Shown here: positions 1 to 64,000 of the stretch, piece after piece | How the letters are laid out: every line of letters begins with the position of its first letter | Numbering within the stretch: the stretch's first letter is position 1 | Assembly: GCA_020629115.1 (NCBI GenBank) | Contig: JAHDDY010000008.1 | Coordinates: 3,916 to 67,915, forward strand | Source of the DNA: Paracoccaceae bacterium | GTDB taxonomy: Bacteria > Pseudomonadota > Alphaproteobacteria > Rhodobacterales > Rhodobacteraceae | Length of the DNA: 64,000 bases | Direction: 5' to 3' | Program-made: the position numbers and the translations under genes | Notes under the pieces: generated by a model | What the model saw: only the letters and a program-made list of their open reading frames with translations | Told to the model about the DNA's origin: nothing | Database searches by the model: none

Positions 1-507
1 CGGACGGGCCTGTCGTCGGTCTTCGCCACGCTCGGCGAACCGATCCTCGATGCCGCCTCGCTCGGGGAGGCGGGGCTAAGGGCCGTCATCGTCGATACGG
101 GCGTCCTGTGCCAGTACGCGGCGTTGCGGCGGCTGGTCGATCAGGCCGTCCTCGCCGATCTGTCCGCCCAGCTCGGTCTCGATCTCACGGCTCACGATGC
201 CCGCCGGGCCACGGGTGGCGAGGTCATCGATCTCGCCCGGGCGCTCGCCTGTCCCGAACCGGGACCGTCCGGCGACGTCGAGACGCTCATCCATGCCATC
301 CTGGATGACGGACTGAGATGCTGGACCTGCTGGGTTCACGCGCGACCGCCGGGAAGTACGCGTTTCCTCGAAGCGCTTGTCCCGGCGTTGCCCGGCGCTG
401 GCCCGGTTATTGCATCCGAACCCTGCAAACCCCGCGATTGCGCCCGTCGCGCCGCGCTCTTCCAGGCGCGGTTGACGAAGGCGTCCGAGGAGCGGGGCGG
501 AACCTAG
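1..507 (+). CDS. Partial (5'-truncated) hypothetical protein immediately upstream of sctL; the position fits an SctK-like cytoplasmic T3SS component
   Basis: Frame 1 is open from base 1 to TAG at 505-507. GC3 is very high over 1-300 and lower over 300-507. It ends 12 nt before sctL. No recognisable motif, so the function is positional inference only. Confidence 0.35.
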   Translation, partial: RTGLSSVFATLGEPILDAASLGEAGLRAVIVDTGVLCQYAALRRLVDQAVLADLSAQLGLDLTAHDARRATGGEVIDLARALACPEPGPSGDVETLIHAILDDGLRCWTCWVHARPPGSTRFLEALVPALPGAGPVIASEPCKPRDCARRAALFQARLTKASEERGGT

Positions 508-519
508 CGGGGCGATGCG

Positions 520-1155
520 ATGCAGGACGAACCGAACGACGCGGCCCCTCCGGCTCGGAGCGATGCCGTGTCGAAGATTCTTCGAGCGCAGGATTTCGAG
601 GCCCTCGCCAGCGCGCGGACCGGAATAGACCAGGCGCATTCCGAGGCCGACGCCATCGTCGCCGCCGCCCACGAGCAGGCGCAGGCCATCCGCGACGAGG
701 CGCGTGCCGAGGCCGAGGCCGACCGCGCCGCCCTCGTCGCCGAATACGCCGGGGCGATGCACGCGCAGATCGCGGCGATGCCGGACAGGATGGCGGATCT
801 CGCCATGGCCTGCCTGCGCCGGGTCCTCGACCCCATACCCGATGCGAAGGCCGTGGCCGGTGCCGTCGCGGCGACCCTTCGCGAGACCGATATCGCAGGC
901 GGGGCCGTGCTCGTCGTCGCGCCGCCCCTGATGCATACCCTGCGCGAGCAACTGGAGCGACGGGGCATCCCGGCGACGGTCATCGAGGTGCGCGGCGATC
1001 CGGAATGCCCCCTCGAATCGAGCGTCCTGCGCTCGCCCTTCGGGGATATCGAACTGGGCATCGAGCCGCAGTTGCGCGCCATCGAGCGCGGCCTGCGCGC
1101 CGCCGCGCGGAATGGCGACCCGCAGGGTAGCGACCCGCAGGGAGACACCGCATGA
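520..1155 (+). CDS. sctL: T3SS stator protein SctL (FliH/YscL family)
   Basis: 211 aa. Ala/Glu-rich coiled-coil N-terminal half (AHSEADAIVAAAHEQAQAIRDEARAEAEADRAA) typical of FliH/SctL. The stop overlaps the ATPase start (ATGA at 1152-1155). Confidence 0.7.
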   Translation: MQDEPNDAAPPARSDAVSKILRAQDFEALASARTGIDQAHSEADAIVAAAHEQAQAIRDEARAEAEADRAALVAEYAGAMHAQIAAMPDRMADLAMACLRRVLDPIPDAKAVAGAVAATLRETDIAGGAVLVVAPPLMHTLREQLERRGIPATVIEVRGDPECPLESSVLRSPFGDIELGIEPQLRAIERGLRAAARNGDPQGSDPQGDTA

Positions 1156-2522
1156 CGGCCCTCGCCGACAGCGTCGCGCGCCTTGGCCCGCTCGCAGCCC
1201 TCGACCGATTCGGCCAAGCGGCCCGGACCATGCCACTGCGTCCCGTCATGGGGCGCGTGTCCAAGGTCTCGGGCACCATCGTCGAGGCGGTGCTCTCCGG
1301 GGGACGACTGGGCGAGATCTGCGCGCTGGATGAGCCGGGGGAGGGCGCGGGGCCGCCCCGCCTGGCCGAGGTCGTGGGCTTTCGCGACGGGGTGGCGCTG
1401 CTCGGGGTCATCGGCGACATGACGGGCCTGTCCTCGCGCACGCGGGTCACGCCGACTGGCGTGCCGCTGTCGGCCCCGGTGGGCGAGGGGCTGCTGGGCC
1501 GCGTGCTCGACGGTCTCGGCAATCCGCTCGACACCCGCACGCGCGGCCCCCTCGCCGCCGCCGACCGCCGCCCCGCCGAGGCCGCGCCGACCGATGCCCT
1601 CGCCCGGATGCCCGTCACCCAGGCGATGCCGCTCGGCATCCCGGCCCTCGACGCGCTCAACGTTATCGGCGAGGGCCAGCGCGTGGGCCTCTTCGGCGAG
1701 CCGGGGACGGGCAAGTCGACCTTCGTCTCCGCCCTCGCCAAGGCAGCCTCGGCGGATGTCGCGGTCATCGCCATGGTGGGCGAGCGCGGGCGCGAGGTGA
1801 CGGAGTTCATCGAGGATACGCTCGGGGCCGAGGGCCTGGCTAAATCCGTCATCGTCGCGGCGACCTCCGACCGCCCGGCCATGGAGCGCATCAAGGCCCC
1901 CTTTATCGCCGCCGCCATCGCCGAATCGTTCCGGGACCAGGGCAAGCGCGTCCTCTTCCTGATGGACAGCCTGACCCGCCTCGCCCGCGCCCAGCGCGAG
2001 ATCGGCCTCGCCGCCGGCGAGCCGCCCGCCCGCCGCGCCTTTCCCCCGTCCGTCTTCGCGATGATGCCCAAGCTCATCGAGCGGGCCGGGGTCGCGCCGG
2101 GGGGCGGGTCGATCACGGGGTTCTACACGGTGCTCGTCGAGGATGACGGCGTGGGCGATCCCATCGCCGAGGAGGCCAAGTCCCTGCTCGACGGTCACGT
2201 CGTGCTCTCGCGCAAGCTCGCCGAGGCGGGCAAGTTCCCGGCGGTCGACGTGCTGGCGAGCCGCAGCCGGGTCATGGCGCGGGTCGTTGACGCCGATCAT
2301 TCCCGCGCCGCCGAGCGCGTGCGCGGGCTTCTCGCCCGCTATGACGAGATCGAGCTGCTGCTGCGCATGGGAGAATACGCGCGCGGGTCGGACCCCCTCG
2401 CCGACGAGGCCATCGACAAGAAGGAGCGGCTCGACGCCTTCATCCACCACGCGCTCGACAAGCCCGAAAGCTGGCAGACGATCACGGACGCGCTGTCCTT
2501 TCTGGCCACGCCCGACCGATGA
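1152..2522 (+). CDS. sctN: T3SS ATPase SctN (FliI/YscN family)
   Basis: 456 aa. Walker A GEPGTGKST. Hallmark VLFLMDSLTRLARAQREIGLAAGEPP segment, plus ITGFYTVLVEDDGVGDPIAEE and GHVVLSRKLAEAGKFPAVDVLAS. Confidence 0.95.
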   Translation: MTALADSVARLGPLAALDRFGQAARTMPLRPVMGRVSKVSGTIVEAVLSGGRLGEICALDEPGEGAGPPRLAEVVGFRDGVALLGVIGDMTGLSSRTRVTPTGVPLSAPVGEGLLGRVLDGLGNPLDTRTRGPLAAADRRPAEAAPTDALARMPVTQAMPLGIPALDALNVIGEGQRVGLFGEPGTGKSTFVSALAKAASADVAVIAMVGERGREVTEFIEDTLGAEGLAKSVIVAATSDRPAMERIKAPFIAAAIAESFRDQGKRVLFLMDSLTRLARAQREIGLAAGEPPARRAFPPSVFAMMPKLIERAGVAPGGGSITGFYTVLVEDDGVGDPIAEEAKSLLDGHVVLSRKLAEAGKFPAVDVLASRSRVMARVVDADHSRAAERVRGLLARYDEIELLLRMGEYARGSDPLADEAIDKKERLDAFIHHALDKPESWQTITDALSFLATPDR

Positions 2523-3013
2523 CCCCCGCCCAGCTCGCCGAGGCCCTGCGCGTGCGCCGCCGCCGGGAGGAACGCGCCCTCGCCACATTGCAGCAGGCGC
2601 GGGCCGTGGAGACCCAGGCCGCGGCGGCGCTGGCCGAGGCGCGGGGCGCGCTCTCCGCGTTCGACGCGCGGCTGGAGGCGGGTCTCGACGCCTTCCGGAA
2701 GCGCGCCCGCATGGGCGTCACGCCCCAGGGCCTGACCGGCATGCGCGCCTTCCACTCGGATCAGCTCAAGGCCCGCGAGGGCTTTCAGGAACCCATCGCC
2801 ATGGCCGAAGGCGCGCTCGCGCTGGCGCAGGACCGCGTGGCCGAGGCGCGCTTTCTCTGGCAGCGGGCAACCCAGGCGGCAGGGAACTTGCAGGAGATGG
2901 GCGACGGGATGACCCGTGCCGCCGCCCGCGACCGGGAGCGGCGACAGGAACAGGATCGCGACGAGCTTGCCGCGACGCGCGCGGCCCGTCTGGCCGGGGA
3001 AGGGAGGGACTAG
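2519..3013 (+). CDS. sctO: T3SS stalk protein SctO (FliJ/YscO-like coiled coil)
   Basis: 164 aa, Ala/Arg/Glu-rich predicted coiled coil. ATGA overlap with sctN, and in the conserved position after the ATPase. Confidence 0.6.
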   Translation: MTPAQLAEALRVRRRREERALATLQQARAVETQAAAALAEARGALSAFDARLEAGLDAFRKRARMGVTPQGLTGMRAFHSDQLKAREGFQEPIAMAEGALALAQDRVAEARFLWQRATQAAGNLQEMGDGMTRAAARDRERRQEQDRDELAATRAARLAGEGRD

Positions 3014-4084
3014 ATGGATACGCTCGATTTCCAGACCGACGACCGCCTCATGATTCGCCCTCTCGACCTGCCGTCGGTGCGCCCGCAAGCGGCCTGGCGC
3101 AACCGTGCGCTGTCCCGCGCCCGCGCCCCCGTCCCGGTGCTGGAGGATATCGCCGTATCGCTCGTGCCCGACACGCGGCTCGACTGGATGGGGGCGGGAA
3201 AGCGCGTCTCCATCGCGTTCTCGGCATCGGGGGAGGCGGGCTTCGTCACCACCGTCGTTCCCGTCGTCCAGCGCCTGCTTGCGCGAGCCGACCTGCCCGT
3301 CCGGCCAGATGCGCTCGACGCGGAGCTTGCCGCGCTGGCCATCGAGACCGTCCTGACGGAGCCGGTGGAGGCGCTCGAAGGGATGCTGGGCCGGTCCATC
3401 GCGCTTCACGCGCTCGATACCGTCTCGGATCGTCCCGATCTGGCGCATCTGTGTTTCGAAATGCGCATGGACGGGGACGGTCCGGCCTATCCGGGCACGA
3501 TCCACGCCCCCGCCGCGCTGCTCTCGGTCCTCGCCCGCGGCTGGATGGACCGGCCGGCCCTCGACGCGCCGCGGGAGGACGTGCGGCTGCCGCTCTCCTT
3601 CCGCGTCGCCTACACCGACCTGACCCTCTCGGCCCTGCGCAGCCTGCGGACGGGGGACGCGATGCTGTTCGACCGGATCGCGATGCAGGGCGGCGCGGCG
3701 GCGGCGCTGGGCGAGGCGATGCATAGCAGCGTGCGATTCGACGAAGAGGGCAACCTTCACCTCGCGGAGCCGTTCGCTGCCCCCGAACCTTACGGAATGG
3801 GAGAATTCCTGATGACAGACGACGATCCCGAACAGGCCGTACGCGCCGTCTCCGATGCCGATCTTGACGATCTGCCGGTGCGCCTCGTCTTCGAGGTCGG
3901 CCGGACCGACATGAGCGTCGCCGACCTGCGCGCGCTGACGGTCGGCGCGCCCCTGCCCCTCGACCGCCCCGCCTCCGCCGCGGTGCAGATCCTCGCCAAC
4001 GGGCGGCGGATCGGCGCGGGCGAGATGGTGATGATCGGCGAACAGCTCGGCGTGCGCATAACGCAGCTCAACGGCCATGGCTGA
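3014..4084 (+). CDS. sctQ: T3SS cytoplasmic ring / sorting platform protein SctQ (FliN/SpoA C-terminal domain)
   Basis: 356 aa. C-terminal SpoA-type segment LPVRLVFEVGRTDMSVADLRALTVGAPLPLDRPASAAVQILANGRRIGAGEMVMIGEQLGVRITQL. 8-nt overlap with sctR. Confidence 0.8.
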   Translation: MDTLDFQTDDRLMIRPLDLPSVRPQAAWRNRALSRARAPVPVLEDIAVSLVPDTRLDWMGAGKRVSIAFSASGEAGFVTTVVPVVQRLLARADLPVRPDALDAELAALAIETVLTEPVEALEGMLGRSIALHALDTVSDRPDLAHLCFEMRMDGDGPAYPGTIHAPAALLSVLARGWMDRPALDAPREDVRLPLSFRVAYTDLTLSALRSLRTGDAMLFDRIAMQGGAAAALGEAMHSSVRFDEEGNLHLAEPFAAPEPYGMGEFLMTDDDPEQAVRAVSDADLDDLPVRLVFEVGRTDMSVADLRALTVGAPLPLDRPASAAVQILANGRRIGAGEMVMIGEQLGVRITQLNGHG

Positions 4085-4733
4085 GGAACTGAACGCCAAC
4101 GTCCTGTCGCTCATCATCGTGGTGATGCTGCTCGGCTTCCTGCCCTTCGTGGCGGTTGCCGTGACGGCCTTCGCGAAGATCACGGTCGTCCTGCTGATCG
4201 TGCGCAACGCGCTCGGGGTGCAGCAGACGCCGCCGAACATGGTGATCTACGGCATCGCGCTGGTGCTGACCGTCTACATCGCCGCGCCGCTGGCGGCGCA
4301 ACTTCAGGGCATCCTGGCCGACCCGGCGCTGAACTTCGAGACGCTGGACGACTGGCTCGTCGTCTACGAGCAGGGGGTCGAGCCGATACGGGAATTCCTG
4401 CTGCGCCACGCGCGGCTCGACGACCGGGCCTTCTTCATGGAGGCGACGGCCTCGGTCTGGGGGCCGGAGATGGCGCAGGGCGTCGACAGCGAATCGCTCG
4501 CCGTCCTGGTGCCGGCCTTCCTCGTGTCGGAGCTGACCCGTGCGTTCGAGATCGGGTTCCTGCTGTACCTGCCGTTCCTGGCCATCGACCTCATCGTCTC
4601 GGCGGTGCTGATGTCGCTCGGCATGATGATGGTCTCGCCTATCATGATCGCGATTCCCTTCAAGCTGTTCCTGTTCGTGGCGGTCGACGGCTGGTCGCGC
4701 CTCGTCCAGGGCCTCGTCCTGAGCTACACATGA
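4077..4733 (+). CDS. sctR: T3SS export apparatus protein SctR (FliP family)
   Basis: 218 aa. FliP hallmark LVSELTRAFEIGFLLYLPFLAIDLIVSAVLMSLGMMMVSP. Confidence 0.95.
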   Translation: MAEELNANVLSLIIVVMLLGFLPFVAVAVTAFAKITVVLLIVRNALGVQQTPPNMVIYGIALVLTVYIAAPLAAQLQGILADPALNFETLDDWLVVYEQGVEPIREFLLRHARLDDRAFFMEATASVWGPEMAQGVDSESLAVLVPAFLVSELTRAFEIGFLLYLPFLAIDLIVSAVLMSLGMMMVSPIMIAIPFKLFLFVAVDGWSRLVQGLVLSYT

Positions 4734-4746
4734 GGAGGACGCACGG

Positions 4747-5016
4747 ATGACGGAGGACGTTCTCGCCCGCTACCTGCTGCTCGCGGCCCTGGCCAGCATG
4801 AAGAGCGCCGCCCCGCCGCTGATCGTGGCGGCCATCGTCGGCTTCATCGTCGCGCTCTTCCAGGGCGTGACGCAGATTCAGGACCAGAGCCTGCCGATCA
4901 CGCTCAAGATCCTCGTGGTCGGCGCGACCTTCCTCCTGTTCGGGGCGGCGCTGGCCAGCCCGGTGGTGATCCTCGCGGACGAGGCGCTGCGCATCTTCCC
5001 GACGGCCTCGCGATGA
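4747..5016 (+). CDS. sctS: T3SS export apparatus protein SctS (FliQ family)
   Basis: 89 aa, two hydrophobic helices, and QGVTQIQDQSLPITLKIL typical of FliQ/SctS. Confidence 0.9.
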   Translation: MTEDVLARYLLLAALASMKSAAPPLIVAAIVGFIVALFQGVTQIQDQSLPITLKILVVGATFLLFGAALASPVVILADEALRIFPTASR

Positions 5017-5099
5017 GGGGTGACCGACGATGACGACGCCTCGGCACGGGAGTGCGTCATTGACCGGCTCGACCGGCATCGAATGGCCTGCGCCGGGGG

Positions 5100-5906
5100 G
5101 TGCGGCCCATGCTTGAGTTGGTGGAATTCATCCTGCCCCTCATCGAGGCCGGTGCGCTGACCTTCGCGCGGCCCCTGGGCTTCATCATCGCCTTCCCGCT
5201 CTTCTCGTGGCTCGGGTTGCAGGGCATGATCCGGAACGTCACGGCCCTGGCCATCGGCGCGCCGTTCCTGACGCTGGTCTACACCCAGCTCGCCGCCTCG
5301 CCCGAGCCGCTGCCGGCCGAATACATCATGCTCCTCGCCGGCAAGGAATTCCTCGTCGGCCTGACGCTGGGGGTGGTCCTCGGCGTCCCGTTCTGGGGAG
5401 CGGAGATGGCGGGGGCCTATGTCGACGTGTACCGCGGCAGTTCGGCGGCCACGGTGGTCAGCCCGGACGCGATGGCGGAGCCGCTGGTCTCGGGCGCGAT
5501 CTTCTCCATCGCGCTGGTGGCGATCTTCCTCGCCATGGGGGGGCTGCGCATGGTGCTCGGCGTCCTCTACGAGAGCTACGACATATGGCCGTTCTTCCAG
5601 ATCGTGCCGCGTATCTCGGGCGACCTGTACCCGGTCTTCCTCGAAATCCTCGGCACCGTCGCGCGCATCGCGCTGACGCTGGGCGCGCCGCTGCTCATCG
5701 CCATGTTCGTCGCCGAGCTGGCGCTGGCCTTCACCAGCCGCTTCGCGCCGCAGATCAACATCTTCGATGCCATGCTCTCGCTCAAGAACATCGTCTTCCT
5801 CGTCGTCCTGCCGCCCTACCTGTACTTCCTCGCCCGCTACTACGGGTCGGAGGTGCTCGACCTGCCGGGCCTGACGGATATCCTGCGCCGGGTGGTCGGA
5901 CCATGA
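5100..5906 (+). CDS. sctT: T3SS export apparatus protein SctT (FliR family)
   Basis: 268 aa polytopic membrane protein in the FliR position. Start uncertain: GTG at 5100 or ATG at 5109. 4-nt overlap with sctU. Confidence 0.9.
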   Translation: MRPMLELVEFILPLIEAGALTFARPLGFIIAFPLFSWLGLQGMIRNVTALAIGAPFLTLVYTQLAASPEPLPAEYIMLLAGKEFLVGLTLGVVLGVPFWGAEMAGAYVDVYRGSSAATVVSPDAMAEPLVSGAIFSIALVAIFLAMGGLRMVLGVLYESYDIWPFFQIVPRISGDLYPVFLEILGTVARIALTLGAPLLIAMFVAELALAFTSRFAPQINIFDAMLSLKNIVFLVVLPPYLYFLARYYGSEVLDLPGLTDILRRVVGP

Positions 5907-6961
5907 GCGGCGATACCTCGGAGGAAAAATCCCTACCGCCCTCGGAGAAGAAGCTCCAGGAGGGCCGCAAGAAGGGGCAGATCGCCAAGAGCGCCGACAT
6001 GGTCTCGGCGATCGTGATGATCTTCCTCGTCGCCTATCTCGTCCTCGGCTGGTCCGTGATCGAGACCGCCTTCGCGCGGATGTTCGACACGGCGGGGCTG
6101 ACGGCGGCGCGCGGAGGGCCTGATTCGTGGAACATCGCCATCCGCGATACCTGGGCGGCGATGGGCACCATCATGCTGCCGCTCTACGGCGTCTCCTTCC
6201 TCGCCATCTTCCTCGGCTCGGTGATCTCCAACAAGGGCATCGTCGTCTCCTTCGATCAGGTGAAGCCCGACCTGAAGAAGATCCACCCCGTCGAGGGCTT
6301 CAAGAAGATCTTCAGCATCCGCAACTTCATCGAGTTCCTCAAGGCGCTGGTGAAGAGCATGTTGATCCTGCTCGTCCTGGCCGTGATCGGGTGGTGGGGC
6401 TTCCGGTCGATCATGCGGGCGCCGCTCTGCCGCCCGGACTGCTCCGACGACGTGCTGATGATCGTGGTCGTGCCGCTCGTCCTCGCGGCCATGGCGCTTT
6501 TCCTGATTTCCGCGCTCGTGGACATGACGCTTCAGAAATGGCTGTTCACCCGCGACATGAAGATGACCCATTCCGAGATGAAGCGGGAAATGAAGGAGAT
6601 CTACGGCGATCCCATGGTGCGCCGCGCCCGCAACGAGGCCCGGCGCGGGGATTCGGGGGGCGGCGGATCGGGCAAGGCGTCCAGCTTCCTCGATTCAACC
6701 GCACCGACGATTCTCGTCTGCTCGGGCGGGCAGATCGCGGTCGGCCTGCGCTACGTGCCCGGCGAGACGCCCGCGCCGATCGTCGTGGCGAAGGGCACCG
6801 GCGCACGGGCCGCCGCCCTGATCGCCGAGGCGGTGGGCATCGGAGCACCGGTCACGAACGACCCGGATCTCGCCCTGGCGCTGCTCCAGCAGGGTCGAAT
6901 CGAGACATTCGTGCCGGAGTCCCTTTTTAAGGAAGTGGCCCGCGTCATGAGAAAATCGTAG
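5903..6961 (+). CDS. sctU: T3SS export switch protein SctU (FlhB/YscU family) with a non-canonical autocleavage site
   Basis: 352 aa from ATG 5903, inside track ORF 5207..6961. N-terminal EKSLPPSEKKLQEGRKKGQIAKS, linker HSEMKREMKEIYGDPMVRRARNEARR, and C-terminal IAVGLRYVPGETPAPIVVAKGTG. The NPTH position reads SGGQ. Confidence 0.9.
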   Translation: MSGDTSEEKSLPPSEKKLQEGRKKGQIAKSADMVSAIVMIFLVAYLVLGWSVIETAFARMFDTAGLTAARGGPDSWNIAIRDTWAAMGTIMLPLYGVSFLAIFLGSVISNKGIVVSFDQVKPDLKKIHPVEGFKKIFSIRNFIEFLKALVKSMLILLVLAVIGWWGFRSIMRAPLCRPDCSDDVLMIVVVPLVLAAMALFLISALVDMTLQKWLFTRDMKMTHSEMKREMKEIYGDPMVRRARNEARRGDSGGGGSGKASSFLDSTAPTILVCSGGQIAVGLRYVPGETPAPIVVAKGTGARAAALIAEAVGIGAPVTNDPDLALALLQQGRIETFVPESLFKEVARVMRKS

Positions 6962-7290
6962 ATTGTATAATACCAGGATTCCTGACCGAATTCGTTTTAG
7001 TAGAATGTATCTTATTGACACTTAAGGCGACCTCACGTACGTATGAGCCATGGGAACGATACGTCGAAATGTTCGAAAGTAGCACGGTGACTGGAGAACT
7101 CTCTTCGGTTCTGAAGGCCGACTCGAATGGGGAAGCCATGCGCCGTTACCAACGGCAACTGGCGGATGCGTCGAAGCGGGTGGAGGAGCTTCCCAGAGGG
7201 GCAATCAAAGACACGTCAACCAAGGCCTTGCAGGCCGGATCGACTCTCCTCCCGGTTTTGTGGAGAGACATCAACAGGAGTTAGACTATC
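6962..7290 (+). promoter_or_regulatory. AT-rich spacer between sctU and the 64-aa gene; probable internal promoter/regulatory region
   Basis: The first 60 nt are roughly one-third GC by hand count, against a visibly much higher surrounding GC. Contains TAGAAT (7001-7006), TTGACA (7015-7020) and SD AGGAG (7276-7280). No clear -35/-10 pair at canonical spacing. Confidence 0.4.
7015..7284 (+). CDS. Questionable small ORF (89 aa from TTG; in-frame ATGs at about 7068 and 7138) inside the AT-rich spacer
   Basis: Open frame, but GC3 is only about 55% against about 90% in neighbouring genes. No motif recognised. It may be a non-coding leader. Confidence 0.2.
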   Translation: MTLKATSRTYEPWERYVEMFESSTVTGELSSVLKADSNGEAMRRYQRQLADASKRVEELPRGAIKDTSTKALQAGSTLLPVLWRDINRS

Positions 7291-7485
7291 ATGGCACAGA
7301 ACCTTTCCAGCATCGGCAACCAGACCGGCTCCACCGGCACCTCGGGCGACAACGGCTCCGACGACGCCGTCGCATCCATGGAAGCCGCTTTCGACCGCGC
7401 CATCGCCAAGGCGGCACAGGTCACCGAGAAGCGCATGGAGGGCGGCTCGGCTCTCGACGCGGCCCGGACCCGCCTCTCGAACTGA
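7291..7485 (+). CDS. Small (64 aa) T3SS-associated protein; candidate secreted needle/pilus-type subunit
   Basis: SD AGGAG lies 10 nt upstream of the ATG. Gly/Ser/Thr/Asn-rich N-terminus followed by a predicted helix (DDAVASMEAAFDRAIAKAAQVTEKRM). Followed by a strong intrinsic terminator. The coding call is fairly secure; the function is inferred. Confidence 0.6.
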   Translation: MAQNLSSIGNQTGSTGTSGDNGSDDAVASMEAAFDRAIAKAAQVTEKRMEGGSALDAARTRLSN

Positions 7486-7513
7486 TACGGTCTTTGCAGA
7501 CTGTCTGGTTGCG

Positions 7514-7557
7514 AGGACTTCGCCGGCCGCGTGCGTCTGGCGAAGTCCTTTTCGTTT
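7514..7557 (+). terminator. Rho-independent terminator after the 64-aa gene
   Basis: Perfect 11-bp stem AGGACTTCGCC (7514-7524) / GGCGAAGTCCT (7539-7549), 14-nt loop, then TTTCGTTT. Confidence 0.8.
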
Positions 7558-7577
7558 AGGGGGTATCGTGTTCCGGG

Positions 7578-16284: not shown

Positions 16285-17031
16285 TCATCCCAGCCGCTCC
16301 AGCGCGCCGTCGAGCCAGCCGAGGAAGCCGCCCGCCTTGGGTTCGGCCAGCGCGACGAGGTCGATGGCCTCGTCGGGCAGGGATTGCTGCTTGGGGCGGG
16401 GGGGCAGGTACTTGTTGACGGGCTTCGTGCCCTGTTCGGGCATCAGGTCGAAGCCCCCGCGCTCGGCGACCAGTTTCGACACGTCGCTGTCCGCATCGCC
16501 CAGGTCCCCGAAATGGCGCGCGCCGGCGGGGCAGGTGCGCACGCAGGAGGGGACGCGGTCCTCCTCGGGGATGTTCTCGTTGTAGATGCGGTCGACGCAT
16601 AGGGTGCATTTCTTCATCACCTTCTCGACCGGGTCCTTCTCTCGCGCGCCGTAGGGGCAGGCCCAGGCGCACAGGCCGCAGCCGATGCACCAGTCCTCGT
16701 GCACCAGGACGATGCCGTCCTCGGACCGCTTGAAGCTCGCCCCCGTGGGGCAGACGGTCACGCAGGGCGCATCCTCGCAGTGGAGGCAGCTCTTCGGGAA
16801 ATGCGTGATCATCGCGGGCTTGTCGGCGGGCTTCACCTCGAAGGTGTGCACCCGGTTGAGGAACGTCCCGCTCGGGTCCTCGCCATAGGCGTCCACATCC
16901 GAGAGGGGCGCGCCGTAGCCGCCCGTGTTCCACTCCTTGCAGGAGATGACGCAGGCATGGCAGCCGACGCAGGTGTCGAGGTCGATGACGAGGCCGAGCT
17001 TGCGGTCGGTGGATTCGGGCAGTTGTGTCAT
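16285..17031 (-). CDS. 4Fe-4S dicluster electron-transfer subunit (DmsB family)
   Basis: 248 aa from ATG 17031, within track ORF 16285..17955. Cys clusters CVGCHACVISC, CLHCEDAPC, CIGCGLCAWACP and CTLC...C. Confidence 0.9.
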   Translation of the reverse strand: MTQLPESTDRKLGLVIDLDTCVGCHACVISCKEWNTGGYGAPLSDVDAYGEDPSGTFLNRVHTFEVKPADKPAMITHFPKSCLHCEDAPCVTVCPTGASFKRSEDGIVLVHEDWCIGCGLCAWACPYGAREKDPVEKVMKKCTLCVDRIYNENIPEEDRVPSCVRTCPAGARHFGDLGDADSDVSKLVAERGGFDLMPEQGTKPVNKYLPPRPKQQSLPDEAIDLVALAEPKAGGFLGWLDGALERLG

Positions 17032-17870
17032 GCGGCGGCCCCCCTTGAGGATTGCGCGAAGGCGGTGTCGGCGAAGGCGGCGAGGTCGGCGTCGAACGCC
17101 TCGGGCCGCTCCCAGAACGGCGCGTGGCCCGCGCCCGGATAGGTGTAGGCGCTCGCCCGGGGCAGGGCGGCGCGGGTGGCCTCGAACATCGGCCTCGTGC
17201 AGACCTTCTCGGCCTCGCCCCAGAACAGGCCGACGGGCTTGTCGCTGGCGAGCAGGGTGGTGGCGTCGGGGCCGTCCCTGCGGATGCGCGCGGCCTTGCG
17301 CACCTCGGGCGGGACGAGCATGTTCAGCCCCGTCATCATGGCGAGATCCTGCTTCGAGAGCGGTGCGGCGAAGCAGGTGCGCAGGAAGCCGATCACCGAG
17401 GTCAGCGCGACCCCCTGATCGGCGGAATAGGCCCCCGTGGCCATCACTGCCGCGCTGCGCTTTCCCTCGCCCGCCGCCGTGACCGACGCGCCGACCAGCG
17501 CCGCCCCCGCGATGCCCGCGTCGCCGTGCAGGGACAGGTAGTCCATCACGATCCACCCCCCCAGCGACCAGCCGACGAGGAGCGGCCTGTCCAGCGACAG
17601 CTCGCGAATGACCGCCCGCACGTCGTCGGCCCAGGGCGCGGCGCAATCGTAGTGATGCGCCTCCAGCGGCTTGTCGGACGCCCCGTGCCCGCGCAGGTCC
17701 GGCGCGATCAGGCGAAACCGCCCGGCCAACGCCCCGCCGAACTGCTTGGACCAGCTCAGATGATGCTGCGACCAGCCATGGATCAGCAGGATCGGCGGCC
17801 CCTCCGGGTTGCCCCCCTCGCGCACATGCAGCCGCACGCCGCCATAGCCGGTGACGGTATGGGAGATCAT
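17028..17870 (-). CDS. Alpha/beta-fold hydrolase
   Basis: 280 aa. PPILLIHGW oxyanion region, nucleophile elbow GWSLGG, C-terminal GHAPF. 4-nt overlaps with both neighbours. Confidence 0.85.
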   Translation of the reverse strand: MISHTVTGYGGVRLHVREGGNPEGPPILLIHGWSQHHLSWSKQFGGALAGRFRLIAPDLRGHGASDKPLEAHHYDCAAPWADDVRAVIRELSLDRPLLVGWSLGGWIVMDYLSLHGDAGIAGAALVGASVTAAGEGKRSAAVMATGAYSADQGVALTSVIGFLRTCFAAPLSKQDLAMMTGLNMLVPPEVRKAARIRRDGPDATTLLASDKPVGLFWGEAEKVCTRPMFEATRAALPRASAYTYPGAGHAPFWERPEAFDADLAAFADTAFAQSSRGAAA

Positions 17871-18487
17871 CCCGCCCCCTCCGGCATGGCCGCGTCGTCC
17901 AGCGCGGCGGCGCGGCGATAGGCGTCGCGGTCCTGCACCCGGCCCGCATAGGCACGGAAGGCCGGACTGTCGGGTAGGGTGCCGAACTGCAAGCCCCAGC
18001 TCACCGCCGCGCCGACATATACGTCGACCGCGGTGAAGCGCGGCCCCGCGATATAGGCGTCCGTCGCCACCGCCCCTTCTAGTGCGGCGACGGCTTGGTC
18101 GTATCCGCCATACCCCGCCATCGCCGATTTCTCAGGCGGCACCTCGAAGCCGAGATTGCGGTTCGTGATGGCTTGCTCCACCGGGCCGGCGGCGAAGAAG
18201 AGCCAGCGGTAATAAGCCCCCCGCTCCTCGGCCTTGGGAGCGAGGTCCGCTTTCGGGAACGCCTCGGCCATGTAGGCGCAGATCGCCGCCGCTTCGGTCA
18301 CGACCTGCTCGCCATGGACGAGGCAGGGCACCTTGCCCATGGGGTTGACGGCGAGGTAGTCGGGGGCCTTCATCGTCGTGCCGTAGGCGAGCATCTCGAC
18401 CCGGTAAGGCTGGCCGACCTCCTCCATCATCCACCGCGCGATGCGCCCGCGGGACATGGGATTGGTGTAGAGCGTCAGGTCGCTCAC
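17867..18487 (-). CDS. Glutathione S-transferase family protein
   Basis: 206 aa from GTG 18487, which overlaps the molybdoenzyme stop (GTGA). Thioredoxin-like N-domain LTLYTNPMSRG...LAVNPMGKVPCLVH. Confidence 0.8.
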   Translation of the reverse strand: MSDLTLYTNPMSRGRIARWMMEEVGQPYRVEMLAYGTTMKAPDYLAVNPMGKVPCLVHGEQVVTEAAAICAYMAEAFPKADLAPKAEERGAYYRWLFFAAGPVEQAITNRNLGFEVPPEKSAMAGYGGYDQAVAALEGAVATDAYIAGPRFTAVDVYVGAAVSWGLQFGTLPDSPAFRAYAGRVQDRDAYRRAAALDDAAMPEGAG

Positions 18488-21339
18488 GTCTTCCACTCCT
18501 CGCCGTAGGAGATGACGGACGGTCCTTCCGGGGCGGGGCCTTTCTGTGCCTCGAAGCTCGGCTTGGTCATGGCGGGCGGGGCGTCGGCCTTCTCGATCTT
18601 CACGCGCAGGTCGTACCAGGCCGCCTGCCCGGTGATGGGGTCGGAGTTGAGCCAGCGCATCCCGTCGCCCTTCTCGGGGAGCAGTTCGTGGATGAGGTGG
18701 TTCAGGAGGAAGCCCTGCCTCGCCTCCGGCGCGTTCTCGTTCAGCGCCCAAGCACCGGCGCGCTTGCCGATGGCGTTCCAGGTCCAGAGCGTCTTGCCGT
18801 TCACCGCGTCCATCCGCGCGACCGGCACCGTGATGCGCCCGTGATGCGAGGACACGTGCGCCCAGTCCCCGTCCCGCAGCCCGTGCGCGTCGCAGATCTC
18901 GCCCGGCACGTAGAGCGGGTTGCGCCCGTGGATCTGGCGCAGCCAGGCGTTCTGCGATCCCCACGAATGGTACATCGCCGCCGGGCGCTGGGTGATGGCG
19001 TGAAGCGGGTACTCGGCTTGGTCGACCCGCGTTTCCTCGTAAGGCGCGTACCAGATGGGCAGGGGGTCGAACGCCTCCGCGACGCGCGCGCGCAGGTGCT
19101 CGGGCGGCTGACGCTCGCCATGGCCCTCGGCGGCGAGGCGGAATTTCTGGAGCGTCTCGACGTAGAGCTGCATCGTGTAGGGCTGGGGCGCGTCGAAGAA
19201 GCCGAGCTTCACGGCCCAGTCCTGATACGCCTGGTTCGCGAACTTGTAATAGGCCGCCTCGTCCGGCACGTGCTCGATCCAGAAGCCGCCGTTCTCGATG
19301 TAGCGCTCCATCTGCTTCGGGTTGGGCGCGCCGCGCCCGTGGCTCTCCCCGTCCTCGCCGCGCCAGCCCGCGAGGGGGCCGATACCGGGCTTGCGCTCGT
19401 GGTTCACGATGTAGTCGGCGTAATCCGCGTATTTCTGCGATCCGTCCTCGTTCACGAAGCCGGGCAGGCCGAGCATCGCGCCGAGATCGCACAGGGAGGA
19501 CTGGAAGCCCTTCACGTCCCGCCCGACGCCTTGCGTCTTCGGATCGACCACCGGATGCCGGATCGCGTCGGCGGCGGCATCGGCCTCGCAGATGGGCCGG
19601 TCCAGCAGCGAGATGCAGTCGTGCCGCTCCAGATAGGTCGTGTCCGGCAGCACCAGGTCGGCATAGGCGACCATCTCGGACGAATAGGCATCCGAGTAGA
19701 TGATATGCGGGATGGTGTACTCGCCATCCGGCTCGCGCTGCTCCAGCATGTCCATCACGCCGCGCGTGTTCATCGAACTGTTCCACGACATGTTCGCCAT
19801 GTAGAGGAAGAGCGTGTCGATGGGGTAGGGGTCCTTCGCCGCCGCATTCGAGATGACCATGTGCATCAGCCCGTGGGCCGACATCGGCGCATCCCACGAG
19901 AACGCCTTGTCGATGCGCCTCGGGCTGCCATCCTCGTTGATCATCAGGTCTTCGGGTCCGCGCGCGTAGCCCAGATGCGGGCCGTCGAGGGCGGTGTTGG
20001 GCTTGTGGCCCGAATGGGGCTTCGGATGCGCCTCCATCGGCTTGGGGTAGGGCGGCTTGAACCGGAAGCCGCCGGGGCATTCGACCGAGCCGAGCAGCAG
20101 CTGCAGCACGTGGATCGCGCGGCAGGTCTGGAAGCCGTTGGAATGGGCGCTGATGCCGCGCATGGCGTGGAAGCTGACCGGGCGGCCCGTCATCGTCTCG
20201 TGCCGCTCGCCGTACACGTCGGTCCAGGGCTGGTCGATCTCGATGGCTTCCTCGAAGGCGGTATAGGCCAGTTCCGCCGCCAGCCGCCGGATGGTCGCGG
20301 CATCCACACCCGTCTTCTCGGCCACGGCGTCCGGCGCATACTGCCCGTCGAGATACTTCTCGGCGATAAGCTGGAAGACCGGGACGGCCACGCGTCCGTC
20401 CTCCAGCCGCGCCTCGCCCTGAAGCGCGGCGTTCTTGCGGCCCGTCTTCGCCTTCTGCACCACGCTGACATGGCGGTTCATCACCAGCGGGTTGCCGTCA
20501 TTGTCCCGCGCGAACATCCCGTCATCCGGCGCGCCGGGGTCCTGGATCACCAGCCACGGCGCGTTGGTGTAGCGCAGCAGGTAGTCGAGATCGACGTGCC
20601 CCGTGCGGATCAGCTCGTGGATCATCGACAGGATGAAGAGACCGTCCGTCCCCGGCGTGACGCCCACCCATTCGTCGGCGATAGCGTTGTAGCCCGTGCG
20701 CACCGGGTTCACGGCCACCACCTTGGCCCCGCGTTCCTTCAGGCGGCCGAGGCCCATCTTGATGGGGTTCGAATCGTGATCCTCGGCGACGCCGAAGATC
20801 ATGAACAGCTTGGTCCGCTCCCAGTCCGGCGAGCCGAATTCCCAGAACGCGCCGCCCATCGTGTAGATGCCCGCCGCCGCCATGTTGACGGAGCAGAAGC
20901 CCCCGTGGGCGGCGTAGTTGGGCGTCCCGAACGCCTGCGCCCACATGCCGGTGAAGCTCTGCGACTGGTCGCGGCCCGTGAAGAAGGCGAGCTTCGACGG
21001 ATCGGTCTCGCGGATGGGCCTGAGCCAGGAGGCGGCGGTCCTGAGCGCCTCGTCCCAGGAGATCGGCTCGAACTCGCCCGACCCGCGCGGCCCGACGCGC
21101 TTGAGTGGCGTCATCAGACGGGCGGGGGAGTAGTGCTGCATGATCCCCGCGCTACCCTTCGCGCACAGGACGCCCTTGTTCACGGGATGCTTCTTGTTGC
21201 CCTCGATGTAGCGGACCAGCCCGTCGCGGACATGCACGTTGATCCCGCAGCGGCAGGCGCACATGTAGCAGGTCGTGCATTTCACCTCGTCCGAGACCTT
21301 CGGGGAGCGGTCGAGGGGCGGCTCGTCGAGAGGGGGCAT
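18484..21339 (-). CDS. Molybdopterin-dependent oxidoreductase catalytic subunit (DMSO reductase family), no Tat signal
   Basis: 951 aa. N-terminal FS0 cluster motif CTTCYMCACRCG...LCAKG. FGTPNYAAHGGFCSVNMAAAG. The N-terminus MPPLDEPPLDRSPKV has no twin-arginine signal. Confidence 0.9.
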   Translation of the reverse strand: MPPLDEPPLDRSPKVSDEVKCTTCYMCACRCGINVHVRDGLVRYIEGNKKHPVNKGVLCAKGSAGIMQHYSPARLMTPLKRVGPRGSGEFEPISWDEALRTAASWLRPIRETDPSKLAFFTGRDQSQSFTGMWAQAFGTPNYAAHGGFCSVNMAAAGIYTMGGAFWEFGSPDWERTKLFMIFGVAEDHDSNPIKMGLGRLKERGAKVVAVNPVRTGYNAIADEWVGVTPGTDGLFILSMIHELIRTGHVDLDYLLRYTNAPWLVIQDPGAPDDGMFARDNDGNPLVMNRHVSVVQKAKTGRKNAALQGEARLEDGRVAVPVFQLIAEKYLDGQYAPDAVAEKTGVDAATIRRLAAELAYTAFEEAIEIDQPWTDVYGERHETMTGRPVSFHAMRGISAHSNGFQTCRAIHVLQLLLGSVECPGGFRFKPPYPKPMEAHPKPHSGHKPNTALDGPHLGYARGPEDLMINEDGSPRRIDKAFSWDAPMSAHGLMHMVISNAAAKDPYPIDTLFLYMANMSWNSSMNTRGVMDMLEQREPDGEYTIPHIIYSDAYSSEMVAYADLVLPDTTYLERHDCISLLDRPICEADAAADAIRHPVVDPKTQGVGRDVKGFQSSLCDLGAMLGLPGFVNEDGSQKYADYADYIVNHERKPGIGPLAGWRGEDGESHGRGAPNPKQMERYIENGGFWIEHVPDEAAYYKFANQAYQDWAVKLGFFDAPQPYTMQLYVETLQKFRLAAEGHGERQPPEHLRARVAEAFDPLPIWYAPYEETRVDQAEYPLHAITQRPAAMYHSWGSQNAWLRQIHGRNPLYVPGEICDAHGLRDGDWAHVSSHHGRITVPVARMDAVNGKTLWTWNAIGKRAGAWALNENAPEARQGFLLNHLIHELLPEKGDGMRWLNSDPITGQAAWYDLRVKIEKADAPPAMTKPSFEAQKGPAPEGPSVISYGEEWKT

Positions 21340-21688
21340 GTGTTGTCCTCGGGCAGGGGGGCGGCCCGTCCCGGGACCGCCGTGTCATCTCGGGTTGTGC
21401 GGCAGGGCATCGGCCCCGTCAAGCGTCCGGCCCGCCGTATGCCCCGATCGGATCGGGAATATTGAAAACACAGGTATCAATTTTCGCCGTTCCGCGCCAG
21501 TGCCATTCTGACGCGATGCCCGCGTTGACAGGGGCGCTGTCGAATGCGCTTTACATGCGCTATGTTGCAGTGCAGTATAAATGCAGGACCTTGCGACGAC
21601 CCTTTTCACCGTTCCTGCCGGCTTCCGGTGGGAGCCACCCGTGCCGTCGCGTCCACCCATTCAGCCCTGACAGAAGCGAGCCTCACAC

Positions 21689-22750
21689 ATGGACACATCG
21701 TTCCTCGACGCCATGCGCCGCGCGACCCGGGCCACGCAGGACGGCGACCCCATGGACGCCACGCGCATTATCCGCGAGGCGCTGTCCGGGGGGGCGGAGG
21801 CACAGGCCGCTCCGGCGGACGCGTTCGACGGCGTGACCATCGACGGCGAACTGGCCGACGCGCCGGAGCGGCCCGGCCCCGTCGAGCCGGACGGTCCCGC
21901 CGACCCCGCCCCCATGATCTCGCAATCCTGGAGCGGCGCGGCGGGGGCGCGGGACTATCGCCTCTTCCTGCCGCCCCAGGCGCCGGAGGGCGTGCGCGGC
22001 CTCGTCCTGATGCTGCACGGCTGCACCCAGGGACCGGACGATTTCGCCCGGGGCACGGCCATGAACGCCATCGCCGCGCGCGAGGGCCTGATCGTCGCCT
22101 ATCCCGGCCAGACCAGCGCGCACAACCAGAACGGCTGCTGGAACTGGTTCGAGCCGCTGCACCAGGGTCGCGACGTCGGCGAGCCGGCCATCCTCGCGGG
22201 CATCGCGCAGGATATCGCGCGGGTGCACGGCGTGCCGCCCGGCACGACCTTCGCCGCCGGTCTCTCCGCCGGGGGGGCGATGGCGGCGATCCTGGGACAG
22301 GCCTATCCGGACGTGTTCTCGGCCGTGGGCGTGCATTCGGGCCTGCCGGCGGGATCGGCGCGGGACATCCCGTCCGCCTTCGCCGCGATGAAGGGGACGG
22401 GGCAGGGCGGCGCGGCGACCCTGCCGCCGGGTGCGCCCCATGCGCGCACCATGATCGTCCACGGCGAGCGCGACCGCACGGTCGATCCGGTCAACGCCGC
22501 GCGTCTGCTCGCCGCGCTGACGGAGGCGTATCCCGATGCCGTGCCCGAACGCGACGCGGTCGCCCGGCCCGGTCTCGACCGCCTGCGCCTGCGCCGGCCC
22601 GACGGCACGGTGGCGGTGGAATACTGGCGCATCCCGGCGCTGGGCCATGCCTGGTCGGGCGGCGATCCGGCGGGCAGCTACACCGCGCCGCGCAAGCCCG
22701 ACGCCTCCGCGGGGCTGGTGCGCTTCTTCCTCGACCCGAAGGCGTCGTGA
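21689..22750 (+). CDS. PHB depolymerase-family esterase (LpqC-like)
   Basis: 353 aa. LVLMLHGCTQGPDDFARGTAMN...NQNGCWNWF and nucleophile GLSAGGAM. Confidence 0.8.
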   Translation: MDTSFLDAMRRATRATQDGDPMDATRIIREALSGGAEAQAAPADAFDGVTIDGELADAPERPGPVEPDGPADPAPMISQSWSGAAGARDYRLFLPPQAPEGVRGLVLMLHGCTQGPDDFARGTAMNAIAAREGLIVAYPGQTSAHNQNGCWNWFEPLHQGRDVGEPAILAGIAQDIARVHGVPPGTTFAAGLSAGGAMAAILGQAYPDVFSAVGVHSGLPAGSARDIPSAFAAMKGTGQGGAATLPPGAPHARTMIVHGERDRTVDPVNAARLLAALTEAYPDAVPERDAVARPGLDRLRLRRPDGTVAVEYWRIPALGHAWSGGDPAGSYTAPRKPDASAGLVRFFLDPKAS

Positions 22751-22942
22751 CGTCCCGACCGGCGCATTCGTTGCAGAATCGAGACGAAACGTCTCGTTAT
22801 CGTCCGTAAAAACGGGGTGTACCCTGTTGCGCTGTCCGGAGCGATGGTGAAAACTGTGTCGCAAGAGCGGTGACAAGCTCGATGACCAACAGGAACGGCG
22901 GCGCGGGCATAGCGCCGTCGCCGAGATACCCCGGGAGAAACG

Positions 22943-24574
22943 ATGACCGATTTCAAGAACACCGACCCCCGCCTCCTCACGCTCGGCCACCGCGAGCGCC
23001 AGCATCTCGACGGCATGATGAAGCGCGGGGCGTCCCGCCGCGACGTGATGGGCTGGCTGATGGCCGCCGGGGCCACCACCTTCGCCTCCGGCACCCTCTT
23101 CGACGGCCTCGCCCATGCGGCGGCCCACACCCCCAAGGTGGGCGGCAAGCTCATCATGGCGGGCGATCAGCACGGCCCGAACGACACGCTCGACCCCGCG
23201 CTCTTCACCTCCGCCGTCGACTACTTCCGCGGCCGCATGTTCTACGGCTCGCTGACGCGCCTCACCGATTCGCTCGGCTACGAGCCTGAGCTGGCCGAGG
23301 AGGTGCTGTCGAACGACGACGCGACCGAGTGGACCTTCAAGATCCGCCGCGGCGTCGAGTTCCACGACGGCAAGACCCTGACCGCCGACGACGTGATCTA
23401 CACGATGATGCGCCACATGGGCGAGGATTCGGTGTCCAAGGCCGCCTCCCTCGTCGCCATGGTCGAGAAGTGGGAGAAGGTGAACGACTACGAGGTGAAG
23501 GCGACCCTCTCCTCGCCCAACGCCGACCTGCCCATCGCGCTCGGCACGTTCCACTTCAAGATCCTCCAGGACGGCACCACCGACTTCGCGACCGCCGTCG
23601 GCACCGGCCCCTACCGCGTCAAGGAGTTCAAGCCCGGCGTGCGCGCCGTGGGCACGCGCTTCGAGAACTACTGGACCGAGGGCGGCTATCTCGACGAGCT
23701 GGAGCATTACGGCATCGGCGATTCGACCGCGCGCCTCAACGCCTTCCTCGCCGGCGATATCGACGCGATGGTCAACCTGCCGCCCAAGGCCATCAACCAG
23801 GTCGAGGGTACGGACGGCAAGGAGATCTGGGCGCTCGAATCCGGCGCCTACATCAACATCGCCCCGCGCCAGGACATGCAGCCCTCCGGCAACATGCACC
23901 TCCAGCGCGCGATGCAGTATCTCCAGGACCGCCAGCGCCTCGTGAAAGGCGTCTTCAAGGGGCAGGCCTCGATTGGCAACGACCATCCCATCGCCCCGGC
24001 TTATTTCGACCACTCGCCCGACATCCCGCAGCGCGAGCTGGACCCGGAGAAGGCGAAGTACCACTTCGAGCAGTCCGGCATCGGCTCGGCGGCCATCCCT
24101 GTCGTCGCGGCGGAGGTCGCCCCCGGCGCGGTCGAGCAGTGCCTGTTCATGCAGCGCGAGGGCCGCAAGATCGGCATGAACTTCGACGTGAAGAAGGTCA
24201 CCACCGACGGCTACTGGGGCGCGGTCTGGCTCAAGGAGCCGATCTGCGTGGCCTCCTGGAACATGCGTCCGACGGCCAACATCATGATGACCCTTGCCTT
24301 CAAGGGCAGCGCGGACTGGAACGAGACCCGCTGGTCCAGTGAGAAGTTCGACTCCATGCTCACCGAGGTGCGCGGCGTGACCGACGCGGCCAAGCGCAAG
24401 GAGATGTACCACGAGCTTCAGATGATGATCCACGAGGATAACGGCATGGCCATCCCGGCCTTCCGCAACTACGTGGACGCCGCCGCCAGCCACGTGAAGG
24501 GCCGCACCATGGTGCCGCTCAACAACTTCGGCGGCGCGGAAGCCCCCCTGACCCTCTGGCGCGACGACGCCTGA
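22943..24574 (+). CDS. ABC transporter substrate-binding protein, family 5 (peptide/nickel/opine type), Tat-type signal
   Basis: 543 aa. SRRDVMGWLMAAGATTFASG twin-arginine leader. Family-5 solute-binding protein (SBP) architecture. Followed by two permease genes and a fused ATPase gene. Confidence 0.9.
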   Translation: MTDFKNTDPRLLTLGHRERQHLDGMMKRGASRRDVMGWLMAAGATTFASGTLFDGLAHAAAHTPKVGGKLIMAGDQHGPNDTLDPALFTSAVDYFRGRMFYGSLTRLTDSLGYEPELAEEVLSNDDATEWTFKIRRGVEFHDGKTLTADDVIYTMMRHMGEDSVSKAASLVAMVEKWEKVNDYEVKATLSSPNADLPIALGTFHFKILQDGTTDFATAVGTGPYRVKEFKPGVRAVGTRFENYWTEGGYLDELEHYGIGDSTARLNAFLAGDIDAMVNLPPKAINQVEGTDGKEIWALESGAYINIAPRQDMQPSGNMHLQRAMQYLQDRQRLVKGVFKGQASIGNDHPIAPAYFDHSPDIPQRELDPEKAKYHFEQSGIGSAAIPVVAAEVAPGAVEQCLFMQREGRKIGMNFDVKKVTTDGYWGAVWLKEPICVASWNMRPTANIMMTLAFKGSADWNETRWSSEKFDSMLTEVRGVTDAAKRKEMYHELQMMIHEDNGMAIPAFRNYVDAAASHVKGRTMVPLNNFGGAEAPLTLWRDDA

Positions 24575-24584
24575 CCGCGTCGAC

Positions 24585-24622
24585 GCGATCCCCTTCCCCG
24601 TTCCGGCGGGGGAGGGGATCGC
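24585..24622 (+). other. Strong intercistronic stem-loop between the SBP and permease genes
   Basis: GCGATCCCCTTCCCCG (24585-24600) pairs with CGGGGGAGGGGATCGC (24607-24622): 16-bp stem with one mismatch. No U-tract follows. Confidence 0.5.
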
Positions 24623-24649
24623 ACGGTTCACCAGCATGGGGGGCAGCCG

Positions 24650-25600
24650 ATGACCGGCCTCATCCTTCGCCGTCTCGGCATCGGTCTCGTGACCGTCCTC
24701 GCCGTGTCCGTCATCATCTTCTTCGGCACCAAGATCCTGCCCGGCGACGTCGCCCAGATACGGCTGGGCCAGGCGGCGACCGAGGAGAACGTGGCCGCCT
24801 TCCGCGAGCGCCTGGGCCTCGACCGGCCCTACTGGCAACAGTATCTCGGCTGGCTCTCGAACTTCCTGCGCGGGGATCTCGGCATCTCCCTCGCCTCCGA
24901 CGTGCCGATCACGAACCTCATCGCCGACCGCTACCAGAACACGATCATCGTCTCCGGCCTGACCGCGCTCATCGGGGTGCCGGTGTCGCTGATGCTCGGC
25001 ATCACGGCGGCGATGTTCCCCGGCAGCCTCTACGACCGCGTGCTGACCTTCGTGTCGGTCTCGCTGGTCGCTGCGCCGGAATTCTTCACCGCGACGCTTC
25101 TGGTGCTGCTCTTCGTCTTCGCCCTCGACCTCGGCAATGCCGTGGTGGTGGGCAGTACCGAGGGCAAGGGCTTCTTCGAGCTGATCGCGCATTTCGCCCT
25201 GCCCATCGCGACGCTCAGCTTCGTCATCGCGTCGCAGCTCATCCGCATGAGCCGCGCGGCGGTGCTGAACGTCATGTCCTCGCCCTATATCGAGATGGCC
25301 ATCCTCAAGGGCGTGCCGCGCGGGCGCATCATCTTCCGCCATGCGCTGCTGAACGCCATCGGTCCCATCGTCAACGTGGTCGCGCTCAACCTCGCCTATC
25401 TCGTGACCGGCGTGATCGTTGTGGAGGTCTATTTCGCCTATCCGGGCCTCGCCACCCTCATCGTGCAGGGCGTGCAGAGCCGCGACTACGTGCTGATCCA
25501 GGGCCTGGGCATGATCTTCTGCCTGACCTACGTCGTCCTGATGCTGATCGCCGATATCGCGGCCTACGCCTCCAACCCCCGCCTGAGGCACCCCAAATGA
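24650..25600 (+). CDS. ABC transporter permease (DppB/OppB-like)
   Basis: 316 aa, six-TM BPD-type permease. N-terminal LILRRLGIGLVTVLAVSVIIFF. Confidence 0.9.
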   Translation: MTGLILRRLGIGLVTVLAVSVIIFFGTKILPGDVAQIRLGQAATEENVAAFRERLGLDRPYWQQYLGWLSNFLRGDLGISLASDVPITNLIADRYQNTIIVSGLTALIGVPVSLMLGITAAMFPGSLYDRVLTFVSVSLVAAPEFFTATLLVLLFVFALDLGNAVVVGSTEGKGFFELIAHFALPIATLSFVIASQLIRMSRAAVLNVMSSPYIEMAILKGVPRGRIIFRHALLNAIGPIVNVVALNLAYLVTGVIVVEVYFAYPGLATLIVQGVQSRDYVLIQGLGMIFCLTYVVLMLIADIAAYASNPRLRHPK

Positions 25601-26580
25601 GCAACGACGCGACCCTGCCCCCCTCGACGGGCGCCCATCCCGACCTGATCGGCGGCCTGCCCGACGGGGAGCAGACGGAGCATTTCGTCGCCCCCTTCGA
25701 GCATGGCGTCAGCTTCGACGAGCTGCCCGACGCGCCGCCGAAGGCGCGGTTCAGGCCGTCCCTGACCGGGTGGATCGGCATCGTCATCGTCGCCTTCTGG
25801 ATCGCCATCGCGGTCTTCGGGCCGCTCCTCGCCCCCTACGGCGAGAACGACCTGCCCTTCCCGGACGACTACAGCGAGTTCCAGGCCCCGCGCGAGGGCG
25901 CGCCCCTCGGCACCGACGTCGAGGACCGCGACATCCTCTCGCGCATCATGTACGGCGCGGGCCGCACCATCGGCATCGCCTTCGCCGCGACGGTGATGGC
26001 CTATGCCCTCGGCGTCGTCCTCGGCATCGGCGCGGCGGTCTCCGGGCCGAAGGTCGACATGGTGATGAGCCGCATCAACGACGCCTTCCTCAGCCTGCCG
26101 ACCATCATGCTCGGCCTCGTGGTGGTGGCCGCCGTCGGCTCCTCGATACCCGTGCTCATCGCGACCGCCGGGCTGATCTACGCGACGGTGGTGTTCCGGC
26201 TGGCCCGAGCGCTCGGCATGGAGATCATGGTGATGGACTTCGTCGAGGCCGCCAGGGCGCGGGGCGAGGGCCGGTGGTGGATCATCACCCGCGAGATCTG
26301 GCCCAACGCCGCCATGCCGCTGATCACCGATTTCGGGCTGCGGCTCATCTACGTCATCCTCTTCATCTCCTCGCTCAGCTTCCTCGGCCTCGGCGTGCAG
26401 CCGCCCCAGGCGGACTGGGGGTCGATGGTGCGCGAGAACCTCGGCGCGCTGCAATACGGCCAGTCGATCATCCCCGTCCTCGCTCCGGCGCTGTCCATCG
26501 CCACCCTGACCGTGGCGATCAACCTCATCGTCGACGACGTCTCCGCGCAGGCGGGCGGTCGCCTCTCGAAACGGCTCTGA
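25597..26580 (+). CDS. ABC transporter permease (DppC/OppC-like)
   Basis: 327 aa. ATGA overlap with the preceding permease. EAARARGEG...IWPNA motif region. Confidence 0.9.
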   Translation: MSNDATLPPSTGAHPDLIGGLPDGEQTEHFVAPFEHGVSFDELPDAPPKARFRPSLTGWIGIVIVAFWIAIAVFGPLLAPYGENDLPFPDDYSEFQAPREGAPLGTDVEDRDILSRIMYGAGRTIGIAFAATVMAYALGVVLGIGAAVSGPKVDMVMSRINDAFLSLPTIMLGLVVVAAVGSSIPVLIATAGLIYATVVFRLARALGMEIMVMDFVEAARARGEGRWWIITREIWPNAAMPLITDFGLRLIYVILFISSLSFLGLGVQPPQADWGSMVRENLGALQYGQSIIPVLAPALSIATLTVAINLIVDDVSAQAGGRLSKRL

Positions 26581-26583
26581 CCC

Positions 26584-28437
26584 ATGCAGAAAACGAGAAA
26601 CCATGGTGACCGCATCCACGGCGATATCGTCTTCGAGACCCGCGACCTGCGCATCGGGGCGATCCAGCCGGACGGATCGGAGATCCGCATCGTCAAGGGC
26701 GTCGATTTCCAGGTACGGCGCGGCGAGGTGGTCGCGCTGATCGGCGAATCCGGCTCCGGCAAGACGACCATCTCCCTCTCCGCGCTGGGCTACGCCAAGC
26801 CGGGGCTGAGCTTCACGGGGGGCGAGGCGCTGCTGCTGGGGCAGGACGTGACGAGGATGAGCGTCGACGAACTGCGCCCCCTGCGCGGCATCTCCGTCGC
26901 CTATCTCGCCCAGTCGGCGGCGGCGACCTTCAACCCCTCGATCAAGATCAACGAGCAGGTGACCGAGGCCCCGGTCCTGCACGGCACCAAGACCCAGGCC
27001 GAGGCCGACGCCAGGGCGCTGGAGCTGTACCGCGCGCTGGAGCTGCCCGACCCGGAGACCATCGGCGACCGCTACCCGCATCAGGTCTCGGGCGGCCAGC
27101 TCCAGCGGCTCATGGCCGCCATGGCGCTGTGCGGCGACCCGGAGCTGCTGGTCCTCGACGAGCCGACCACGGCGCTGGACGTGACCACGCAGATCGAGGT
27201 GCTGAAGGCCTTCAAGAAGGTCATCAAGGAGGAGGGCGCGGCGGCCATCTACGTGACCCACGACCTCGCCGTCGTCGCCCAGATCGCCGACCGCGTGGTC
27301 GTGCTCTACAACGGCGAAATCAAGGAGGCGGGGCCGGTCGAGGAGGTCATCGACCGCTCGAAGCACCCCTACACCACCCGCCTGATGGACGCGATCCGCC
27401 CGATGCCCGAGGCGGGGCAGGGCGATGCCTCCTCCGACGAGCATCTACGGGAGGCACCGGCGCTGGAGGCGCGGGGGGTCGACGCGGGCTATGGCGGCAT
27501 CGATTCGAGCGGCCGGCCCGCCGTCCCGGTGCTGCGCGATATCGACGTGGCGATCCAGCGGGGCAAGACGGTCGGGATCATCGGCGAATCGGGCTGCGGC
27601 AAGTCGACCCTCGCCCGGGTCTATGCCGGCCTCCTGCCCGCCGCGTCGGGGGATATCTACCTCGACGGCGAGCGCCTGTCGCCCGACCTCGCGGGCCGCA
27701 CGCGCGAGCAGCTGCGCAAGGTGCAGTTCGTCTACCAGATGGCCGATACCGCCCTGAACCCGCGCCAGCGCATCCGCGACATCCTGGGCCGCCCCATCGA
27801 CTTCTACCGCACCGCCGAGGGCATGACGCGCCGCCAGCGGGTCGAGCAGCTGCTGGAGATGGTCGAGTTGCCCGTCCAGTTCGCCGACCGCTACCCGCAC
27901 GAGCTGTCGGGTGGCCAGAAGCAGCGCGTGAACCTCGCCCGCGCCCTCGCCGCCAATCCGGAGGTGGTGCTGTGCGACGAGGTGACCTCGGCGCTCGACA
28001 CCATCGTCGCGGCCAACGTGATCGAGCTGCTCAAGCGGCTCCAGCGGGAGACGGGGGTCTCCTTCGTCTTCATCAGCCACGACCTGTCGACCGTCTCGTC
28101 CTTCGCGGACGAGATCGTGGTGCTCTATGCGGGCATGGTCGCGGAGCAGGGACCGACGGACCGGGTGCTCTCGCCGCCCTTCCACCCCTATACCCGCCTC
28201 CTGGTCTCCTCCGTGCCCGAGCCGCGCGTCGGCTGGCTGGAGGAGGCGGCGGCGACGCGGGAGGCGAAGGCCGGGGCGTCGGGGGCGGTGACGCTGACGG
28301 AGACGGGCTGTCCGTTCTTCGCCCGGTGCCCGCTGGCCATCCCCGGCACCTGCGAGACGGTCGACCCGCCCACTTTGGACGACGGGAACGGCCACGTCAT
28401 CGAATGCCACCGCTCCCTCGCCGAGCTGAGCGCCTGA
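26584..28437 (+). CDS. Fused dual ABC ATPase (DppD/DppF-like)
   Basis: 617 aa. Two Walker A motifs (GESGSGKTT, GESGCGKST) and two signature motifs (VSGGQLQR, LSGGQKQR). Confidence 0.9.
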   Translation: MQKTRNHGDRIHGDIVFETRDLRIGAIQPDGSEIRIVKGVDFQVRRGEVVALIGESGSGKTTISLSALGYAKPGLSFTGGEALLLGQDVTRMSVDELRPLRGISVAYLAQSAAATFNPSIKINEQVTEAPVLHGTKTQAEADARALELYRALELPDPETIGDRYPHQVSGGQLQRLMAAMALCGDPELLVLDEPTTALDVTTQIEVLKAFKKVIKEEGAAAIYVTHDLAVVAQIADRVVVLYNGEIKEAGPVEEVIDRSKHPYTTRLMDAIRPMPEAGQGDASSDEHLREAPALEARGVDAGYGGIDSSGRPAVPVLRDIDVAIQRGKTVGIIGESGCGKSTLARVYAGLLPAASGDIYLDGERLSPDLAGRTREQLRKVQFVYQMADTALNPRQRIRDILGRPIDFYRTAEGMTRRQRVEQLLEMVELPVQFADRYPHELSGGQKQRVNLARALAANPEVVLCDEVTSALDTIVAANVIELLKRLQRETGVSFVFISHDLSTVSSFADEIVVLYAGMVAEQGPTDRVLSPPFHPYTRLLVSSVPEPRVGWLEEAAATREAKAGASGAVTLTETGCPFFARCPLAIPGTCETVDPPTLDDGNGHVIECHRSLAELSA

Positions 28438-28444
28438 ACCGGGG

Positions 28445-29038
28445 TCAGTGGCGCGTGGGCGTCCGCGGCACGACGGCGTTGCGCAGGGCGGCCCAGCGCC
28501 GTTCCCACGCCTCGAACTGGAACGGCATCGCCTCGGCCCGCCGCCGCCGCTGGACCAGCCCGGCGGGCGCTGTGGCATGGCAAGGCCAGCGGCATCCGAT
28601 GAGCCGCGCCTTGGGCCAGCGCGCGATGCCGATCGCGTCGTACTGGTTGCCGCCCAGGATGTGATAGGCCGTATCGTCCTCGCCCACGCAGAAGCCCACA
28701 TGGCCGAAGGGCGAGCGCGGGTGCAGGGTCCAGAACACCATCACCGCCCCGCTCTGCGGGCTGCACTCGGCCCCGAAGTCGAGCCAGGGCCGCGCCCGCG
28801 CCTCCAGGAGGGGACGCCGGTCCCCCACCCCGCCGCGCGCCAGCGCCGTGCCGACCACCAGCCCGCACCAGGCCACGTTCACCGGCACGCTCGCGGACAG
28901 GGCCTGCAACCCCCAGATCAACATGTCGCGCCGGGAGCGGAGGGGGGCGATATCGCCGTCCATCATCCGCCGCGCCGCATCGAGCCAGGGCATCGTCGCC
29001 GCCGTGGCCTCCCTTCCATCCACCGGAAGCATCGTCAT
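28445..29038 (-). CDS. TIGR02594-type (CHAP/NlpC-P60-like) putative cell-wall hydrolase
   Basis: 197 aa. WCGLVVG...GAVMVFW...GHVGFCVGEDDTAYHILGGNQYDAIGIARWPKARLIGCRWP matches my recollection of the TIGR02594 family pattern. Confidence 0.65.
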   Translation of the reverse strand: MTMLPVDGREATAATMPWLDAARRMMDGDIAPLRSRRDMLIWGLQALSASVPVNVAWCGLVVGTALARGGVGDRRPLLEARARPWLDFGAECSPQSGAVMVFWTLHPRSPFGHVGFCVGEDDTAYHILGGNQYDAIGIARWPKARLIGCRWPCHATAPAGLVQRRRRAEAMPFQFEAWERRWAALRNAVVPRTPTRH

Positions 29039-29193
29039 CGTCCCGTCTCCATCGCCCGGCCCGGTGAGAGCGGGCCGTGGCGGACCAAGACGGCAGAGCG
29101 GATCGGGTTCCGACGATCGTGCGGCGTATGGCGTCGGCGCGGCCCCTTTGGCCTTGCCCGTCCGGGCCGGATCGGCTATTGCGGGAACGCTGC

Positions 29194-29267
29194 GCGGGCG
29201 TTGTGTAGTGGTAAGACCTCAGCCTTCCAAGCTGATGACGCGGGTTCGATTCCCGCCGCCCGCTCCA
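29194..29267 (+). tRNA. tRNA-Gly (anticodon UCC)
   Basis: Cloverleaf: acceptor GCGGGCG/CGCCCGC, anticodon stem TCAGC/GCTGA with loop CTTCCAA, T-arm GCGGG-TTCGATT-CCCGC, 3' CCA encoded. Close to E. coli glyT as I recall it. Confidence 0.9.
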
Positions 29268-29288
29268 TCCTTCCCGACAGCCGGACGA

Positions 29289-29921
29289 TCAGCCCGCCGC
29301 GCGCACGAAGGCGTCGATGCGGTCCGCATCCTTGATCCCCGGCGCGCTTTCGACCCCCGACGAGACGTCGACCATCCGCGCGCCGGTCAGCATGACGGCC
29401 TGGGCTACGTTGTCCGGGGTCAGCCCCCCGGCGAGCATCCAGGGCAGGGGAATGCGCCGGTTCGCCAGCAGCCGCCAGTCGAAGGCGACCCCGTTGCCGC
29501 CGGGCAGGGTGGCGTCCCGCGCCGGCTTCGCATCGAAGAGCAGCATGTCCGCCACCCCCGCGAGGGCCAGCCCTGCCTCGACATCCGCCGCCGTTTCTAC
29601 CGGCTGCGCGGCGATGAGGGGCAGGCTCGCGCGGGATTTCAGCGCGCGCAGGCGGGCGGGGTCGGCGACCTTGTGGACCTGGATGAAATCGAGCGGGACG
29701 GTGGCCGCCACCGCCTCCATCTCGGCATCGGTCGGATCGACGAACAGGCCCACCTTGCCGATGCCGGGCGGCACCTCGACGGCCAGCGCCGCCGCCTGCG
29801 CGGGCGAGACCGCGCGCGGGGAGGGCGGGTAGAAGACGAACCCGACGAACCGCGCCCCCGCCGCGACCGACGCCGCGACTCCCCCGGGCGTCGACAGCCC
29901 GCAGATCTTGACCGCCGTCAC
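29289..29921 (-). CDS. trpF: Phosphoribosylanthranilate isomerase
   Basis: 210 aa. N-terminal MTAVKICGL...ARFVGFVFYPPSPR. Confidence 0.9.
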   Translation of the reverse strand: MTAVKICGLSTPGGVAASVAAGARFVGFVFYPPSPRAVSPAQAAALAVEVPPGIGKVGLFVDPTDAEMEAVAATVPLDFIQVHKVADPARLRALKSRASLPLIAAQPVETAADVEAGLALAGVADMLLFDAKPARDATLPGGNGVAFDWRLLANRRIPLPWMLAGGLTPDNVAQAVMLTGARMVDVSSGVESAPGIKDADRIDAFVRAAG

Positions 29922-30241
29922 GGCTTACGGCGCTCGACCGGCGCGTCGATCAGCAGGTAGTCCGGCTCGCTCGCCTTCTGCGGCGGCGGCGCCTTGGGCT
30001 GGGGGGGCGGAGCGTTCGCGTAGCTGCCCGTGACGGTGACGAGCCAGCCGAGCAGGAAGCCGATCAGCACGCAGACGAGCATCACCGCCCAGAGCGGGTA
30101 GACACGGTAGGAGGTCTCCGGCGGAAAGGGGGAGCGGACGAACGGGTCGAGGTTGAAATGGACGCCGTGCCCGTTGTTGATGAACACGATGCCCAGGACG
30201 ATGCCGACGCTCAGCGAGATCAGGATGGTCAGGAAACGCAT
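29918..30241 (-). CDS. LapA-domain (DUF1049) small inner-membrane protein
   Basis: 107 aa, two TM helices and a Pro-rich tail. Conserved position between ihfB and trpF. Confidence 0.6.
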   Translation of the reverse strand: MRFLTILISLSVGIVLGIVFINNGHGVHFNLDPFVRSPFPPETSYRVYPLWAVMLVCVLIGFLLGWLVTVTGSYANAPPPQPKAPPPQKASEPDYLLIDAPVERRKP

Positions 30242-30262
30242 GGGCGGCGGCCTCGCTCGGAG

Positions 30263-30559
30263 CTATTCCGCGCCAGTGTAGTCCTCGTTGAGCCGCTCGC
30301 GCAACTCCTTGCCGGTCTTGAAGAACGGTACCTGCTTGGCGGGCACGGGCACGGCCTCGCCGGTGCGGGGGTTGCGGCCCATCCGGCTCTCGCGCTCCTT
30401 GACCGAGAACGCGCCGAAGCCTCGCAGCTCAACCCGGTTTCCCTCGGCCAGGGCATCGGTGATCGTATCGAAGACCGTCGAGACCACCCGCTCCACATCC
30501 CGCTGGTAGAGATGCGGATTCTCCTCGGCGAGAATCGCGATGAGTTCCGATTTGATCAT
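30263..30559 (-). CDS. ihfB: Integration host factor subunit beta
   Basis: Start taken at MIKSELIA (30559), within track ORF 30263..30589. [46 protein letters not shown]. Confidence 0.9.
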
Positions 30560-30685
30560 ATTGCCCCCGTCAATGCCCCGACTCAGCACACAACGCGCCG
30601 ATACGCCGTCGGACGCGGTTCTTAACCTCGTTTAATACAGCGTGAAAGTCCATGATGCGTCAAGCCCTTGCGACCCGTCGGACGG

Positions 30686-31615
30686 TCAGCGGTAGATGGC
30701 CCACAGGCCCGTCTTCATCCGCGCGCCGAGGCCGAGCACGTCGAGCGCCTCGCGCGGGCCGTCCCAAGACAGGCCGCCGGGGAGCAGCCCGAACGGAAAG
30801 TCGCCCTCCTCGGGCACGACATAGGGCACCAGCGCCAGATCGGCATCCACGCCGCGCTCCGCCGCCAGCCAGGCGCGGGCGTCGTCCAGCCCCCCGACGG
30901 CATCGACCAGCTCGCGCTCGACCGCCATGCGCCCCGTGTAGATGCCGCCGCGCGCGATCTCGGCCAAGAGCGCCTCGTCCCCGATTGCGCGCCGCTCGAC
31001 CACGAGGTCGAGGAACCAGTCGAACGAATCCGCCACCAGCTCGCGCTCCGCGGCGATGACCTCGGGGTCGACCGGCTTGAAGGGGTTCGGCTCGGCCTTC
31101 AGGTCCCCGCTCTTGATCTCGACCATCTGCACGCCGACCCGGTCGAGCAGCTCGTGCACGTTCGGCGCTTGGAAGATCACGCCGACCGAGCCGGTGATGG
31201 TGTTGCTCATCGCGAAGATGCGATCCGTACCCAGCGCCGCGATGTAGCCGCCCGACGCGGCCACATCGCCCATCGTCGCCACGACCGGCTTTTCCGCGGC
31301 CACCGCGCGCAGGCCCTCGTACAGCTCCTCCGAGCCGGTCACCGTGCCGCCGGGGGAGTTGATCCGCACCACCAGCGCGCGGACCGCGTCGTCCTCGGCG
31401 ATGCGCTGGAGCAGGCGGGCGCGGTCGAGATCGCCGACGATGACGCCCTCGACGTCGTAGCGCGCGACGTGCGGTCCCTTCTCCGGCCCCTCCCGGCCGA
31501 CGAGCAGCGCCCCCGCGACGATCACGGCCAGCACGGCGAGAATGCGCCAGCGAAACCGGCTGCGCCGAAGTCTCTTGCGTTCCTCGTAGTCTTCGATCTG
31601 ATTCATGTCGTGCAC
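30686..31615 (-). CDS. sppA: Signal peptide peptidase SppA (36K type, S49 family)
   Basis: 309 aa. N-terminal TM helix. RINSPGGTVTGSEELY and ASGGYIAA motifs. Confidence 0.85.
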   Translation of the reverse strand: MHDMNQIEDYEERKRLRRSRFRWRILAVLAVIVAGALLVGREGPEKGPHVARYDVEGVIVGDLDRARLLQRIAEDDAVRALVVRINSPGGTVTGSEELYEGLRAVAAEKPVVATMGDVAASGGYIAALGTDRIFAMSNTITGSVGVIFQAPNVHELLDRVGVQMVEIKSGDLKAEPNPFKPVDPEVIAAERELVADSFDWFLDLVVERRAIGDEALLAEIARGGIYTGRMAVERELVDAVGGLDDARAWLAAERGVDADLALVPYVVPEEGDFPFGLLPGGLSWDGPREALDVLGLGARMKTGLWAIYR

Positions 31616-31647
31616 CCTATCCGCGAATCCCCCAAAGGAAGAGAGAC

Positions 31648-31935
31648 ATGCCCAAAGGCTACTGGATCGTCCACGTCGATGTCACCGACGCGGAGAACTA
31701 TCCGCAATACGTGAAGCTCGACACGCCCGTCCTCGACCGCTTCGGCGGCCGGTTCCTCGCCCGCGGCGGGCGGTGCGAGGGACCGGAGGGGCCGGTGCGC
31801 TCGCGGCACGTGGTGGTCGAGTTCGAGAGCTACGAGCGCGCGCTCGACTGCTACAACTCGGACGACTACCAGGAGGCCGCGCGCCTGCGGCAGGCGTATT
31901 CCGATTCGGAGATCGTCATCGTCGAGGGGACCTGA
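31648..31935 (+). CDS. DUF1330 domain protein
   Basis: 95 aa. MPKGYWIVHVDVTDAENYPQYV... and VVVEFESYERALDCYNSDDYQEA are typical of DUF1330. Confidence 0.7.
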   Translation: MPKGYWIVHVDVTDAENYPQYVKLDTPVLDRFGGRFLARGGRCEGPEGPVRSRHVVVEFESYERALDCYNSDDYQEAARLRQAYSDSEIVIVEGT

Positions 31936-31996
31936 CGCGCCCCCGGACTGGACAGGCGCGGGGAAAGCGTTAAGACTGCCCCGTGCCGACAGGCGA

Positions 31997-32073
31997 GACC
32001 CCGTAGCTCAGCCGGATAGAGCACCGGATTCCTAATCCGGGGGCCGCGCGTTCGAATCGCGCCGGGGTCGCCA
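31997..32073 (+). tRNA. tRNA-Arg (anticodon CCU)
   Basis: Acceptor GACCCCG/CGGGGTC, D-arm GCTC-AGCCGGATA-GAGC, anticodon stem CCGGA/TCCGG with loop TTCCTAA, T-arm GCGCG-TTCGAAT-CGCGC, 3' CCA encoded. Confidence 0.9.
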
Positions 32074-32129
32074 TTCTTCTTATTTGCGCTACCGCCCTTC
32101 TGGCCGCTTGAGCGCGGGCCTTCGCGCTG

Positions 32130-32152
32130 CTGCCCCGGACCCGATCCGGGAC
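32130..32152. repeat. Single REP-like hairpin (CCCCGGA...TCCGGG family) downstream of tRNA-Arg
   Basis: CTGCCCCGGACCCGATCCGGGAC. The stem CCCGGA/TCCGGG resembles the arms of the 58708-58790 element. Confidence 0.45.
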
Positions 32153-32168
32153 AGCCTATGCGGAAGGG

Positions 32169-32825
32169 TCAGCCCTTCGGGATGCCCGTGTAGGCCATGT
32201 CGCCCCACACCCGCTTGACCGTCCGGTCGCGGCCGCAGTTGTTGCGGTAGATCGTGTAGCGGATGCCGTTGTTCTTGTAGTAGTCCTGATGATACCGCTC
32301 CGCCGGGTAGAACGCGTCCGCGTCCACGATCCGCGTCGCGATGGGCTGCGAGAGGACGCCGGACGCCTCGATGGCCGCCTTCGACGCTTCGGCCCTGCTA
32401 CGCTGCTCCGCGTTCAGCGGGAAGATCGCGGTGCGGTAGGAATCGCCCCGGTCGCAGAACTGGCCGCCCCCGTCGGTCGGATCGACCGAATGCCAGAAGG
32501 CCGTCAGGAGCTGGTCGTAGCTGACCGTATCGGGATCGTAGACGACGTGCAGCGCCTCGTAATGGCCCGTGGTCTCGGACACCACGTCGCGGTAGCTGGG
32601 CCGTTCGGTCGTGCCGCCGGTATAGCCCGACGTGGTGGCGAGGACGCCGGGGATCTTGTCGAAATCGGCCTCGATGCACCAGAAGCAGCCGCCCGCAAAG
32701 ACCGCAACGCGCTGGTCGCCCGTGGTGCCGGGCAGGGCCGCGTACTCCGCCGAGGCGGCGGGCAGGGCGGCGGCGGCAAGGCCGAGCGCGACGCCCATGG
32801 CCGCGAAGGTTCTCTTAGAAATCAT
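32169..32825 (-). CDS. msrA: Peptide-methionine (S)-S-oxide reductase MsrA, with signal peptide
   Basis: 218 aa. Active-site GGCFWC. N-terminal signal AMGVALGLAAAALPAASA. Confidence 0.9.
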   Translation of the reverse strand: MISKRTFAAMGVALGLAAAALPAASAEYAALPGTTGDQRVAVFAGGCFWCIEADFDKIPGVLATTSGYTGGTTERPSYRDVVSETTGHYEALHVVYDPDTVSYDQLLTAFWHSVDPTDGGGQFCDRGDSYRTAIFPLNAEQRSRAEASKAAIEASGVLSQPIATRIVDADAFYPAERYHQDYYKNNGIRYTIYRNNCGRDRTVKRVWGDMAYTGIPKG

Positions 32826-33042
32826 AGGCTATTCCATCCTTTTCCCAATCGCCGTAGCGCACCGGCTCGCGCCCCTTTGGCCCGCCCCGTTCGGGGGGCA
32901 GGTCGAGGGCGGCGCCGTCCTTCTTGCGGGCCTCGGCCTCGGCCAGCGCCCGGGCGGCGATATCGGGGTCGGGTCTCTTGGCGCTCATCGGCGGGCCTCG
33001 CTCGCATTGTCGGTTCCGCGTGCCATATAGTGTCGCGCGCAT
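32815..33042 (-). CDS. DUF1674 (SDHAF4-like) small protein
   Basis: 75 aa, ending ERGGPKGREPVRYGDWEKDGIAYDF, which is the DUF1674 signature. Confidence 0.6.
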   Translation of the reverse strand: MRATLYGTRNRQCERGPPMSAKRPDPDIAARALAEAEARKKDGAALDLPPERGGPKGREPVRYGDWEKDGIAYDF

Positions 33043-33074
33043 CCGATGGTAAGTCGGTGAAGGGAGGCGACCGG

Positions 33075-34010
33075 ATGAACCTGTTCAAGACAATGTTACT
33101 GCTCGCCGCGCTCACCGCCCTGCTCATGGTCGTCGGATACGCGCTGGGCGGGCAGCAGGGGACCGTGCTCGCCTTCGTCTTCGCCGCCGGGACGAACCTG
33201 TTCGCCTGGTGGAAATCGGACACGATGGTCCTGAAAATGCACAAGGCCCGTCCCATCGGCCCGCGCGAGTCCCCCGAACTCTATGCCATGACGGAGGAGC
33301 TGTCGCGCAACGCGGGCATCCCCGTCCCGGCGCTGTATCTCATCGACAAGGATCAGCCCAACGCTTTCGCGACCGGGCGCAACCCCGAGAATTCCGCCGT
33401 CGCCGTGACGAGCGGCCTGGTGCAGCTGCTCAGCCGGGAGGAGCTGGCCGGGGTGATCGCGCACGAGTTGGCGCATATCAGGAACCGCGACACGCTCATC
33501 ATGACCGTCTCGGCCACGGTGTCGGGGGCGATTTCCATGATCGCGCAGTTCGGCCTGTTCTTCGGGGGCAGCCGCGACCGGCCCATGGGCGCACTCGGCA
33601 CTCTGGCGATGGCAATCCTCGCGCCGCTGGCCGCCCTGGTGATCCAGATGACGATCAGCCGGACGCGCGAATACGGGGCCGACCGGCTGGGGGCCGAGAT
33701 CTGCCGCAATCCGATGTGGCTGGCCAGCGCGCTGGTGAAGATCTCCAACTCGGCCAAGATGCTGGTGAGCGCGGAGCGGTTCCCCTCGACCGCCCACCTG
33801 TTCATCCACAATCCGCTGCGGGTGCGCGGGGCGGATTCGCTGTTCTCGACGCATCCCGACGTCGGCAACCGGGTCGCCGCCCTGCAGGAGATGGCCCGGG
33901 AGATGGGTCAGCGCGATGCCGTGTCCCTGCCGCGCTACCAGCCCGTGCCGCCGCGCTCCCCCTGGGGGCGGCGGCGGGGGCAGGCCGAGCGCGGCTCCCC
34001 ATGGCGGTAG
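33075..34010 (+). CDS. htpX: Zinc metalloprotease HtpX
   Basis: 311 aa from ATG 33075 (SD AGGGAGG at 33061-33067), within track ORF 32289..34010. HELAHIRNRD zinc motif. Confidence 0.9.
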   Translation: MNLFKTMLLLAALTALLMVVGYALGGQQGTVLAFVFAAGTNLFAWWKSDTMVLKMHKARPIGPRESPELYAMTEELSRNAGIPVPALYLIDKDQPNAFATGRNPENSAVAVTSGLVQLLSREELAGVIAHELAHIRNRDTLIMTVSATVSGAISMIAQFGLFFGGSRDRPMGALGTLAMAILAPLAALVIQMTISRTREYGADRLGAEICRNPMWLASALVKISNSAKMLVSAERFPSTAHLFIHNPLRVRGADSLFSTHPDVGNRVAALQEMAREMGQRDAVSLPRYQPVPPRSPWGRRRGQAERGSPWR

Positions 34011-35290
34011 GCACGCCCGGTCTCGACGCCCGTCACGCGGCGCTCATGGCGCTCGACGCCGTGCTGGACCGCGACCGCTCGCTCGATGCCGCCTGGCGCG
34101 AGGCGAAGGTGGACCGGCTGGAGGATCGCGACGCGGGTTTCGCCCGGCTCCTGGTTCTGACGACCCTGCGGCGGCTCGGCTCCATCGACGCGGTGATCGA
34201 CCGCTTCGTCGCCCGCCGCCCCGTCGGCAAGAACCGTCTCGGAGTGCAGATCATGCGCATCGCCGGGGCCGACCTGATGGCGCTCGATGGCGCGCCTCAT
34301 GCGGCGGTCGACACCGCCGTGCGCCTCGCCAAGCGCCTGCCGGAGACGCGCCGCCTGTCGGGGATGGTCAACGCCGTCTGCCGCCGCATGGCCGACGAGG
34401 GATGCCGCCTGTTCGACGCGGTCGACGCGGAGGCCGTGGACACGCCCGCCTGGCTGTGGGAGCGGCTCAAGGCCGCCTACGGCGAGCCGACCGCCCGCGC
34501 CATCGCCGCCGCCCACCGCCACGGTGCCCCCCTCGACCTGATGCCCGCCAAGGGGGCCGAGGCCTGGGCCGGGCGGCTGGGCGGGATGCTGACCCCCGCG
34601 CGGACCGTGCGGCTCGAAGGGGGCGCGGTCTCGAAGCTCGACGGCTACGACGAGGGCGCATGGTGGGTGCAGGATGCCGCCGCGACCCTGCCCGTGGCGC
34701 TGCTCGGCGACGTGAAGGGCAAGCGCGTGCTGGACCTGTGCGCCGCGCCGGGGGGCAAGACCATGCAGCTCGCCGCCGCCGGGGCCGAGGTGACGGCGCT
34801 GGACATATCCAAGCCCCGGATGCGGCGGATGCGCGAGAACCTCCTGCGCACCCGGACGGGGGTCAAGGTCGTCATCGCCGACGCGCTCGACTGGACGCCG
34901 CCGGGCCTGTTCGACGCGATCCTGCTGGACGCGCCGTGCTCGGCCACCGGGACCATCCGCCGCCATCCCGACCTGCCGCACCTGAAATCCGGCACCGTGC
35001 TGTCCGCGCTCGTGCCCCTGCAGGACGCGCTCCTGTCCCGGGCGTGGGAGTGGCTCGCCCCCGGCGGGACGCTGGTCTACGCCACCTGCTCGCTGCTGCC
35101 GGAGGAGGGCGAGGCGCGCATCGACGCCTTCCTCGCCACCCATCCCGAAGCGCGTGTGGAGCCGGTGGCGGCGGGCGGCGGGGTCGAGGCGGGGATGGTG
35201 TCGAACGGTGCCCTGCGCACCCTGCCGTGCCAGTGGCCCGATATCGGCGGTCTGGACGGCTTCTTCGCCGCGCGGCTCGTGCGCGGATGA
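34001..35290 (+). CDS. rsmB: 16S rRNA (cytosine-C5)-methyltransferase RsmB/Sun family
   Basis: About 429 aa, start uncertain. NusB-like N-domain. SAM motif DLCAAPGGKT and catalytic DAPCSATGTIRRHPD, TLVYATCSL. Confidence 0.8.
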   Translation: MAVGTPGLDARHAALMALDAVLDRDRSLDAAWREAKVDRLEDRDAGFARLLVLTTLRRLGSIDAVIDRFVARRPVGKNRLGVQIMRIAGADLMALDGAPHAAVDTAVRLAKRLPETRRLSGMVNAVCRRMADEGCRLFDAVDAEAVDTPAWLWERLKAAYGEPTARAIAAAHRHGAPLDLMPAKGAEAWAGRLGGMLTPARTVRLEGGAVSKLDGYDEGAWWVQDAAATLPVALLGDVKGKRVLDLCAAPGGKTMQLAAAGAEVTALDISKPRMRRMRENLLRTRTGVKVVIADALDWTPPGLFDAILLDAPCSATGTIRRHPDLPHLKSGTVLSALVPLQDALLSRAWEWLAPGGTLVYATCSLLPEEGEARIDAFLATHPEARVEPVAAGGGVEAGMVSNGALRTLPCQWPDIGGLDGFFAARLVRG

Positions 35291-36078
35291 TCGACCTGGT
35301 GCTGGCGGCACCGGGGGCGGCGATCGGGCTGTACGGCGCGCTGCCCATGGCCGTCGCGACCGCCGGGTTCTTCCTCGGCGGCTTCGTCAAGGGCACCATC
35401 GGCTTCGCCCTGCCGACCATCGCGGTGGCCGTCGGCGCGACCGTGCTGCCCCCCGAGGTCGCCGTCGCCTACCTCGCCTTTCCGAGCGTCGTGATGAACG
35501 TGTGGCAGGCGGCGCGGGAGGGCATCGGCGACGCGTGGGAGACGTTCCTGGAGTTCCGCCTGCTGATCGGCGTGCTGCTGGTCACGCTCTTCGCGGCGAC
35601 GCAGCTCCTGCCCCATCTCGACACGGTCGGCTTCTCGCTCATCATGGGCGTCGGCCTGACCGCCTTCTCGGTCGCGCAGCTGCTGGGGTGGCGGCCCACC
35701 GCGCCGCCGCGCCCGGCGGCGGATATCGTCGCGGGCGGGGCCGGCGGGTTCTTCGGCGGCATCTCGGGGGCCTGGGGCGTGCCGGTGCTGATGCTGCTCA
35801 TGGCGCTCGACATCCCGAAGAGGCGCTTCATCCGCACCTGCGCCGTGACCTTCCTCCTCGGCTCCTTCCCGTTCATCGCCGGGCACGTCGCGACCGGCGT
35901 GCTCAACGCACAGACGGCCGCCGTCTCGCTGCTGATGCTGGTGCCCGTCGGCATCGGGATGCGGCTGGGCCAGACCGTGCAGGACCGGCTCGACGGCGAG
36001 CGGCTGCGGCGGCTTATCCTTCTGGTCCTCGTGCTGGCGGGGGCGAATTTCCTCCGGCAGGCCGCGTTTGCCGGGTAG
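35287..36078 (+). CDS. TauE/SafE-family anion exporter membrane protein
   Basis: 263 aa polytopic protein. FLGGFVKGTIGFALPTIAV and FFGGISGAWGVPVLMLL repeat halves. ATGA overlap with rsmB. Confidence 0.75.
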   Translation: MIDLVLAAPGAAIGLYGALPMAVATAGFFLGGFVKGTIGFALPTIAVAVGATVLPPEVAVAYLAFPSVVMNVWQAAREGIGDAWETFLEFRLLIGVLLVTLFAATQLLPHLDTVGFSLIMGVGLTAFSVAQLLGWRPTAPPRPAADIVAGGAGGFFGGISGAWGVPVLMLLMALDIPKRRFIRTCAVTFLLGSFPFIAGHVATGVLNAQTAAVSLLMLVPVGIGMRLGQTVQDRLDGERLRRLILLVLVLAGANFLRQAAFAG

Positions 36079-36112
36079 CGGCCCCCGGGCCGCTGGTGTA
36101 GCCTCGCCCGCG

Positions 36113-36742
36113 ATGGACCGGATCGACGATATCGCGAGAGGACGGCGCACGCTCAAGCTGCTGCCCGACCCCGCCGACCCCCTGCCGGGGCCGGGCCTGC
36201 CGCGCGCCCGGGTCGAGGCGCTGGTGGAGAGCGCGGGCTGGGCACCGTTCCACCGTGCCTGCGCCGCCGCGCGGAACGGCGGGGATGCGGCGGTCGAGCC
36301 GTGGCGCGTGCACCTGCTCGACAAGCCTGCCTGCACCGCGCTGATCCCCCGGCTCGACACCCTGCCGAAGCCCCCCGGCAAGATCGTCAACATGCTCGCC
36401 GCCGCCGACGCGCTGGTCCTCGTCACCTGGCTGCCCGAGGAGGAGGAGGACTGGGCCGCCTCCGAATTGAACATGGAGCATATTGCCGCCACCGGCGCGA
36501 TGATCCAGACGCTGCTGCTGGCCGCGACGGAGGCGGGCATCGGCTCCTATTGGTCCAGCGGCGGCGTGCTGGCGGGGGAGGCGTTCGGGATGCTCGGCAT
36601 CGACGCGCGCGAGCGCCTGCTCGGCGCGGTCTTCCTGTGGCCCGACGACGCCGGCGGCGTCGAGAGCGCCCCCGGCAAGCTGCGCGGCCAGAGGCGCGGC
36701 CCGGACCGATGGGCGCGCTGGGTGGAGATTCGCTCCCCGTGA
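36113..36742 (+). CDS. Nitroreductase-fold protein
   Basis: 209 aa from ATG 36113. RRTLKLL...AGWAPFH and IGSYWSSG segments are typical of the nitroreductase superfamily. Confidence 0.6.
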   Translation: MDRIDDIARGRRTLKLLPDPADPLPGPGLPRARVEALVESAGWAPFHRACAAARNGGDAAVEPWRVHLLDKPACTALIPRLDTLPKPPGKIVNMLAAADALVLVTWLPEEEEDWAASELNMEHIAATGAMIQTLLLAATEAGIGSYWSSGGVLAGEAFGMLGIDARERLLGAVFLWPDDAGGVESAPGKLRGQRRGPDRWARWVEIRSP

Positions 36743-37257
36743 TCCGCATCGCCCCCGAGACGGCGGCGGATGGATGGGAGATCGAATACCTGCTCGACAC
36801 CGCCTTCGCGCCGGGGCGCACGGCCCTTTCCTCCTATCGCCTGCGCGAGGGCGTGGAGCCGGTTGGCCCGCTGTGCCTGACCGCGCGGGACGACGACGCG
36901 ATGGCCGCGCTCGCCGGATGCATCCGCTTCTGGCCCGTGCGCGTGGGGGATGCGGGCGAGGCGCTGCTGCTCGGCCCCGTGGCCACCCACCCGACGCGCC
37001 AGGGCGAGGGCATCGGCGCGAGGCTCATCCTGGAAAGCCTGGAGCGGGCCGAGGCGCTGGGCTGGGCGGCGTGCATCCTCGTCGGGGACGAGCCGTACTA
37101 CCGCCGCTTCGGCTTCGCCCGGTCCGGGACGCTGCGCTTTCCGCCTCCCACCAACCCCAACCGCGTCCTCGCCCGCGCATTGGTGCCCGGAGGGCTGGAC
37201 GGCCTTTCGGGCGACGTCACCCGCTTCGACTCCGCTCCGAGTCCTCAGGCGAGATAG
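36739..37257 (+). CDS. GNAT-family N-acetyltransferase
   Basis: 172 aa from GTG 36739 (GTGA overlap). [24 protein letters not shown] acetyl-CoA binding motif and YYRRFGF. Confidence 0.75.
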
Positions 37258-39146
37258 CCGTTCTCGCGCAGGAAGGCGAGAAGGTGCTCGGCGGCCTGCT
37301 CGGGGGTCTGGTCGGTCGTGGCGAGGCGGATCTCGGGGGCTTCGGGCGGCTCGTACGGGCTGTCGATGCCGGTGAAGTTCCTGATCTCGCCGCGCCGGGC
37401 CTTGGCGTACAGCCCCTTCACGTCCCGCGCCTCGGCGACCTCCAGAGGCGTGTCGACATGGACCTCGACGAACTCGCCCTCCGCCATCATCTGCCGCGCC
37501 ATGCGCCGCTCGGAGCGGAAGGGGGAGATGAAGCTGACCAGCACGATCAGCCCCGCCTCGACCATCAGCTTGCCGACCTCCGACACGCGGCGGATGTTCT
37601 CCACCCGGTCGGCATCGGTGAAGCCGAGATCCTTGTTCAGCCCGTGGCGCACGTTGTCCCCGTCGAGCAGCGCGGTATGGCGGCCCATCGCGTGCAACTC
37701 GCGCTCCAGCGCGTTGGCGATGGTGGACTTGCCGGAGCCGCTGAGGCCCGTGAACCACAGCATCGCGGGCCGCTGCCCCTTCAGCTCGGCCCGCGCGTCC
37801 TTGTCGACGGCCAGCGCCTGACGGTGGATGTTGGACGCCCGGCGCAGGGCGAAGTCGATCATCCCCACGCCGACCGTCTCGTTCGACAGCCGGTCGATCA
37901 GGATGAACCCGCCCATGTCGCGGTTCTCGGCATAGGGGTCGAAGGCGATGGTGCGGTCGAGGTTCAGGTTGCACACGCCGATCTCGTTGAGCGCCAGCGT
38001 CTTCGCCGCGAGATGCTCCATCGTGTTCACGTCGATGGCGTATTTCGGCGCGGCCACGGTCGCCTGCGCCGTCGCCGCGCCGGTCTTCATCAGGTAGGTG
38101 CGCCCGGGCAGCATCTCCTGCTCGTTCATCCAGAGGATATGTGCCTGGAACTGGTCGGCGGCGGGGGCGGGGGCATCCAACGCGCAGAGCACATCCCCGC
38201 GCGAGATGTCGATCTCGTCCTCCAGCGTCAGCGTGACGGACTGCCCCGCCACCGCCTCGGGCAGGTCGCCGTCCATCGCGACGATGGCGCGGACGGTGCT
38301 TTCCTTGGCCGAGGGCAGGGCCTTGACCCGGTCGCCGGGGCGCACGCTGCCCCCCGCGATCGTTCCCGCGAAGCCGCGGAAGTCGAGATCGGGGCGGTTG
38401 ACCCATTGCACCGGCAGGCGGAACGGCCCGTCCTGCGCCCCGTCCGCCACCTCCACCGTCTCCAGATAGGCCATGAGGGTCGGGCCGGCGTACCAGGGCG
38501 TCCGCGCCGACTTCTCGATGATGTTGTCCCCGCGCAGGGCCGACATGGGGATCGGCGTGACGGAAGCGAAATCGAGCGGCTTCGCGAACTCGGCATAGGC
38601 CTCGACGATCCCGTCGTGGACGGCGCGGTCGTAGCCGACCAGATCGAGCTTGTTGATGGCCAGCACCACGTGGCGGATGCCCAGCAGCGAGACGATGAAG
38701 CTGTGCCGCCGGGTCTGCGTCAGGATGCCCTTGCGCGCGTCGATCATCAGGATGGCGACATCCGCCGTCGAGGCCCCGGTGGCCATATTGCGCGTGTACT
38801 GTTCGTGGCCGGGTGTGTCGGCGACGATGAACTTGCGCCGGTCGGTCGAGAAGAAGCGGTAGGCCACGTCGATGGTGATGCCCTGCTCGCGCTCGGCGGC
38901 GAGGCCGTCGACGAGGAGGGCGAAGTCGATCTCCTGCCCCTGCGTCCCCACGCGCCTGCTATCCGCCTCCAGCGCGGCGAGCTGATCCTCGAAGATCATC
39001 TTCGATTCGTACAGCAGCCGCCCGATGAGCGTGGATTTCCCGTCGTCGACGGAGCCGCAGGTGATGAACCGCAGCAGCGACTTGGTCTCGTGCGCCTTGA
39101 GGTAGCCGAGGATGTCCTCGGCGATCATGTCGGAGCGGTGGGCCAT
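37245..39146 (-). CDS. cysN: Bifunctional sulfate adenylyltransferase subunit 1 / adenylylsulfate kinase (CysN-CysC fusion)
   Basis: GTPase G1 motif [16 protein letters not shown]-terminal APS kinase P-loop [11 protein letters not shown]. Start taken at MAHRSDM (39146), within track ORF 37245..39200. Confidence 0.9.
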
Positions 39147-39188
39147 CAGGATGCCTCTTTCGAGAAACGATACGCGGTATCCCCGCTT

Positions 39189-39233
39189 CCCCGGATGCAC
39201 CGCAGCACGCAGTGATGCGGTGCTGGTCCGGGG
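39189..39233. repeat. 45-nt hairpin repeat, left flank of the GIY-YIG gene
   Basis: CCCCGGATGCACCGCAGCACGCAGTGATGCGGTGCTGGTCCGGGG. It is self-complementary (CCCCGGA/TCCGGGG and GCACCGCA/TGCGGTGC). 39/45 identical to the reverse complement of 39584-39628. Confidence 0.8.
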
Positions 39234-39249
39234 TTCCGGCCTTCGACGA

Positions 39250-39540
39250 TCAGAGCGGAATCTCGTTCGTCAGGTCGCACCAGCCGGGATTGCGGGATGC
39301 GACCGGATTCTCCTTCCACGCCCGCCGCCATCTCTTGATCGCCTTCTCCCGGGTCAGCGCATCGCGCAGGGTCCCGTGCGTCTCGAAATAGACGAGTCGA
39401 TAGGTGGCGTGCTCGGCGGTCCATGCCTCGACCGCGCCCGCCCGGTGCTGCGCAATTCGTCTGCGCAGGTCGTTCGTCTGGCCGGTATAGAGATACCGGC
39501 CATCCTCCGAAGACAGGATGTAGACGAACCACGCCGCCAT
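39250..39540 (-). CDS. Small GIY-YIG nuclease-domain protein (YhbQ/URI-like)
   Basis: 96 aa from [33 protein letters not shown] (GIY...YTG motifs), within track ORF 39250..39597. Lies between cysD and cysNC in the same orientation. Confidence 0.85.
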
Positions 39541-39583
39541 GAGCGCTCCCTGCAGGTTCCGACGCCTTGCCGCGAACGGCGGA

Positions 39584-39628
39584 CCCCGGACCAGCACAGC
39601 ACCATTGCATGGTGCGGCGCATCCGGGG
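39584..39628. repeat. 45-nt hairpin repeat, right flank of the GIY-YIG gene (inverted copy of 39189-39233)
   Basis: CCCCGGACCAGCACAGCACCATTGCATGGTGCGGCGCATCCGGGG. The reverse complement matches the left copy at 39 of 45 positions. Confidence 0.8.
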
Positions 39629-39663
39629 AAACGGGTCGGGGAGCGCCATTCTTTCCGCTGGCA

Positions 39664-40569
39664 TCAGAAATACCCCTCCTGCTTCTTCTTCTCCATCGAG
39701 GCCGCCGAATCGTGGTCGATCATGCGGCCCTGGCGTTCGGAGGTGGTGGTGAGGAGCATCTCCTGGATGATCTCGGGCAGGGTCGTCGCCTCGCTCTCGA
39801 CCGCGCCCGTGAGGGGCCAGCAGCCCAGCGTGCGGAAGCGGACCGTCCTCTCCTGCACCTCCTCGCCCTCGTGCAGCGCGATGCGGTCGAAGTCGTCGAT
39901 CATGATCAGCGTGCCGTCGCGCTCGATCACCGGGCGCGGCGCGGCGTAGTAGAGCGGGACGATAGGGATGGCTTCGAGGTGGATGTACTGCCAGATGTCC
40001 AGCTCGGTCCAGTTCGACAGCGGGAAGACGCGGATGCTCTCGCCCGGCGCCTTGCGCGCGTTGTAGAGCTTCCACAACTCGGGGCGCTGGTTCTTCGGGT
40101 CCCAGCGATGCGCCGCCGTGCGGAAGGAGAAGATGCGCTCCTTGGCGCGCGATTTCTCCTCGTCGCGCCGCGCCCCGCCGAAGGCCGCGTCGAACTTGTA
40201 CTTGTCCAGCGCCTGCTTGAGCGCGACCGTCTTCATGATGTCGGTATGCACGCTGGACCCGTGGGTGAAGGGACCGATGCCCTGCTTCACGCCCTCCTCG
40301 TTGGTATGCACGATCAGCTCCATGCCCGACTCGGCGGCCATGCGGGCGCGGAAGTCGTACATCGCCTTGAACTTCCACGTCGTGTCCACGTGCACGAGAG
40401 GGAAGGGCGGCGGGGCGGGATGGAAGGCCTTCCGCGCGACGTGCAGCAGCACGGCCGAATCCTTGCCGATGGAGTACAGCATGGCCGGGTTCTCGGCCTC
40501 GGCCACCACCTCGCGGAAGATGTGGATGGCCTCGGCCTCCAGCCGTTGCAGATGGGTCAGGTCGATCAT
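39664..40569 (-). CDS. cysD: Sulfate adenylyltransferase subunit 2
   Basis: 301 aa from [21 protein letters not shown] (start 40569), within track ORF 39664..40722. PAPS-reductase-fold motif [10 protein letters not shown]. Confidence 0.95.
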
Positions 40570-41351
40570 GCGGGGTCCTTGAGCGTCACGCCCTCGGCAT
40601 AGGCGATGAAGTGCGGGTTCTCGAAACCGGACTTGCCGTAGGCGAGCGGCGTGCCTCCGGGCCAGGCATCGACATGCCCTCCGGCGGCGCGCAGCACGGC
40701 GTGGCCGGCTGCGGTATCCCATTCCATGGTCCGCCCTAACCGCGGGTAAAGATCGGCCTCCCCCGCCGCCAGGAGGCAGAACTTGAGCGAACTGCCCGCC
40801 CCCTTGAAATCCCCGACGGCATAGCGCGCGATATACGCGTCCGTCGCCGCGTCGCGGTGGGATTTCGAGGCGACGACGTTCAGCGCGGCATCGTCCGGGG
40901 CGGCGCAGCGGATCGCCCGGGCCGGGCCGTCGCCGTCCCGCATCCGGGCGCGGCCATCGTCATCGGTCCAGAACAACCGGTCGAGCGCCGGCGCGAAGAC
41001 GACGCCGCGCAGGGGCACGCCATTCTCGATCAGGGCGATGTTGACGGTGAAGTCCCCGCCGCGCTTCACGAACTCCTTCGTCCCGTCGAGGGGATCGACC
41101 AGGAAGAACCGCGATCCGGCGGCGGCGGCATCGTGGCTCTCGGCCCGCTCCTCCGTCACCACCGGAATATGGGGAAAGGCCCGCTCCAGGACTGCCCCGA
41201 TCACCCGGTCGGCGGCGAGGTCCGCCTCTGTCACCGGCGAGCGATCCGCCTTGGCCCGGGCGACGAAGTCCGTGGCGTAGATATCCATGATCGCGGCACC
41301 CGCCCGGCGCGCGCTGTCGAGAAGGACGTCGGCGAGGCCGGTCGGCAGCAT
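40566..41351 (-). CDS. cysQ: 3'(2'),5'-bisphosphate nucleotidase CysQ (inositol monophosphatase family)
   Basis: 261 aa from MLPTGLADV (start 41351). [12 protein letters not shown] and [10 protein letters not shown] motifs. ATGA overlap with cysD. Confidence 0.85.
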
Positions 41352-41447
41352 GGGGACACTCCATGACGAAAAGCATACGGGATACGGCGCTCCGCATAGC
41401 CCCCACCGTCGACGGGTTGTCAAGCCCCCAGGGACGGGACGGGCCGT

Positions 41448-41894
41448 TCAGGCCCGCGCGGTGGACGGCCCGCCGGGGTGCTCGCACAGCCGCCAGAAGC
41501 GGTGCAGGAACCCGAGCACCTCCTGAAGGCCCGCCGCGCCGTGCGGCTTCACGATGTAGCCGTTGGCGTTGTGGCTGTAGGCGCGGTCGATGTCGTTCCG
41601 GCTGCTGGAGGTGGTGAAGACGAAGACGGGCGTATCCTTCAGCCCCTCGTTCGCGCGTAGGCGGGCGAGGAACTCGTGCCCGTTCATGCGCGGCATGTTG
41701 ATGTCGAGAAGGACGAGGAAGGGCCGCGCGAGGTCGTTCCTGTTCTCGTCCGCCGCCAGCAGATGGAGCGCCTCCTCGCCGTCGCGGGCGCGGGTCAGCT
41801 TCGCGGGCGTCTTCGCCTTGCGCAGGCCGCGCTCCAGCAATTCCACGTCGAGGTCGTTGTCCTCCACGACCAGGAGCTTCATGTCCTCGTTCAT
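41448..41894 (-). CDS. Single-domain response regulator (CheY-like receiver)
   Basis: 148 aa. LVVEDNDLD acidic pocket, phospho-acceptor LVLLDINMPRMNG, and KP motif in GYIVKP. Confidence 0.85.
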   Translation of the reverse strand: MNEDMKLLVVEDNDLDVELLERGLRKAKTPAKLTRARDGEEALHLLAADENRNDLARPFLVLLDINMPRMNGHEFLARLRANEGLKDTPVFVFTTSSSRNDIDRAYSHNANGYIVKPHGAAGLQEVLGFLHRFWRLCEHPGGPSTARA

Positions 41895-41895
41895 C

Positions 41896-43740
41896 TCACG
41901 CTGCCTTGTCTGTGAGGGTGAAGATGTCCCCGGCGGTGCCGAGGGGCCAGTCGAAGCGGAAGGTCGCCCCGCCCGTGCCGGGGGTCTCCTCCAGGATCAC
42001 GCGTCCGCCGTGGCGCTCGACCGCCTTCTTGACGATGGCCAGGCCGATGCCGGTGCTCTCGGAATTCGACGCGGTGCCGAGGGTCTGGAACATCTCGAAC
42101 ACCCGCTCGCGGTATTCGGGCGCGATGCCGGGGCCGTTATCGGCCACCGACAGCGTCATGCGGTCCCCGTCGACCGCCGCCGAGACGCGGATGCGCAGGG
42201 ATTCGGGGTCGGGGTGGTACTTGATGGCGTTGCCCACGAGGTTCTCGATCACCCGGCGCAGGCTGAAGGTATCGGTGCCGATTTCCGGCACGTCGCCCTC
42301 GAACCGCAACTGTTCCCCGTCGAGGCCGAAATCGGACCGCAGCCCCGCGACGATATCGGCCGTATGCACCATGGTGCTCTCGTCGGTGAAGCGCCCGATG
42401 CGCGAGAACTCCATGATCCCGCCCGTCAGCGCGTTCATGCGGCGTACCCGCTCGCGGATGCGCTCCAGATTGGTGGCGACGTCGGGATTGGCGTCCGGCG
42501 TGACGAGATAGTCCTCCAGATCGTCCTCCAGCATCTCCGTCAGGCCGCCGATGCCGCGCAGCGGGGTCTTGAGATCGTGCGAGGCGACGTAGGCGAACTG
42601 CTCCAGCTCCTTGTTCTTGTCCGACAGCGCCGCGTTCGCCGCCGCCAGCTTGTCCGATTCGACCTGCAGGTCCGCCGTCACGCCCCTGGCATAGGCCACC
42701 GCGCGCCCGTTCGCCCGGGTCAGGAGGAGGAGGAAGGCGATGATGAGGCCTTCGATGACCAGGCCGCCGACCAGGATCAGCGTGGGCTGCGCATAGGTGT
42801 TGGCGGCGCGGAAGGGCAGGGTGCTGCGCACGTCGATCGTCCAGGTCCGCCCGTAGAGGTCGAGCGACACCGTGTCCGAGAACAGCGGGTCCGGGTCGTT
42901 GCGCGGGTCGCCGTCCGAATGCTCGTCGTAGAGGGTCCGGTCGCCGTCCGCGATGCTGAAATGCACCTCGCGGCGGTCCTTCGACAGGAGGCCCACCATC
43001 AGCTTGCGGACCACGAAGGCGGTGTTCGCGTAGCCGAGGATCGCCGCGCGGCGCTCGGCCAGCGTCTCGGGCATGTCGCTCTCACCGGCATAGATGGGGG
43101 TGTAGAAGATGACCCCCGGCGTCTCGCCGCTCTCGTTCACGAGCGCGACCGGCCCGGACAGGTGCGACGTGCCCGAATCGCGGCTGGCCAGCGCACCCTC
43201 CCGCCGCGTCTCCTCGTGGGCGAGATCGAGGCCCAGGACGTCCCGGTTCCTTTCCTCCGGCTCGACATGGGCGATGACGAGGTGGAAGGGCTGCTCGTGC
43301 GGGGGGCGGACGACGAATCCCGGGTGGTCGGCCTGCCGCTGCGCCGTATAGGCCGGCAGGTCCGCCCGCGCGATGTGATGGACCACGGCGAAGCCGTTCG
43401 TCCCGGGATAGCGCCCGAGATTGTCCATCATCTCCGCGAAGTCCTTCCACTGCGCGCGGGAGACCCGCCCGCCGTGCGAGCGCACCATGGCCGCCCCCGC
43501 CCGCAAGGCATGCTCGTATTTCTCGACCCGTTCCGCGAGCAGGCCGACGGCGCGGTCGCGCTCGGCGGCGAACCGGGCCGCCGTGCGCGTCTCGGTCTGG
43601 TGCTTCGAGAACTGCCACGCGCCGATCGTCATCACGAGCGAGAGGACGATGACGACGACATGGAACAGGTTCAGCCCGATGCTCCCCGGGGGGTGGGCGC
43701 TCGCTCCGGTCGTGTCGTACGCTGCATGCTGACTACTCAT
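41896..43740 (-). CDS. CHASE-domain sensor histidine kinase
   Basis: About 614 aa from MSSQHAAYD (start 43740; the sequence upstream is AT-rich). TM helix, periplasmic CHASE-like region, second TM helix, H-box ASHDLKTPL, and HATPase motifs NLVGNAIKY, DNGPGI, GTGIGLA. Confidence 0.85.
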   Translation of the reverse strand: MSSQHAAYDTTGASAHPPGSIGLNLFHVVVIVLSLVMTIGAWQFSKHQTETRTAARFAAERDRAVGLLAERVEKYEHALRAGAAMVRSHGGRVSRAQWKDFAEMMDNLGRYPGTNGFAVVHHIARADLPAYTAQRQADHPGFVVRPPHEQPFHLVIAHVEPEERNRDVLGLDLAHEETRREGALASRDSGTSHLSGPVALVNESGETPGVIFYTPIYAGESDMPETLAERRAAILGYANTAFVVRKLMVGLLSKDRREVHFSIADGDRTLYDEHSDGDPRNDPDPLFSDTVSLDLYGRTWTIDVRSTLPFRAANTYAQPTLILVGGLVIEGLIIAFLLLLTRANGRAVAYARGVTADLQVESDKLAAANAALSDKNKELEQFAYVASHDLKTPLRGIGGLTEMLEDDLEDYLVTPDANPDVATNLERIRERVRRMNALTGGIMEFSRIGRFTDESTMVHTADIVAGLRSDFGLDGEQLRFEGDVPEIGTDTFSLRRVIENLVGNAIKYHPDPESLRIRVSAAVDGDRMTLSVADNGPGIAPEYRERVFEMFQTLGTASNSESTGIGLAIVKKAVERHGGRVILEETPGTGGATFRFDWPLGTAGDIFTLTDKAA

Positions 43741-43838
43741 ACGCGAGAACGTAGGGTTAGTATAATTAACGGGAGATTTACGACGCACGCGGTTTATAAG
43801 ATGAGACGTATTTCAAACGATTGATCGCGTGACTTTTC

Positions 43839-44546
43839 TCACGAGGGAGGATGACCGCCTTCGGCGAGGTCTTCCAGCCCGTCCGTGTCCAGCAGGACGT
43901 AATGCCCGGCATCCCGCATCAGAATGCCCTCCCGCTTCCAGGCGTTGAGCACGCGGGAGACGTTCTCGCGCGATGCGCCGATCATGGAGGCCAGCTCGGC
44001 CTGCGTCAGCCTGTGGTCGATTCGCACGCTCCCGTCGGCGCGTTCGGTCCCGAAGCCCCGGCCCAGGCGCAGCATCACGCGGGCGAGCTGTCCGGCCAGG
44101 GGCAGGAAGTCCCGCGCGCTCAGCGCATCGTTCGTCTCGCGCAGGCGCAGGGCCATCATCCGGAGCAGATGCTGGTAGAGCGTGCCGTTCTCGTCGGCGA
44201 AATCGAAGAAGGCGCGCCGCGACCAGTGCAGCAGCGACGAATCCCGCAGGGCGACGATGCTGGCCGAGCGCGGCTCGTCGTCGAACATCGCCATCTCGCC
44301 GATGCTGTCCCCGGCGGTGAAGAGCGCGAGGAGCTGCTCGTCCCCGTCCGCCGATATCCGCGTCGCCTTCAGGCCGCCGTTGCGAACGATGTAGCAGCCA
44401 CTCGATTCGTCGCCCTCCATGAAGAGCGTGCGCCCCTCGGACAGCGCGATGGCCGTACCCCTCGCGAACAGGGCGGCGCGTAGCGCGGGGTCGAGGCCCA
44501 AGAGGAGCGAGCCTTCCCGAAAGGGTTCGACGGTCGTATCGGTCAT
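43839..44546 (-). CDS. Crp/Fnr-family transcriptional regulator
   Basis: 235 aa. cNMP-binding domain (GDSIGEMAMFD) and C-terminal HTH (ASMIGASRENVSRVLNAWKREG). Confidence 0.85.
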   Translation of the reverse strand: MTDTTVEPFREGSLLLGLDPALRAALFARGTAIALSEGRTLFMEGDESSGCYIVRNGGLKATRISADGDEQLLALFTAGDSIGEMAMFDDEPRSASIVALRDSSLLHWSRRAFFDFADENGTLYQHLLRMMALRLRETNDALSARDFLPLAGQLARVMLRLGRGFGTERADGSVRIDHRLTQAELASMIGASRENVSRVLNAWKREGILMRDAGHYVLLDTDGLEDLAEGGHPPS

Positions 44547-44580
44547 GCACCGCCTCGATTCGGAAAATTAACTCCGATGC

Positions 44581-44596
44581 TGTGACATGGAACACA
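44581..44596. promoter_or_regulatory. Candidate Crp-type operator upstream of the Crp/Fnr-family gene
   Basis: TGTGAcatggaACACA matches TGTGA-N6-TCACA at 9 of 10 half-site positions, about 35 nt upstream of the start at 44546. Confidence 0.25.
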
Positions 44597-44841
44597 TTCG
44601 GACGATTTATTCCATGCCAAACCTGTGACGTCGGCAGGATCGGCCCCTGTCGCGGCACTGCGCTGCATTCGGTGGTCGACGTGTCGAAAGGCCTGGTATT
44701 CGGGTTGCGTTGCGTAGTTGCGAGTTGCGTTGGCCGATATGACGTGTACGTGTCGTATCGGTCCTGTAAGGGCCGTATCGGCGTGAAGTGACGATACGGC
44801 CCGTTTACCCAGATATCCCTGTCATCCCCCCGAAAACCTGT

Positions 44842-46221
44842 ATGGTGGTCCGCATGGGCCATACGATCGAAATCCCCGTCTGGGCCGCGATCCTCGTCGG
44901 CACGCTCGGCATCGCGGGACTGCTCGACCGGGTCGTCGGCCCGTCGCTGCGCTGGGTGCTGCGCCGCCGGGTGAACCGGGCCATCGACGACCTGAACCAG
45001 CGCCTCGATCTGCGCATCCAGCCCTTCAAGCTCACCCGCCGCAAGGTGCTCGTCGACCGGCTGGTCTACGACCCGCAGGTCATGGCCGCGCTCGACGAAC
45101 ACGTGCGCGAGGAGGGCATCCCGCGCGACGTGGCGATGGAGCGGGTCGAGCGCTACGCCCGCGAGACGGTGCCCGCCTTCTCCGCCTTCGCCTATTTCTC
45201 CTTCGGCGCCCGGGCCGCGCGCTGGATCAGCCGGGCGCTCTACCGGGTGCGGCTCGGCTTCATCGACGAGGCGGCGCTGGCGGATATCGACCGGGGGGCG
45301 GCGGTGGTGTTCGTGATGAACCACCGCTCGAACATGGACTATCTGCTGGTCACCTATCTCGCCGCCGAACGCAGCGCGCTGAGCTATGCGGTGGGGGAAT
45401 GGGCGCGGGTCTGGGGCCTGTCGACGCTCATCCGCTCGATGGGGGCCTATTTCATCCGCCGCCGCTCCCGCGATGCGCTCTATCGCAAGGTCCTGTCGCG
45501 CTACGTCGCCATGGCGACCGAGGGCGGGGTGACGCAGGCGGTGTTTCCCGAAGGGGGACTGTCGCGCGACGGCCGTCTCCAGGGGGCGAAGTTGGGCCTC
45601 CTGTCCTACATGGCCGAGGGGTTCGAGCCGGGGGTCTCCCGCGACGTGGCCTTCGTCCCGGTCGGCCTCAACTACGATCGGGTGCTGGAGGACCGCGTCC
45701 TGACCGATGGCGGGGAGGCGGGGCGCTTCCGGTTCAGTCCGCTCGTGCTGGCCGGGTTCCTGTCGCGGCTCGCCTGGCTGCGCATCACGGGGCGGATGAC
45801 CCGCTTCGGCTACGCCTGCGTCAGCTTCGGCCAGCCGCTCTCCCTCGCCGAGTTCGCCGCCCGGGGCGAGGGCCTCGACGTCGAGGCGCTGGGCGAGGAA
45901 CTGATGCGCCGGGTGGGGCAGGTGGTGCCCGTCCTGCCGGTCTCCCTGGTCGCGACCGTCCTGCGCGAGGCGGACGGCCCGCTCAGCGCGCTCGACGTGA
46001 AGGCGCGGACGCAGGTCCTGATGCACGCGCTGATCGGGGCGGGCGCCCATGCGCACATCCCGCGCGGCGACGAGGACTATGCCGTCGAGGTGGGCCTGCG
46101 CATGATGCGCCGCCGGCGTCTCGTCACGGAGGAGGACGGCCTGCTCCTCGCCAACCCGGACGAGGCGGGACTAGTCGACTACTACGCCAACGCCATCGCC
46201 CATCTGCCGCGCGCGGGCTGA
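44842..46221 (+). CDS. Glycerol-3-phosphate/lysophospholipid acyltransferase-family protein (PlsB-like)
   Basis: Acyltransferase motif I VFVMNHRSNMDY, then AYFIRR and FPEGGLSRDG. Start uncertain: 44788, 44842 or 44854. Confidence 0.75.
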   Translation: MVVRMGHTIEIPVWAAILVGTLGIAGLLDRVVGPSLRWVLRRRVNRAIDDLNQRLDLRIQPFKLTRRKVLVDRLVYDPQVMAALDEHVREEGIPRDVAMERVERYARETVPAFSAFAYFSFGARAARWISRALYRVRLGFIDEAALADIDRGAAVVFVMNHRSNMDYLLVTYLAAERSALSYAVGEWARVWGLSTLIRSMGAYFIRRRSRDALYRKVLSRYVAMATEGGVTQAVFPEGGLSRDGRLQGAKLGLLSYMAEGFEPGVSRDVAFVPVGLNYDRVLEDRVLTDGGEAGRFRFSPLVLAGFLSRLAWLRITGRMTRFGYACVSFGQPLSLAEFAARGEGLDVEALGEELMRRVGQVVPVLPVSLVATVLREADGPLSALDVKARTQVLMHALIGAGAHAHIPRGDEDYAVEVGLRMMRRRRLVTEEDGLLLANPDEAGLVDYYANAIAHLPRAG

Positions 46222-46347
46222 CGGTCCTTAACCCTTTGCGCGCGGGGCCGGGCTATGGTGGGGAGGCGGCGCATTGCACGCGCCCCGCTCCCGCCCTAGA
46301 TGGGCACCATGTCGCCCGCCGTCGAAACAATCCTCCCGGAGAACACC

Positions 46348-46992
46348 ATGGCCCTCACGCCCGACCAGCCCGCGCCGCCGAAGGAGAAGCAGGTCAAGGG
46401 CAGCGCCTGGGTCAAGCTGCTGCTGGAGCTGGGGCCGCTCATGATCTTCTTCTTCGCCTACAACCGGGGCGACGCGGTCGGGGACTGGCTCGGCCAGCCC
46501 GACATGAAGCCGATCATCGCGGCGACCGTGGTGTTCGTCCCGACCATGGTCCTCTCGGTCCTCGCCTCCTTCTGGATCACGCGGGAGGTGGCGGTGATGC
46601 CGCTGGTGTCGCTGGTGCTGGTGGTGGTGTTCGGCGGGCTGACCATCTGGCTGAACGACGAGACCTTCATCAAGATGAAGCCCACCATCCTCAACCTCAT
46701 CTTCGCCGTCGTTCTGATGACGGGCCTGTATTTCGGCAAGATGTTCCTGAAGATGATCTTCCAGGAGGGCTGGGCCATCACGGACCGGGGCTGGTACCTG
46801 CTCACGATCCGGTGGTCGATCTTCTTCGTCTTCATGGCCATCCTCAACGAGGTGATCTGGCGCAACTTCTCGGAGGATTTCTGGGTGGCGTTCAAGGTCT
46901 GGGGCAACCTGCCCATCACGCTGGCCTTCGCCGTCTTCCAGATGCGCCTCGTCTGGCAGCACCCCCTGCCCGAGGAAGAGAAGCCGGCCTGA
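46348..46992 (+). CDS. yciB: Inner-membrane septation-associated protein YciB/IspZ
   Basis: [17 protein letters not shown] is the typical YciB N-terminus. Five TM helices. Start taken at ATG 46348. Confidence 0.8.
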
Positions 46993-47188
46993 TGCCGGTC
47001 GCCGGATAGCTCTTTACATCGCAGGTCGTTTCCGGGACAGAACAGGGCGTGCCCGTAGGGTGCGCACCGTCCTTTATGCTGCTGAAAAGGGTGCGACCCT
47101 TGGGCGCGGCGCGGCGCGCCACGGCCCCGGGCGAGCGCAGCATGATTCACGCGCCCGGAACCACGGGCGGGGCAAGGGAAAGACCGCG

Positions 47189-48856
47189 ATGTCCGATATC
47201 GAAATCGCCCGCAAGGCCACCAAGAAACCCATCCAGGAGATCGGTGCGAAGATCGGCATCGGGTCCGACGACCTCCTGCCCTACGGCCACGACAAGGCGA
47301 AGGTCTCGGCCGAGTTCATCAAGTCGAAGGCGGATGCGCCGGACGGCAACCTCATCCTCGTCACCGCCATCAACCCCACCCCCGCGGGCGAGGGCAAGAC
47401 GACGACGACCGTGGGCCTTGGCGACGGGCTGAACCGCATCGGCAAGAACGCGATGGTCTGCATCCGCGAGGCCTCCCTCGGTCCGAACTTCGGCATGAAG
47501 GGCGGCGCGGCGGGCGGCGGCTACGCGCAGGTCGTGCCGATGGAGGAGATGAACCTCCACTTCACCGGCGACTTCCACGCCATCACCTCCGCGCACAACC
47601 TCTGCGCCGCGATGCTCGACAACCATATGTACTGGGGCAACGAGCAGGAGATCGACGTGCGCCGGGTGGTCTGGCGGCGGGTGCTGGACATGAACGACCG
47701 CGCGCTGCGCCAGATCACGGCTTCGCTGGGCGGCGTGGCCAACGGCTTCCCGCGCGAGGCGGGCTTCGACATCACGGTCGCCTCGGAGGTGATGGCGATC
47801 CTGTGCCTCGCCAACGATCTGGACGATCTCCAGCGCCGCCTCGGCGACATGATCGTCGCCTACCGCCGCGACCGCTCGCCCGTCTTCTGCCGCGACATCA
47901 AGGCCGACGGGGCGATGACGGTGCTGCTGAAGGACGCGATGCAGCCCAACCTCGTGCAGACGCTGGAGAACAACCCCGCCTTCGTCCATGGTGGCCCCTT
48001 CGCCAACATCGCCCATGGCTGCAATTCCGTGGTGGCGACGAAGACGGCGCTGAAGCTGTGCGACTACGTGGTGACCGAGGCCGGGTTCGGGGCCGATCTC
48101 GGGGCCGAGAAGTTCCTCAACATCAAGTGCCGCAAGGCGGGCCTGTCCCCGAAGGCCGTCGTCATCGTCGCCACCGTGCGCGCCATGAAGATGAACGGCG
48201 GCGTCGCCAAGGGGGACCTTGCCGACGAGAATGTCGATGCCGTCAAGGCCGGCTGCGCCAACCTCGGGCGCCATATCGAGAATATCGGCAAGTTCGGCGT
48301 CCCGGCGGTGGTGGCGATCAACCATTTCTCGGGCGATACCGACGCCGAGGTGCAGGCGGTCAAGGACTTCGTCGAGAGTCAGGGGACCGAGGCGGTGCTG
48401 TGCAAGCACTGGGCGCATGGCGGCGCGGGGACCGAGGATCTGGCCAACAAGGTGGTCGAGATCGTCGAGAGCGGGAAGGCGGCCTACCAGCCCCTCTACG
48501 GCGACGACATGGGCCTCGCCGACAAGATCGAGGCCATCGCGAAAGGCATCTACCGCGCCGATTCGGTCATCATGGACAAGAAGATCCGCGATCAGCTGAA
48601 GGCCTGGGAGGATCAGGGCTACGGCAATCTGCCGGTCTGCATGGCGAAGACGCAGTACAGCTTCTCGACCGACCCGAACGAGCGCGGCGCGCCGACCGGC
48701 TTCGACATCCCCGTGCGCGAGGTGCGCCTCAGCGCGGGGGCGGGCTTCGTCGTCGCCATCTGCGGCGAGATCATGACCATGCCGGGCCTGCCCCGTGTGC
48801 CCTCGGCCGAGAGCATCATGCTCGACGACGACGGGAATGTGCAGGGGCTTTTCTAG
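47189..48856 (+). CDS. fhs: Formate--tetrahydrofolate ligase
   Basis: 555 aa from [10 protein letters not shown] (ATG 47189). [18 protein letters not shown]-loop. Confidence 0.95.
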
Positions 48857-48886
48857 GCCCCGAAGAACGGCCCGCCGACCGCCGAG

Positions 48887-48907
48887 GCCCCCGGCATCGC
48901 CGGGGGC
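48887..48907. terminator. GC-rich hairpin between the convergent fhs and cytochrome c peroxidase genes
   Basis: GCCCCCGGC-atc-GCCGGGGGC, a perfect 9-bp stem. No U-tract on either side. Confidence 0.35.
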
Positions 48908-48915
48908 GAAGCGCC

Positions 48916-50253
48916 CTACGGCACCGGCAACCCGCTCGGCACCGCATCGGGCACGCCCAGCCGCCCTGCGACGCTGCCCTCGTCCGTCAGCGCCGCGAGG
49001 AAGGCGAGCAGGGCGTCGACCTGCGCATCCGTCAGCACCTTCGGCACCAGCACGTTCGCCGCCGCGATGGCGTCCCGCTCGCGCGGATCGTCCAGCGCGC
49101 GGAAATCCCGCGCACCGGGCAGGTCGGGCAGCACCGCCTGCGCCCGGTCGTAGGCATCGAGCGCGGCGACAGGGTCGAGGTGATGGCGCACGACCCCGTC
49201 GAGCGTCGCATACGCCCCGGAATGGCCGTAGGGCGCGGTTTCGGTCACGTTGCGCAGGCTCGGCGTGCGAAAAGCGTAGGCGTCCCCGGCCCGGCCCGTC
49301 ACGCGCATCCGTCCCGTATCGCGCGCGTGGCTCTCGAACCGCGCCGCCTTGCCGGGGCCGATCTGCGGCATGGCGATGGCGTGGAAAGCGTGGTCCGTCT
49401 GGAACCGCCCCGCATGGCACGAGGCGCATCCCGCCTCGCCGTAGAACAGCGCCATCCCCTCGGCGGCCAGCGGCTCCAGCGGTGCGCCGTCGCACAGATG
49501 CCGGTCGAACGGGCTGTCGTCGGCCCGCCACTCGACCGCGATGAAGGCGGCGAGCGCGTCGGCAATGCCCGCGAAGTCCACCGCCCGATCCGCCCCGTAG
49601 GCCGCGTCGAACGCCCCGCGATAGGCCGGGATCGCCTCGATCCGGTCGGTCAGGATGGCCCAGGCCCCGCCGTCATGGGTCAGCAGCCCCTGCCGCACCG
49701 CGCGCGACACGTCGCTCTCGCCGTAATGCCCCGCCATCTCGTCGGGCGAGAGCACCGGGAACATCGTCTGCGCCGCCAGCACCGACAGATCGAGCCGGTC
49801 GAAATCCTCGCCCAGCGGCGTGCGCAACCCGTCCGCCGTCGCCTCCAGCCGCCCGTCCGCGAACATGACCGAGAATTCGGGCGCGCCGAGGTTGAACAGG
49901 GCGGTCGCGTTGCGCGGGATGCGCTGCTCGGGCGGGTTGTCCGGGTCCACGCGCCGCGCCGGTCCCAGCCCCGCGCCCCCGTCGCCCAGCGACAGCGATA
50001 CCCCGTCCGACGTGCCGTGCTCCGGATGATGACAGGTCGCGCAGGCCACCGCCTTCGACCCGCTGAGCACGGGGTCGTAGAACAACGCCTGTCCCAGCCG
50101 CACGACCTCCGGCGCGGGGGCCATGAAATCGACCGGCGCGCAGGTCGGCACCGTGGCCGACGCCCCCGATGCCATTCCCCAGACCGCGAGAAGGGCCAGG
50201 ACGGCAAGCCTGTCCTTTACGTGCGAAAAATCACCCTGTATCACCATCGTCAT
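48916..50253 (-). CDS. Di-haem cytochrome c peroxidase (CCP/MauG family), secreted
   Basis: About 445 aa from MTMVIQGDF (start 50253), at the 3' end of track ORF 48916..53964. Signal peptide LALLAVWGMASGASA. Two haem sites, CATCHH and CASCHA. Confidence 0.85.
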   Translation of the reverse strand: MTMVIQGDFSHVKDRLAVLALLAVWGMASGASATVPTCAPVDFMAPAPEVVRLGQALFYDPVLSGSKAVACATCHHPEHGTSDGVSLSLGDGGAGLGPARRVDPDNPPEQRIPRNATALFNLGAPEFSVMFADGRLEATADGLRTPLGEDFDRLDLSVLAAQTMFPVLSPDEMAGHYGESDVSRAVRQGLLTHDGGAWAILTDRIEAIPAYRGAFDAAYGADRAVDFAGIADALAAFIAVEWRADDSPFDRHLCDGAPLEPLAAEGMALFYGEAGCASCHAGRFQTDHAFHAIAMPQIGPGKAARFESHARDTGRMRVTGRAGDAYAFRTPSLRNVTETAPYGHSGAYATLDGVVRHHLDPVAALDAYDRAQAVLPDLPGARDFRALDDPRERDAIAAANVLVPKVLTDAQVDALLAFLAALTDEGSVAGRLGVPDAVPSGLPVP

Positions 50254-50322
50254 TCGTGCCGATCCGGCATCCCTGCTGCACCGGCACGACAAGAACACTG
50301 AATCTCTCCGGGAGGAAACCCC

Positions 50323-51309
50323 ATGACCTTCACCATGACGCGACGCGCGGTCGCGGCGGCGGCCTCGGCCCTCGCCCTCACGCTCACGGTTCCGGCCTTC
50401 GCCGGCGGCCATCAGGAGCTGGACAGCATCCACTTCCTCATCCCCGGCGGCGCGGGCGGCGGCTGGGACGGCACGGCGCGCGGCACGGGCGAGGCCCTGA
50501 CGAAATCGGGCCTCGTCGGCAAGGCGTCCTACGAGAACATGTCGGGCGGCGGCGGCGGCAAGGCGATCGGCTACCTGATCGAGAATGCCGAAAGCAACCA
50601 CGGCACGCTGATGGTCAACTCGACCCCCATCGTCATCCGCTCGCTCACCGGCGTCTTCCCGCAGAACTTCCGCGACCTGACGCTCGTCGCAGGCACCATC
50701 GGCGACTACGCCGCCCTCGTGGTCAGCGCGGACAGCGACATCGAATCGATGGACGACCTGGTCGCGGCCTTCAAGGAGGACCCGAACGCGGTCGCCATCG
50801 GCGGCGGCTCGGCCCCCGGCAGCATGGACCACCTCGTCCCCGCCATGATCATGGAAGCCGCCGGAGCCGACCCGCTCGATGTGAAGTACGTGGCCTACGA
50901 CGCGGGTGGCAAGGCGATGGCCGGGCTGCTGTCGGGCGAGACCGCCGTCCTCTCGACCGGCTTCTCCGAGGCCGTCGCGCTGGCCGAGGCCGGCGAGGTG
51001 CGCATCCTCGCCGTCACCGCGCCCGAGCGCCTCGAAGACTTCCCCGACGTGCCCACCGTTAAGGAGCAGGGCATCGACGCGGAATTCGTCAACTGGCGCG
51101 GCTTCTTCGCCGCCCCCGGCCTGCCGGAGGAGGATCGCCAGAAGTACGTCGACGTGCTGACGAAGATGTACGAGACCGAGGAATGGGAAGCCGTGCGCGA
51201 GCGCAACGGCTGGGTGAACATCTTCAACCCGGGCGACGATTTCCAGACCTTCCTCGAAGGCCAGGAAAAGACCATCGGCGACCTGATGACGAAGCTCGGC
51301 TTTTTGTAA
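50323..51309 (+). CDS. tctC: Tripartite tricarboxylate transporter substrate-binding protein (TctC/Bug family)
   Basis: 328 aa. Signal peptide AAAASALALTLTVPAFA. Bug-family fold. Followed by tctB and tctA. Confidence 0.85.
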   Translation: MTFTMTRRAVAAAASALALTLTVPAFAGGHQELDSIHFLIPGGAGGGWDGTARGTGEALTKSGLVGKASYENMSGGGGGKAIGYLIENAESNHGTLMVNSTPIVIRSLTGVFPQNFRDLTLVAGTIGDYAALVVSADSDIESMDDLVAAFKEDPNAVAIGGGSAPGSMDHLVPAMIMEAAGADPLDVKYVAYDAGGKAMAGLLSGETAVLSTGFSEAVALAEAGEVRILAVTAPERLEDFPDVPTVKEQGIDAEFVNWRGFFAAPGLPEEDRQKYVDVLTKMYETEEWEAVRERNGWVNIFNPGDDFQTFLEGQEKTIGDLMTKLGFL

Positions 51310-51318
51310 GAAGTCCTT

Positions 51319-51412
51319 CTGCCCCGCACTTGACGCGGGGCCTTTGCGGATAGGGCGCTTCTGAGGAGACAGCGCTTCTGCGGATAAAGGCCCCGCATCA
51401 AGTGCGGGGCGG
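51319..51412. repeat. REP-like paired-hairpin element between tctC and tctB
   Basis: The arms GCCCCGCACTTGACGCGGGGCCTTT (left) and AAAGGCCCCGCATCAAGTGCGGGGC (right) are inverted copies with 1 mismatch in 25. Each arm is itself a hairpin. Internal direct repeat GCGCTTCTG x2. Confidence 0.7.
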
Positions 51413-51423
51413 AGTTCTCGGGA

Positions 51424-51909
51424 ATGTGCCCTATGACCCTCGACCGCTGGATCGCCGCCATCTTCCTCGTCGTCTGCATCGTCTACGCCTATACGGCCTG
51501 GATCGTGATGGACGCGAACCTCCTGCCCTTCGAGCGGCGCAATCCCGTCTGGCCCAGCACCTTCCCGAAGATCCTCTCGATCCTCGGCATCGGGTGCGCG
51601 CTGTGGGTGCTGGTGACGTCGAAGCCGCAGCCGATCAGGGAAGACGAGATCGACCATCGCCGCCTCGGCGAGTACAAGACGGGCCAGGCGCTGGCCCTCG
51701 TCGGTCTCATGGTGGCCTACGCCTTCGCGCTGTACCCCATCGGCTTCATCGCCTCGACCGTCGTGTTCCTCACGGCGGGGGCGGCCATCCTCGGCGAGCG
51801 GCGGCTGCACGTCGCCGTGCCCATCGCCGCCGTCGCGGCCTTCTCCATCTGGTATCTGGTGCAGGAGGTCCTCGGCATCTTCCTGCGTCCCTGGCCCTGG
51901 TTCGTATAG
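51424..51909 (+). CDS. tctB: Tripartite tricarboxylate transporter small membrane subunit TctB
   Basis: 161 aa, four TM helices, in the position between tctC and tctA. Confidence 0.8.
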   Translation: MCPMTLDRWIAAIFLVVCIVYAYTAWIVMDANLLPFERRNPVWPSTFPKILSILGIGCALWVLVTSKPQPIREDEIDHRRLGEYKTGQALALVGLMVAYAFALYPIGFIASTVVFLTAGAAILGERRLHVAVPIAAVAAFSIWYLVQEVLGIFLRPWPWFV

Positions 51910-51921
51910 CGGAGGACGGTC

Positions 51922-53448
51922 ATGCTCGAAGGCATCCTGCTCGGTCTGTCGACCGCCTTCTCGATCAAGAATCTGCTGATGGTCGTCGGCGGGTGCCTCA
52001 TCGGCACCTTCATCGGCATGTTGCCCGGCCTCGGGCCGATGTCGATCATCGCCATCATGATTCCCGTCGCCATCACCATCGGCGACCCGTCCGCCGCCCT
52101 GATCCTGCTGGCCGGGGTCTATTACGGCGCGATCTTCGGCGGCTCGACCTCCTCGATCCTCATCAACGCCCCCGGCGTCGCCTCGACCGTGGCGAGCAGC
52201 TTCGACGGCTATCCGCTCGCGCGGCAGGGCAAGGCGGGCAAGGCGCTGACGGTCGCGGCCATCTCCTCCTTCGCGGGCGGGTCCATCGGGGCGGTGCTCC
52301 TGATGATCTTCGCGCCCGCGCTGGCCTCGGTCGCGCTGCTGTTCCACTCGGCGGAGTATTTCGCGCTCATGGTCGTCGGTCTCTCGGCCATCGCGGCCTT
52401 CGCCGGGACGGGGCAGGTGTCGAAGGCGATGATGATGACCGTGCTCGGCCTGATGCTGGCCACGGTGGGCGAGGCGGCGTTGTTCCAGGCTCCGCGCTTC
52501 ACCGGCGGCATCATGGACCTGCAATCGGGGTTCAGCTTCGTCACGCTGGCCATGGCCATGTTCGCCCTGCCGGAGGCCATCTTCCTCGTCCTCGATCCGA
52601 AGCGCTCCAAGACCGGCGACGGCGGGTCGGGCGAGATCAGGGACCTGCGCATCACCCGCGAGGAGGGTCGCCAGATCGCCCCCGTCATCGCGCGCCAGTC
52701 GGTGCAGGGCTTCCTGATCGGCGTGCTGCCCGGCGCGGGGGCGACCATCGCCTCCTTCCTCGGCTACGCCGTCGAGCGCAACATCGCCTCCGAGGAGGAC
52801 AAGAAGCAGTTCGGGAAAGGCTCGATCAAGGGCCTCGCCGCGCCGGAGACGGCGAACAACGCGGCCTGCACCGGCTCCTTCGTCCCGCTCCTGACGCTGG
52901 GCATTCCCGGCTCCGGCACGACCGCCATCCTGCTCGGCGCGCTCATCGCGCTGAACGTCACGCCGGGGCCGCGCCTGATGGTCGACGAGCCGAGCGTCTT
53001 CTGGTCGGTCATCATCTCGATGTATCTGGGCAATCTCGTGCTCCTGATGCTCAACCTGCCCCTCATCCCCTACATCGCGAAGATCCTGTCGGTGCCGCGC
53101 AACTTCCTGATCCCGTTCATCCTCTTCTTCACGCTGATGGGCGCGTATATCGGGCAGAACAACGCGACGGAACTGCTGATCCTCGTCGGTCTCGGCGTGT
53201 TCGCGACCGTCCTGCGGATGGCCGATTTTCCGCTGCCGCCGCTCCTCATCGGCTTCATCCTCGGCGCGATGCTGGAGGACAACTTCGCCCGCTCGATGCA
53301 GCTCTACGACGGCCCGGCCTTCATCTGGGAGCGTCCGATGACGGCGGGCCTGCTGGTGCTGGCCCTGGTGCTGGTCCTCCTGCCCACCCTCCGCGCCCGG
53401 CGGGCCAAGGCGAAGGCGGCGCGGCAGGGGGTGGCGGACGGCTCGTAG
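51922..53448 (+). CDS. tctA: Tripartite tricarboxylate transporter large membrane subunit TctA
   Basis: 508 aa polytopic protein. GMLPGLGPMSIIAIMIP and GVLPGAGATIASFLGYA repeat motifs. Confidence 0.9.
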   Translation: MLEGILLGLSTAFSIKNLLMVVGGCLIGTFIGMLPGLGPMSIIAIMIPVAITIGDPSAALILLAGVYYGAIFGGSTSSILINAPGVASTVASSFDGYPLARQGKAGKALTVAAISSFAGGSIGAVLLMIFAPALASVALLFHSAEYFALMVVGLSAIAAFAGTGQVSKAMMMTVLGLMLATVGEAALFQAPRFTGGIMDLQSGFSFVTLAMAMFALPEAIFLVLDPKRSKTGDGGSGEIRDLRITREEGRQIAPVIARQSVQGFLIGVLPGAGATIASFLGYAVERNIASEEDKKQFGKGSIKGLAAPETANNAACTGSFVPLLTLGIPGSGTTAILLGALIALNVTPGPRLMVDEPSVFWSVIISMYLGNLVLLMLNLPLIPYIAKILSVPRNFLIPFILFFTLMGAYIGQNNATELLILVGLGVFATVLRMADFPLPPLLIGFILGAMLEDNFARSMQLYDGPAFIWERPMTAGLLVLALVLVLLPTLRARRAKAKAARQGVADGS

Positions 53449-53495
53449 CGCCGCGTTGCGCTGATCCGGGGGCGTCCGCGCGGCGAGGGGAAGGC

Positions 53496-54350
53496 ATGAG
53501 GATGAGCATCGGACGCATCGCGGCGGCGGCTTTCCTGACGGTGGCGATGCAGGCGGGCGGGGCACGGGCCGCCCCCGCCTGCGGCGACGTGCCGACGCCC
53601 TGCACGGTCGAGGAGGGGGTCTACCACGCCGCCGCGCCCGCCGGGGCGGGGCCGCACGGCGCGGTCGTCTTCCTGCATGGCTGGGGCGGGCGCGGGGAAG
53701 GCATCCTGCGCAACCGCGGGCTGGTCGAGGCGGTGACGGGCCGGGGATACGCGCTGATCGCGCCGCAGGGAATGCCGCGTCGTCCGGGAGACCGGGGCGG
53801 ATCGTGGAACGTGCGGCGCAACCCGCGCGGGCGCGACGATATCGCCTTTCTGGCCTCGGTCGCGGCGGATGCGGCGGCGCGCTTCGATCTCGACCCCGCC
53901 CGCATCGTCCTCGCGGGATTTTCCGCCGGGGGGATGATGACGTGGCGCGTCGCCTGTTCGGCACCCGATACCTTTGCGGCCTACGCGCCCATCGCCGGGT
54001 TGCTCTGGCGGCCCCTGCCGGCGGCGTGCGACGGGCCAGTGCGGCTGCATCACACCCATGGCTGGTCCGATCCGGTGGTGCCGCTCGAAGGGCGCATCGT
54101 GGGCAGCGGGATCGAACAGGGCGACCTCTTCGCCGGGCTGGCCCTCCTGCGCGCCGCCGCCGGATGTGAGAGCGACGCGCCGGACGGCTACGGGGCCGAG
54201 GCCGCGTATCGCCTGCGCCGCTGGGAGGGATGCCGGCCCGGTGCGGCGCTGGAGATGGCGCTGCACCCGGGCGGGCACGTCATCCCGCGCGGCTGGAGCG
54301 CGCTGGCGCTCGACTGGTTCGAGCGGGTGGCCGGTCAGGCGTCCGAGTAG
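53496..54350 (+). CDS. Secreted alpha/beta hydrolase, PHB depolymerase/esterase-like
   Basis: 284 aa from MRMSIGRIAAAAF (ATG 53496), within track ORF 51402..54350. Signal peptide. VVFLHGWGG and nucleophile GFSAGGMM. Confidence 0.7.
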   Translation: MRMSIGRIAAAAFLTVAMQAGGARAAPACGDVPTPCTVEEGVYHAAAPAGAGPHGAVVFLHGWGGRGEGILRNRGLVEAVTGRGYALIAPQGMPRRPGDRGGSWNVRRNPRGRDDIAFLASVAADAAARFDLDPARIVLAGFSAGGMMTWRVACSAPDTFAAYAPIAGLLWRPLPAACDGPVRLHHTHGWSDPVVPLEGRIVGSGIEQGDLFAGLALLRAAAGCESDAPDGYGAEAAYRLRRWEGCRPGAALEMALHPGGHVIPRGWSALALDWFERVAGQASE

Positions 54351-55348
54351 AGCGCCTCGACGATCTCCAGGTTGCGCAGGTAGCGCGCCGCGCCCGTCTC
54401 CGGCTCCTCCCCCCGCCGCCAGGCGTCGAGGATGGCGCGGTTGGTGAGGTAGACGCAATCGCCGCCGAAATGGCGATCCTCCCAGCCGTAGGTCTGTTCG
54501 ACCTCGTCGTTCCGCCCGAACGCGCGCAGCCACAGCCGACCGTCGCCGTCGAGCCGCAGGGTGCCGCCCGAGCCGTCGACGGTCATCTCGCCCATGGTCA
54601 GGCGGCGGTTCGCGGCGGCGTGGTCCGACAGGCGGTTCGCGTCCAGAAGGCCCGCCGCCCCGCTCTCGAAGCCGAGGATGACGAGCGCCGCATCCTCCCC
54701 CGCGATGGCCAGGTTCAGGCGGCGCAGGAGGGCGCGGGCCTCGCTTACCTCGCCCATGAGATAGCGGAACGTGTCGATCCAGTGGATGCCGGTCTCGTGC
54801 AGCAGGAAGCGCGGCATCTCGCGGAAATAGGGCTGGCGATCGCGATAGGCGTCCGGTCCCTGCCCGTCGCCGGGGCGCAGGCGGAACGCGATCTGGTACG
54901 GCGTGCCGACGGCCCCCGCATTGAGCAGGCGCTTGGCCTCGCGGTACCAGGGCTGGTGCCGCATCGTCTCGTGGACGGCGAGGCGGCATCCGTGCTCCTC
55001 GGCCACCGCGACCGCCTCCCGCGCGCCCTCCAGCCCGCCGCAGAACGGTTTCTGGCAGACGATGTGCCCCGCATGGGGGGCGAGGGCGCGGATGAGGGGG
55101 AGGTGCGAGTCCGGCGGCGTGGCGATGTCCACGATATCGGGGCGCACCGCCTCGACCATCGCGCGCGCATCCTCGAAGACGGAGAAGTCCCCATACTCCG
55201 CGCGCATCGCGTCGGCGCGGCCGCGATCCCGCTCGCATAGCGCGACGAGGGCCGCATCCGCCATCCGGTGCCACGCATCGAGATGGAAGCGTCCGAAATA
55301 GCCCGCGCCGACGACCGCGACCCGCGCGGGGCGCGGCAGCTCAGGCAT
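54335..55348 (-). CDS. Gfo/Idh/MocA-family oxidoreductase
   Basis: 337 aa. N-terminal Rossmann fold VAVVGAGYFGRFH. Confidence 0.85.
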   Translation of the reverse strand: MPELPRPARVAVVGAGYFGRFHLDAWHRMADAALVALCERDRGRADAMRAEYGDFSVFEDARAMVEAVRPDIVDIATPPDSHLPLIRALAPHAGHIVCQKPFCGGLEGAREAVAVAEEHGCRLAVHETMRHQPWYREAKRLLNAGAVGTPYQIAFRLRPGDGQGPDAYRDRQPYFREMPRFLLHETGIHWIDTFRYLMGEVSEARALLRRLNLAIAGEDAALVILGFESGAAGLLDANRLSDHAAANRRLTMGEMTVDGSGGTLRLDGDGRLWLRAFGRNDEVEQTYGWEDRHFGGDCVYLTNRAILDAWRRGEEPETGAARYLRNLEIVEALYSDA

Positions 55349-56435
55349 CGACCCGCGCGAGCGCCGCCTCGACGGCGGCGAAGACGGCCTCGGTTCCCGC
55401 CGTGCCGCCCAGCTCGCAGGTGACGAGCCGCCCGTCCGCGAAGGCCGCCTCGACCGCCCGACGCAGGGCGGACGCGGCGCGCACCGCCTCGACGCTGTCG
55501 TGACGCGCGCCGAGCCAGTCGAGCATCATGGCCCCCGACAGGATCATCGCGGTCGGGTTGGCCAGCCCCTTGCCCGCGATATCCGGGGCCGAGCCGTGGC
55601 AGGGCTGGAACACCGCATGATCGTCGCCGATATCGGCGGAGGGCGCATAGCCCATCCCCCCCATCAGCGCCGCGCCGAGATCCGACAGGATATCGCCGAA
55701 CATGTTCTCCGTCACCGCCACGTCGATCTCCCACGGCTTCTGCACCATGGTCATGGCGAAGGCGTCGACATAGGCGTGGTCGGCGGCGATGCCCTCGAAG
55801 CGGCCCGCCCGCTCGTAGAAGATGTCGCGCCAGAAGGCGAAGGCCTGGAAGACGTTGGCCTTGTCGACCGAGGTCACCTTGCGCAGGCCCCCGCGCTCCT
55901 CCGCGAGGCGGAAGGCGAAGTCGAACAGCTTCTCGCAGACGGGGCGCGTGATGACCATCGTCTCCCGCGCCTCGCGGTCGCCGTCCCGCGTGCCCGGCGC
56001 GGCGGGGGCGAACAGGCCCTCGATGGATTCGCGGACCACGACGTAGTCGATATCGTGCGCGCGCGGATCGGCCAGCACCGCCCGCACCCCCGGTACCGGC
56101 TTGACCGGGCGTACCCCGGCATAGAGGCCGAACTCGAAGCGCAGGTCGATCTGCGGCGTCATCTCGCGCCCATCCGCGTAGCGCACGTCGGGCAGGCCCA
56201 TGGCGGCGAGCAGGATCGCGTCCGACGCCCGCGCCGTGTCGATGGCCGTGCGGGGCAGGGCGCTGCCATGCGCCAGGTAGCACCCCGCCCCCGCTTCGCA
56301 GGGCGACCAGTCGAGGCTGAAGCCCCCCGTCCGCGCGGCGACCGCATCCAGCAGGGCGCGGGTCGGTTCCGTGATCTCCGCGCCGATGCCGTCGCCGGGG
56401 AAGAGCGCGATGCGAAAGGTGTTGGTGCCGGTCAC
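55341..56435 (-). CDS. Isocitrate/isopropylmalate dehydrogenase-family enzyme (tartrate/D-malate dehydrogenase-like)
   Basis: 364 aa from GTG 56435 (GTGA overlap). FRIALFPGDGIGAEI and NMFGDILSDLGAALMGGMG motifs. Confidence 0.85.
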   Translation of the reverse strand: MTGTNTFRIALFPGDGIGAEITEPTRALLDAVAARTGGFSLDWSPCEAGAGCYLAHGSALPRTAIDTARASDAILLAAMGLPDVRYADGREMTPQIDLRFEFGLYAGVRPVKPVPGVRAVLADPRAHDIDYVVVRESIEGLFAPAAPGTRDGDREARETMVITRPVCEKLFDFAFRLAEERGGLRKVTSVDKANVFQAFAFWRDIFYERAGRFEGIAADHAYVDAFAMTMVQKPWEIDVAVTENMFGDILSDLGAALMGGMGYAPSADIGDDHAVFQPCHGSAPDIAGKGLANPTAMILSGAMMLDWLGARHDSVEAVRAASALRRAVEAAFADGRLVTCELGGTAGTEAVFAAVEAALARVDA

Positions 56436-57445
56436 GGTGTCTCTCCGAAGGCTGCGAGAAGGGGGGCGATGTCGTGGTGGTGATGCGGCAGGACGCGCCC
56501 GGCCCCGGGGGCCTCGAACGCGGCGACGGACCCGCCGAGCAGGCAGCCGAGATACGCCGTGCGCATGGCCGGCCCGCCGAGGGCGATGCTGGAGACGTTG
56601 CGCAGGCGGTGCGCGCGGACGGTATCGAGATGGGGGCGGTCCATCCTCCCCTCCGCGAAGGCCGCCTCGACCTCGGCCAGATGCGCGGGGTCGCTGTCCT
56701 CCAGCACCGTCTCGACGGTCCCGTCGGGCCGGACCCGCAGGACCCGGTTCGACACGATGGAGACGACGAGGAGCGAGCCGTCCGCCATCTCCGCCAGCCC
56801 GTCCGGAAAGGTGCCCGGCCCGAAGGTCGCGACGGTGCGCCGGTTCGCCAGCCCGTCCCCCGTCACGTCGAAGGCGCTCAGCCGCCGCCCGAAGGTCTCG
56901 TTCACCCACAGCGTGCCCTCGTCCGCCGAGAGGAGGCATTCGTTGGCGTAGCCCAGCCCCTCCGCGACGATGCGCGTCTCCCCGTCCGCGTGCAGCGCGA
57001 TGAAGCCGCTCGCCGCGTCGGGCCGGTAGTCCAGCGCCCGGGGGACGCGCGTGGTCGAGACGGTGATCCAGAGCCGCCCCCGGCTGTCCGGCGCGACGAA
57101 GTTGGCGGGGGGCAGGGGGCGGCCTGCCACCGCATCGGTCACCGTCTCGGCGCGCCCGTCGGGAAACAGGCGATGGATGCCGCCGCGTTCCTGCCCGAGA
57201 TGCGCGATCAGAAAGCTGCCGCCGTCCTCAAGCGCGATGCCGTTCGGGAAGAGTGCTTCGGGCACGCCGGGTCCGCGCGTGCGCATGGCGAGCGTATGCA
57301 CCCGTCCGTCCGGCGCGATGGCGGCGATCCCGCCCGGCCCCGCGCAATGCGGCGCGAACAGCCAGCCGGAGCGATGCGCGACCACGCATTCCGGGCGCAC
57401 GAGGCCGTCCCCGTGCATCGTCAGGTCATCGGGACCGAGGGTCAT
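56432..57445 (-). CDS. SMP-30/gluconolactonase/LRE-family protein
   Basis: 337 aa. Repeated beta-propeller-type segments (PNGIALEDGG, YANECLLSADEGTLWVNETF, FPDGLAEMADGSLLV). Confidence 0.8.
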   Translation of the reverse strand: MTLGPDDLTMHGDGLVRPECVVAHRSGWLFAPHCAGPGGIAAIAPDGRVHTLAMRTRGPGVPEALFPNGIALEDGGSFLIAHLGQERGGIHRLFPDGRAETVTDAVAGRPLPPANFVAPDSRGRLWITVSTTRVPRALDYRPDAASGFIALHADGETRIVAEGLGYANECLLSADEGTLWVNETFGRRLSAFDVTGDGLANRRTVATFGPGTFPDGLAEMADGSLLVVSIVSNRVLRVRPDGTVETVLEDSDPAHLAEVEAAFAEGRMDRPHLDTVRAHRLRNVSSIALGGPAMRTAYLGCLLGGSVAAFEAPGAGRVLPHHHHDIAPLLAAFGETP

Positions 57446-57507
57446 GGCATTGCATCGGGTGCGCGTGGTCGGGTAGGGGTCGTCATCATCACTGTATGGG
57501 GGCGCGC

Positions 57508-57798
57508 ATGTTCGTTGTCACGGTCGTTTTCGAGGTCGGGTCCGGGGACGCGGCGGCATTCCTCGCCCGCGTCCGGCAACAGGCGTGCGACAGTCTGGAG
57601 CGGGAGCCGGGGTGCCACCGCTTCGATGTTGCCACCGATCCCGACGCGCCCGGCCGGGTGTTCCTCTACGAGATCTACGACGACGCGGACGCCTTCGCCG
57701 CGCATCTCGCCAGCGGCCATTTCAGGGCCTTCGATGCGGCGGTGTCGCCGGTGGTGCGCTCGAAGGAGGTGGGGACGTGGACGCTCCGGCCGGCGTGA
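57508..57798 (+). CDS. Antibiotic-biosynthesis-monooxygenase (ABM/Dabb) domain protein
   Basis: 96 aa from MFVVTVVFEV (ATG 57508). EPGCHRFDV...FLYEIYDDADAFAAHLASGHF is typical of ABM domains. Confidence 0.7.
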   Translation: MFVVTVVFEVGSGDAAAFLARVRQQACDSLEREPGCHRFDVATDPDAPGRVFLYEIYDDADAFAAHLASGHFRAFDAAVSPVVRSKEVGTWTLRPA

Positions 57799-58684
57799 CG
57801 CGCGCCGCGCTCAGCGCCCGCTCCCGCATCCAGATGTAGAGGCCGCTGCACAGGATGATGCCCGCGCCGAGGATGTGCCAGCTTTCGGGCGGCTGGTTGA
57901 AGATGAGCCAGCTCGACGCGGTCATGTAGACGATCTGCACGTAGACGAAGGGCGCGAGGGTCGAGGCGGGGGCGCAGCGATGGGCGACCACGAGCAGCTG
58001 ATGCCCGCCCCAGCCGAACGCGCCGATGAGGCAGAAGGCCGCCCAGGAGACCGCATCGGCGGGCCAGGCCCAGTTCGCCAGCGCGAAGGGCGCGACGAGG
58101 ATGGTGGCCAGACCGGCGGAATAGACCTGCTGCGTCGCCGCCGAATCGACCCCCGCGAGGCGGCGGGTGAGCACCATGTACATCGACGCCATCGTCACCG
58201 CGCCGATGGAGAACAGGATCGCCCAGTGCGTCTCCGCCCCCCAGGGCCGGATCGCGACGACCGCCCCGCCGAAGCCGACGAGGATCGCCGCCCAGCGCCG
58301 CGGCCCGACCCGTTCGCCCAGCAGCGGGATTGACAGGGCGCAGACGATCAGAGGCCCGGTGAAGAAGATGGCCGTGGTCAGCGTCAGCGACAGGTACTTG
58401 ACGGCGGTGAAGTTGCACACCGTCGAGCCGAGCAGGAAGGCCCCGCGCAGAAGCTCCAGCCGCAGGTTCTCCGTATGGAACATCGCCCGCCCCTCGCGCG
58501 GCCAGGCGAGCAGCAGCGACAGCACCGCGTGCCCCGCATAGCGCACGAACACCACCTGAAGCGGCGCCAGCCCCGCCAGCGCCAGCCACTTCGCGCTCGA
58601 ATCGATGCCGGTGAAGACGAGGAAGGCCAGCAGCATCAGCCCGATGCCCTTCAGGACGCGATCCTCGACCGGCTCGACGCTCAT
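57722..58684 (-). CDS. DMT-superfamily (EamA) transporter
   Basis: 320 aa, about ten TM helices, two EamA repeats. Confidence 0.85.
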   Translation of the reverse strand: MSVEPVEDRVLKGIGLMLLAFLVFTGIDSSAKWLALAGLAPLQVVFVRYAGHAVLSLLLAWPREGRAMFHTENLRLELLRGAFLLGSTVCNFTAVKYLSLTLTTAIFFTGPLIVCALSIPLLGERVGPRRWAAILVGFGGAVVAIRPWGAETHWAILFSIGAVTMASMYMVLTRRLAGVDSAATQQVYSAGLATILVAPFALANWAWPADAVSWAAFCLIGAFGWGGHQLLVVAHRCAPASTLAPFVYVQIVYMTASSWLIFNQPPESWHILGAGIILCSGLYIWMRERALSAARVTPAGASTSPPPSSAPPATPPHRRP

Positions 58685-58707
58685 GGGGCGGGCCGATGGC
58701 TACAAGA

Positions 58708-58790
58708 ACTCTGCCCCGGACTTGATCCGGGGCCTGTTCGAGCATCGCGCCTCATGGTGAAAGGCCCCGGATCGGGGTCCGGGGCAGAGT
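58708..58790. repeat. REP-like paired-hairpin element between the EamA transporter gene and folD
   Basis: Left arm CTCTGCCCCGGACTTGATCCGGGGCC, right arm GGCCCCGGATCGGGGTCCGGGGCAGAG. They form a near-perfect 26-nt inverted repeat, and each arm is a hairpin. Confidence 0.7.
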
Positions 58791-58808
58791 CTATAGCGTG
58801 AACCACCC

Positions 58809-59711
58809 TCAGGCCGTCAGCCCTTCCGGCTCCGGCAGGTTCGCGCTGCGCGCCGCCGCCGTCACCGTGTTGGCCAGGAGGCACGCGATGGTCATGGGGC
58901 CGACGCCGCCCGGGACCGGCGTGATGGCTCCGGCGACCTCCACCGCGCTCTCGAAATGCACGTCGCCGACGATCTTGTGCTTGCCCTCCCCCTTCTCCGG
59001 GGCGGGGACGCGGTTGATGCCCACGTCGATGACGGTCGCGCCCGGCTTGATCCAGTCGCCGCGCACCATCTCGGGCCGGCCCACGGCGGCCACCACGATA
59101 TCGGCCTGCCGCACGACGCCCTCCAGGTCGGGGGTGCGCGAATGGGCGATGGTGGGGGTCGCGTTCGCGCCGAGCAGCAGCTGCGCCATCGGCTTGCCGA
59201 CGATGTTCGAGCGCCCTATGACGACCGCACTCTTGCCCGACAGGTCGCCGTGATAGTCCTTGAGCATCATCAGCGAGCCGAGCGGCGTGCAGGGCACCAT
59301 CGCCTTCAGCCCCGCGCCGAGGCGGCCCACGTTCACGACATGGAACCCGTCCACATCCTTCTCCGGTGCGATGGTGTTGATGATCAGGTCGGAATTAAGA
59401 TGCGCGGGCAGCGGGAGTTGCACGAGGATACCATGGACCGCCGGGTCGGCGTTGAGCCGCTCGACCAGCGCGAGGAGGGTCGCCTCGTCGGTGTCGGCAT
59501 CGAGCTTGTGCTCGAAGGAGGCCATGCCGCATTCGACCGTCTGCTTGCCCTTGTTGCGCACGTAGACCTGGCTCGCCGGGTCCTCGCCCACCAGCACGAC
59601 GGCGAGGCCGGGGGTGATGCCATGCTCCTCGGCCATGCGCGAGACGTGGCCCGCGACCTTCGCGCGGACGGTGGCGGCGAAGGCTTTGCCGTCGATGATA
59701 TGGGCGCTCAT
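58809..59711 (-). CDS. folD: Bifunctional methylenetetrahydrofolate dehydrogenase/methenyltetrahydrofolate cyclohydrolase
   Basis: 300 aa. [56 protein letters not shown]. Confidence 0.95.
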
Positions 59712-59797
59712 GGGGTCGTTCCTCTCGCTGGTCTGGCATCCGCGTCCGCGACCGATTACACCTGTCTCTCTAGCGCTTTAGGCACGGGAGCATCGCA

Positions 59798-60676
59798 ATG
59801 GCAACCATCGGATTCATCGGCATCGGCAACATGGGCGCGGGCATGGCGCGCAATCTTGTCAGGGCGGGCCACGAAGTGACGGTATTCGACCTCGATGCCG
59901 AAAAGGCGCACGGGATCGAGGGGGCGGCGGTGGCCGAAACGGCCGAGGCGGCGGCGCGGGGGCGCGATGCGATCGTCACCATGCTCCCCGCCGGGCCGGT
60001 GGTGGCGCAGGTCTACCGCGGCAGCATCCTGCCCCATGCCGCGCCCGGCACCCTGCTGATCGACTGCTCCACCATCGACGTGGAGACCGCGCGGGTGTTG
60101 GCCGGCGAGGCCGGGGAGGCGGGCTTCGCGATGCTGGACGCGCCCGTCTCCGGCGGGGTGGCCGGGGCCGAGGCGGGCACGCTCGCCTTCATGGCGGGGG
60201 GCGGCGAGGCGGGCTTCGCCCGGGCCGAGCCGATCCTGAACGCGATGGGCGCGAAGGTCGTGCATTGCGGCGAGGCGGGCGCGGGGCAGGGCACCAAGAT
60301 CTGCAACAACATGATGCTCGCCATCCAGATGATCTCCGTCGCCGAGGGCTTCGCCCTGGCCGAGAAGCTGGGCCTGTCGCCGCAGAAGCTGTTCGACGTG
60401 TCGAGCGCGGCGTCGGGGCAGTGCTGGTCGCTGACCACCTATTGCCCCATGCCCGGCGTCGGGCCGACCACGAGCGCGGATAACGGCTACGAACCCGGCT
60501 TCGCCGCCGGGCTGATGCACAAGGATCTGGGGCTGGCCATGGCGGCGGCCGAGGCGTCCGGAGCCGACGTCGCCTTCGGACGCGCGGCCTTTGACGCCTA
60601 TGCCGCGATGGTCGAGGCGGGGGAGGCGGGGGTCGATTTCTCCGGCATCATCCGGGGGAAACGGGAGCTGTCGTAG
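59798..60676 (+). CDS. mmsB: 3-hydroxyisobutyrate dehydrogenase
   Basis: 292 aa. IGFIGIGNMGAGMA NAD-binding motif. DAPVSGG and KICNNM motifs. Confidence 0.9.
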   Translation: MATIGFIGIGNMGAGMARNLVRAGHEVTVFDLDAEKAHGIEGAAVAETAEAAARGRDAIVTMLPAGPVVAQVYRGSILPHAAPGTLLIDCSTIDVETARVLAGEAGEAGFAMLDAPVSGGVAGAEAGTLAFMAGGGEAGFARAEPILNAMGAKVVHCGEAGAGQGTKICNNMMLAIQMISVAEGFALAEKLGLSPQKLFDVSSAASGQCWSLTTYCPMPGVGPTTSADNGYEPGFAAGLMHKDLGLAMAAAEASGADVAFGRAAFDAYAAMVEAGEAGVDFSGIIRGKRELS

Positions 60677-60742
60677 CGTTCAACCACGATTAACCCGTAT
60701 GGCGTAGGCAAGGCGCAGCCAGAAGCCACCACGGATGCCCCC

Positions 60743-61678
60743 ATGCGCCGCCCCGCCGCCCTCGTTGCCCTGACCCTCGCCCTCGTCGCCCTCGCCGCCA
60801 CGCAGTTCGTCGCCGGCGGCGCGCCGGAGGGCCGCGCCGATATCCGCCTTGCCCTCGCGCCGGATGATATCTGTACGGTCGAGGCGGCCACGCGGCCCGT
60901 GCTGGCGACGGAGACGCGCGCGGTGGCCGTCACCCCGGCGCATACGCTGCTGACCGTCACGCCCGCCACGTTCGGCACGCGGACCGAGACCGTCACCGTC
61001 GTCCCCGAACACCGGACCGGCGCGACCTTCGTGGCGGAGGATACCCGCGTCATCGTCAGCGAGCCGACCCGCCGCCTGCGCGCCGTGCCGCCCGTCTTCG
61101 GCCCCGATCTCGTCGTCATCCCCCGCGAGGTGACGCGCCCGCGCGTCGAGGGCGGCGTGCTCGTGGAGGCGGTCGAGACCCTGCCGCCCCTGCCCGAGGG
61201 GCAGGTCGTCGTGACCGAGGCGCGGATCGAGGCGGTGCGCATCAACGCGGGGCTGCGCCTTCTGGAGATCCAGGCCATCGACGCGGATGGGGAGGGCGAG
61301 ATCGTCCCCGCCGAGACGGTCGAGATCGAGGTCCGCACCGTCGAGACCCCGCCCGCCGTCGAGAGCGTCGAGGTCGCTGCCGTGACGGAGACCGTCGAGG
61401 TCGAGACGGTCGAGACCCCGTCGCGCCGCATCGAGGCCGCCGCGCTCTGCGCCCCCGGCGCGCATCCGACGCTCGTCCGCCGGGTGCAGGACGTGCTGGT
61501 CGCCCGCGATATCGAGGCCGGTGCGCCGGGCGAATGGACCCCGGCCACGGTCGACGCGCTCGCCGCGGCGCAGGCCGAGGCCACGGGCCTCGTCTCGCCG
61601 CACCTGCTGGTCGAGACGCTGCGCCTGTGGCTGCCGGAGCTGGCGATACCGGACGACGCGCCCGCCACGTCGTCCTGA
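60743..61678 (+). CDS. Secreted hypothetical protein with Val/Glu/Thr-rich repeats and a possible C-terminal peptidoglycan-binding-like domain
   Basis: 311 aa. Signal peptide MRRPAALVALTLALVALAA. Low-complexity TVE/VE repeats (ETVEIEVRTVETPPAVESVEVAAVTETVEVETVETP). C-terminal VRRVQDVLVARDIEAGAPGEWTPATVDALAAAQAEATGL. Confidence 0.5.
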   Translation: MRRPAALVALTLALVALAATQFVAGGAPEGRADIRLALAPDDICTVEAATRPVLATETRAVAVTPAHTLLTVTPATFGTRTETVTVVPEHRTGATFVAEDTRVIVSEPTRRLRAVPPVFGPDLVVIPREVTRPRVEGGVLVEAVETLPPLPEGQVVVTEARIEAVRINAGLRLLEIQAIDADGEGEIVPAETVEIEVRTVETPPAVESVEVAAVTETVEVETVETPSRRIEAAALCAPGAHPTLVRRVQDVLVARDIEAGAPGEWTPATVDALAAAQAEATGLVSPHLLVETLRLWLPELAIPDDAPATSS

Positions 61679-61805
61679 TCGCCGATCGTCCGTCATCGCC
61701 GGACTTGTTCCGACGATCCATCTCGCCGCCCGCGCGATACCGCTGACCGAGGGATGGACCCCCGGAACGGGTCCGAGGGTGACCGATGATATCGACGTCG
61801 GACGC

Positions 61806-62660
61806 CTACCTGAACAGCATCACCGGGATGCGGCAGGAGCGCAGCATCTCGGTCGTGGTCGAGCCGATGATGAAGTTGCGGATGCGCGAATGGCCGTACG
61901 CGCCCATGAGCAGCATGTCCGCCTCGCCCGCATCGGCCATGTCGGCGATGACCTTCTCCGGCTGGCCCGGCTCGATCCGCGCGTCCGCCGTGTAGCCGGC
62001 CTTGCGCAGCAGGTCGCGCGCCCCCTCGATCCGCTCGCGCATCGCCTCGGTCTCCTGCCCGACCGACAGGAGGCGGAAGTCGAGACCGTCGAAGCCGCGC
62101 AATCCGGCGATGAACTCGACCGCCTTGGTCACGCTGCGCCCGCCGTCGAAGGCGATGAGCACCTTCTCGATGGGCTTGAAGCCGCGGGAGGCGACGAGGA
62201 TCGGCTTGGTGCTCGACCGCACGACCCGCTCCAGGTTCGACCCCAGATGCAGCCGCGCGAAATCGGCGGCGAGGCCCCGCTTGCCGATGACGATCAGGTC
62301 CGCGCCCGCCTCGTATTCCTGGATCGTCTCGACGATGTCGGCGTTGCGCAGGCGGGTGCCGACCTGCACCACGCCGTCCGCCTCGATCCGCGCCTTTGCG
62401 TCGGCGAGGATGGCCCGCCCGCGCTCCTGCGCCAGCCGCGCGGCCTGCGCGTCGCTCTCGGCGAGCTGCTCCAGCAGCGCCGAGCGCGCGCCGAGGCCGA
62501 TGGAGCCGCTGAGATTGCCTGGCACGGTCGACAGCTCGCGCCGCCCGAGCACGTGCAGCACCTCGACCTCGGCCCCCGTGCGCCCGGCCACCCAGGCCGC
62601 GTGATCGCACACGCTCTCGGAATAGAGCGAGCCGTCGATGAAGGCGATGATCTTGGCCAT
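61806..62660 (-). CDS. Tandem universal stress protein (UspA family)
   Basis: 284 aa. Two USP domains, each ending in a G-x2-G-x9-GS-type motif (IGKRGL...LGSNLERVV; MGAYGHSRIRNFIIGSTT). Confidence 0.85.
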   Translation of the reverse strand: MAKIIAFIDGSLYSESVCDHAAWVAGRTGAEVEVLHVLGRRELSTVPGNLSGSIGLGARSALLEQLAESDAQAARLAQERGRAILADAKARIEADGVVQVGTRLRNADIVETIQEYEAGADLIVIGKRGLAADFARLHLGSNLERVVRSSTKPILVASRGFKPIEKVLIAFDGGRSVTKAVEFIAGLRGFDGLDFRLLSVGQETEAMRERIEGARDLLRKAGYTADARIEPGQPEKVIADMADAGEADMLLMGAYGHSRIRNFIIGSTTTEMLRSCRIPVMLFR

Positions 62661-62670
62661 GGGTCTCTCC

Positions 62671-64000
62671 TCAGTGCCCGAGCAGGTCGTCGAGCGCGCC
62701 GGGCTTGTCGTGCACCGCCAGCCGGTCGACGATGGTCTCGCTCGCCTCGTTCAGGCCGACGATCTCGACCTCCGCCCCCTCCCGGCGGAACTTCAGCACG
62801 ACCATGTCGAGGGCGGTGACGCTGGAGATATCCCAGATATGCGCGTCCGACACGTCGATGACCACCCGCTCCACCGCCTCGCGGAAGTCGAAGGCGGCGT
62901 TGAAATCCTCGACCGAGGCGAAGAAGAGCTGCCCCTCGACCCGGTAGCGCCGCGTCGTGCCGTCGTCGGACAGGGTCGAGCCGACGCGGAAGATCTGCGC
63001 GATCTTGCCGGCGAAGAAGATGCCCGAGAGCAGCACGCCGACGAGGACGCCGATGGCGAGGTTGTGGGTCCAGACCACCGTGACGACGGTGGCGAGCATG
63101 ACGATGGAGGACGAGCGCGGATGCTCGCGCAGGTTCCTGATCGACGACCAGCTGAACGTCCCGATGGACACCATGATCATGATTGCCACCAGCGCCGCCA
63201 TCGGGATGCGCCCCACCCAGTCGCCCAGGACGACGATGAGGAACAGCAGGAACACCCCCGCGCAGAAGCACGACAGCCGCCCGCGCCCGCCGGACTGCAC
63301 GTTGATGATCGACTGCCCGATCATCGCGCAGCCCGCCATCCCGCCGATGAAGCCGGTGCAGGTATTGGCGATGCCCTGGCCGATGCATTCCTGGTTCTTG
63401 TCCGACGGCGTGTCCGTCAGCTCGTCCACGATGGAGGCCGTCATCAGCGATTCCAGAAGGCCCACGGCGGCGACGGCGGCGGAATAGGGCAGGATGATCC
63501 GCAGCGTCTCCAGCGTCAGCGGGATGTCCGGGATCAGGAAGACGGGTAGCGTCGAGGGCAGCTCGCCCATGTCGCTGACGGTGCGGAGCTGATCGAAGCC
63601 GAAGATCAGCGTCAGCGCCGTGATGACGACGATGCAGACCAGCGGCGAGGGCACCGCCTTGCTGAGATACGGGAACAGGTAGATGATCCCCAGCCCCAGC
63701 GCGACCATGGCATAGGTCAGCATCGGCACGTCGATGAGTTCGGGCAGTTGCGCCATGAAGATCAGGATCGCCAGGGCATTCACGAACCCCGTCATCACCG
63801 AGCGCGACACGAACCGCATCACCGACCCGAGTTTGAGCAGCCCCGCCCCGATCTGGAGGATGCCCGCCAGCACGGTCGCCGCCAGCAGGTATTGCAGCCC
63901 GTGCTCCTTCACCAGCGTCACCATCAGCACGGCGGTCGCGGCGGTGGCCGCCGAGATCATGCCGGGCCGCCCGCCCGTGATCGCCACGATGACCGCGATG
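62671..64000 (-). CDS. SulP-family anion transporter with C-terminal STAS domain (5' end runs beyond the window)
   Basis: The frame stays open to base 64000. Polytopic SulP core ([29 protein letters not shown]). C-terminal STAS domain ([14 protein letters not shown]...[19 protein letters not shown]). Confidence 0.9.

Follow-up and report, generated by a model that had tools for sequence, protein, structure and literature searches.

The first 11.4 kb of the window, as we call the whole 64,000-nucleotide stretch of Paracoccaceae bacterium DNA analysed here, hold a type III secretion cluster whose sctU gene encodes an intact protein with the residues SGGQ at the position of the NPTH autocleavage motif. 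The reading that best accommodates the evidence, and one that we consider quite probable, is that this is an Rhc-type cluster whose SctU is intact, is not cleaved and works outside the SctP/NPTH switch. Taken by itself, the locus is ordinary; what is moderately surprising, and experimentally tractable, is the apparent co-loss of switch components throughout the family to which it belongs.

The cluster and its SctU protein

The window takes in the right-hand two thirds of the type III cluster, followed by about 52 kb of unrelated, housekeeping genes. All core cluster genes are intact and overlap in the manner of an operon (Table 1). The SctK/HrpB4-like gene is cut by the window edge, and its counterpart in locus L090, an 80%-identity relative, matches TIGR02560 HrpB4 (E 3.2e-06) and, weakly, Pfam HrpB4/YscK. 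The upstream part of L090 contains an N-terminal-only secretin gene, a gene for a TPR protein, sctJ, the HrpB4/SctK-like gene and three small ORFs. The match of the 226-aa secretin gene to the 463-position SctC model is confined to positions 2-145, as in a NolW/RhcC1-like gene, and no RhcC2 was seen in that upstream part of L090, the secretin region lying beyond the window. The sctO-like gene occupies the place of y4yJ of NGR234, and its L090 orthologue is a weak match to FliJ. Neomegalonema MAGs, at 55-76% identity, are the nearest genomes, with N. perideroedes DSM 15528 at 44%. Membership of the Rhc family is indicated by the Y4YQ_C domain in SctD, the clade of SctU, the gene order, the absence of any gene between sctO and sctQ and the genes found upstream in L090.

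Table 1. Features of the type III cluster, with positions counted from the first nucleotide of the window
Feature	Positions	Strand	Basis
SctK/HrpB4-like, C-terminal 168 aa, cut by window edge	1-507	+	54% identity to L090:3990-4697
sctL, NolV-like stator	520-1155	+	Pfam T3SS_SCTL 23.5 bits vs cut-off 23.3; HrpE weak
sctN ATPase	1152-2522	+	Pfam ATP-synt_ab E 7.7e-78, T3SS_ATPase_C E 3e-17
sctO-like stalk protein, 164 aa	2519-3013	+	Pfam YscO-like E 1.9e-4, below cut-off
sctQ	3014-4084	+	Pfam FliMN_C E 8.6e-23; SepQ_C in precomputed matches
sctR	4077-4733	+	precomputed Pfam FliP
sctS	4747-5016	+	precomputed Pfam Bac_export_3
sctT	5109-5906	+	precomputed Pfam Bac_export_1
sctU, 352 aa, Rhc-type, without autocleavage motif	5903-6961	+	PF01312 E 2.5e-69
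Gly-rich SctU linker insertion D250-SGGGGSG-K258	6650-6676	+	Neomegalonema-clade-specific
SGGQ, beta1-beta2 turn at NPTH site	6722-6733	+	HMMER and MAFFT alignments, AlphaFold2 model
L323-A-L-A-L-L328, degenerate LARxLY (Arg and Tyr both replaced by Leu)	6869-6886	+	alignment
Small ORF, 71 aa, absent from public gene calls	7069-7284	+	nopC position of NGR234
64-aa ORF at nopA (pilus subunit) position	7291-7485	+	position only
sctD, Y4yQ-like	7593-8465	+	Pfam Yop-YscD_ppl_3rd E 5.7e-10; Y4YQ_C 29.4 bits vs cut-off 27; Yop-YscD_cpl weak
125-aa ORF at SctX position	8606-8983	+	gene call in L001 and L090; no family match
TPR protein, SctY-like chaperone	8980-9348	+	TPR matches; L090 orthologue NF052415 T3SS_chap_SctY E 1.7e-12, below cut-off
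sctV	9345-11435	+	Pfam FHIPEP E 1.2e-194

Family scans of the small ORFs of the cluster (62, 64, 71, 97, 125 and 147 aa) gave no usable match. The 71-aa ORF, for which the Pfam scan returned no family, shows codon-like conservation in five Neomegalonema loci and an intact frame in four of six relatives. L001, L003 and L090 each preserve the 64-aa ORF as a gene of the same length, and it has no Pfam or NCBIfam match. A NopA homologue was considered for this ORF and dropped when BLASTP gave no alignment to NGR234 NopA, leaving positional equivalence alone. No translocon or effector genes were recognised within the window.

The SctU protein matches PF01312 (Bac_export_2), the family that Pfam presents as FlhB/HrpN/YscU/SpaS, with 234.5 bits against a cut-off of 24.4 and nearly end to end, over profile positions 1-333 of 335. 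TIGR01404, the NCBIfam SctU equivalog, is the top-scoring model, yet its 251.4 bits lie under its 358-bit cut-off. The codons TCG GGC GGG CAG specify S274, G275, G276 and Q277, and in HMMER alignments with solved FlhB and SpaS chains the window segment 'lvcsggqiavglry' falls opposite 'iitnpehfsvalry', 'vvtnpehfsvalry', 'vvtnpthysvalqy' and 'vvmnpthiaigiyf'. The same register is returned by MAFFT alignments of 85 and of 163 homologues. No 'NP' dipeptide occurs anywhere in the 352 residues, and the sole Asn between residues 215 and 300 is N244; a different register, or an Asn-Pro site elsewhere in the protein, is ruled out by the concordance of HMMER and MAFFT and by the absence of any NP. Thus, the claim of a sequence-only reading of this DNA, made by eye, that SGGQ replaces NPTH in SctU was upheld at the level of the nucleotides and of both alignments, and setting the protein against the curated Bac_export_2 family and 85-163 homologues, a check which that reading had proposed, fixed the register and revealed no Asn-Pro elsewhere in the linker.

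The window SctU is a real, selectively maintained protein and not a pseudogene. An identical 352-aa protein is encoded by three independent Logan read-set assemblies. Compared with an 80%-identical orthologue, its dN/dS is 0.147 overall and 0.139 in the C-domain at a dS of about 1, and the C-domain gives 0.10-0.25 in other SctU pairs, which is the signature of purifying selection. An AlphaFold2 model built with an 85-sequence alignment (mean pLDDT 85.4, and 88-94 across C-domain residues 261-352) retains a membrane domain of four helices, a linker and an alpha/beta C-terminal domain, with disorder limited to the N-terminus and to residues 251-255 (pLDDT <50) in the Gly-rich linker insertion. 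This insertion adds about 7 residues relative to other SctU proteins and includes a conserved 'SGKAS'. In the model, strands 270-274 and 278-283 are joined by a tight turn at 275-277, within SGGQ, so that structure prediction, which the sequence-only reading had named as a way to see what becomes of the PTH loop, places a beta1-beta2 turn at that site. The likeness of the C-terminal domain to YscU and FlhB, also asserted in that reading, is borne out by the HMMER alignments and by Foldseek against the PDB, where the model superposes on the C-domains of YscU, EscU, CT091 and FlhB at an rmsd of 1.2-1.4 A over 86 residues (TM 0.82-0.86), and Foldseek also matches it to FlhB in the FliPQR-FlhB complex. 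Uncleaved mutants top the Foldseek ranking because only in the mutants does a single chain run across the loop.

Absence of the Asn-Pro bond across the lineage

The sequence-only reading had described both canonical switch components as missing here, and for the window this is true, but the absence is not specific to the locus; it is common to the Rhc-type lineage, including the active RhcU of NGR234. NPTH is absent from 80 of the 80 best genomic loci (one-genome-per-species contigs), which belong to Neomegalonema, many Pseudomonas and Stutzerimonas, Phyllobacterium, Mesorhizobium, Sinorhizobium, Bradyrhizobium, Brucella endophytica, Geminicoccales and others. Related clusters, where that reading had suggested looking for the same replacement, number about 46 at 47-80% identity, and all are without NPTH. 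The motif is also missing from plasmid copies in Klebsiella, Paracoccus, Microvirga and B. guangzhouense, and from the reference proteins RhcU of pNGR234a and RhcIIU of pNGR234b and those of R. etli Mim1, M. huakuii and B. barranii. Furthermore, an exhaustive HMMER scan of 1.84 billion cluster representatives (50% identity) found 366 proteins at E<=1e-30, and among the best 150 of these 366 the loop lacks Asn-Pro in 141, the loops of these 141 varying in length (about 3-6 residues) and being rich in Gly, Asp, Ser and Asn. The NP-less family comprises more than 140 clusters at 50% identity in the Alpha- and Gammaproteobacteria. Two family members, P0100 and P0101, carry N-P-G at the loop, and some members of the family may therefore still cleave. 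Within the Neomegalonema clade the loop is fairly conserved, with the consensus C-S/A-G-N/G/T-Q/E/D, a degree of conservation that may reflect a role beyond turn formation.

In the MAFFT alignment of 163 homologues, both N and P are present in 28 of 28 canonical sequences and in none of the 135 in the other group, so that SGGQ is no random departure from the motif. Neighbour-joining bootstraps of 41 NP-less and 13 NP-containing sequences, with support obtained by bipartition counting on capped distances and from neighbour-joining trees only, separate the two sets in 199 of 200 replicates; masking of the linker and loop gives 192 of 200, and the membrane domain alone gives 127 of 200. The NP-less clade takes in the NGR234a and NGR234b proteins and the window SctU, and the neighbour-joining tree gives no firm place to the Neomegalonema subgroup inside it. 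The simplest account of this pattern would be one ancestral loss of NPTH. A narrower proposal, that NPTH was lost only in Rhc subgroup II and Neomegalonema and kept in subgroup I, was dropped because the pNGR234a RhcU is NP-less. The SctU encoded on B. japonicum pS11L-3 has NPTH and groups with the NPTH-containing outgroup, and it therefore probably comes from a non-Rhc system.

The differences extend to the LARxLY surface, which adjoins the PTH loop and to which SctP-bypass suppressors map. Of the 28 NP-containing sequences, 20 carry Arg and 8 carry Gln at the Arg position, compared to Arg in 11 of the 135 NP-less sequences, and at the Tyr position Tyr or Phe is found in 24 of 28 and 11 of 135, respectively. 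The C-domain as a whole also differs in its rate of change. At matched membrane-domain divergence (25-35% identity), C-domain identity is 47% among NP-containing and 33% among NP-less proteins, and C-domain identity divided by N-domain identity comes to 1.2-2.1 in the former and 0.88-1.25 in the latter, in a comparison that uses non-independent pairs and an NP-containing set made up mostly of flagellar-type (FlhB-like) proteins. Judged by these identities, the C-domain is evolving faster, under relaxed constraint, in the NP-less clade than in its canonical relatives.

The ruler, cleavage and substrate order

The second component that the sequence-only reading reported as missing, an SctP-like ruler gene between sctO and sctQ, is indeed not there: the last base of sctO is 3013 and the first of sctQ is 3014, with no room for an intervening gene, and Pfam and NCBIfam scans of the cluster ORFs of the window and of the upstream part of L090 identified no T3S4/FliK/YscP-like domain. 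This agrees with a published study (Gazi et al. 2012, PMC3574062) in which no Rhc subgroup had a gene resembling hrpP/yscP in the interval from hrpO to hrcQ. The functional connection between ruler and motif has been described for HpaC, a T3S4 protein that binds the NPTH motif of HrcU, and the Y318D substitution in HrcU bypasses HpaC, so that late-substrate secretion is active without it (PMC3040844). The genome may encode a divergent analogue of SctP at another locus, since the window holds part of the cluster and otherwise unrelated genes only.

Cleavage of SctU and FlhB proceeds by cyclisation of the Asn at the Asn-Pro bond, and changing the Asn to Ala abolishes it. From this chemistry and from the N-to-A mutants of homologues we infer that the window SctU, having no Asn-Pro bond, cannot undergo canonical cleavage and stays an uncleaved single chain, outside the SctP-driven switch. 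NPTH autocleavage is treated in reviews as a conserved feature of SctU/FlhB proteins (for example PMC6140923). The premise of the sequence-only reading that autocleavage is the basis of the specificity switch is dated: cleavage of SpaS is unregulated and constitutive and is not the switching signal, and it serves only to bring the protein into a conformation competent for switching, for which it is needed (PMC4620466). The RefSeq label 'export apparatus switch protein' probably overstates the role of an NP-less SctU.

A sequence of events that would fit these observations begins in a common ancestor of the Rhc-type systems, in which the strained N-P-T-H loop would have been exchanged for a short Gly/Asp-rich turn, represented by SGGQ in the window, with the LARxLY Arg and Tyr and the SctP/T3S4 ruler gene lost in the same lineage. 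These co-losses look like the loss of one module, the switch that runs from SctP to the PTH loop of SctU. The C-domain would probably have been kept because it serves the export gate as a structural and docking element, and substrate order might be set elsewhere, speculatively by transcriptional timing, by chaperones or by the SctX/SctY-like pair beside sctV. A stronger version holds that Rhc-type systems are natural 'switch-less' machines, whose ancestor lost the ruler gene at once with the NPTH loop and the surface formed by LARxLY, and in which SctU_C is only a structural part of the gate; we put this forward tentatively, as plausible but somewhat short of an even chance. If it is true, substrate order would be imposed by an undescribed mechanism, possibly involving the SctX/SctY-like pair or the small ORFs beside sctU.

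Of the competing explanations, only one retains appreciable probability, and we consider it unlikely: that a non-cleaving SctU is locked in one export mode, like the N-to-A mutants, and serves a single substrate class, such as a surface pilus or adhesin, in place of a hierarchical injectisome. Non-cleavable SpaS has an altered secretion hierarchy (PMC4620466), an alpha-Rhc-II system has been tied to stress adaptation and not to host injection (PMC5826200), the host genus is free-living, sludge-type and filamentous, and the window contains no recognised translocon or effector gene. However, the missing effectors carry little weight when the window shows no more than a portion of the cluster and of the genome, and more than one class of protein leaves the cell through Rhc-I systems, whose SctU is NP-less as well; the proteins secreted by NGR234 include the pilus proteins NopA and NopB, the translocon protein NopX and the effectors NopL and NopP (PMC10970691). 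Because such rhizobial members share the SctU architecture of the window, multi-class secretion would seem to need no cleavage in this family, and non-cleavage is compatible with multi-class export.

It is more doubtful still that SctU is cut elsewhere, either at an unrecognised autoproteolytic site in the linker or by a cellular protease acting on the Gly-rich linker, to yield the same two pieces. SpaS engineered for cutting by an external protease functions as wild type (PMC4620466), so cleavage in trans is workable in principle, and the Neomegalonema clade does possess the extra disordered Gly-rich linker with its SGKAS. On the other hand, there is no Asn-Pro in the protein, the insertion is missing from other NP-less subgroups, loop length and sequence vary freely in the family, and the predicted hairpin is a plain tight turn.

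That the cluster is decaying and SctU a non-functional remnant is very improbable. The shortfall against TIGR01404 (251 vs 358 bits), the faster change of the C-domain relative to canonical proteins, and the Rhc-III RhcU proteins that are entirely without a C-domain could be taken as signs of decay, but the core genes with their operon-style overlaps are intact, dN/dS stays at 0.1-0.25 with dS saturated, the family extends over its many clusters, and Rhc-I systems are experimentally active. Destruction of the motif by a sequencing or assembly error, raised in the sequence-only reading as a possible artefact, has a negligible probability and can be set aside, as the frame is continuous, the three read sets give the same protein and every relative carries the replacement.

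No report of RhcU-type proteins without NPTH was found in the open-access full-text literature, and none of a cleavage assay on any Rhc-type SctU in the open-access literature. The absence of sctP from Rhc systems is already published; the absence of NPTH at the level of the family may be under-recognised. A natural lineage without NPTH or SctP, comprising at least about 140 clusters at 50% identity and including genetically tractable rhizobia and Pseudomonas, makes the Rhc-type family a ready system in which to study the purpose of cleavage and the establishment of a substrate hierarchy without the ruler/switch pair.

Comparison with known systems

The closest well-studied parallel is the RhcU of Sinorhizobium fredii NGR234 (pNGR234a, Rhc subgroup I, WP_010875099.1), which is likewise without NPTH (loop ATLVYRGTAVLIGLRY), has a degenerate LARxLY (LAHQLM) and falls in the same NP-less clade as the window SctU. 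The loop region reads ATLVYRGTAVLIGLRYVRGETGVP in this subgroup I protein and AVLLIGEEGAVSVGIRYVRDETPVP in the subgroup II RhcIIU of pNGR234b. NGR234 also resembles the window in having no sctP between y4yJ and rhcQ, and the two share the gene order rhcN-y4yJ-rhcQRSTU, followed by nopA-y4yQ-rhcV and a TPR gene. On pNGR234a the full order is nolW, nolB, nolT, nolU, nolV, sctN, y4yJ, sctQRSTU, nopP, nopC, nopA, y4yQ, sctV and the TPR gene; the window and L090 together correspond to rhcJ-nolU-nolV-rhcN-y4yJ-rhcQRSTU plus nopA-y4yQ-...-rhcV with the TPR gene, and the two blocks are contiguous here, whereas in NGR234 nopP and nopC lie between rhcU and nopA. Identity between RhcU and the window SctU is about 32%, and the RhcU loop is one residue shorter and lacks the Gly-rich insertion. 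The NGR234 system is plasmid-borne, regulated by flavonoids and TtsI, and of proven symbiotic function.

The RhcIIU/HrcIIU proteins of Rhc subgroup II, from pNGR234b and the second T3SS of Pseudomonas, are also without NPTH (LLIGEEGAVSVGIRY; MIGTTDGWVIGVRY), share 34-37% identity with the window SctU and, like it, are not accompanied by sctP (Gazi et al. 2012, PMC3574062). Unlike the window SctU, they form a separate, well-supported subclade with a Gly/Asp/Trp-type loop, and the gene order around sctU in the subgroup II system of NGR234 is unlike that of the window. The RhcU proteins of subgroup III, from plasmids of Rhizobium etli, phaseoli and leguminosarum, are superfamily members in which the canonical switch domain is likewise unused. 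They end after the linker, at about 272 aa, with no split-off C-domain gene within 1.4 kb downstream, whereas the window SctU keeps a constrained C-domain.

Engineered non-cleaving proteins (YscU N263A/D, EscU N262A/D and P263A, the CT091 inactive mutant and SpaS N258A) have a single-chain C-domain with the same fold as the window model. They differ in being point changes in proteins that evolved to cleave, with the PTH residues and LARxLY kept and function impaired, whereas in the natural lineage of the window the changes affect the loop together with the surface beside it and the SctP partner. The canonical YscU, EscU, SpaS, HrcU and FlhB share with the window SctU the Pfam family, the topology, the fold and the place after sctRST. 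They differ from it in undergoing autocleavage at NPTH, in carrying LARxLY, in having a cognate SctP/FliK/HpaC and in a C-domain that is better conserved than the N-domain. Set among these, the window system adds a new representative, from the Neomegalonema lineage, to the known Rhc-type family, and its SctU is of the kind usual there.

Variation at the SctU loop and linker

Within the otherwise NP-less family (homologues without Asn-Pro at the loop), two cluster-representative proteins, P0100 and P0101, each with 37% identity to the SctU of the window, carry N-P-G at the loop (ICNPGVAAV and IANPGSLAI, respectively), and these may be cleavage-competent intermediates or reversions. Loop variation extends to seven FlhB-like (flagellar-type) homologues with NPTE, NPTT, NPSG or GPGS (P0069, P0075, P0079, P0080, P0083, P0084 and P0088), four of which bear the JGI name FlhB. 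One partial FlhB-like sequence is missing the Asn. Thus, the loop His, and in that one sequence the Asn, is not universal in flagellar-type proteins either. The glycine-rich insertion in the SctU linker, with a conserved 'SGKAS', is restricted to the Neomegalonema clade and predicted to be disordered.

Truncated and plasmid-borne homologues

The RhcU of Rhc subgroup III ends directly past the linker, at about 272 aa, and is without a C-terminal domain, an arrangement also found in five further matches from R. phaseoli and Rhizobium sp. (H55-H59). A search of the 1.4 kb downstream of the Rhc-III RhcU found no coding sequence for the C-domain. An IS5 transposase gene lies near rhcU in R. leguminosarum Vaf-108.

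A Rhc-II-like, NP-less SctU (36% identity) is encoded on a K. aerogenes IncF plasmid (L087), with similar proteins on two K. pneumoniae plasmids (H62 and H63); a rhizobial-type T3SS would not be expected in Klebsiella. The carriers are conjugative IncFIB/IncFII plasmids from Klebsiella strains, blood isolates among them, and an FHA-domain gene adjoins sctU. The SctU of B. japonicum plasmid pS11L-3 retains NPTH and clusters with the canonical outgroup; therefore, some bradyrhizobia probably carry an additional, non-Rhc T3SS.

Small genes near sctU and sctV

The supposed intergenic gap between sctU and the 64-aa ORF contains a conserved ORF of about 71 aa that is missing from public gene calls, for which no Pfam family was found, and whose region varies in third-position fashion among five Neomegalonema loci.

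Coordinates of features in the window and in two compared loci (L084, L086)
Feature	Position	Strand	Details
Gly-rich SctU linker insertion	6650-6676 (SctU residues 250-258)		~7 residues, DSGGGGSGK
TTGAC	about 7012-7016		invariant; upstream of the 71-aa ORF
Small ORF, about 71 aa	7069-7284	+	conserved; MFESSTVTGELSS...LLPVLWRDINRS
125-aa ORF	8606-8983	+	first of two ORFs just 5' of sctV (9345-11435)
SctY-like TPR protein	8980-9348	+	NF052415, E 1.7e-12 for the orthologue in L090 (80%-identity relative)
NPTH-containing SctU	L084 289-1353		B. japonicum plasmid pS11L-3; ALISNPTHIAVALYY
Truncated Rhc-III RhcU	L086 1522-2340		R. leguminosarum Vaf-108 plasmid

In NGR234, nopC occupies the position matching that of the 71-aa ORF. 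To our knowledge, a SctX/SctY pair is absent from classical descriptions of Rhc systems; the order of the 125-aa ORF, the SctY-like TPR gene and sctV is the same as that of yscX-yscY-yscV in Yersinia.

Follow-up and report, generated by a model that had tools for sequence, protein, structure and literature searches.

The 64-aa protein encoded at positions 7291-7485 of the forward strand (ATG at 7291, TGA at 7483-7485) of the window, the 64,000-nt stretch of DNA analyzed here, is a candidate axial (needle or pilus) subunit, and we regard it with moderate confidence as the subunit from which most of the extracellular conduit (needle or pilus) of a Rhc subgroup-II-like T3SS is built, and as the functional counterpart of NopA and SctF. 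It is read as the subunit of an axial polymer because its C-terminal helix is conserved like SctR and SctV, because this helix recurs as the C-terminus of a 153-aa Bordetella protein encoded beside a putative translocator, and because the 64-aa protein bears a resemblance to a segment of the SctI-position protein. The original prediction had proposed a major secreted filament subunit of atypical sequence; the size, architecture, expression layout and extreme conservation of the protein fit this proposal, but homology to NopA is not supported statistically and a second small protein, small A, competes for the role.

The T3SS genes of the window all lie on the forward strand, in the order sctL (520-1155), sctN (1152-2522), a sctO-like gene (2519-3013), sctQ, sctR, sctS, sctT and sctU (up to 6961), two small genes between sctU and sctD (orf72 and the 64-aa gene), the gene for the sctD/y4yQ-type inner-membrane ring protein (7578-8465, with a TTG start at 7578 or a GTG start at 7593), a 125-codon gene (8606-8983) without a family match in Pfam and NCBIfam scans, a SctY-like TPR gene (to 9348) and sctV (9345-11435). 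The sctD gene was assigned by the Pfam domains Yop-YscD_ppl_3rd, Y4YQ_C and Yop-YscD_cpl, and also by TIGR02500. The contig runs on for 3.9 kb upstream of the window, where it carries a rhcC1-like gene for the N-terminal part of a split secretin, a TPR gene, genes of 61, 96 and 158 codons, and sctJ. By its Y4YQ_C domain and its separate gene for the N-terminal part of the secretin, the cluster belongs to the rhizobial (Rhc) family. The last gene of the cluster is sctV, which is followed by a deacetylase-like gene and glnE. The genome has a GC content of 70% and a completeness of 98.8%. The close relatives of the 64-aa protein come from uncultured Neomegalonema MAGs (order Rhodobacterales); therefore, the genome of the window, which comes from a wastewater bacterium, is probably also a Neomegalonema MAG.

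The open reading frame is present exactly as the original prediction described it, and the gene is real and under strong purifying selection. Its GC3 is 0.88, and its homologues form 44 clusters of 62-64 aa (exactly 64 aa in all but one) with 70-92% identity. In the family alignment, residues 1-25 are variable and rich in Gly, Ser, Thr and Asn (residues 1-12 contain no acidic residue), and residues 26-64 are near-invariant. The dN/dS ratio, calculated by the Nei-Gojobori method from 13 orthologues at a dS of ~1.4, is ~0.04 for the C-terminal 39 codons versus ~0.26 for the N-terminal 24 codons. The C-terminal 39 aa show 85-97% identity among Neomegalonema and ~50% identity to Bordetella, a level on par with SctR and SctV (the corresponding values are 23-46% for SctD and 55-75% for SctU), and they form the best-conserved stretch among those compared, which extended from sctR to the first 400 codons of sctV. 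An AF2 model built with the family alignment (mean pLDDT 73) comprises an irregular, low-confidence segment at residues 1-20 and a single helix at residues 21-63, in agreement with the disordered N-terminus and one long helix proposed beforehand, and the helix is conserved on its polar and apolar faces alike. The protein contains no proline (pI 4.7), and the P-x-x-P turn, which the original prediction had failed to see, is indeed missing.

Contrary to the original prediction, the gene does not stand alone. A conserved small gene, orf72 (7069-7284, forward strand), which encodes a basic protein of 71 aa (pI 9.4), ends 6 nt upstream of the ATG, with its stop codon (TAG, 7282-7284) situated between the Shine-Dalgarno sequence and the start codon of the 64-aa gene; the latter is not monocistronic. 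The orf72 product shows 31-71% identity in 12 related loci without frame breaks (tblastn), its alignment exhibits third-position variation, it is found only in Neomegalonema-type clusters, and it has no family match in Pfam or NCBIfam. A promoter-like element (7015-7043, forward strand) is composed of TTGACA at 7015-7020 and a -10-like hexamer ~17 nt downstream; it is located ~50 nt upstream of orf72, inside a 330-nt island of low GC on the 3′ side of sctU that is evident from the GC profile, and in an alignment of the upstream regions TTGAC is identical in each of the 14 Neomegalonema loci. Because orf72 is conserved and is preceded by this TTGACA, the unit is taken to consist of the promoter, orf72, the 64-aa gene and the hairpin described below. 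Two other assignments in this region were rejected: the orf72 product is basic and hence is not a typical acidic T3SS chaperone, and the octamer TTCGAAAG at 7072, considered as a tts-box-like element, falls within codons 2-4 of orf72 and is not preserved among the relatives. The Shine-Dalgarno sequence AGGAG (7276-7280, forward strand), 10 nt before the ATG, is real and is conserved as AGGAG, or as GAGGA in more distant loci. However, with a predicted duplex energy of -6.9 kcal/mol it is not the strongest of the cluster, as better pairing with the anti-Shine-Dalgarno sequence is found for sctS, sctQ, sctV and the SctI-position gene. What is unique within the cluster, as first noticed, is the combination of such a sequence with a downstream hairpin.

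This GC-rich hairpin (7513-7557, forward strand) contains two perfectly complementary arms of 11 nt each, AGGACTTCGCC (7513-7523) and GGCGAAGTCCT (7539-7549), and is followed by the T-tract CTTTTCGTTT. RNAfold extends the stem to 14 bp (7513-7526 paired with 7537-7550) and assigns -35.9 kcal/mol to the 80-nt region (z = -3.2); a simple consensus terminator scanner missed the hairpin for the sole reason that the loop is longer than 8 nt. All 20 loci compared (that of the window, those of 13 Neomegalonema MAGs, of an unclassified Proteobacteria MAG and of three Bordetella species, and those of Rhizobium johnstonii pRlX5 and pNGR234b) have a GC-rich hairpin of -18 to -36 kcal/mol that starts 0-50 nt past the stop codon, which is far beyond chance. 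The stem sequences differ between lineages, and a T-run follows the hairpin in many loci, including those of Bordetella (GGGCCGGGAACGATTCCGGCCC TTTTCTGTTTTTT). Since the structure is kept while its sequence turns over, the hairpin is functional. The arms and the T-tract of the proposed perfect terminator are therefore real, but it does not act as a full terminator: sctD starts (at 7578 or 7593) about 20-35 nt beyond the T-tract, leaving no room for a separate promoter, and thus the hairpin must allow read-through or mainly stabilize the 3′ end. The arrangement suggests either a leaky intrinsic terminator, at which termination would be partial, or a 3′ mRNA-stabilizing stem-loop.

The gene order sctU, small gene, sctD is fixed across Neomegalonema, the unclassified Proteobacteria MAG, three Bordetella species (B. 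tumulicola, B. tumbae and genomosp. 4), R. johnstonii pRlX5 and the second T3SS of S. fredii NGR234 (pNGR234b). The members from Bordetella and the unclassified Proteobacteria MAG show 43-48% identity to the 64-aa protein. Because distant members occupy the same position, the family is assigned to Rhc subgroup-II-like clusters. When 1.84 billion representative proteins were searched with the profile, only 13 matches came up, 12 of which are small proteins of the family; the other is a weak match within a 552-aa protein, and NopA is not among them. The small members share the pattern A-I-x-x-M-E-A-A-F-D-x-A-I...L-D-A-x-(K/R)-x-R, and the 64-aa protein displays the traits common to the family, namely a length of 53-64 aa, the motif A-[IV]-x-x-M-x-x-A-F-[DN]-x-A-I, a location between sctU and sctD, and a hairpin after the gene. 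The 53-aa Rhc-II proteins (for example WP_165447741 of Rhizobium and the product of an ORF of T3SS-II on pNGR234b) are true members, with an E-value of about 1e-22 to the family profile; they share the position and the downstream hairpin with the 64-aa protein, whereas their N-terminus is shorter and their tail reads TTEKK-x-LDA-x-KQRPQN in place of KRMEGGSALDAARTRLSN in the Neomegalonema proteins. Every named member is annotated as a “hypothetical protein,” and some members are not annotated at all. Rhc-II and Rhc-III systems are described as lacking NopA, NopB and NopC, and “needle-less” systems have been considered (PMC3973906, a 2014 review); likewise, a 2012 analysis of T3SS-2 of Pseudomonas syringae and pNGR234b names no pilin or needle gene (PMC3574062).

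None of the established families accounts for the 64-aa protein. No Pfam family matches it at E <= 0.1 by hmmscan and no NCBIfam family matches it either, regulator and anti-sigma factor families included, in line with the original prediction, and scans of the R. johnstonii member against the same collections yielded nothing significant. A canonical sctF is missing: a six-frame search of the whole 98.8%-complete genome with PF09392 (SctF) found nothing at E <= 10. Similarly, PF17001 (SctI) and PF17398 (NolB) have no match in the genome, and the 64-aa protein matches neither. A sequence search of the PDB with the family profile returned chance matches only (E >= 0.4), and a Foldseek search of the PDB with the AF2 model returned no match, a single helix being uninformative in such a comparison.

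Like SctF, the protein is small, is encoded within a T3SS cluster and combines a variable N-terminus with a conserved C-terminal helix, and it shows a possible local similarity to the SctI-position protein; SctF and SctI show a comparable relationship to each other. It differs from SctF in lacking a Pfam match and a proline turn, in the location of its gene beside sctD and not beside sctI/sctJ, and in its single predicted helix, as opposed to the helix-turn-helix hairpin of needle proteins. The modelled single helix speaks against a filament subunit of the needle type, although the protein may adopt another conformation in a polymer, which a model of the monomer would not show. The Hrp pilins (HrpA, HrpE and HrpY) are likewise small and mostly helical; they are T3SS substrates without mutual sequence similarity, and the 64-aa protein has no sequence match to them either. 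In Hrp2-type clusters the pilin gene is located near the sctD homologue. Hrp pilins are hypervariable and evolve fast, whereas the 64-aa protein is hyper-conserved, a point against the filament reading; it is under very strong purifying selection, and no region has a dN/dS above 1 (0.26 in the N-terminal and 0.04 in the C-terminal part). Pilins of different systems show little or no homology to each other (PMC3973906).

The closest parallel is NopA, which has been shown experimentally to be the main pilus subunit of Rhc-I systems (PMC3973906; PMC10970691). The gene order on pNGR234a is nopC-nopA-y4yQ(rhcD)-rhcV-y4yS (PMC3973906; PMC10970691), so that the placement of NopA upstream of rhcV in the original prediction was essentially right, with y4yQ (rhcD) lying between the two. 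The 64-aa gene (7291-7485) is located directly upstream of the Y4YQ_C/SctD gene, as nopA is located before y4yQ, and in NGR234 a hairpin and a U-tract (UCUCUUUUGU) also separate nopA from y4yQ. NopA and Hrp pilins are 63-113 aa long and helical except for the N-terminus (PMC3973906); for NopA, a length of 63-71 aa and a helical structure save for the N-terminus (PMC3973906) compare well with the 64 aa and the helix at residues 21-63 found here. Both proteins combine a Gly/Ala/Ser-rich, non-helical N-terminus with a helical C-terminal part, and share a weak AAF-x3-I motif and a TTE...R-x-Q tail. On the other hand, the pI values are 4.7 for the acidic 64-aa protein and 9.5 for the basic NopA, the upstream partner gene is unrelated to nopC, the 64-aa protein is far more conserved across its clade, and its host is not a rhizobium. 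Smith-Waterman comparisons of the two point to a weak yet specific similarity, with z = 2.9-4.6 over shuffles, scores that a shared order of composition could inflate; control comparisons (NopC with the 64-aa protein, NopA with small A) gave z of about 0. Profile-profile alignment, which the original prediction had suggested as a check, does not support homology statistically: hhalign gave a probability of 0.5% (E 0.11) for the full family against NopA and of 4.8% (P 0.008) for the Bordetella/Rhizobium subfamily, and the NopA profile has no match at the locus in seven genomes or plasmid records. Thus, the 64-aa protein is the positional and probably the functional counterpart of NopA, and membership in the NopA family is not demonstrated.

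Other, probably axial proteins also carry the conserved helix or resemble it. A second strong match to the family profile occurs in each of the three Bordetella genomes (E 2e-17 to 8e-20), and a similar one is present on another contig of the unclassified Proteobacteria MAG (E 9e-18). In B. tumulicola, where the neighborhood was read, this match covers the last ~48 residues, at the C-terminus, of a protein of ~153 aa (...EEALAKMSDAFDRAIAMSAEVTKVTTEKKASLDASKQRPQ), whose gene comes after rhcC2, a lipoprotein gene and a gene for an SLT lytic transglycosylase, and directly precedes the gene for a 1203-aa protein with hydrophobic C-terminal segments, a putative translocator. As a subunit-like helix is fused here to an extra domain, and the gene lies beside that of the putative translocator, the 153-aa paralogue may dock, as a tip or cap, onto a filament built from the small subunit.

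The second, possible recurrence is in the 158-aa protein encoded just upstream of sctJ, which holds the position of SctI and NopB. Its assignment to SctI is weak, being suggested by an E-value of 0.03 between its C-terminus and NolB and of 0.02 between NolB and the SctI model, both of them weak. Alignment of the 64-aa protein with this weakly SctI-like protein by hhalign gave an E-value of 4.9e-5 and a probability of 68% over 26 columns with 42% identity, covering residues 15-40 of the former, and the two have the pattern D-D-A-V-x-x-M-x-x-x-F-D-x-A-I in common. In six-frame searches with the profile of the 64-aa protein, the 158-aa gene is the best non-self match in two Neomegalonema genomes (E 0.046 and 0.035), one of them the window's own and the other a relative, and a weaker match in a third (E 0.32). 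Shared terminal helices are typical of proteins that assemble together into a single axial lattice, as in the flagellar rod, hook and filament, or SctF with SctI.

In the Neomegalonema genome, no homologue of the Bordetella 1203-aa and 153-aa proteins was found, and no rhcC2 and no translocator were seen, which is a point against an external filament of the Neomegalonema machine. An incomplete MAG or a reduced variant of the T3SS may lie behind the missing rhcC2 and translocator. A rhcC2-like homologue on contig C127, the sole homologue of the secretin C-terminal domain in the genome, was rejected as it is part of a Tad pilus locus.

The most serious competitor of the 64-aa protein is small A, a 61-aa protein encoded on the contig upstream of the window (C131:1768-1953), which could instead be the principal subunit of the filament or needle. 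In that case the 64-aa protein would be a different exported component of the axis, such as an adaptor or rod-like piece that links the SctI-position protein to the filament, or a subunit that is minor or distal. We consider this rather unlikely, but small A is a real rival and ranks second as the filament subunit. Its gene is preceded by rhcC1 and the gene for a TPR protein of 152 aa with weak matches to the CdsG and SctY models, and lies upstream of sctJ and the SctI-position gene, an order that resembles yscE-F-G...I-J and would give small A the place of the needle gene in Ysc-type clusters. Small A is conserved in all clusters of the subgroup, including those of Bordetella, R. johnstonii and the unclassified Proteobacteria MAG. 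It is acidic, its AF2 architecture is that of the 64-aa protein (residues 1-21 irregular, helix at residues 22-59), and its conserved start MNGLNSIGG, with a Gly/Ala-rich segment of variable sequence and then a conserved hydrophobic helix behind it, is similar to the N-terminus MAQNLSSIG of the 64-aa protein. However, small A is the less conserved of the two, with 54-81% identity overall (tblastn), has no downstream hairpin, and does not match PF09392 either. Furthermore, its helix occurs in no other protein of the cluster, whereas that of the 64-aa protein recurs in the 153-aa protein and may recur in the SctI-position protein, and it has no counterpart in Rhc-I systems, where NopA alone is the major pilin. 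The small A profile found nothing on pNGR234a; together with the lack of similarity to NopC by hhalign and Smith-Waterman, this led us to reject small A as a NopC homologue.

It is improbable that the 64-aa protein is non-structural, acting as a small secreted regulator (ExsE-like) or as a cytoplasmic helper (a SctE-type co-chaperone). A short irregular N-terminus joined to a single amphipathic helix would also suit a partner-binding peptide, the neighboring gene encodes a basic 71-aa protein, and the R. johnstonii member matches the co-regulator PtrA, in its N-terminal domain, below threshold (E 0.017; 15 bits, cut-off 31). By contrast, no regulator, chaperone or anti-sigma family is significant, and conservation of all faces of the helix at the level of the export-gate core is unusual for regulators or chaperones. 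Moreover, the conserved hairpin layout implies a high stoichiometry, a larger protein encoded beside a putative translocator carries this helix as a fusion, and the Ser/Thr/Gly-rich N-terminus resembles an export signal and is unlike SctE co-chaperones.

Less probable still is a “split needle,” a heteropolymer of the 64-aa protein and small A that would replace the two-helix hairpin subunit in Rhc-II-like conduits; both proteins are conserved in every cluster of the subgroup, both consist of ~20 irregular N-terminal residues and a ~40-residue helix, with no hairpin, and the genome has no SctF. Finally, many spurious ORFs arise in high-GC DNA, but the notion of a chance open frame with an unrelated hairpin is already refuted by the conservation data, that is, the GC3 of 0.88, the 44 homologue clusters of near-constant length, the dN/dS of 0.04 and the orthologues at the same position in another class of bacteria.

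If the 64-aa protein is the conduit's principal subunit, the following model can be envisaged. The gene would be transcribed from the conserved promoter in the low-GC island, and additionally by read-through from sctU; the hairpin would end or stabilize most transcripts, with a fraction reading through into sctD-sctX-sctY-sctV. The dedicated conserved promoter, the conserved Shine-Dalgarno sequence and the 3′ hairpin could together ensure a high output of the 64-aa protein relative to sctD-sctV. The protein would be an early substrate of the T3SS, with the Ser/Thr/Gly/Asn-rich ~25 N-terminal residues serving as the export signal, and the ~40-residue helix, conserved on all of its faces, would make the subunit-subunit contacts of a helical polymer. 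This polymer would grow on the SctI-position protein (158 aa, NopB-like), and in Bordetella-type clusters it would probably be capped by the 153-aa paralogue with the same helix. After assembly, the N-termini would form the variable outer surface. Secretion, polymerization, an outward-facing N-terminus and partial termination are what we infer, whereas the constraint on a real gene, the synteny, the conserved hairpin, the signals of paralogy and the lack of SctF are direct results.

Rhc subgroup II comprises the second T3SS of S. fredii NGR234, T3SS-2 of P. syringae and clusters related to these. For such systems the two publications cited above report no pilus or needle subunit (PMC3973906; PMC3574062), and the small conserved gene in the position of nopA provides a candidate for one, next to candidates for a SctI-type protein and a tip-like paralogue. 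Taken together, the conserved small gene and these two candidates imply that Rhc-II systems probably do build an external conduit. The analysis also extends the Rhc-type T3SS, with a near-invariant candidate subunit, to Neomegalonema, a genus that includes filamentous bacteria of activated sludge. If the weak links to NopA and SctI hold at the structural level, NopA-type pilins could join the general family of T3SS axial proteins. The conduit subunit that is missing from the description of Rhc subgroup-II-like T3SSs is probably a member of this uncharacterized family.

A second small gene of the type III secretion cluster, small A (61 aa), lies about 9.4 kb upstream of the 64-aa target gene, outside the window, at positions 1768-1953 of L023, the region of contig C131 that carries the upstream part of the cluster. 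The protein begins with MNGLNSIGG, ends in a conserved hydrophobic helix, belongs to no known family, and is predicted to share the architecture of the target. It is kept in all clusters of the Rhc subgroup-II-like type, including those of R. johnstonii and Bordetella. In the same region, the NopB/SctI position directly upstream of sctJ is occupied by a 158-aa protein (L023:2347-2823), the C-terminus of which is near-invariant (FDYAIETQLIVKTGSQ.S.SA.SLMRGQ). This protein matches none of the Pfam NolB and SctI models and aligns weakly with the C-terminus of NolB; a DDAVxxMxxxFDxAI segment is common to it and the target.

Immediately before the target, orf72 encodes a conserved basic protein of 71 aa (pI 9.4), with an invariant TTGAC upstream (window 7015-7284 for gene and element together). 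The gene is confined to Neomegalonema-type clusters, and its GC3 of 0.64-0.68 is unusually low for a genome of 70% GC. The octamer TTCGAAAG (window 7072-7079) was considered as a tts-box-like element and rejected, because it falls within orf72, at codons 2-4, and the 13 related loci do not conserve it. In NGR234, the gap between nopA and y4yQ (pNGR234a, L022:17815-17927) contains a GC-rich hairpin with a stem of 10 bp, and then UCUCUUUUGU; a 2014 review (PMC3973906) reports no discernible transcriptional motif in this intergenic region.

At its other end, the cluster stops directly behind sctV, its last gene, which is followed on the minus strand by a histone-deacetylase-family gene (window 11443-12351) and glnE (12352-15135). 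A plus-strand ORF of 1232 codons (11482-15180) overlaps both of these genes and is therefore spurious. Of the split secretin, the cluster has the rhcC1-like N-terminal part alone, and no rhcC2 was found with it. For the C-terminal domain of secretins, the genome has a single homolog, which resides in a Tad/Cpa pilus locus (contig C127:32000-41200), in which CpaB, secretin, lipoprotein, and CpaE-, CpaF-, TadB- and TadC-like genes were assigned from gene order and size alone.

Several T3SS substrates have in common, in their N-terminal or central parts, a short motif rich in Ala, (A/S/E)-F-(E/D/Q)-x-A-(L/I/V)-x-x-A, with instances such as AAFQAQIAE, AQFERALAQA, EAFELALRS, AAFEAALSK and ASFDVAVQN. 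These substrates are NopA, NopB (NolB) and NopC of NGR234 (L022) and, from R. johnstonii and Bordetella (L024, L039), small A and the NopB-like proteins. The motif may serve all of them in export or chaperone binding, or may reflect chance in low-complexity sequence.

The downstream half of the Rhc-like cluster of Bordetella tumulicola (L041, G012:C7:74422-79477) encodes an SLT lytic transglycosylase, a protein of about 153 aa that ends in a copy of the helix of the target family, and a repeat protein of 1203 aa, the C-terminal part of which has hydrophobic segments. The latter two proteins are candidates for the tip and the translocator.

Follow-up and report, generated by a model that had tools for sequence, protein, structure and literature searches.

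The genes cysD and cysN are normally adjacent or overlapping, and in relatives of the bacterium considered here they abut or overlap. In the stretch of 64,000 nucleotides that was analysed as a whole, and which is referred to as the window in the following, cysD and a cysNC fusion gene are separated by about 0.5 kb containing a small GIY-YIG nuclease gene between two inverted hairpin repeats. This raises the question of what kind of element the gene and its hairpins represent and how they came to lie within a biosynthetic operon. That a GIY-YIG ORF lies between the two genes in the same orientation had already been stated in the first-pass annotation of this DNA and is confirmed by Pfam domains and ORF coordinates. 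A cysQ-like gene is the first of the resulting cysQ-cysD-(ssn)-cysNC cluster, all four members of which are encoded on the minus strand, and an AGGGAG Shine-Dalgarno-like motif is found a few nucleotides upstream of the ATG of the nuclease gene. The window cysD is 100% identical to P0014, and a tblastn search of the 64-kb window for a GIY-YIG paralogue elsewhere returned none. In the direction of transcription, the features are:

40566-41351, minus strand: cysQ-like inositol-phosphatase-family gene (ORF list; PF00459 in the gene calls of the identical locus L001)
39664-40569, minus strand: cysD, sulfate adenylyltransferase subunit 2, the upstream neighbour (PF01507 PAPS_reduct, E 2.6e-56)
39662-39667, minus strand: left copy of the direct repeat CTGATG, containing the cysD stop codon TGA
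39583-39635, minus strand: upstream hairpin repeat, a long SRM/REP variant (inverted-repeat arm, fold, covariation, profile match E 1e-15)
39250-39540, minus strand: ssn-type gene for a 96-aa single-domain GIY-YIG nuclease (Pfam PF01541, E 6.8e-17)
39182-39234, plus strand: downstream hairpin repeat, inverted with respect to the upstream copy (inverted-repeat arm, fold, profile match E 1e-16)
39144-39149, minus strand: right copy of the direct repeat CTGATG, containing the cysNC start codon ATG
37245-39146, minus strand: cysNC, a fusion of sulfate adenylyltransferase subunit 1 and APS kinase, the downstream neighbour (GTP_EFTU, GTP-eEF1A_C and APS_kinase domains)

With respect to the protein, BLASTP aligned it without gaps over 85 aa to SsnA from Neisseria gonorrhoeae, the gonococcal orthologue and not N. 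meningitidis SsnA being used for this comparison, at 44% identity (E 6e-25). The product of ssnA is a GIY-YIG protein of about 94 aa with a single domain (CDD cd10448), which no longer cleaves after the exchange Y6A, Y17A or E64A (Chenal et al. 2025, Nat Commun 16:2388, PMC11893778), and it is with Y6, Y17 and E64 that Y7, Y18 and E65 of the window protein align, again gapless. The gonococcal sequences, which are two N. gonorrhoeae chromosomes filed as plasmids in PLSDB, were found by tblastn with the window protein (E 2e-15 in a 7.3-Gb database), and the ORF matched there can be taken as the SsnA orthologue because it is 94 aa long, carries Y6, Y17 and E64, and is surrounded by NTS copies (16 in 3.2 kb). 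The E-value of the window protein also lies below the limit of E < 1e-10 by which Chenal et al. (2025) recognise SsnA homologues, and ORFs flanked by exact published NTS copies are 42-49% identical to it (E ~1e-23).

Across 85 homologues, residues Y7, Y18, G20, R28, H32, E65, K69, W71, R73, W75, K76 and N84 are essentially invariant, the catalytic Y7, Y18 and E65 being conserved in 83-85 of the 85. PF01541 spans residues 4-78 of 96 and is the sole domain, so that neither an extra DNA-binding domain nor a Y1_Tnp domain is present, and an AF2 model (pLDDT 92.6) consists of one compact beta-beta-alpha-alpha-beta-alpha-alpha domain, i.e., a bare GIY-YIG fold. All Foldseek matches of this model are GIY-YIG domains, with UPF0213 protein BH0048 (30% identity), Slx1 and the N-terminal domain of UvrC as the nearest solved structures. 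The label "YhbQ-type" used in the first-pass annotation is therefore imprecise, as UPF0213 provides the nearest structures at 30% identity compared to 44% for SsnA. The protein could not be placed in an informative family by searches of PADLOC, PHROGs or NCBIfam, the last of which has no specific model for it. When the window is compared to its closest relatives at the same cysD-cysNC site (L004 and L008), CysD is 91-92% and CysNC 88-89% identical but the nuclease only 67-68%, with a dN/dS of 0.08-0.20 at a dS of 0.5-1.1. Judged by these substitution rates, the nuclease gene is fast-evolving but evidently functional and under purifying selection.

The genomic surroundings point in the same direction as the protein. 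The Neisseria repeat NTS (CGTCATTCCCGCGMAVGCGGGAATCYRG) and the related SRM motifs are spatially tied to ssnA, SRM being located near 71% of the ssnA homologues and on both sides in 42% (PMC11893778), and the arrangement by which an Ssn locus is recognised, a gene flanked by inverted hairpins (SRM, 20-50 nt), is also present in the window. Neither of the two window hairpins matches the published SRM search pattern HGTCWYN(0-2)YYVSBRHN(0-5)WNVSBRGN(0-2)RNCYNB, whose sole match in the window lies at 16232-16262. The pattern serves as a heuristic for searches, not as a definition, and of 87 homologous loci it matched only 20 on both sides. Taken together, sequence comparison makes it probable (about 0.85) that the window cassette is a member of the Ssn family of nucleases and hairpin repeats, with a variant long hairpin. 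The earlier impression that no association between REP sequences and GIY-YIG proteins had been described has to be revised, as the Ssn/NTS-SRM system is exactly such an association (PMC11893778).

As to the hairpins, two 45-nt repeats had been quoted in the first-pass annotation for 39189-39233 and 39584-39628, and they are indeed found there, with 39 of 45 positions identical after reverse-complementing. The inverted repeat extends further, to 53 nt per arm (39182-39234 and 39583-39635) with 87% complementarity, and the 53-nt arms sit 42 and 15 nt from the ends of the ssn ORF. A 20-nt arm probe allowing up to three mismatches recognised just these 2 sites in 64 kb, and 2 matches were obtained in 0 of 100 shuffles. 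The proposal that each copy forms a long hairpin is borne out both by covariation and by folding energies: on the gene strand, the downstream arm alone folds with -37.7 kcal/mol (z -5.4) and the upstream arm with -32.0 kcal/mol (z -3.9), 0 of 200 shuffles being as good in either case. The hairpin is built from a CGCTT/CGTTT head, an outer stem of 7-8 bp followed by an inner stem of 12 bp (20 pairs), a 3-nt loop and a TCC tail, the upstream copy reading CCCGTTT-CCCCGGATGC...GGTCCGGGG-TCC from head to tail on the gene strand. Both heads point outward from the ssn-type gene.

Seven hairpin copies from three genomes (window, L004 and L008) can be aligned without gaps across the hairpin. In these copies the 20-bp helix is 94% paired, compared to 27-46% in controls with slid partners, and six helix pairs change on both sides; all but one of the compensatory changes fall into the inner stem. 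In turn, little or no variation is seen in the outer stem CCCCGGATGC/GGTCCGGGG and the 5' flank GCT across 24 copies, some of them from a marine relative. The middle of the hairpin is thus constrained in structure only, and its base and flanks are constrained in sequence. Such a combination is expected of a hairpin that is recognised by a protein, and the conserved outer stem and flank fit the published finding that SsnA reads the palindrome sequence together with adjacent bases.

A possible source of such hairpins are the CGTC-tagged REPs, which are mostly found in Alphaproteobacteria and "apparently lack a dedicated transposase" (Di Nocera et al. 2013, PMC3733652). They are defined by an unpaired CGTC (or TGTC/CCTC) head, a stem of 8-9 bp beginning with A-T pairs, a loop of 4-5 nt and a CCA tail, and each genome has many of them dispersed in intergenic regions, mostly as inverted dimers (PMC3733652). 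Two kinds of intermediate were encountered. The homologous locus L079 carries the intermediate CGTCACCCCGGA...TCCGGGGTCCA, and soil metagenome contigs carry the intermediate form CGTTCCCCGGATGC...GGTCCGGGGTCCA. Set against a canonical motif such as CGTCA-CCCCGGA...TCCGGGG-TCCA, for which L079 is again the example, the window hairpin has its 12-bp covarying inner stem in place of the loop. The intermediates suggest that the window hairpin may descend from the CGTC-tagged REP family.

Within the 64-kb window, neither blastn-short nor an nhmmer profile of 24 copies detected further copies of the long hairpin beyond the two arms. A search with the pattern TTCCCCGGATGC-N(22-30)-GGTCCGGGG, by comparison, recovered 83 metagenome stretches, most of which represent the soil variant. 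About ten further loci from a marine relative carry exactly the window-type head CGCTTCCCCGGATGC; they belong to the marine assemblies in which the cysD-ssn-cysNC loci L124 and L157 were also found, and they resemble these two in coverage and G + C content. Most of the marine copies form inverted doublets that enclose a spacer of about 21 nt and no gene. They share their -> <- geometry with the hairpins around the ssn gene, and the cassette therefore looks like a doublet with a nuclease gene in its spacer, in the way that RAYT genes relate to REPINs. Canonical CGTC doublets are also found in the window itself, at 16178-16262 and 61691-61784. Hence the suggestion that REP-type hairpins are tied to this nuclease is upheld in so far as the same hairpin type is dispersed, mostly without a gene, in a close marine relative; the expected co-occurrence of repeat copies with GIY-YIG paralogues is not the rule, since a GIY-YIG gene lies nearby in only 2 of the 80 hairpin-bearing metagenome stretches examined and the other 78 are without one.

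The combination of gene and hairpins is not confined to the cys operon. A scan of species-representative genomes yielded more than 510 relatives of the nuclease in many phyla, and 60 of 84 testable homologous loci (~70%) have an inverted repeat around the ORF that clearly exceeds shuffled controls. Across these loci, hairpin sequences are lineage-specific, with recurring arm types such as CGTCATTCCCGCGAAAGCGGGAATCCAG. Of the 20 loci in which the published SRM pattern is matched both upstream and downstream of the gene, 14 have the heads pointing outward as in the window. Amongst the close relatives, L005 lies between serS and surE and L006 adjoins gcvT, and the nucleases of both, like those of L004 and L008, are bracketed by inverted hairpins of differing sequence.

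Evidence for an insertion comes from the cysD-cysN junction of relatives, four of which lack the cassette:

L089: CysD 90% identical to that of the window, junction TTCTAACATGGCC, empty
L090: CysD 88% identical, junction TTCTAAGATGGCC, empty
L091: CysD 85% identical, junction TTCTGATGGCT, empty
L092: CysD 84% identical, junction TTCTGATGGCC, empty

Two of these four empty junctions read TTCTGATGGCC. In L091 and L092 the cysD stop overlaps the cysN start, and CTGATG is present there in a single copy. In the occupied genomes the same hexamer stands at both ends of the insert, which measures 518 bp in the window, 638 bp in L004 and 539 bp in L008, and it is located at a variable distance of 9-37 nt outside the hairpins. 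The 6-bp repeat represents one insertion event common to these three genomes, and it is not clean in a fourth occupied genome, L088. That an insertion into an overlapping junction could be tolerated would be explained by a duplication of CTGATG, since a duplicated stretch that includes TGATG would restore the stop as well as the start codon. The comparison of junctions that had been proposed earlier has thus yielded both empty sites and a direct repeat at the insert ends, and of the original description as a miniature mobile cassette with terminal inverted repeats the insertion stands, while the size of 440 bp has to be corrected to 518 bp.

In L088, cysD is 93-95% identical to that of the other occupied genomes and the nuclease only 48-54%; its cassette has short hairpins (TCTGCCCCGGGCTTGATCCGGGGCCTGTC) and no clean duplication. 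In trees of cysD and of cysD+cysN the four occupied genomes all fall together, with weak support (41-45%). The junction may have been occupied by two different Ssn lineages, a long-hairpin type as in the window and a short-hairpin type as in L088; two independent insertions and one ancestral insertion, after which the cassette was replaced or diverged rapidly, are both possible. The short hairpins of L088 resemble those beside a paralogue in a Neomegalonema MAG (L009) as well as a gene-less doublet in the window (58710-58788).

We propose that the window protein is an Ssn endonuclease which, by analogy with the published enzyme, would cut ssDNA at specific sites, and that the flanking hairpins are its cognate Ssn-related motifs, presumably a long-stem derivative of the alphaproteobacterial CGTC REPs, in the usual layout of hairpin -> gene <- hairpin with the heads outward. 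An ancestor of a Neomegalonema-like lineage would have received the 518-bp cassette at the overlapping stop/start TGATG of cysD and cysNC, where duplication of CTGATG would have regenerated the cysD stop as well as the cysNC start and the operon would have survived, and from then on the cassette would have been inherited vertically under purifying selection. Judging from L008, the source organism is itself probably related to Neomegalonema (Rhodobacterales). SsnA binds its hairpin exclusively as ssDNA and cleaves just one of the two strands, a few nucleotides 5' of the motif; it does not bind RNA, is inactive on dsDNA and depends for cleavage on the three bases 5' of the palindrome (PMC11893778). 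If the window protein behaves alike, it would bind the hairpin only as single-stranded DNA, during replication or on incoming DNA, would recognise it via the invariant outer stem and flanks, and would cut the head-to-tail strand a few nucleotides 5' of the head. Since the published cuts lie 5' of the head and the heads point outward here, one cut would be expected on either side of the cassette, in the minus strand shortly above 39635 and in the plus strand shortly below 39182. The cleavage specificity itself probably differs from that of SsnA, as the three bases by which SsnA cleavage is controlled lie 5' of the palindrome.

Whether the nuclease also moves its own gene is a separate matter. 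The hairpin-ssn-hairpin unit could be an autonomous or recently autonomous transposable element in which the nuclease serves as transposase with help from the host, and in which gene-less doublets are non-autonomous derivatives comparable to REPINs. Such a reading would account for a 6-bp direct repeat bounding the insert at a site that is empty in relatives, for terminal inverted hairpins of 53 nt, for the gene-less -> <- doublets, spaced by about 21 nt, that both the marine relative and the window contain, and for a different Ssn lineage with short hairpins and 48-54% identity at the same junction in L088; an IS-like layout has also been noted in the original work (PMC11893778). However, no second copy of the cassette, whether identical or nearly so, was encountered anywhere, the direct repeat lies outside the hairpins at a distance that varies between 9 and 37 nt, the host tree allows for a single insertion, and the three cassettes with long hairpins are old orthologues (dS 0.5-1.1) that evolve under purifying selection, as would be the case for a domesticated gene. 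In addition, GIY-YIG nucleases are not known to perform strand transfer. A second independent footprint was sought twice without success: at serS-ssn-surE (L005) there is no clean empty site, the relatives having hicAB or rearranged spacers, and amongst plasmids the cassette of the Rhizobium tumorigenes group is fixed in 8 of 8 related plasmids, while that of CIAT894 has no close relatives and gave no footprint. None of the papers later than Chenal et al. (2025) that the literature search covered provides mobility data on Ssn cassettes. Autonomous transposition of the window cassette is accordingly a tentative reading which we rather doubt, and the same reserve applies to the broader conjecture that Ssn cassettes are or were a self-mobilising class of IS with a ~95-aa GIY-YIG ssDNA nuclease as their sole protein and with CGTC doublets as their non-autonomous progeny. 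The insertion footprint at the cysD-cysN junction provides modest new evidence that Ssn cassettes move.

The hairpins might also act mainly as RNA elements (stabiliser, processing or attenuation sites) in a cysQ-cysD-cysNC transcript, with the nuclease gene as a mere passenger. Co-transcription is plausible given the single orientation of the genes and the lack of a promoter or terminator consensus between them, and as RNA the hairpins are very stable (-32 to -38 kcal/mol). REP hairpins of Escherichia coli protect upstream mRNA from 3' exonucleases, and this possibility is also raised by Di Nocera et al. (PMC3733652). Against this, the layout recurs in unrelated contexts (60 of 84 loci) and thus belongs to the cassette rather than to the cys operon, conservation of the outer stem and flanks extends to their sequence and is not limited to structure, SsnA does not bind RNA (PMC11893778), and relatives L089 to L092 manage without the insert. 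An Rfam scan of 38800-40000 at E <= 1 gave no match, and terminator and promoter scans found no U-tract and no site at the hairpins. The suggestion that the hairpins are processing or attenuation sites is therefore unsupported, there being no U-tract terminator and no RNA binding by the published enzyme; a primary role in RNA is improbable, and an RNA-level role in the cys operon as a side effect is possible. As occupied and empty alleles of the same site exist among relatives and GIY-YIG is a classic homing-endonuclease fold, a free-standing homing endonuclease similar to the phage Seg enzymes, which would cut the empty cysD/cysN junction as dsDNA and spread through repair-mediated homing, was considered as well. 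It was rejected as very improbable because the protein has just 96 aa and no DNA-binding domain and is closely related to enzymes for which inactivity on dsDNA has been shown; moreover, the homologues reside at many unrelated sites, and homing creates no target-site duplications. A chance ORF was likewise considered and rejected.

If the locus is read as an Ssn nuclease with its hairpin repeats, the cassette is not a new kind of element, since the link between GIY-YIG proteins and REP-type hairpins was published in 2025. Its long-stem hairpin is missed by the published SRM pattern, so that surveys based on the pattern undercount pairs of Ssn genes and repeats, and the range of cleavage specificities usable as ssDNA tools may be wider than catalogued. 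The occupied and empty junctions together with the 6-bp duplication constitute a concrete footprint, whereas IS-like cassettes were merely hypothesised in the Ssn paper; should the self-mobilising reading be true, the change from TTCTGATGGCC to CTGATG-[518-bp cassette]-CTGATG would be the first documented footprint. Gene-less doublets alongside a gene-carrying cassette in turn support the parallel to REPINs and RAYTs, and this bears on the question of what mobilises CGTC REPs, as raised by Di Nocera et al. (2013, PMC3733652). Footprint and doublet parallel are modest additions to the published work.

Compared to the Ssn/NTS-SRM system of Neisseria, the window cassette has in common a GIY-YIG protein of about 94 aa, inverted flanking hairpins and a repeat that is dispersed in related genomes. 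It differs by its hairpin of 45-53 nt, in which the inner stem is long and covarying and the head is CGCTT/CGTTT instead of CGTCA, by its position inside a biosynthetic operon with two copies only in 64 kb, and by a host for which no role in natural transformation is known. With the CGTC REPs, the hairpins share a palindrome with asymmetric unpaired head and tail, the occurrence in Alphaproteobacteria and, in the marine relative, the arrangement mostly as inverted dimers, but they have neither the literal CGTC head nor the stem of 8-9 bp, the loop of 4-5 nt and the CCA tail.

Proteins of the UPF0213/YhbQ type (PDB 1zg2, BH0048, and 1ywl, EF2693) are of similar size and have the same bare GIY-YIG fold. 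However, identity is only about 30%, profile E-values reach only 1e-10 and 6e-8, the C-terminal motif K-x-W-x-R-x-W-K...N-P-x-W that is invariant in Ssn-type proteins is absent from UPF0213 proteins, and an association with hairpins is known for the Ssn type and none for UPF0213. Elements of the IS200/IS605 group resemble the cassette in their small size and in subterminal hairpins that are recognised as ssDNA, but they use an HUH transposase and create no target duplication, in contrast to the GIY-YIG protein and the 6-bp direct repeat of the window.

The authors of the Ssn study likened NTS-ssnA-NTS to an IS, drew the parallel to RAYTs and REPs and raised a domestication hypothesis (PMC11893778), so that the RAYT analogy of the first-pass annotation is apt and had a precedent. 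As with RAYTs and REPINs, a single-copy nuclease gene lies between inverted REP hairpins of a type that is dispersed as doublets in the marine relative, the gene is vertically inherited, and the enzyme recognises hairpins as ssDNA, which for the window protein would hold by analogy. The difference resides in the enzyme, which has a GIY-YIG fold here and the HUH/Y1 fold of IS200/IS605 TnpA (PF01797) there; the two systems thus share a layout but not an ancestry.

Beyond the cassette between cysD and cysNC, the window carries further REP-like hairpins, most of them arranged as inverted doublets:

16178-16262: canonical CGTC-type REP/SRM inverted doublet, gene-less; CGTCATTGCCGGGCTCGACCCGGCAATCCAGG, then CGTCACACCCGGGCTTGACCCGGGTGTCCAG inverted, with a spacer of 22 nt
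58710-58788: inverted doublet of a short CCCCGGA...TCCGGGG hairpin, gene-less; CTCTGCCCCGGACTTGATCCGGGGCCTGT, then inverted
61691-61784: CGTC-headed hairpin doublet; CGTCATCGCCGGACTTGTTCCGACGATCCA, then its inverted partner
32129-32155: solo hairpin; GCTGCCCCGGACCCGATCCGGGACAGC

With the elements at 61691-61784 and 32129-32155 counted along with the others, the density of REP-like doublets in the window amounts to about one per 15 kb. The doublet at 16178-16262 is flanked by two minus-strand ORFs, and of its two hairpins the published SRM pattern picks up the second alone. The hairpin type at 58710-58788 is that found around the different Ssn gene at the cysD-cysNC junction of a relative (L088) as well as around the paralogue in a Neomegalonema MAG (L009), and this shared type suggests that a second Ssn/hairpin pair is, or formerly was, present in the genome from which the window derives. 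At 24585-24622 lies the longest of the window's simple hairpins (stem 16 bp, GCGATCCCCTTCCCCG...CGGGGGAGGGGATCGC), whose sequence bears no relation to that of the Ssn hairpins.

In one of the relatives having the long-hairpin cassette at the same site (L004), the long hairpin is present a third time, directly upstream of the cassette (3838-3885), where it forms a head-to-head dimer with the left arm of the latter; hairpins therefore accumulate beside existing hairpins. In comparisons of the window's nuclease gene (39250-39540) with its counterparts in L004 and in a further such relative, L008, dS was 1.0-1.1, as opposed to 0.58-0.71 for the flanking cysD and cysNC in the same genome pairs, a difference for which either a looser constraint on codons or gene conversion with paralogous cassettes as donors could be responsible.

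In the relative L092, where the cysD-cysN site is empty, a Y1_Tnp (IS200/RAYT-type) gene is located immediately downstream of cysNC (5966-6604), and a different hairpin-associated nuclease type thus occupies the same neighbourhood. The serS-surE spacer of Rhodomicrobium-like relatives is a hot spot for small cassettes, containing the Ssn cassette in L005, a hicAB toxin-antitoxin pair in L176, hicB alone in L177, and 320 nt with a hicB remnant in L178. Directly downstream of the Ssn cassette adjoining the gcv operon in L006, a gene with an Sf6_terminase-type domain (4382-5161) may be a prophage remnant.

The gonococcal ssnA orthologue, which lies within the stretch 1880787-1884041 of NZ_CP119140.1, is without listed annotation in that record. 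PLSDB files complete chromosomes, namely of N. gonorrhoeae (2.17 Mb) and Aeromonas caviae (4.9 Mb), as plasmids, the records concerned being NZ_CP119140.1, NZ_CP119142.1 and NZ_AP026896.1.

Finally, a long hairpin related to these, CGTTCCCCGGATGC[AT]GCGCAGCGCG..GCGGTGCGCTGCTGGTCCGGGGTCCA[TC], occurs in about 60 solo copies on soil metagenome contigs (L093-L172), and no GIY-YIG gene was found in the same locus as any of these. This hairpin constitutes an abundant soil-bacterial REP family, which is intermediate between the canonical CGTC REPs and the long hairpin of the window.
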